In this document: positions 1 through 32,004 of the stretch, in pieces
Layout: the number at the start of each line of letters is the position of its first letter
Position numbering within the stretch: the first letter of the stretch is position 1
Assembly (NCBI RefSeq): GCF_003334815.1
Contig: NZ_QOWO01000042.1
Length of the DNA stretch: 32,004 nucleotides
Strand: one strand, 5' to 3'
DNA from: Escherichia coli
GTDB lineage: Bacteria > Pseudomonadota > Gammaproteobacteria > Enterobacterales > Enterobacteriaceae
Program-made: the position numbers and the translations under genes
Notes under the pieces: model-generated
What the model was told of the DNA's origin: nothing
What the model saw: only the letters and a program-made list of their open reading frames with translations
Databases searched by the model: none

Positions 1-70
1 CGTGTCAGTGGTGGCGCATTATAGGGAGTTATTCCGGCCTGACAAGAGGAAATTTAAAATAATTTTCTGA
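1..70 (-). promoter_or_regulatory. rRNA-operon P1-type sigma70 promoter with AT-rich UP element, transcribing leftward out of the window
   Basis: Minus-strand reading gives AGAAAATTATTTTAAATTTCCTC (UP element) - TTGTCA (-35, + coords ~40-45) - 16 bp spacer - TATAAT (-10, ~18-23) - GCGCCACC discriminator - start near pos 9. Matches the rrn P1 architecture from memory. Confidence 0.8.
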
Positions 71-94
71 CCGCGCATTTTTTATTCTTTATGC

Positions 95-640
95 TTATTT
101 CAGCGTCGGTTTGTCGGTTAAATGGGCGATTTCTCGGGCGAAATTCGCCACCTGCTCCCAATCGGTATAGACAACTTCTTTGCGCGTATCCGTTTCACCG
201 CCTGACATCTTCATAATCAGCTTGATCATAAAACGGTCGTACCAGCGATAACGTGGGTAACGCAGCGCCCCGGCAATGACCGCGCAGCGATCGGGACGCC
301 ATTGCGAGTTCATCAGAAACTTGCGCGCGTAGCTGTTGGTCTGTGGAGTACGCTTCTCCGGTTTGCGCGCCACCAGATTCACGGAGTAAAAGGCGCTCGG
401 CATCGAATTCAGCCGCGTCGCATGTTTTTTGACAAATTCCTGGAACGCTGAATGGTAGTGACCATAGCGAATAGAAGCACCAATGACCACACGGTCATAG
501 TTTTCCCACTGTGGTTCTTCAATGCGGTGCACATTGGCGACATCCGCCTGGATCCCCAGTTCTTTCAGTTCCGAAGCCAGGTAGGAGGCAATCTCGCGCG
601 TTTGTCCGTCCCTTGTTGAGAAAAGAATTAATGTTTTCAC
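95..640 (-). CDS. hemG: Protoporphyrinogen IX oxidase HemG (flavodoxin-like), 181 aa, GTG start
   Basis: ORF track protein [29 protein letters not shown]... recognised as HemG; start codon on the sequence is GTG (cac on + strand at 638-640). Confidence 0.93.
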
Positions 641-651
641 GTATTACTCCA

Positions 652-2103
652 TCATTCACGCCAGAAAGTCGGGGTAAAGAGCACCAGCAATGTAAAGACC
701 TCGAGACGACCAAACAGCATGTTGGCAATCAGGATCCATTTAGCCACCGGGTTCATACTGGTAAAGTTATCAGCAACCACGCCAAGCCCTGGCCCCAGGT
801 TATTCAATGTCGCAACAACCGACGCAAAGGCAGAAAAGTCATCCACGCCCGTGGCGATAATCGCCAGCATACTGACAATAAACACCAATGCATAGGCGGA
901 GAAAAATCCCCAAACGGCTTCGAGGATACGTTCCGGCAGTGCGCGATTCCCCAGCTTAATGCTATAGACGGCGTTCGGATGCACCAGTCGTTTCAGCTCA
1001 CGGTTCCCCTGCTTAAACAGCAGCAGGATGCGGATCACCTTCAGGCCACCGCCCGTTGACCCGGCGCAACCGCCGATAAAGGCTGAACATAAAAGCAGTA
1101 CCGGCAAAAAGAGCGGCCAGCGGGCAATGCTGTCAGTTGTAAACCCGGCGGTTGTCGCCATCGACACCACCTGGAAAAACGCCTGGTTAATTGTCATCAG
1201 CGCCGAACTGTAGACATTATGAAACCACAGTACGAGGGTACAAATAACCACCAGCGTAAACTGTACGCCGATAAACATGCGAAATTCCGGATCGCGCCAA
1301 TAAACCTTCAGACTACGCCCACTTAACAGTGAAAAGTGCAGACCGTAGTTACAGCCGGAGATCAGCAGGAAGATAGCAATGATAGTGTTAATAGTCGGGC
1401 TATCGAAATAACCGATACTGGCATCATGTGTCGAGAAGCCGCCAATAGCGATAGTCGCAAAGCTATGGCCGATGGCATCAAAGGCATCCATTCCGGCAAA
1501 CCACAACGCCAGCGCACAGGCGACGGTCAGCAAGACATAAATCAACCACAGGGTTTTCGCCGTTTCCGCAATTCGCGGGCGCATTTTGTTATCTTTCAGC
1601 GGGCCGGGCATTTCTGCGCGATAGAGCTGCATCCCACCCACGCCGAGGATAGGCAGTATCGCAACCGCCAACACGATGATCCCCATCCCGCCAAACCATT
1701 GCAGCATCTGGCGATAAAAGAGGATGGCGTGAGGGAGCGAATCCAGCCCCACCAGCGTAGTGGCTCCCGTAGTGGTCAGGCCAGAGAAAGATTCAAAAAA
1801 CGCATCGGTAATCGTGAGGTTCGGGCTTTCCGAGAAAATAAAAGGGAGCGCACCGACGCTACCCAGCACGGTCCAGAACAGCACCACTATCAGAAACCCC
1901 TCACGGGATTTAAGTTCGCCTTTCTCTTTGCGGTTCGGCCACCACAGCATAGAGCCAATGGCGAGGGCGACAAAAAAGGTCTGGGTAAAAGCGCGGCCCG
2001 CTCCATCCCGGTAGATGAGTGCTACCAGCCCAGGGATAATCATGGTCCCTGAAAATAAGATGACCAGTAGTCCAACGATTCGGGTAATGGCGCGAAAATG
2101 CAT
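652..2103 (-). CDS. trkH: Potassium uptake protein TrkH, 483 aa, polytopic membrane protein
   Basis: 483-aa hydrophobic ORF beginning MHFRAITRIVGLLVILFSGTMIIPGLVALIYRDG, recognised as TrkH; 11-bp spacer to hemG. Confidence 0.93.
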   Translation of the reverse strand: MHFRAITRIVGLLVILFSGTMIIPGLVALIYRDGAGRAFTQTFFVALAIGSMLWWPNRKEKGELKSREGFLIVVLFWTVLGSVGALPFIFSESPNLTITDAFFESFSGLTTTGATTLVGLDSLPHAILFYRQMLQWFGGMGIIVLAVAILPILGVGGMQLYRAEMPGPLKDNKMRPRIAETAKTLWLIYVLLTVACALALWFAGMDAFDAIGHSFATIAIGGFSTHDASIGYFDSPTINTIIAIFLLISGCNYGLHFSLLSGRSLKVYWRDPEFRMFIGVQFTLVVICTLVLWFHNVYSSALMTINQAFFQVVSMATTAGFTTDSIARWPLFLPVLLLCSAFIGGCAGSTGGGLKVIRILLLFKQGNRELKRLVHPNAVYSIKLGNRALPERILEAVWGFFSAYALVFIVSMLAIIATGVDDFSAFASVVATLNNLGPGLGVVADNFTSMNPVAKWILIANMLFGRLEVFTLLVLFTPTFWRE

Positions 2104-2141
2104 CTCTGCCGCTTCCTTAGTTCTGCAAAACGAAGTGGGGA

Positions 2142-2756
2142 TTATTCTTCAATCGCTAACAATTGCAATGAACCACGGCTAAAATCCGCCAGCTTTGCGG
2201 AAAATTCAGCCACTTTCGCCGCCGGAAGCGCCACCCGCAGCAGAACGAATGCCTGATAATCACTGTTGATAATTTTGCCGTCACACTGCCCCAGCAACGC
2301 TTCAATGCCGGTTAACTGATGATATTCACATTGCAAAGTATATTCGGTTAATGGCGTCTTGCGTTGGGTCGTTAGCTGGCGCAGCGCCTGATTCACGCCG
2401 CCGCCATACGCTTTCACTAACCCACCGGTGCCAAGCAATATGCCGCCGTAGTAGCGCACTACCACAGCGGTAATTTCCCCGACGCCGCTGCCCATTAGCT
2501 GGGCGAGCATCGGTTTACCTGCCGTTCCCGCCGGCTCCCCGTCGTCAGAGAAACCCAGCTGTTGAGAATCATCCGGCGCACCCGCGACCCACGCCACGCA
2601 ATGGTGCCGGGCATCGGGGTGTTCTGCCCGCACCGATTCAACAAACGCTTTCGCCGCCTCAACGCCATCGGTATGCGCCAACATCGTTATGAAGCGGCTC
2701 TTTTTGATCTCTTCAACGACCGTGACCGGTGCCGCAGGAATTAACCAGCTTTCCAT
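2142..2756 (-). CDS. yigZ: IMPACT-family protein YigZ, 204 aa
   Basis: ORF track gives [20 protein letters not shown]...; the first codon is GTG and the second is ATG. ATG at 2754-2756 taken as start, overlapping the pepQ TGA by 1 nt. Confidence 0.88.
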   Translation of the reverse strand: MESWLIPAAPVTVVEEIKKSRFITMLAHTDGVEAAKAFVESVRAEHPDARHHCVAWVAGAPDDSQQLGFSDDGEPAGTAGKPMLAQLMGSGVGEITAVVVRYYGGILLGTGGLVKAYGGGVNQALRQLTTQRKTPLTEYTLQCEYHQLTGIEALLGQCDGKIINSDYQAFVLLRVALPAAKVAEFSAKLADFSRGSLQLLAIEE

Positions 2757-4087
2757 CACGCCAGTTTCAGATCCCGGGTCATGTTTTCCACGTTGTTTTC
2801 GTGGATCACCACGTTGTCTTCGATACGAATGCCGCCGAACGGTTTCAGTGCTTCAATTTTCTGCCAGTTGAAGTGCTTGCTGAACTGCCCTTCACGCCAC
2901 GGTGCCAGTAGCGATTCGATGAAGTAGATACCCGGTTCGATGGTTAACACCATGCCCGGCTGGAGAATACGGGTGCAGCGCAGGTACGGATATTTTGCCG
3001 GTGCCGCGAGGTGCGTACCGCTATCATCCTGCATAAAACCAGCGACGTCATGCACCTGCAGGCCCAGCGGATGGCCGATACCATGCGGCATAAACGGCCC
3101 GGTAAGATCGTTTTCGACCATCGCTTCTTCACTCATATCGGTGATGATTTGATGTTTACGCAGCAGTTTGGCGATGCGCTGATGGAACTGGATGTGGTAA
3201 TCCACATAGCTGACGCCTGCTTTCATGGTGGCGATCAGCGCCAGTTGTTCATCATTAACGTCCTTCACCAGCTGCGCGTAGTCGTTGTCACTTTTTGCCG
3301 ACCAGGTACGGGTCAGGTCAGCCGCATAGCCGTTATATTCTGCCCCGGCATCCAGCAGGAAGCTGCGCATCTCTTCCGGTGCCTGATGGTCCAGTTTGGT
3401 GTAATGCAGTACCGCAGCGTGTTCGTTAAGCGCCACAATGTTGCTGTAAGGTACGTCGGTATCACGATGACCGGTCGCGGTCAGATAGGCAATGTTGATA
3501 TCGAACTCGCTCATGCCAGAACGGAACGCTTCTTCTGCCGCGCGGTGACCGTTGACCGCCATTTTCTGCGCTTCACGCATACAGGCCAGTTCGTACTCAG
3601 TTTTGAAGGAGCGATAGTAATGCAGGTAGTCGATAACCCCTTTCGGGTTGATGTTGCTGGCCTCAATACCCAGTTGCAGCGCACGTTCCGGCACCGGACC
3701 GATATAACCGATATTGCCGCGCGCAGCAGGCAGCAGGCTACCAATGCCATCGGCTTTCGGCAGCGCGATCACTTCCACATCTTCAGTCCAGAAAGAGGTC
3801 GGCAGCGGTTCGACGTTGTGCCAGTAATCAACCGGCAGATAGAACCACAGTTTCGGCTTGTTCACGCCATCCACCAGCAACCAGCAGTTTGGCACCTGAG
3901 TTACCGGCACCCACGCTTTGAATTGCGGGTTCACTTTAAACGGATAGGGATGATCGTCGAGAAAAACATTGAACAGCTCGCCGGAGTGAATAAGTAACGC
4001 ATCCAGCTTGAAGCGCGCCAGCGCATCGCGAGTCCGTTCTTGTAAGGTAGCTATATGATTTTTATAGAGCGAGGCCAGTGATTCCAT
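2756..4087 (-). CDS. pepQ: Xaa-Pro dipeptidase (prolidase) PepQ, 443 aa
   Basis: 443-aa [40 protein letters not shown]... recognised as PepQ (M24 metallopeptidase family). Confidence 0.93.
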
Positions 4088-4234
4088 TTTTTACCCTTCT
4101 GTTTTTTTGACCTTAAGTCTCCGCATCTTAGCACATCGTTCATCCAGAGCGTGATTTCTGCCGAGCGTGATCAGATCGGCATTTCTTTAATCTTTTGTTT
4201 GCATATTTTTAACACAAAATACACACTTCGACTC

Positions 4235-4251
4235 ATCTGGTACGACCAGAT
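4235..4251 (+). promoter_or_regulatory. FadR operator in the fadBA promoter
   Basis: Near-perfect dyad ATCTGGTACGACCAGAT about 25 bp upstream of the fadB ATG; fits the FadR operator consensus (TGGT-N3-ACCA core). Confidence 0.8.
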
Positions 4252-4276
4252 CACCTTGCGGATTCAGGAGACTGAC

Positions 4277-6466
4277 ATGCTTTACAAAGGCGACACCCTG
4301 TACCTTGACTGGCTGGAAGATGGCATTGCCGAACTGGTATTTGATGCCCCAGGTTCAGTTAATAAACTCGACACTGCGACCGTCGCCAGCCTCGGCGAGG
4401 CCATCGGCGTGCTGGAACAGCAATCAGATCTAAAAGGGCTGCTGCTGCGTTCGAACAAAGCAGCCTTTATCGTCGGTGCTGATATCACCGAATTTTTGTC
4501 CCTGTTCCTCGTTCCTGAAGAACAGTTAAGTCAGTGGCTGCACTTTGCCAATAGCGTGTTTAATCGCCTGGAAGATCTGCCGGTGCCGACCATTGCTGCC
4601 GTCAATGGCTATGCGCTGGGCGGTGGCTGCGAATGCGTGCTGGCGACCGATTATCGTCTGGCGACGCCGGATCTGCGCATCGGTCTGCCGGAAACCAAAC
4701 TGGGCATCATGCCTGGCTTTGGCGGTTCTGTACGTATGCCACGTATGCTGGGCGCTGACAGTGCGCTGGAAATCATTGCCGCCGGTAAAGATGTCGGCGC
4801 GGATCAGGCGCTGAAAATCGGTCTGGTGGATGGCGTAGTCAAAGCAGAAAAACTGGTTGAAGGCGCAAAGGCGGTTTTACGCCAGGCCATTAACGGCGAC
4901 CTCGACTGGAAAGCAAAACGTCAGCCGAAGCTGGAACCACTAAAACTGAGCAAGATTGAAGCCACCATGAGCTTCACCATCGCTAAAGGGATGGTCGCAC
5001 AAACAGCGGGGAAACATTATCCGGCCCCCATCACCGCAGTAAAAACCATTGAAGCTGCGGCCCGTTTTGGTCGTGAAGAAGCCTTAAACCTGGAAAACAA
5101 AAGTTTTGTCCCGCTGGCGCATACCAACGAAGCCCGCGCACTGGTCGGCATTTTCCTTAACGATCAATATGTAAAAGGCAAAGCGAAGAAACTCACCAAA
5201 GACGTTGAAACCCCGAAACAGGCCGCGGTGCTGGGTGCAGGCATTATGGGCGGCGGCATCGCTTACCAGTCTGCGTGGAAAGGCGTGCCGGTTGTCATGA
5301 AAGATATCAACGACAAGTCGTTAACCCTCGGCATGACCGAAGCCGCGAAACTGCTGAACAAGCAGCTTGAGCGCGGCAAGATCGATGGTCTGAAACTGGC
5401 TGGCGTGATCTCCACAATCCACCCAACGCTCGACTACGCCGGATTTGACCGCGTGGATATTGTGGTAGAAGCGGTTGTTGAAAACCCGAAAGTGAAAAAA
5501 GCCGTACTGGCAGAAACCGAACAAAAAGTACGCCAGGATACCGTGCTGGCGTCTAACACTTCAACCATTCCTATCAGCGAACTGGCCAACGCGCTGGAAC
5601 GCCCGGAAAACTTCTGCGGGATGCACTTCTTTAACCCGGTCCACCGAATGCCGTTGGTAGAAATTATTCGCGGCGAGAAAAGCTCCGACGAAACCATCGC
5701 GAAAGTTGTCGCCTGGGCGAGCAAGATGGGCAAGACGCCGATTGTGGTTAACGACTGCCCCGGCTTCTTTGTTAACCGCGTGCTGTTCCCGTATTTCGCC
5801 GGTTTCAGCCAGCTGCTGCGCGACGGCGCGGATTTCCGCAAGATCGACAAAGTGATGGAAAAACAGTTTGGCTGGCCGATGGGCCCGGCATATCTGCTGG
5901 ACGTTGTGGGCATTGATACCGCGCATCACGCTCAGGCTGTCATGGCAGCAGGCTTCCCGCAGCGGATGCAGAAAGATTACCGCGATGCCATCGACGCGCT
6001 GTTTGATGCCAACCGCTTTGGTCAGAAGAACGGCCTCGGTTTCTGGCGTTATAAAGAAGACAGCAAAGGTAAGCCGAAGAAAGAAGAAGACGCCGCCGTT
6101 GAAGACCTGCTGGCAGAAGTGAGCCAGCCGAAGCGCGATTTCAGCGAAGAAGAGATTATCGCCCGCATGATGATCCCGATGGTCAACGAAGTGGTGCGCT
6201 GTCTGGAGGAAGGCATTATCGCCACTCCGGCGGAAGCGGATATGGCGCTGGTCTACGGCCTGGGCTTCCCTCCGTTCCACGGCGGCGCGTTCCGCTGGCT
6301 GGACACCCTCGGTAGCGCAAAATACCTCGATATGGCACAGCAATATCAGCACCTCGGCCCGCTGTATGAAGTGCCGGAAGGTCTGCGTAATAAAGCGCGT
6401 CATAACGAACCGTACTATCCTCCGGTTGAGCCAGCCCGTCCGGTTGGCGACCTGAAAACGGCTTAA
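4277..6466 (+). CDS. fadB: Fatty-acid oxidation complex alpha subunit FadB (enoyl-CoA hydratase / 3-hydroxyacyl-CoA dehydrogenase), 729 aa
   Basis: ORF track 4151..6466; accepted N-terminus [23 protein letters not shown] begins at the ATG at 4277, preceded by GGAG; the upstream in-frame extension is rejected. Confidence 0.93.
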
Positions 6467-7639
<1,173 letters not shown>

Positions 7640-7645
7640 CCACTT

Positions 7646-7830
<185 letters not shown>

Positions 7831-7890
7831 GGTTTGCCAGATACGTCATAGATCTAAATGCCACTGAATAACAGTTTAGTTGCCGTTCTT

Positions 7891-7918
7891 CCCGCCTGTC
7901 AGGGGCGGGTTTTTTTAT
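7891..7918 (+). terminator. Rho-independent terminator, probably ending the fadBA transcript
   Basis: CCCGCC-TGTCAG-GGGCGGG hairpin followed by TTTTTTTAT on the + strand, downstream of fadA and the REP cluster. Confidence 0.7.
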
Positions 7919-7921
7919 ATC

Positions 7922-8623
7922 TCAGATAAATGCAAACGCATCGCCAAACAGGCGATCTTCCCGCGCATTACGCTCACTGCAAAACAGATCGCGGGCAATT
8001 TTCGCCATCTCAAAACGTCCGGCAATATAGATATCATGCTCTGCCAGCGTACCGTGATCCTGCAATACCGCCGTTAACACGGTGCCAGTACGCCCACGCC
8101 AGCCCGCTTCCGGTTGTTCAACCACCGGCACCACTTGCAGACCAGGATGCTTCAACGAAAGCGCCTCAAGCTCGCAGAGATCATACAGATGCTGCTCTTC
8201 ACGCCCGCCCCAGTAAATGGTGATATCACGGTTTGGGTTACGCGCCAACGCTGTCAGCAAAATCGAGCGGGCATAAGAGAACCCGGTGCCGCCCGCAATC
8301 AAAATCATCGGACGCTCTTCATCATCGCGCAGCCACGCTTCTCCGTGGGGAATGTCGACCACGATTTGATGATCTTTGAGGATGCGGTCCATGACTGCTT
8401 TCGCGTAAAGGTTGATTTCAGAAGCGCCAATATGCAGCTCGATAAACCCTTTTTCATCCGGCGTCGAAGCCATTGAGAACGGACGTTTGTCGCGCTCATC
8501 CATCACTACCATCAAATACTGACCAGCACGAAAAGAAAAGGCCGCGTCTGGCACGATGCGGACACGATATACGGTATCCGTGATAGCTTCTACCGAGGTC
8601 ACTTTACAGCTTAAGGTTGTCAT
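7922..8623 (-). CDS. fre: NAD(P)H-flavin reductase Fre, 233 aa
   Basis: ORF track 7922..8656 (TTG-initiated 244 aa); accepted N-terminus [21 protein letters not shown] is the internal ATG, 11 codons in. My own frame count placed this ATG 1 nt lower, so the start is +/-1. Confidence 0.88.
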
Positions 8624-8668
8624 GCGCTTTCTCTGTCGGATCGATAAATAGGGCAAAACAAACGCGCA

Positions 8669-10162
8669 TCAGGCGCTTTTACCGTTGTTAAAAATAGCCA
8701 GTTCATCCCAGATGGCGTCAATATGCGCGACAACATCTGGATCTTTTTTGATGGGACGTCCCCATTCACGCTGGGTTTCCCCCGGCCATTTATTCGTGGC
8801 ATCCAGCCCCATTTTTGAACCCAGCCCGGAGACAGGCGAGGCAAAATCCAGATAATCAATAGGCGTATTTTCTACCAGAACAGTATCCCGCGCCGGGTCC
8901 ATACGGGTGGTAATCGCCCAAATCACATCGTTCCAGTCGCGTGCGTTAACGTCATCATCGCAAACGATCACAAATTTAGTGTACATAAACTGGCGTAAGA
9001 ACGACCAGACGCCCATCATGACGCGCTTCGCGTGTCCGGCGTACTGTTTTTTGATTGTCACTACCGCCAGGCGATAAGAGCAGCCTTCCGGCGGCAGGTA
9101 AAAATCGACAATTTCCGGGAACTGTTTTTGCAGAATCGGCACAAACACTTCGTTCAGTGCGACACCCAGCACCGCGGGCTCATCTGGCGGACGCCCGGTA
9201 TAGGTGGAATGGTAAATCGCATCTTCACGCTGGGTAATATGCGTCACGGTAAATACCGGGAAACTATCGACTTCATTATAGTAACCGGTGTGGTCGCCAT
9301 ACGGCCCTTCCGGCGCAGTTTCGCCTTGTTCGATATACCCTTCCAGCACAATCTCCGCACTGGCGGGCACTTCAAGATCATTGGAGATACACTTCACCAC
9401 TTCGGTCTTGGTGCCACGTAGCAATCCGGCAAACGCATACTCTGAAAGCGTATCCGGAACGGGAGTGACTGCACCGAGAATCGTGGCGGGATCGGCACCC
9501 AGCGCCACAGAAACCGGGAAACGTTCGCCCGGATGCGCCGCACACCACTCCTGATAATCCAGCGCGCCGCCGCGATGCGACAGCCAGCGCATAATCAGTT
9601 TGTTTTTACCAATCAGCTGCTGGCGATAAATGCCCAGATTCTGCCGCTCTTTATGTGGGCCGCGCGTCACTGTCAGCCCCCAGGTAATCAGCGGCGCGGC
9701 ATCTTCCGGCCAGCAGGTCATAATGGGAATGCGATTGAGATCGACGTCATCGCCAGAGACGATTTTTTGTTGGCAGGGCGCACCACGCAGCCGCTTTGTC
9801 GGCATGTTCAATACTTGCTTAAACTGCGGCAGTTTATCAAACAGGTCGCGGAAACCTTTTGGCGGCTCCGGCTCTTTCAGAAACGCCAATAATTTACCAA
9901 CTTCACGCAGCGCCGAAACATCTTCCTGCCCCATGCCCATCGCCACGCGCTTTGGCGTACCGAACAGGTTGCACAGCACCGGCATTGAGTAGCCTTTAGG
10001 GTTTTCGAACAACAGCGCAGGCCCACCGGCACGCAAAGTGCGGTCAGCAATTTCAGTGATTTCCAGATGCGGATCCACCGGGAGCGTGATACGTTTTAGC
10101 TCACCCTGCTGTTCAAGCAGCGTCAAGAAGTCGCGTAAATCGTTATATTTCATGGCGTCCAT
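8669..10162 (-). CDS. ubiD: 3-octaprenyl-4-hydroxybenzoate decarboxylase UbiD, 497 aa
   Basis: [41 protein letters not shown]... recognised as UbiD. Confidence 0.94.
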
Positions 10163-10283
10163 TGTAGCCTCTTAATCTGCGCCCATTATACGGCGTTCAT
10201 CTTTGCGATGCTGTAAATTTGTTAAATTAGCGTGAACTCTGACGGTATAACGCAAACCGGGGAATATAATTAACTTAGCGTAA

Positions 10284-11596
<1,313 letters not shown>

Positions 11597-11613
11597 CCTG
11601 TACTCCATATGAC

Positions 11614-11635
11614 AACCGCCCTGACGGGCGGTTGA
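11614..11635 (-). promoter_or_regulatory. Perfect 9-bp-stem hairpin between tatC stop and tatD start (possible attenuator or processing site)
   Basis: CAACCGCCC-TGAC-GGGCGGTTG; on the minus strand it is not followed by a U-tract, so it is not a canonical intrinsic terminator. Confidence 0.55.
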
Positions 11636-11637
11636 AT

Positions 11638-12414
11638 TTATTCTTCAGTTTTTTCGCTTTCTGCTTCAGCGTCGTTTTCCTCTTCCCGATTTCGCCCTTT
11701 ACCAACGTAAAAGCGTGAGAAGAAGACACCGATTTCAAACAGACAGTACATCGGGATCGCCAACAGCGTTTGCGAGAAGACATCCGGCGGCGTCAGCAAC
11801 ATCCCGACAACGAATGCACCAACCAGCACATACGGGCGTTTTTTGCGTAAGTCTTCTGGCGAGGTAATCCCCATCCAGCACAGCAGCACAATTGCTACCG
11901 GCACTTCAAAGGAGACACCAAACGCCATAAACAGCGCCATAACGAAGCTTAAATAGCTGGCGATGTCGGTGGATACCTGCACCCCTTCCGGCGCGGTATT
12001 GGCAAGGAAGCCAAATGCCAGCGGAAAGACCACAAAGTAGGCGAATGCCATGCCGATATAAAACAGCAGAGAGCTGGAAACCAGCAGCGGCACCACCAGG
12101 CGACGTTCATGCTTATACAGCGCTGGGGCGATAAATGCCCACACCTGATAGAGAATCACCGGCGCTGACAGAATCAGCGACACCATAAAGGTCAGCTTGA
12201 TCGGCGTAAAGAACGGCGAGGCCACGTCGGTGGCGATCATCGTTGAACCTTGCGGCAACTGCTTGATCAATGGCGCGGATACCAGGTGATAGATGTCATT
12301 GGCGAAATAGACCAGACACAGGAATATCACGATCACCGCGATAATGCAGTTCAGCAGACGCTTACGCAGCTCAATCAGATGCGTGATAAGCGGTTGAGTA
12401 TCTTCTACAGACAT
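11638..12414 (-). CDS. tatC: Twin-arginine translocase subunit TatC, 258 aa
   Basis: [39 protein letters not shown]... recognised as TatC. Confidence 0.95.
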
Positions 12415-12416
12415 GT

Positions 12417-12932
12417 TTACGGTTTATCACTCGACGAAGGGGAAGGTGCAGCGGTTTTCGGTTCAGCGTCCGCAGCAGGTTTTACCACCGGCTCTGGCGT
12501 GGTTTCTGGCTTCTGTTCCGGCGAACTGGCCTGCGTTTGTGCAGCGGCAGGCGTTACGCCCTCATGCGCAGCTTCATTATCTTTCACCACCGGGTTATGG
12601 ATGGTGTGCGCTTCATCGCTCGCCTTTTCAGGATCGTTTGCAACGTAGGAACGCTTCATCGACTCCGCGGCCTGGCGTAGTTCATCCATCGACGCTTTCA
12701 GTTCGGGCGTCAGGTTAGTGAGGCTCGCCTTTTCAACCTTTTTCAGACTGTCCTGAAACTCCTGGAGTTTTAACTCCTGGGTCAGTTCGTTCTGCACCGT
12801 TGTCGCCAGTGAACGCAACGCGCGAATCCAGCCCGCTACCGTTTTTACCGCCACAGGCAGTCGTTGCGGCCCCAGAACGACGAGGCCGATGATGAACACC
12901 AATAGCAGTTCGCTAAAACCGATATCAAACAC
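12417..12932 (-). CDS. tatB: Twin-arginine translocase subunit TatB, 171 aa
   Basis: [41 protein letters not shown]... recognised as TatB; 2-nt gap to tatC. Confidence 0.95.
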
Positions 12933-12935
12933 GGA

Positions 12936-13205
12936 TTACACCTGCTCTTTATCGTGGCGCTTCGCGTCTTCTGTTTTAGCCTGTTCCTGATTCGTATCCG
13001 CCTGCTTATCGGCGATAGTTTTCGCAGTAAAATCAGCATCCTGACTGGTTTTATCCTGCTTTGGTTCATCATCGCTCATTGCTTTTTTAAAGCCTTTGAT
13101 CGACGCACCAAGATCGGAACCGATGGAGCCGAGCTTTTTGGTGCCAAAAAGCAGTACAACGATGACGGCAATAATCAATAACTGCCAAATACTGATACCA
13201 CCCAT
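12936..13205 (-). CDS. tatA: Twin-arginine translocase subunit TatA, 89 aa
   Basis: ORF track 12936..13247; accepted N-terminus [27 protein letters not shown] starts at the ATG at 13203-13205, preceded by a GAGGAA SD. Confidence 0.92.
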
Positions 13206-13283
13206 ACATGTTCCTCTGTGGTAGATGATGATTAAACAAAGCCGCATTATACGTTACACGGCCCGCCTTGAGCGATGAAAAAA

Positions 13284-15526
<2,243 letters not shown>

Positions 15527-15539
15527 TTCCGGTCTCCTG

Positions 15540-32004: not shown

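Follow-up and report, generated by a model that had tools for sequence, protein, structure and literature searches.

Bases 1-94 of the 32,004-nucleotide stretch of Escherichia coli DNA analysed here (the window) are, on the minus strand, almost certainly the P1 promoter region of the rrnA ribosomal RNA operon. The promoter sits just past hemG and is directed leftward off the window edge; it is an ordinary, already known promoter and carries no novelty. The assignment to rrnA in particular is made because only rrnA matches upstream of -74 and because the flanking gene is hemG. Read on the minus strand from base 94 to base 1, the region is GCATAAAGAATAAAAAATGCGCGGTCAGAAAATTATTTTAAATTTCCTCTTGTCAGGCCGGAATAACTCCCTATAATGCGCCACCACTGACACG. 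The hemG stop codon occupies the three bases next to it, so hemG and the window edge bound the range 1-94 exactly.

The preliminary description had read an rrn-type P1 architecture on this strand, and every element it named was found where it had been placed (Table 1). An independent consensus scan ranked TTGTCA-16-TATAAT first among promoters in bases 1-1200, with 11/12 hexamer positions matched. The composite pattern TTGTCA-N16-TATAATGCGCC has a single occurrence in the 32-kb window even when two mismatches are tolerated, and was found in none of 100 dinucleotide-preserving shuffles; the match is therefore not by chance. A+T content is 18/21 over -60 to -40 (window 69 to 49), and GC falls to 27-37% across bases 41-100; the window's left edge is A+T-rich and strongly promoter-like because rrnA P1 is located there. 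The predicted +1 A corresponds to 4035239 in NC_000913.3 (rrsA start at 4035531 minus 292) and, going by sequence identity, would agree with the published start of the identical rrnB P1, a +1A located nine bases past the -10 element (PMC7822876).

Table 1. Features of the rrnA P1 region at the left edge of the window (promoter positions relative to the predicted start).
Feature	Window position	Strand	Basis or remark
rrnA leader start, +2 to +9, CTGACACG	1..8	-	same in K-12 rrnA, rrnB, rrnC and rrnG leaders
Predicted transcription start, +1 A of rrnA P1	9	-	9 bases downstream of -10 hexamer
G+C-rich discriminator GCGCCACC, -8 to -1	17..10	-	definition per PMC7822876
-10 hexamer TATAAT, consensus	23..18	-	consensus scan
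16-bp spacer, one base below the 17-bp optimum	39..24	-	consensus scan
-35 hexamer TTGTCA, 5/6 vs TTGACA	45..40	-	consensus scan
UP element AGAAAATTATTTTAAATTTCCT, -59 to -38	about 68..47	-	base for base the rrnB P1 UP element
Predicted FIS site I GAATAAAAAATGCGC, centre -71	73..87	.	perfect GNNNAWWWWWTNNNC match, top score 14
hemG coding sequence, stop codon 97..95	95..640	-	open reading frame and annotation

For each of the seven 16S genes of K-12, the upstream region was compared in register with the window minus strand, and the alignment to rrn P1 promoters that had been proposed as a check bore the reading out. K-12 rrnA P1 (rrsA p1; NC_000913.3, about 4035154-4035247) is identical at 94/94 positions over -85 to +9, shows no difference within bases 1-94, and shares both its flanks (hemG, trkH) and its spacing to 16S with the window copy. 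Both rrnB P1 and rrnC P1 match at 74/74 positions over -65 to +9, with exact identity reaching -68 (77 bp) and -74, respectively; the parts shared with rrnB comprise the UP element, -35 hexamer, spacer, -10 hexamer, discriminator, +1A and early leader. Upstream of -68 rrnB diverges, and its FIS site I reads GGTTGAATGTTGCGC as against GAATAAAAAATGCGC in rrnA. Exact identity to rrnG P1 reaches only -37, and this promoter differs only upstream of that position, whereas rrnD, rrnE and rrnH P1 match at 41-50/74 positions over -65 to +9 and differ in -35 hexamer, spacer, UP sequence and start base. The rrnC, D, E, G and H promoters all have TATAAT, a GCGCC(A/T)CC discriminator and, upstream of -35, an A+T-rich block; in most, a FIS-like 15-mer of the form G...C has its centre at -71. 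Over -85 to -66 the window agrees with rrnA at 20/20 positions, with rrnB at 7/20 and with rrnC at 12/20. The flanking genes likewise separate the copies, with hemG and trkH beside rrnA, rrnB after murI, and rrnC after yieP.

Of the leader, the window holds +2 to +9 alone and the remainder lies further left, as do P2, boxA and the 16S gene. The window thus stops 8 bases past the start, and the driven operon is known from matching public genomes rather than from the source contig. The rRNA operon anticipated to the left is there in full in K-12 MG1655 (NZ_CP032667.1, NC_000913.3), by annotation and by Rfam. The MG1655 minus strand left of the window carries 16S, tRNA-Ile, tRNA-Ala, 23S and 5S, then mobB and mobA, and on this flank Rfam recovers full-length SSU (1578 bits) and LSU (2874 bits) together with 5S and a pair of tRNAs. 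Counted from the MG1655 P1 start, +84 to +111 holds P2-type hexamers, TTGACT-16-TATTAT, in keeping with a P1-P2 distance published as about 117-120 bp (bioRxiv 10.1101/2020.02.17.953182; PMC4696680), and boxA, TGCTCTTTAACAA, follows downstream of P2. The predicted +1 and the 5' end of mature 16S are 292 nt apart, a spacing shared by rrnA, rrnB and rrnC. In 12/12 genomes inspected, K-12 and ten other divergent E. coli among them, a 16S rRNA gene comes next after hemG. Also outside the window, the rrnA spacer that separates tRNA-Ala from 23S holds an Rfam StyR-44 match (124.9 bits; L001 4237-4345, minus strand).

In reverse complement, the window as a whole corresponds to NC_000913.3 at roughly 4003244-4035247, running from rarD to hemG, with 99.95-99.97% identity to K-12 MG1655 (about 12 substitutions across 32 kb). 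The sole length difference is one extra unit of about 99 bp in MG1655 within a REP/BIME-type tandem array between fadA and fre (window 7639-7830; period 98, 1.9 copies); an Rfam naRNA4 match lies inside the array (7698-7775, minus strand). Elsewhere in the window, the Erse/EsrE small RNA of Rfam has a full-length match (319.5 bits; 14921-15172, minus strand) within the ubiJ 3' end, where K-12 is annotated with esrE, and the convergent genes metR (22334-23287, plus strand) and bioP/yigM (23175-24074, minus strand) overlap at their 3' ends by 113 bp (23175-23287). The first 25 kb are found at 100% identity in several phylogroup-A-like strains. Bases 1-700 match in 5426/5426 complete E. coli genomes (at least 80% coverage and at least 95% identity), always annotated hemG/trkH, and are 100% identical in K-12 MG1655, C600, ATCC 8739 and others.

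Ten further E. coli genomes, picked for divergence (96.3-98.8% identity over bases 1-400), were used to examine variation within the promoter. From -37 to +26, the core does not vary across the 11 divergent E. coli alleles. Upstream of it, an O157:H7 strain has C in place of T at -38, position -59, on the distal UP-element edge, is polymorphic (A/G), the A-tract of the predicted -71 site is one A longer in one strain, and there is a single change at -82. Further downstream, the rrnA leader between P1 and P2 occurs as two haplotypes at +56 to +77 in the E. coli strains compared over +27 to +146 (L010-L019 and L001), and the P2 region at +98 to +146 is divergent in one O157:H7 allele; these patterns suggest gene conversion among rrn operons.

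FIS sites were predicted by scoring all 15-mers against the degenerate motif GNNNAWWWWWTNNNC with a simple heuristic. Scores of at least 13 were obtained at only 32 of 63,978 window positions, and 14, the score of predicted site I, is the maximum. The same heuristic places a predicted FIS site at exactly -71 in rrnB, C, D, G and H as well, and gives a candidate at -143 in rrnB a score of 14 too. The footprinted FIS sites of rrnB are reportedly those at -71, -102 and -143, from work by Ross et al. in 1990. In the window, weaker candidates have their centres at about -91, -111 and -123 (window 93-139), where they run across the stop codon and final codons of hemG. The preliminary description had put the FIS sites inside the hemG 3' end. 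This does not hold for the predicted proximal site (window 73-87), and because that site is intergenic the statement can apply to distal sites only, for which it is possible. Three to five Fis sites lie upstream of P1 in the seven rrn operons, and gel shifts on rrnA gave a number of Fis sites consistent with earlier footprinting (PMC4696680).

The gap from the hemG stop codon to the predicted transcription start is 85 bp. No terminator was found between hemG and P1 in a consensus scan, and the minus-strand RNA fold of window 140 to 30 is no more stable than shuffled sequence (z = 0.32), with no stable hairpin. Since there is no intrinsic terminator before rrnA P1, trkH-hemG transcripts probably read into the promoter region. 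Variable sites in hemG among the 11 E. coli alleles number 2 in the final 120 bp and about 30 in the central 290 bp. Extra constraint on this 3' end from embedded FIS sites was considered and rejected: the first 130 bp of hemG likewise have 2 variable sites, and because the 5' end is equally invariant the invariance of the 3' end is no specific signal. The missing intrinsic terminator, together with any FIS sites beyond site I in the last codons, raises the rather doubtful idea that the hemG 3' end is dual, coding and at the same time part of the rrnA upstream activator region, with trkH-hemG read-through modulating rrnA P1 specifically. If this were true, rrnA would be regulated unlike rrnB and rrnC, though their core promoters are identical. 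A literature search on rrnA P1 combined with hemG found no paper.

No evidence against the identification as rrnA P1 was found, and three other explanations were weighed. The paralogous promoters have the same core, and the sequence could on that ground be P1 of another rrn operon (rrnB, rrnC or rrnG): it is identical to rrnB P1 from -68 and to rrnC P1 from -74 down to +9, and the median number of matching places per genome is 4, because the functional part is base for base that of rrnB P1. Upstream of -74, however, rrnA alone matches, and the sequence continues straight into hemG and trkH, the flanks of rrnA; the hemG flank refutes an rrnB, rrnC or rrnG identity, which is thus left extremely improbable. 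Among the paralogous matches, one that is perfect over 77 bp, on a record of 267 kb, had the appearance of a plasmid copy, a reading that was rejected: the record is a separately assembled piece of chromosome, and since it carries murI-rrnB the match is rrnB P1. A chance sigma-70-like match without promoter function has a vanishingly small probability and is already refuted. Consensus scans do yield false positives, with about 0.9 such sites expected per 1200 shuffled bases, but here 11/12 hexamer positions are joined by the discriminator, the full pattern is absent from all the shuffles, 77 bp are identical to an experimentally and structurally characterised promoter (rrnB P1), the placement with respect to 16S fits exactly, and E. 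coli alleles show no variation in the core.

It is also very unlikely that recombination among rrn operons in the source strain has joined the rrnA promoter to another rrn body, or that the operon is otherwise rearranged. The window ends at +9, with its own left flank out of view, the leader haplotypes and the O157 allele with its divergent P2 region would be compatible with such exchange, and there is a precedent in W3110 with its rrnD/rrnE inversion (PMC5179076). Against this, the order of hemG and then a 16S rRNA gene recurs in every genome inspected, and a hybrid operon, too, would be an rRNA operon driven by rrnA P1.

How rrnA P1 would work can be drawn from studies of the identical rrnB P1 sequence and carried over to the rrnA copy. 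Sigma-70 RNA polymerase would bind the TTGTCA/16-bp/TATAAT core, and two alpha C-terminal domains would dock on the UP element at about -60 to -40, raising initiation more than 10-fold. At rrnB P1 the UP element at -60 to -40, bound by the alpha C-terminal domains, is credited with more than 30-fold higher transcription (PMC7822876), and single-molecule work found an 11-fold effect, mainly on polymerase binding (bioRxiv 10.1101/2020.02.17.953182). FIS bound at -71 and further upstream would add activation in fast growth. A G+C-rich discriminator at -8 to -1 is a distinguishing feature of rRNA promoters such as rrnB P1, whose features together lead to an unstable open complex, quick escape and sensitivity to initiating ATP and to DksA/ppGpp (PMC7822876). 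Because its open complex would be unstable, rrnA P1 should likewise be sensitive to initiating ATP and ppGpp/DksA, and its identity to rrnB P1 (PMC7822876) points to growth-rate and stringent control (iNTP, ppGpp/DksA). Transcription would then proceed from the A at window base 9 leftward via P2 and the boxA antiterminator into 16S-tRNA-Ile-tRNA-Ala-23S-5S. The seven rrn operons have a common layout, with P1 and P2 about 120 bp apart and UP elements; Fis activates and H-NS silences them, and H-NS binding has been detected on rrnA, rrnB and rrnH (PMC4696680).

The identification touches no open question, since rrn P1 is among the best-studied promoters in biology. All seven rrn P1 promoters, with their UP elements and FIS sites, have already been characterised experimentally. 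The value of the result is one of annotation only: it identifies and orients the window as E. coli DNA running from rarD to hemG and ending at rrnA P1.

What the first reader, a model, noticed from the sequence alone, without database searches (positions are those of the whole stretch)
2754..2758. pepQ-yigZ-trkH-hemG co-directional cluster with TGATG stop/start overlap between pepQ and yigZ
The pepQ stop (TGA) and yigZ ATG share one nucleotide, which suggests translational coupling. Tight spacing continues through trkH (38 bp) and hemG (11 bp, GTG start). This operon-like arrangement couples a peptidase, an IMPACT-family protein, a K+ transporter and a haem biosynthesis enzyme, which is functionally heterogeneous.
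Basis: seen in the sequence. Interest (0 to 1): 0.15.

Follow-up and report, generated by a model that had tools for sequence, protein, structure and literature searches.

The report
Known E. coli pepQ-yigZ-trkH-hemG operon
This is the well-known pepQ-yigZ-trkH-hemG gene cluster of E. coli K-12, in which the first gene's stop codon shares one base with the second gene's start codon; this layout is common in bacteria, so the finding is correct but ordinary.

Summary
The window is E. coli K-12 MG1655 DNA, and the four genes lie on the minus strand: pepQ 4087-2756, yigZ 2756-2142, trkH 2103-652 and hemG 640-95. On that strand 2758-2754 reads TGATG, so the pepQ TGA and the yigZ ATG share base 2756. 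The gaps are 38 nt and 11 nt, and hemG starts with GTG.

All 80 Enterobacteriaceae species sampled keep the 1-nt overlap (TAATG 45, TGATG 35), although the stop codon and nearby synonymous sites vary. yigZ almost never has a usable Shine-Dalgarno sequence; trkH and hemG always do. The alternative GTG start is present in only 7 of 80. This fits translation of yigZ by termination-reinitiation after pepQ, but it does not prove it.

The four-gene operon is already listed in the literature, and -1 nt overlaps are the second most common overlap class in prokaryotes.

Two small additions:
- The yigZ-trkH-hemG core extends to Pasteurellaceae, Psychromonas, Shewanella and Paraferrimonas.
- The last nine yigZ codons carry an invariant sigma70-like TTGCAA-16-AATAAT with frozen synonymous sites. 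It is a candidate internal promoter for trkH-hemG and has not been verified experimentally.

Verdict: already known, low interest.

The parts
2756..4087 (-). pepQ, Xaa-Pro dipeptidase (443 aa), ATG start, TGA stop at 2758-2756
   Evidence: NCBIfam NF010133 equivalog, 794 bits against a cut-off of 339; RefSeq annotation; translation
2754..2758 (-). TGATG stop/start overlap: pepQ TGA (2758-2756) and yigZ ATG (2756-2754) share base 2756
   Evidence: Sequence; the same -1 nt spacing in 80 of 80 Enterobacteriaceae species, TAATG 45 and TGATG 35, and in two more distant loci, L095 and L096
2142..2756 (-). yigZ, IMPACT/YigZ family protein (204 aa), function unknown
   Evidence: NCBIfam NF008600 and TIGR00257 above cut-off; aligns without mismatch over its full length to PDB 1VI7 'hypothetical protein yigZ'; no well-placed SD
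2141..2168 (-). Candidate internal sigma70 promoter for trkH-hemG: -35 TTGCAA (2168-2163), 16-nt spacer, -10 AATAAT (2146-2141, includes the yigZ TAA stop). Inferred, no transcription start mapped
   Evidence: Consensus scan, 9 of 12 matches. Both hexamers are near-invariant in the 80 species (-35 TTGCAA in about 70, TTGCAT in the rest), and the spacer sequence varies at constant length. Five of the 10 synonymously frozen yigZ codons fall in the last 9 codons, p=2.8e-6 for that window, 197 windows tested
2112..2118 (-). Shine-Dalgarno sequence of trkH (AAGGAAG, 8 nt before the ATG)
   Evidence: conserved, duplex at or below -5 kcal/mol in 76 of 78 loci
652..2103 (-). trkH, Trk system K+ transporter (483 aa)
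   Evidence: NCBIfam NF008020, 1076 bits against a cut-off of 866; annotation
647..650 (-). Shine-Dalgarno sequence of hemG (GGAG, 6 nt before the GTG), inside the 11-nt trkH-hemG spacer
   Evidence: duplex at or below -5 kcal/mol in 74 of 74 loci
95..640 (-). hemG, menaquinone-dependent protoporphyrinogen IX dehydrogenase (181 aa), GTG start
   Evidence: NCBIfam NF008316, 334 bits against a cut-off of 142. The start position is conserved with a 10-12 nt gap, while the start codon varies: GTG 54, TTG 13, ATG 7
2281..2281 (-). Published Term-seq RNA 3' end inside yigZ (nt 476 of yigZ, 177 nt before trkH; MG1655 coordinate 4032968); window coordinate computed by me
   Evidence: Supplement of PMC7815308

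Best explanation
This is the chromosomal pepQ-yigZ-trkH-hemG operon of E. coli K-12, lying between the divergent fadBA operon and rrnA. pepQ and yigZ form a translationally coupled pair. A ribosome terminating at the pepQ UGA sits directly on the yigZ AUG, which shares the A of the stop codon. It reinitiates there (termination-reinitiation), which substitutes for the Shine-Dalgarno sequence that yigZ lacks. trkH (38 nt downstream) and hemG (11 nt downstream) each carry a good Shine-Dalgarno sequence and are initiated mainly de novo; hemG may get some additional coupling from trkH. Transcription comes from a promoter upstream of pepQ. It probably also comes from an internal promoter embedded in the last codons of yigZ that boosts trkH-hemG. 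Shown here: sequence, gene identities, spacing, conservation, and absence or presence of Shine-Dalgarno sequences. Taken from the literature: operon status. Inferred: coupling by reinitiation, and activity of the internal promoter.
For: The window is 100% identical to MG1655, and the locus is present in 5426 of 5426 complete E. coli genomes. Annotation and family models confirm all four genes. The cluster is listed as a four-gene operon in PMC4421995 and in Dickeya (PMC6637903). The -1 nt overlap is invariant in 80 of 80 Enterobacteriaceae species despite TAA/TGA switching, variable flanking synonymous sites, and indels at the two other junctions. TAG is never used; it would remove the A of the ATG. 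The best anti-SD duplex before yigZ has a median of -3.2 kcal/mol and reaches -5 or below in 1 of 80. The medians for trkH and hemG are -5.6 and -6.6. In E. coli the only GGGA lies about 15-19 nt upstream, too far to serve. The review PMC12548453 states that -1 nt is an enriched spacing and that coupling is most efficient between -4 and +3 nt. It also notes that trpE-trpD, the first coupled pair described, has -1 nt spacing. Huber et al. found coupling in 4 of 5 native overlapping E. coli pairs (PMC6728339). Internal promoter.
Against: No experiment on this gene pair was found. Huber et al. saw one overlapping E. coli pair (bioBF) that initiates de novo despite a weak SD, so overlap alone does not guarantee coupling. 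No RNA structure that would block de novo initiation at yigZ is predicted (z = -0.75). Outside Enterobacteriaceae the pepQ/yigZ junction as called differs: -8, -11 and +10 nt. A Term-seq 3' end inside yigZ and the candidate internal promoter mean the four genes need not always be on one transcript. I could not retrieve any mapped transcription start for pepQ or trkH.
Confidence: 0.75

Rival explanations
1. The overlap is only genome compaction or a neutral legacy. yigZ is translated by independent de novo initiation (for example S1-mediated or on an unstructured A-rich region), and pepQ translation does not matter.
For: The junction is predicted to be unstructured (z = -0.75), which would allow 30S access. 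Huber et al. found one overlapping E. coli pair (bioBF) with de novo initiation despite a weak SD. Junction spacing differs in distant relatives.
Against: The spacing is invariant in 80 of 80 species, while the other two junctions gained and lost bases. A usable SD is consistently absent before yigZ but present before trkH and hemG. -1 nt pairs are generally coupled.
Confidence: 0.2
2. The cluster works mostly as two transcription units. pepQ-yigZ comes from the pepQ promoter, with part of the transcripts ending inside yigZ. trkH-hemG comes from an internal sigma70 promoter embedded in the last yigZ codons (-35 TTGCAA 2168-2163, -10 AATAAT 2146-2141). This is compatible with pepQ-yigZ coupling but weakens the picture of one four-gene operon.
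For: The consensus scan hits this site with 9 of 12 matches. Both hexamers and their 16-nt spacing are conserved across 80 species, while the spacer sequence changes. Synonymous sites are frozen exactly there, using non-preferred codons TTG, CAA and ATT, with window p = 2.8e-6 (about 5e-4 after correcting for 197 windows); this is the strongest such cluster in the four genes. A Term-seq 3' end lies at yigZ nt 476, upstream of the element. In Dickeya, pepQ and yigZ insertions have no phenotype although trkH insertions do, which suggests little polarity.
Against: No mapped transcription start was found; the supplements of three transcriptome papers had no entry. The -35 matches only 4 of 6. The conserved bases could serve another purpose, such as a protein-binding site or an RNA processing signal. 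The region was picked after it had been seen, so the p-value is partly post hoc. The element is not seen outside Enterobacteriaceae, where the yigZ-trkH gaps are -1 to +40 nt with other sequences.
Confidence: 0.45
3. yigZ really starts at the GTG one codon upstream (2759-2757), giving the classic 4-nt GTGA overlap and a 205-aa protein.
For: GTGATG is present in E. coli, and the ORF listing reports the 205-aa ORF. -4 nt is the commonest overlap class.
Against: The GTG is present in only 7 of 80 species; the others have GTA or CTG there, while the ATG is present in 80 of 80. The NCBIfam model (204 positions) and RefSeq use the ATG.
Confidence: 0.04

Closest known systems
trpE-trpD of the E. coli trp operon (the first translationally coupled pair described; -1 nt spacing)
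   Same: Co-directional genes in one operon whose stop and start codons have -1 nt spacing, so a terminating ribosome sits on the next start codon (PMC12548453).
   Different: trpE and trpD encode subunits of one enzyme complex, and coupling was shown experimentally. PepQ and YigZ have no known functional or physical relationship, and coupling here is only inferred.
Overlapping E. coli gene pairs shown to use termination-reinitiation (hyfHI, astDB, ydbH/ynbE, menDH; Huber et al. 2019)
   Same: [quoted passage not shown]
   Different: Those pairs have the 4-nt ATGA overlap and usually an SD inside the upstream gene that contributes to reinitiation. pepQ-yigZ has a 1-nt overlap and no well-placed SD.
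pepQ-yigZ-trkH-hemG operon as catalogued for E. coli K-12 and Dickeya dadantii
   Same: Identical: same genes, order, strand relationship and spacing.
   Different: Nothing differs. The only additions here are the cross-species junction statistics and the candidate internal promoter.

Membership tests
Translationally coupled -1 nt overlapping gene pair (termination-reinitiation class) | Two co-directional protein-coding genes whose stop and start codons overlap as TGATG or TAATG | tested here: met
   Minus strand 2758-2754 = TGATG; frames verified by translation and by annotation
Translationally coupled -1 nt overlapping gene pair (termination-reinitiation class) | The arrangement is maintained by selection (conserved spacing in relatives) | tested here: met
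   80 of 80 Enterobacteriaceae species keep -1 nt while the stop codon, flanking synonymous sites and the other junctions vary; also L095 and L096. Not kept in more distant gammaproteobacteria
Translationally coupled -1 nt overlapping gene pair (termination-reinitiation class) | Both genes are on one mRNA | not testable with these tools
   Literature lists the operon (PMC4421995; PMC6637903). No promoter-like or terminator-like site at the junction. No primary transcript data could be retrieved
Translationally coupled -1 nt overlapping gene pair (termination-reinitiation class) | Translation of the downstream gene depends on translation of the upstream gene | not testable with these tools
   Needs a reporter experiment with a premature stop codon. 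The only indirect support is the lack of an SD before yigZ
PepQ Xaa-Pro dipeptidase | Full-length match to the NCBIfam equivalog NF010133 above its curated cut-off | tested here: met
   794.2 bits against 339, residues 1-442 of 443
YigZ / IMPACT family | Full-length match to NF008600 and TIGR00257; Impact_N plus DUF1949 domains | tested here: met
   402 bits against 298, and 293 bits against 168; homologues carry PF01205 and PF09186; aligns without mismatch over residues 1-204 to PDB 1VI7
TrkH K+ transporter | Full-length match to NF008020 above cut-off | tested here: met
   1075.6 bits against 866
HemG menaquinone-dependent protoporphyrinogen IX dehydrogenase | Match to NF008316 above cut-off | tested here: met
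   334.3 bits against 142
Sigma70 promoter (internal candidate before trkH) | -35 and -10 hexamers with 16-18 nt spacing | tested here: met
   TTGCAA-16-AATAAT, 9 of 12 matches; conserved in 80 loci; frozen synonymous sites
Sigma70 promoter (internal candidate before trkH) | A mapped transcription start about 7 nt downstream of the -10 | not tested
   No entry found in the held supplements; Thomason 2015 is not held

The most novel reading that the evidence does not exclude
The yigZ-trkH-hemG trio, not pepQ, is the deeply conserved core. It recurs with start/stop overlaps or very short gaps in Pasteurellaceae, Psychromonas, Shewanella and Paraferrimonas. This might reflect a real functional partnership. 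The uncharacterised IMPACT-family protein YigZ and/or the flavodoxin-like quinone-linked HemG could modulate Trk K+ uptake, loosely as the flavoproteins KefF and KefG do for the Kef K+ efflux systems; that analogy is from my own knowledge and was not tested. The codon-embedded promoter in yigZ would then set the stoichiometry.
Probability: 0.08. Interest if true: 0.5.

Novelty: already known. Interest (0 to 1): 0.08.

Why it matters
It matters little. The locus is in the best-studied bacterial genome, the operon is catalogued, and 1-nt stop/start overlaps are a textbook feature of bacterial operons. The comparative work has modest value in three ways. It fixes the yigZ start codon at the ATG rather than the upstream GTG. 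It gives a clean natural example of a -1 nt pair with no Shine-Dalgarno sequence that could serve as a reinitiation test case. It also flags a conserved promoter-like element written into the last codons of yigZ. If that element is real, then yigZ deletions or codon changes could alter expression of trkH and of hemG, a haem-biosynthesis gene. This is relevant to interpreting yigZ mutant phenotypes such as the biofilm effect reported in PMC8743551.

Tried and rejected
- RNA structure at the junctions: folding 121 nt around pepQ/yigZ and 111 nt around yigZ/trkH gave energies no better than shuffled sequence (z = -0.75 and +0.07). There is no evidence for a start-occluding hairpin or an attenuator.
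- Rfam: no family matches inside the four genes. The only hits in the window are EsrE and naRNA4 elsewhere.
- Terminator scan: 11 terminator-like sites against 4.8 +/- 2.2 expected. All lie inside coding sequence with poor T tails. None is at a junction or after hemG. The strongest (2470-2443) is about 160 nt from the published 3' end (about 2281), so I do not interpret it as a terminator.
- GTG start at 2759: rejected on conservation, 7 of 80.
- Published transcription starts or synthesis rates:
  - Conway 2014 has no held supplements.
  - The SMRT-Cappable-seq and Kim 2012 supplements have no entry for these genes or b-numbers.
  - Li 2014 and Thomason 2015 are not held under the ids I tried.
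  - The sigma-factor SELEX paper lists only a peak inside trkH in the RpoF set, which does not bear on the junctions.
- The search for homologous proteins returned only close relatives, so distant contexts were taken from the representative search instead.
- A PepQ'-YigZ 'fusion' protein (P0001) turned out to be a frameshifted gene call in a single E. coli record, not a natural fusion.

Full report
**1. What is there**

The first 4300 bases of the window are 100% identical to E. coli K-12 MG1655. The locus occurs in all 5426 complete E. coli genomes searched. The RefSeq annotation places four co-directional genes on the minus strand:
- hemG at 95-640
- trkH at 652-2103
- yigZ at 2142-2756
- pepQ at 2756-4087

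fadB diverges from position 4277, and the rrnA 16S gene lies just beyond position 1.

I re-derived the frames by translation:
- pepQ: 443 aa, ATG to TGA
- yigZ: 204 aa, ATG to TAA
- trkH: 483 aa, ATG to TGA
- hemG: 181 aa, GTG to TAA

Each protein matches its NCBIfam equivalog model over its full length and well above the curated cut-off. YigZ aligns without mismatch over residues 1-204 to the chain of PDB entry 1VI7, 'hypothetical protein yigZ'.

**2. The observation**

Window 2754-2758 is CATCA, which reads TGATG on the coding strand. The pepQ TGA (2758-2756) and the yigZ ATG (2756-2754) share base 2756. The finding does not say that everything is on the minus strand.

It also misses an in-frame GTG one codon upstream of the ATG (GTGATG). 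That GTG would give a 4-nt GTGA overlap and is the start that the mechanical ORF list reports.

**3. Is it more than chance, and which start is used?**

I fetched the yigZ locus from 80 species-representative genomes. All are Enterobacteriaceae going by the record titles and sequence similarity. I located the four genes by tblastn and read the junctions.
- All 80 keep the 1-nt overlap: TAATG in 45 and TGATG in 35.
- TAG never occurs. It would turn the start into GTG.
- The last pepQ codons vary freely at synonymous sites.
- Over the same species the other two junctions did gain and lose bases: 36-43 nt and 10-12 nt.
- The upstream GTG exists in only 7 of 80 species; the rest have GTA or CTG. 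The conserved start is therefore the ATG, and the overlap is 1 nt.
- The hemG start stays in position while its codon varies (GTG 54, TTG 13, ATG 7), which supports the annotated hemG start.

Two further loci with about 72% YigZ identity also show the upstream gene ending on the first base of yigZ.

According to the 2025 review by Brown and Wade (PMC12548453):
- -1 nt spacing is, after -4 nt, the most enriched spacing in prokaryotes.
- Coupling is most efficient between -4 and +3 nt and falls 3- to 10-fold by about +40 nt.
- The first coupled pair ever described, trpE-trpD, has this same -1 nt spacing.

**4. Mechanism**

yigZ lacks a usable Shine-Dalgarno sequence.
- In E. coli the only purine-rich match (GGGA) lies about 15-19 nt upstream.
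- Across the 80 species the best anti-SD duplex in the 22 nt before yigZ has a median of -3.2 kcal/mol and reaches -5 in only one.
- trkH (AAGGAAG) reaches -5 in 76 of 78 species and hemG (GGAG) in 74 of 74.
- No stable structure is predicted around either junction.

The simplest reading is that yigZ is translated by ribosomes that have just terminated on pepQ (termination-reinitiation). trkH and hemG are initiated mainly de novo, with some possible coupling at the 11-nt trkH-hemG gap.

This is inference. Huber et al. 2019 found coupling in 4 of 5 native overlapping E. coli pairs but de novo initiation in one (PMC6728339). No experiment on pepQ-yigZ was found.

**5. Transcription**

pepQ-yigZ-trkH-hemG is listed among the four-gene operons of E. 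coli in Esquerre et al. 2015 (PMC4421995). It is treated as one operon in a Dickeya dadantii Tn-seq study, where only trkH insertions had a phenotype (PMC6637903).

Two observations complicate the picture of a single transcript.
- Term-seq data in Adams et al. 2021 list an RNA 3' end inside yigZ at nt 476, 177 nt before trkH (PMC7815308). This is about window 2281.
- The promoter scan found TTGCAA-16-AATAAT at 2168-2141 on the minus strand, with the -10 containing the yigZ stop codon.

Evidence on that second element:
- In the 80 species both hexamers and their spacing are essentially invariant, while the 16-nt spacer, which encodes variable residues, changes.
- A codon-level test shows 10 of 146 conserved degenerate yigZ codons with essentially no synonymous variation. 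Five of these are in the last nine codons: TTG, CAA, ATT, GAA, TAA.
- The hypergeometric p for that window is 2.8e-6, or about 5e-4 after allowing for 197 windows.
- It is the strongest such cluster in any of the four genes, and it uses non-preferred codons.

I interpret this as a probable internal promoter for trkH-hemG. No mapped transcription start could be retrieved, and other nucleotide-level functions are not excluded.

**6. How deep the arrangement goes**

I sampled YigZ relatives of 40-53% identity (organism names).

| Locus | Organism or source | Arrangement |
|---|---|---|
| L083 | unnamed sequencing-run assembly | fre-pepQ-yigZ-trkH-hemG |
| L089 | Paraferrimonas | fadBA divergent from pepQ-yigZ-trkH-hemG |
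| L090 | marine metagenome contig | pepQ-yigZ-trkH |
| L085 | Psychromonas | rhodanese-yigZ-trkH-hemG |
| L087 | Volucribacter (Pasteurellaceae) | phosphatase-yigZ-trkH-hemG, with TAATG overlaps at both downstream junctions |
| L092 | Shewanella fodinae | fadBA divergent from yigZ-trkH-hemG |
| L088, L091, L093, L094 | Desulfovibrio, Pokkaliibacter and two metagenomic contigs | yigZ without these neighbours |

In summary, yigZ-trkH adjacency holds in 6 of 10 samples, with hemG in 5 and with pepQ in 3. The cluster is therefore an old gammaproteobacterial arrangement whose core is yigZ-trkH-hemG. The particular 1-nt pepQ/yigZ overlap is a feature of Enterobacteriaceae and their near relatives; elsewhere the called junctions are -8, -11 or +10 nt.

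**7. Comparison with what is known, and verdict**

The genes, the operon and the class of overlap are all known. The 'functional heterogeneity' is genuine and unexplained, since YigZ has no assigned function. Mixed-function operons are common, however.

The extras from this analysis are minor:
- family-wide invariance of the junction
- confirmation of the ATG and GTG starts
- the conserved core of the cluster
- a candidate codon-embedded promoter

I rate the finding as already known, with interest about 0.08.

Noticed in passing
window 2141-2168 (-): Near-invariant sigma70-like TTGCAA-16-AATAAT inside the last codons of yigZ, with frozen synonymous sites in non-preferred codons. It is a candidate internal promoter for trkH-hemG. 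The bases just after the stop (TCCCC) are also conserved across 80 species.
   Followed up: partly
window 18-97 (-): The hemG stop (97-95) is followed after about 50 nt by a near-consensus promoter, TTGTCA-16-TATAAT (45-18, 11 of 12 matches), preceded by an A/T-rich stretch. By position this is rrnA P1 (my knowledge). No terminator-like site separates hemG from it, so operon transcripts may read into rrnA. The sequence downstream of hemG matches this region in at least 59 of 80 Enterobacteriaceae loci, and most draft contigs end there.
   Followed up: partly
window about 2281 (-): Published Term-seq RNA 3' end inside yigZ (nt 476; MG1655 4032968; PMC7815308 supplement), with no canonical terminator hairpin next to it. 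It could be a processing, Rho-dependent or decay end.
   Followed up: no
window 2337-2343 (-), yigZ codons 139-140: A second small patch of frozen synonymous sites (TAT ACT, a 7-nt run with at least 95% conservation), reading TATACT and followed by TTGCAA. Its purpose is unknown.
   Followed up: no
window 2782-2784 (-): An ACA triplet lies 28 nt upstream of the yigZ ATG, inside pepQ. The MazF-regulon study lists yigZ with the value 28, which fits a MazF cleavage site that would produce a short-leader yigZ mRNA (PMC5001579).
   Followed up: no
protein P0001 (one E. coli record): A 303-aa 'elongation factor' protein joins the PepQ C-terminal region to full-length YigZ. Its sequence shows a frameshift in the GAAAACAAC stretch about 45 nt before the junction, so it is a mutation or sequencing error and not a natural fusion.
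   Followed up: yes
window 4235-4251: Inverted repeat ATCTGGT-ACG-ACCAGAT in the divergent fadB-pepQ intergenic region. From my own knowledge this is the FadR operator of fadBA. Whether it also affects pepQ transcription was not examined.
   Followed up: no
window 14921-15172 (-) and 7698-7775 (-): Rfam gathering-level hits: EsrE sRNA (RF02757, 319 bits), overlapping the ubiJ/ubiB junction, and naRNA4 (RF02564, 92 bits), downstream of fadA.
   Followed up: no
window 15019-15022, 10912-10915, 23273-23385: Other overlaps in the annotation: ubiJ/ubiB co-directional 4-nt overlap; rfaH/tatD convergent 4-nt overlap; metR/bioP convergent 113-nt overlap. These show that short overlaps are routine in this region.
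   Followed up: no
trkH codons 1-9 (window 2077-2103, -): Synonymous sites of trkH codons 2, 3 and 8 (CAT, TTT, CGA) are frozen across 75 species (window p = 3.4e-4). This is typical of constraint on a translation initiation region.
   Followed up: no

Follow-up and report, generated by a model that had tools for sequence, protein, structure and literature searches.

The operator through which FadR represses the fadBA beta-oxidation operon is described in E. coli K-12 (DiRusso et al. 1992; Feng and Cronan 2012; Zhang et al. 2014). A 37-bp fadBA probe, ACTTCGACTCATCTGGTACGACCAGATCACCTTGCGG, is bound in EMSA by wild-type FadR, but not by the DNA-binding mutant W60G, and loss of fadR raises the expression of a fadBA-lacZ fusion more than 3-fold (Zhang et al. 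2014, PMC4259882). Feng and Cronan (2012, PMC3460868) reported a derepression of 5- to 10-fold for fadBA-lacZ without FadR. According to a 2022 review (PMC9329746), the FadR consensus is aaCTGGTCnGACC(T/A)Gtt, the releasing ligand is an acyl-CoA of C14 or longer, and fadBA is directly repressed from a site that overlaps the transcription start and denies access to RNA polymerase. The same review lists 1H9T as apo-FadR bound to a DNA operator; FadR structures, this one among them, are present in the PDB. ArcA and FIS also act at the fadBA promoter (PMC9329746, PMC3460868), and a putative FIS site, TTGCATATTTTTAACACAA, has been placed at -36 to -18 (PMC3460868). Both papers state that fadBA has no identified CRP site and that activation by CRP may be indirect (PMC3460868, PMC9329746).

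The FadR sites of fadL, fadD, fadE, fadI, fadH and fadM are also 17 bp long and have in common a core of the CTGGT(C/A)-N-GACC type. Like the fadB site they lie near the start of a fad gene, the end of the box being 21-42 nt before the ATG in fadE, fadI, fadH and fadM. FadR also binds the activator sites of fabA and fabB, whose left half-site belongs to the same family (CTGATC). These two sites lie upstream of the -35 element, at about -40, where FadR activates. In contrast, the fadB box, at about +1, represses.

We analysed a 32,004-bp stretch of DNA, called here the window, in which a 17-mer at 4235-4251 (the box) is almost certainly the FadR operator of the E. coli fadBA operon. It is identical to the K-12 fadBA operator in every base and has the same neighbours and the same distance to the ATG, so that there is no difference at the site. 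This box is already known; it is an ordinary, textbook site and holds nothing new about FadR. The genes and the box with its parts are as follows.

2756-4087, minus strand: pepQ, the divergent neighbour (RefSeq annotation)
4235-4251, no strand assigned: FadR operator of fadBA, ATCTGGTACGACCAGAT (sequence, published identity, PWM, conservation)
4235-4241, plus strand: left arm ATCTGGT, containing the half-site core CTGGT (inverted repeat I3, pairing with the right arm at 100% complementarity)
4245-4251, plus strand: right arm ACCAGAT, half-site core ACCAG (inverted repeat I3)
4266-4270, plus strand: Shine-Dalgarno sequence AGGAG of fadB (sequence; in the alignment GGAG does not vary and the A beside it hardly does)
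4277-6466, plus strand: fadB coding sequence, 729 aa (RefSeq annotation of identical DNA; translation checked)
6476-7639, plus strand: fadA coding sequence, second gene of the operon (open reading frame list and annotation)

The window is E. coli chromosome: a 281-bp segment (4050-4330) matches 5,426 of 5,426 complete genomes at 95-100% identity, with pepQ and fadB as the annotated features beneath the match. The gene map is the RefSeq annotation transferred from a strain with identical E. coli DNA. It places hemG, trkH, yigZ and pepQ on the minus strand and fadB, fadA and then fre and ubiD on the plus strand, with a divergent pepQ/fadB spacer of 189 bp. The spacer is identical to that of K-12 MG1655 over 192 aligned columns; the window as a whole comes from a different strain, its fadA-fre spacer measuring 282 bp versus 380 bp in K-12. 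The fadR gene lies outside the window and is found in 5,423 of 5,426 complete E. coli genomes, among them strain 504239, which is identical to the window over the pepQ-fadB segment (4050-4330).

Exact identity to a tested operator, together with location, is the decisive evidence. The box has the same 17 letters as the "fadO operator" bound by FadR in a biosensor paper (PMC7372789), and it forms the core of the fadBA EMSA probe (PMC4259882), which corresponds exactly to window positions 4225-4261. The first-pass annotation had read the site as an acyl-CoA-responsive FadR operator that could be matched to the published one; both points hold, the second letter for letter and the first on the strength of the published EMSA, the lacZ fusions and the review (PMC9329746). 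That FadR binds the box directly, that acyl-CoA releases it, and that fadR mutation or oleate derepresses fadBA is taken from this literature; the sequence, its uniqueness, the identity with the published operator, the PWM rank, the conservation and the promoter hexamers come from the present analysis. The identification of the box also confirms that of the fadBA genes.

The 7-nt arms are 100% complementary and flank a 3-nt centre (repeat finder), 14 of the 17 positions being self-complementary, a dyad symmetry that suits a homodimer. Among the fad repressor sites, only the fadB box has two perfect cores and perfectly complementary 7-nt arms. The first-pass annotation had placed a canonical dyad in the pepQ/fadB divergent spacer, about 25 bp upstream of the fadB ATG. 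Sequence, location and uniqueness are all borne out, and 25 nt are counted between the box and the ATG at 4277. The word canonical fits the two perfect cores but not every base. Against the published FadR consensus the box has 3 mismatches in 16 specified positions, all of them in the flanks or the centre, with AT...AT as outer bases and A at position 8 versus AA...TT and C8 in the consensus; it is still the best match in the window. No other copy of ATCTGGTACGACCAGAT occurs in the window at up to 3 mismatches, its own reverse strand apart, and the box is the sole instance there of the core CTGGT-N3-ACCWG.

These counts bear on the proposal that the dyad arose by chance, or that it serves another regulator such as ArcA, FIS or a different GntR-family protein, which we hold to be extremely improbable. 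An exact 17-mer is expected by calculation about 4e-6 times per 32 kb, and even at up to 3 mismatches only 0.03 matches are expected; none of 100 shuffled sequences contained 2 matches. ArcA and FIS do act at the fadBA promoter in the literature, but the published FIS site, at 4199-4217, is upstream of the box. The EMSA with the identical probe refutes both versions of this proposal for practical purposes. What favours a chance origin is the failure of small weight matrices (PWMs) to separate the box from background.

The smallest training set, from which fadB was left out, consisted of six EMSA-validated sites (two each from fadL and fadD, and those of fabA and fabB). The box ranks 9th in the window with the resulting PWM and 3rd with its symmetrised form; with a half-site dimer model it ranks 5th, not above shuffled sequence, and the six-site matrices do not put it above shuffled windows. 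These poor ranks arise because T at position 2, absent from all six sites, is penalised on both arms, and the six-site matrices were set aside as under-trained. A ten-site set was made by adding the best consensus matches upstream of K-12 fadE, fadM, fadI and fadH, fadB again being excluded. With this leave-one-out PWM the box ranks first among 31,988 window positions. Its score, 14.8 bits in the oriented and 15.6 bits in the symmetrised version, falls within the span of the training-site scores, and the runner-up within the spacer reaches 2.8-3.3 bits. Since 9-30% of shuffled 32-kb windows attain the score of the box somewhere, the PWM score needs a positional prior and is by itself modest evidence. 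The score is not a poor one, although the scan, with ranks of 3 to 9 for the six-site matrices, is a weaker test than the first-pass annotation had assumed.

After the box, the FadR PWM gives its highest score in the window, 11.5-13.7 bits, to AGGCGATCAGACCACCT at 13313-13329. This sequence is within the 3' end of ubiB, about 110 nt upstream of tatA; it has a single good half-site and is probably a chance match. No second FadR box was seen in the window; upstream of yigI, an acyl-CoA thioesterase gene, for instance, the best score is -2 bits.

Conservation also argues against a chance palindrome, since at least 83 species have the exact box in the same position. Within E. coli, the box was extended by the next 13 bases to a 30-mer, and about 5,416 of 5,426 complete genomes carry it at 100% identity, a count that may include a few rare variants at the first bases, as one listed match begins at query base 3. 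With the 37-bp probe, which has 10 extra upstream bases, two mismatches appear in 2,818 of the 5,426 genomes. An alignment of five strains maps them to 4231-4233, directly upstream of the unchanged box and between it and the -10 hexamer (see below). These three bases, ACT in the window as in K-12 and ATG or TTT among other strains, are polymorphic in more than half of E. coli genomes. The box is near-invariant in 5,426 genomes while three adjoining bases vary freely.

When one genome per species was scanned, at least 120 records contained the exact 17-mer. Among the 120 matches listed, 83 precede a fadB ATG by 23-28 nt, usually next to pepQ, so that at least 83 Enterobacterales species have the exact 17-mer before fadB (FadB N-terminal identity 69-100%); as the set was chosen by the exact 17-mer, it gives breadth and not a rate of divergence. 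The other 37 of the matches listed are in unrelated phyla; about 35 chance matches are expected by calculation in 298 Gb, a comparison that is only approximate given that the 37 are counted among the matches listed. The sequence and its distance to fadB thus hold across many Enterobacterales genera. In 15 species the box is reversed relative to fadB and reads ATCTGGTCGTACCAGAT, with CGT instead of ACG at the centre. These include members of Dickeya, Brenneria, Serratia, Providencia and Moellerella, and they keep the same arms and the same 23-28 nt to the ATG. For a symmetric dimer that works by occupancy, the orientation of the box would not matter.

The promoter was read from conservation, after the fadB upstream regions of diverged genera had been aligned (33 sequences). 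Beyond the box, the invariant blocks are TTTGCA (4198-4203), TTAACA (4209-4214) and CACA[C/A]T (4222-4227); further upstream, GTGATC (4167-4172) and then GCA (4179-4181) are invariant as well. From GTGATC to the -10 hexamer the alignment is ungapped in all 33 sequences. A simple consensus scan of 4000-4400 revealed no strong sigma-70 promoter, which fits a weak, activator-dependent one. The promoter elements proposed on this basis are listed below.

4166-4181, no strand assigned: candidate CRP-like box, cGTGA-TCAGAT-CGGCA, centred at -61.5 from 4235 (conservation)
4199-4204, plus strand: putative -35 hexamer TTGCAT (TTTGCA invariant in 33 sequences; overlaps the putative FIS site)
4222-4227, plus strand: putative -10 hexamer CACACT, 17 bp past the -35 (CACA[C/A]T invariant in 33 sequences, A2 and T6 kept)
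4235 (about 4234-4236), plus strand: probable fadBA transcription start (FIS numbering and hexamers)

Two lines of reasoning converge on this start. The FIS sequence TTGCATATTTTTAACACAA, numbered -36 to -18 in the literature, is found at window positions 4199-4217, and the +1 of that study (PMC3460868) is consequently 4235. TTGCAT and CACACT, taken as -35 and -10 with a 17-bp spacer, would give a start at 4234-4236; position 4235, the first base of the box, lies 7-8 nt past the conserved -10 hexamer. The hexamers and the published numbering agree, and the box would span about +1 to +17. The conserved hexamers are independent support for a start near the first base of the box. As to direct maps, neither fadB nor its coordinates were found in the start-site supplements of four studies (Ettwiller 2016, Kim 2012, SMRT-Cappable-seq 2018, Conway 2014).

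A different numbering must be considered. The 1992 footprint paper of DiRusso reportedly numbered the box +9 to +25, which would place +1 at 4227 and make CAAAAT (4215-4220) the -10. This alternative hexamer is not conserved in the 33-sequence alignment. RNA polymerase covers about -55 to +20 at initiation. Under either numbering the box is inside the DNA covered by the enzyme, and it does not lie far down the leader but adjoins the promoter, at about +1 to +17 by the preferred count. Its geometry fits a repressor site overlapping the -10/+1 region, the start itself being deduced from the hexamers and the FIS numbering. By its consensus, dyad symmetry, overlap with the start, orthologous conservation and the presence of fadR in the genome, the fadB box qualifies as a FadR operator.

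The following scheme would account for these features. A FadR homodimer, of the GntR family and with a winged helix-turn-helix, binds the CTGGT/ACCAG half-sites of a box that probably begins within a base or two of the start, just downstream of a weak promoter. Bound there, FadR would occupy DNA needed by RNA polymerase, so that initiation is blocked. After the import and activation of long-chain fatty acids, acyl-CoA of at least 14 carbons binds the C-terminal domain of FadR, which then leaves the DNA and allows fadBA to be transcribed. ArcA and cAMP-CRP modulate the promoter further. Steric occlusion is the standard inference for repression of this kind, and the exact start has the same standing.

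Alternatively, the dyad could act mainly as RNA, in the form of a 5'-terminal hairpin that shields the fadBA mRNA from 5'-end-dependent decay, with FadR playing a secondary part. This is most unlikely. With +1 at 4235, the leader in its minimum-energy structure does open with a 6-bp stem and a 3-nt loop derived from the box, but the whole leader folds no better than shuffled sequences (z = -1.63; 15 of 200 shuffles fold at least as well). Furthermore, FadR binding to the box DNA and fadR-dependent repression are published, and the box fits a consensus common to FadR sites at different promoter positions. The hairpin is at most a by-product or an added role of the FadR operator.

TTTGCA and TTAACA (4198-4214) are 11 bp apart and read TGTTAA-N5-TGCAAA on the minus strand, resembling ArcA direct repeats; they also overlap the putative FIS site at 4199-4217. 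These two blocks may explain the reported control of fadBA by ArcA and FIS.

The upstream blocks led to a more tentative proposal, namely that the FadR box is the downstream end of a rigidly spaced Enterobacterales promoter module (CRP-like box, -35, -10, FadR box) and that CRP activates fadBA directly, in the class I manner; we consider this possible but somewhat doubtful. A centre at -61.5 is the classic class I position of CRP. Across the 33 diverged fadB upstream regions, GTGATC and GCA of the CRP-like box never vary, and no gap interrupts the distance from them to the -35 and -10. In E. coli the candidate has 6 of 10 core bases, a level common by chance, as 547 positions on a single strand of the window have it too; among 84 orthologous regions, 21 reach 8 of 10. 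The CRP-like box is a lead suggested by conservation and spacing rather than an established site. If real, it would resolve a minor open point, the route of catabolite control to fadBA.

Better versions of the CRP-like sequence occur in other genera, for example TGTGATCTTGTTTGCA. The pepQ-fadB spacer also contains an exact 9-nt direct repeat, GAGCGTGAT, at 4147-4155 and 4163-4171, 16 bp apart. Its second copy contains the CRP-like GTGA, and the first is conserved only in close relatives.

Some further elements of the window may be mentioned. Positions 4125-4135 hold a conserved block, TTAGCACA; its reading on the minus (pepQ) strand, TGTGCTAAGAT, resembles an extended -10 (TGc-TAAGAT) for pepQ, about 38 nt before the pepQ ATG. 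The convergent fadA-fre spacer (7640-7921) carries a REP-derived naRNA4/CssrE element (Rfam match at 7698-7775, minus strand). Strains differ in the length of this spacer by increments of about 98 bp (K-12, 380 bp; the window, 282 bp; strain 504239, 183 bp), which suggests REP copy-number variation. Finally, a full-length Rfam match to the small RNA EsrE (319 bits) is found at 14921-15172 on the minus strand, overlapping the 3' end of ubiJ as in the K-12 annotation.

Follow-up and report, generated by a model that had tools for sequence, protein, structure and literature searches.

The window, i.e., the whole stretch of 32,004 nucleotides of DNA that was analyzed, belongs to the core genome of E. 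coli and carries on its minus strand the genes ubiB, tatA, tatB, tatC and tatD in this order. Here, tatC and tatD are co-oriented and 41 nt apart, and a GC-rich hairpin is located between them. On the plus strand rfaH runs toward tatD, with 4 nt of overlap at the tatD stop. The hairpin and its surroundings, a segment of 1651 bp, have matches in 5426 of 5426 complete E. coli genomes, with 100% identity in K-12-like strains, and a window position w is converted to the K-12 MG1655 coordinate as 4023512 + (11638 - w). A scan for sigma-70-like promoters in 10600–13500 returned none, and there is thus no sign of a separate tatD promoter. The features of the junction, with the data on which each is based, are the following:

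11638–12414, minus strand: tatC coding sequence, 258 aa, with the stop codon TAA at 11640–11638 (ORF list; RefSeq annotation, identical E. coli sequence).
11613–11634, minus strand: probable terminator hairpin (folding energy, invariant core, double changes in the outer pairs, sense-strand stability).
11607–11615, minus strand: interrupted U-tract UUGUCAUAU (conservation of the U positions; T5–T7 in orthologs).
11609, minus strand: 3' end mapped for tatABC RNA, K-12 4023541 (Term-seq, SMRT-Cappable-seq, TRS).
11606–11608, minus strand: in-frame ATG upstream of the tatD start (MEYRM, formerly used as the start of a 264-aa form), probably not a start (found in 48 of 74 orthologous loci; unused by RefSeq).
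11603–11606, minus strand: tatD Shine-Dalgarno (SD) sequence GGAG, 6 nt 5' of the ATG (direct sequence reading; ortholog conservation).
10814–11596, minus strand: tatD coding sequence, 260 aa, with the start codon ATG at 11596–11594 (MFDIGVN; RefSeq and K-12 b4483, 783 nt).

The first-pass annotation of this DNA had called attention to a perfect 9-bp GC-rich stem just past the tatC stop, and the sequence is exactly as claimed. Read along the minus strand, the tatC TAA is followed by ATT, the 5' arm CAACCGCCC (11634–11626), the loop GTCA (11625–11622) and the 3' arm (11621–11613), which is GGGCGGTTG as DNA and GGGCGGUUG as RNA. On the 3' side of the stem are TCAT, an ATG (11608–11606), GAG TAC AGG and a second ATG (11596–11594). 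The stem begins 3 nt past the tatC stop and is composed of 9 bp, 7 of which are G-C pairs, closed by a 4-nt loop; its invariant GC core consists of 11631–11626 paired with 11621–11616. RNA folding, which had been proposed as a check, gives a stem of about -20 kcal/mol (z = -2.9 relative to dinucleotide shuffles). Within 226 nt of sequence context the pairs of the stem have probabilities of 0.86–1.0 and no structure competes with them, and when the 3' arm is blocked in this context the cost is 15.7 kcal/mol and no defined alternative helix is formed. A regulated attenuator of the terminator/antiterminator type is not supported, as no exclusive structure that sequesters the 5' arm and no upstream attenuator or antiterminator were found. 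A search of Rfam (E up to 10) yielded only a chance-level RNAI fragment, at 16.5 bits compared to a gathering score of 47, and no riboswitch or leader family. A dispersed repeat of the REP/BIME type is ruled out, because the element is found in one place per genome as the median of the 5426 E. coli genomes, and in two at most.

Within the 32-kb window only two distinct perfect hairpins with at least 9 bp and a loop of 3–8 nt are found, and GC-rich perfect hairpins appear in the shuffled window at a mean of 0.3 per 32 kb. The hairpin core pattern occurs once in the window and is found in 17% of the shuffles. These window-only statistics are weak, i.e., they are only suggestive and compatible with chance alone.

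Comparison of related genomes is more informative. Eighty tatC loci were taken from Enterobacterales genomes, and from each the stretch between the stop codon of tatC and the start of tatD was extracted. Of the 78 loci in this set that have both genes, 75 carry the CCGCCC/GGGCGG core, which is unchanged in all 72 distinct Enterobacterales sequences (72/72). The three outer stem pairs are variable with compensation; across the 72 sequences 98% of the cells are paired, and 17 cells of these outer pairs carry double changes, a number that was reached by none of 500 shuffles. Over 57 orthologous loci the 22-nt hairpin is 93% identical to that of E. coli, as compared to 42% at the four-fold degenerate sites of tatD codons 1–90, which were compared with E. 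coli in the same way and served as the neutral reference. This difference excludes chance as an explanation for the hairpin. The loop length of the orthologs ranges from 3 to 7 nt. A G·U pair of the stem becomes an A·C mismatch on the antisense strand in 30 of the 72 orthologs, and the tat-sense hairpin is more stable than its antisense counterpart in 66 of the 72 sequences. The compensation, the G·U pairs and the sense-strand stability together show that the object under selection is an RNA hairpin on the tat transcript, and neither a DNA palindrome nor an antisense terminator.

The position of the hairpin is also constrained, relative to tatD. In 74 of 78 core-bearing sequences 18–20 nt separate the GC core from the tatD ATG, and this spacing is kept even where the gap between tatC and the hairpin reaches tens of nucleotides. 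In most Enterobacteriaceae loci the stem is found within a few nucleotides of the tatC stop, where the interval from stop to ATG is 38–47 nt; in Erwiniaceae and Yersinia it is located roughly 20–55 nt past the stop. The parts are packed in the order stem, U-tract of about 9 nt, SD, 6-nt spacer and ATG, such that the U-rich tail directly adjoins the tatD ribosome-binding site.

The earlier reading that the hairpin lacks a U-tract holds only in part. An unbroken run of U is indeed missing, and a scan for consensus terminators on the tat strand called none. However, U is found in 5 of the 9 nt on the 3' side of the GC core in the tail UUGUCAUAU, the first three nt of which double as the base of the 9-bp stem. 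The U positions of this tail are conserved to 95–100%, compared to 67–68% for the intervening C/A, and from this difference it follows that the interrupted tract is itself under constraint. Escherichia, Salmonella, Citrobacter, Enterobacter, Klebsiella and Raoultella share the tail TTGTCATAT, with the same T-tail score as in E. coli, 2.37. In Atlantibacter, Siccibacter, Mangrovibacter, Kosakonia sacchari, Pantoea and several other Enterobacteriaceae the stem is followed by T5–T7, with scores of 4.2–5.0, and these orthologs have the appearance of a textbook intrinsic terminator.

Published maps of E. coli transcripts place RNA 3' ends at this site. In the Term-seq data (Adams et al. 2021, PMC7815308, supplementary file 1), a check suggested by the first-pass annotation, a curated 3' end at 4023541 (+) is classified as 'primary' for tatC; two of the three condition sheets contain it (scores 1493 and 1172). 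This position is equivalent to 11609 in the window, the U just 5' of the upstream AUG, where the RNA terminates in ...GGGCGGUUGUCAU, i.e., 7 nt past the GC core and 4 nt past the 9-bp stem. In SMRT-Cappable-seq (Yan et al. 2018, PMC6131387) a primary, 5'-triphosphate full-length transcript extends from 4021909, the tatA transcription start site (TSS), to 4023541 and covers b3836, b3838 and b3839, i.e., tatA, tatB and tatC. From 127 reads at the TSS, 25 stop at the site, 25 stop within 50 bp downstream and 1 extends beyond (PMC6131387), which yields a read-through of more than 50 bp past the site for 1 of the 51 reads that reach it. The share of SMRT ends within 50 bp past the site (K-12 4023541–4023591, window ~11559–11609) is unusually high when compared to other rows of the same data. 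In the TRS data (PMC10687069) the tatC terminus is found at 4023539, 4023541 and 4023542 in three data sets, with R = 0.89–0.96, where R is 1 minus the local read-through. The ends from the three methods, 4023539–4023542, are located 5–8 nt past the GC core. For the tat strand, the bicyclomycin data set contains no region of Rho termination at the junction or past it (PMC7815308). It had been proposed that the hairpin uncouples tatD from tatABC, and the tatC 3' ends in Term-seq, SMRT-Cappable-seq and TRS, together with the low read-through, bear this out.

The SMRT-Cappable-seq row is of the type 'terminator' and gives as the nearest known transcription termination site (TTS) that of b3839, with its center at 4023526; the known sites were derived from EcoCyc (PMC6131387). 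The center of the hairpin in K-12 is 4023526.5, which coincides with this known site, so the tatC terminator that is already in the catalogue is the hairpin itself; its listing in EcoCyc may rest on prediction. The TERMITe tables contain no E. coli row for tatC, and searches of the tat literature returned no description of the stem-loop.

From the above data it is likely that the hairpin is a Rho-independent terminator within tatABCD that is leaky into tatD, and that TatD is translated from the MFDIGVN ATG. According to this model, transcripts from the tatA promoter would mostly stop at ...GGGCGGUUGUCAU, which would yield a tatABC mRNA, while a minor read-through fraction would bear tatD, and TatD would be made from the SD-led ATG at 11596–11594 (MFDIGVN, 260 aa). 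In canonical intrinsic terminators a U-tract of about 7–9 nt directly adjoins the stem, and the RNA ends within this tract, about 7–9 nt 3' of the stem. We infer that the 3' end is formed by termination of the RNA polymerase itself rather than by trimming, because of where the end is located, the conserved U, the T-tracts of the orthologs and the lack of a Rho signal. Read-through is presumably the main source of tatD mRNA.

The tat site resembles canonical E. coli terminators such as lambda tR2 in its GC-rich stem of 7–9 bp, its tetraloop and its U-rich tail, in the 3' end 7 nt past the GC core and in the full T5–T7 of the orthologs. It differs from these terminators in that the tract UUGUCAUAU is interrupted in E. 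coli and its closest relatives, and in that the element is found between co-oriented genes rather than at the end of a transcription unit, with a tail that abuts the next SD. Terminators within operons are known from dapA-bamC and prs-dauA, where read-through, in the range 11–91%, gives rise to operon variants (PMC6131387). The tat terminator, which is listed in the same data set, is similar to these in that it separates co-oriented genes and that one promoter gives rise to both a shorter and a longer transcript; in contrast to these examples, the read-through at the tat site is low (1/51 reads).

A different origin of the mapped end is possible but on balance unlikely. Here, the polymerase would pass the hairpin and halt within tatD, either by the action of Rho or diffusely, and exonucleases would then trim the RNA back to the stable stem, the role of which, to the same unlikely degree, would be that of a roadblock to 3'-to-5' exonucleases that stabilizes the tatABC mRNA. 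Intercistronic stem-loops such as the REP sequence in malE-malF are known to block 3' exonucleases and to stabilize the upstream mRNA. As in malE-malF, the stable tat hairpin is found 3' of the genes that are needed in larger amounts, and the downstream gene is expressed at a lower level; unlike REP, the tat hairpin is not dispersed and belongs to no Rfam family, and its conserved U positions point to termination. The U-tract is imperfect, and the 25 of 51 SMRT reads that stop within 50 bp downstream, rather than at the site, leave room for a polymerase that often passes the hairpin and for ends that are made later. The Term-seq, SMRT and TRS ends alike fit termination or 3'-to-5' trimming to the hairpin, and the Term-seq authors themselves remark that Rho-terminated transcripts are typically trimmed 3' to 5', such that the mapped ends are near processed ends and not at the termination sites (PMC7815308). 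However, the tat strand lacks a Rho region, the one reported being on the other strand 700 nt away; the 3' end is found 7 nt past the GC core, which is the canonical intrinsic position; and a pure roadblock would need neither the conserved U of the tail nor the full T-tracts of the orthologs. Termination of the polymerase at the hairpin is for these reasons preferred.

Termination at the hairpin may be elaborated further, rather than replaced, by assuming that the ribosome that finishes tatC covers the 5' arm and thereby prevents hairpin formation, a proposal that we consider doubtful. Equally doubtful is its corollary, that the read-through into tatD would be set by the tightness of the coupling between tatC translation and transcription. 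The proposal is motivated by results with tR2, which is almost fully repressed when located a few bp past a stop codon and reaches its maximal efficiency only beyond ~30 bp (Li et al. 2016, NAR, PMC4824070), so that read-through at the tat site could in principle be gated by translation of tatC. Like the repressed tR2 (PMC4824070), the tat stem, 3 nt past the stop, falls within the range of near-full repression, and in most Enterobacteriaceae loci the stem is similarly close to the end of tatC. Unlike the repressed tR2 (PMC4824070), the tat site gives efficient 3'-end formation, as indicated by the in vivo data, i.e., the read-through is low despite the short distance. Furthermore, the proximity to the stop is not conserved, as seen with Erwiniaceae and Yersinia, in contrast to the distance to the tatD ATG. 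Ribosome gating of the tat terminator is speculative. A broader proposal, to which we give as little weight, is that the hairpin, the interrupted U-tract and the SD constitute one conserved module, whose tuned and ribosome-gated leakiness would dose the TatD nuclease relative to TatABC. The imperfect U-tract of the Escherichia-Salmonella-Klebsiella clade would in that case set the low read-through, which is likewise doubtful.

As described earlier for the start of tatD, a GGAG SD is found at 11606–11603, 6 nt upstream of the MFDIGVN ATG. According to the folding prediction it is largely unpaired (P = 0.73). The GG at -10/-9 is conserved to 91–96%, with GGAG or GGGAG in most orthologs, while tatD positions -8 to -1 are unconstrained (4–70% identical) and conservation resumes at the ATG. 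The upstream ATG, 4 codons away at -12, is present in 48 of 74 orthologous loci and missing in 26 of 74; in 16 of 74 no upstream in-frame ATG, GTG or TTG precedes a stop. This ATG was previously described as abutting the hairpin without an SD. It does begin 4 nt past the stem, overlapping the SD of the downstream start, and has no canonical SD, but the stem arm before it is SD-like, with an anti-SD duplex energy of -7.3 kcal/mol, although sequestered. The duplex energies for the two starts, -5.9 vs -7.3 kcal/mol, do not discriminate between them, since the G-rich arm of the stem itself resembles an SD, and they were left unused. Neither the retapamulin preprint nor TRAINSPOTTER gives data on the TatD start, and the N-terminomics tables have no entry for TatD. 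RefSeq and K-12 MG1655 (b4483) list tatD with 783 nt and 260 aa. The preference for the shorter, 260-aa protein that was expressed before is supported by this annotation, by the upstream ATG being found at only 48 of 74 loci, by the 16 of 74 loci without any upstream start and by the unconstrained -8 to -1 region; the MFDIGVN start is the accepted and already known one.

It is very unlikely that the hairpin mainly controls translation of tatD, i.e., access of the 30S subunit, or that TatD has a genuine second isoform in the 264-aa MEYRM form. The nearly constant distance of 18–20 nt from the core to the ATG in almost all genera, in spite of a variable gap between tatC and the hairpin, could be read in this way, but it is explained by simple packing of a U-tract of ~9 nt, the SD and a 6-nt spacer, and the SD is mostly unpaired. 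The upstream ATG is in frame and the SD-like 3' arm is found at a 7-nt spacing; this arm is, however, locked in a stem of -20 kcal/mol, and 26 of 74 loci lack the ATG. The older TatD structure with PDB ID 1XWY was solved in the 264-aa form, whereas the 260-aa form is found in 4PE8 and 4P5U and the current annotation is that of the short form.

The consensus scan calls a terminator only on the plus strand of the window (stem followed by AATTTATTCT), and rfaH converges on tatD with the 4-nt overlap, yet a role of the hairpin on the other or both strands in ending antisense transcription from rfaH is extremely improbable and was rejected on the basis of the strand asymmetry (A·C mismatch in 30/72, sense hairpin more stable in 66/72) and the mapped rfaH ends: these transcripts end inside tatD about 75–125 nt past rfaH, no 3' end is found near the hairpin on that strand in Term-seq or TRS, the tatC codons GAA GAA TAA, read in complement, account for the T-richness of the plus strand, and the tail score on this strand lacks conservation (0.4–3.5). 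The rfaH ends antisense in tatD are found in a bicyclomycin-sensitive (Rho) region at 10817–10943 on the plus strand of the window (K-12 4024207–4024333, minus), with a Rho score of 2.33 at 4024259 (PMC7815308) and a TRS terminus at 4024207 (PMC10687069).

As a terminator, the tatC-tatD hairpin with its mapped 3' ends was catalogued before, and the observation, though correct, is an ordinary one. TatD is not needed for Tat export. The data confirm that in E. coli tatD is largely uncoupled from tatABC at the level of the transcript, which has little wider consequence, and likewise that the correct start for TatD is that of the 260-aa form. What the comparison adds is detail, i.e., an invariant core, U-tracts that are either full or interrupted but constrained, and lineages in which the terminator is deleted and tatC and tatD overlap. 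The site offers a natural series for how the quality of the U-tract and the proximity to the stop codon set the leakiness of a terminator; it does not open a new question.

The hairpin is absent from loci L025 and L028 (3257–3265; Escherichia sp. ESNIH1 and Pseudescherichia vulneris, both of the Pseudescherichia lineage), a natural deletion of the terminator in which the tatD ATG is found within the end of tatC with an 8-nt overlap, GACGATGTTTGA. Gene overlaps of this kind are an arrangement typical of translationally coupled genes. Because these loci lack the hairpin and have overlapping tatC and tatD, the hairpin is dispensable in some lineages. Other loci display rearranged junctions. In L058 (3310–3987) the hairpin is replaced by a different, canonical terminator directly 3' of tatC in a 677-nt spacer; in L074 (3277–3485) copies of the hairpin flank an insert of ~160 nt; in L076 (3268–3482) an insert of ~125 nt with an ERIC-like inverted repeat is located 3' of the hairpin; and in L038 (3277–3451) a structured spacer of ~130 nt is found at the terminator.

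Further transcript ends and hairpins were observed in the window. An internal 3' end at ~12863 on the minus strand (K-12 4022287, +), 69 nt into tatB and behind the hairpin GGCCUCGUCGUUCUGGGGCC, is seen in Term-seq and TRS; in the latter it has R = 0.42–0.67 and is labelled as an alternative tatA terminus (PMC10687069). It would yield tatA-only transcripts, which would fit with TatA being needed in excess. In the divergent ubiD-rfaH spacer very strong Term-seq ends, with scores of 28,609–61,964, are found at 10180–10209 on the plus strand (K-12 4024941 and 4024970, minus). They map to the same strand as rfaH, 120–149 nt ahead of its start, and the authors' score does not class them as Rho-dependent; K-12 has no annotated RNA gene at this place, and the ends could represent a leader attenuation product or a small RNA. 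The other perfect long hairpin of the window, ACCGGGTGGTA/TACCACCCGGT at 19806–19828, is preceded by an A-run and followed by a T-rich stretch. It is found between the convergent ORFs 18915–19796 (plus strand) and 19836–22097 (minus strand) and looks like a bidirectional terminator.
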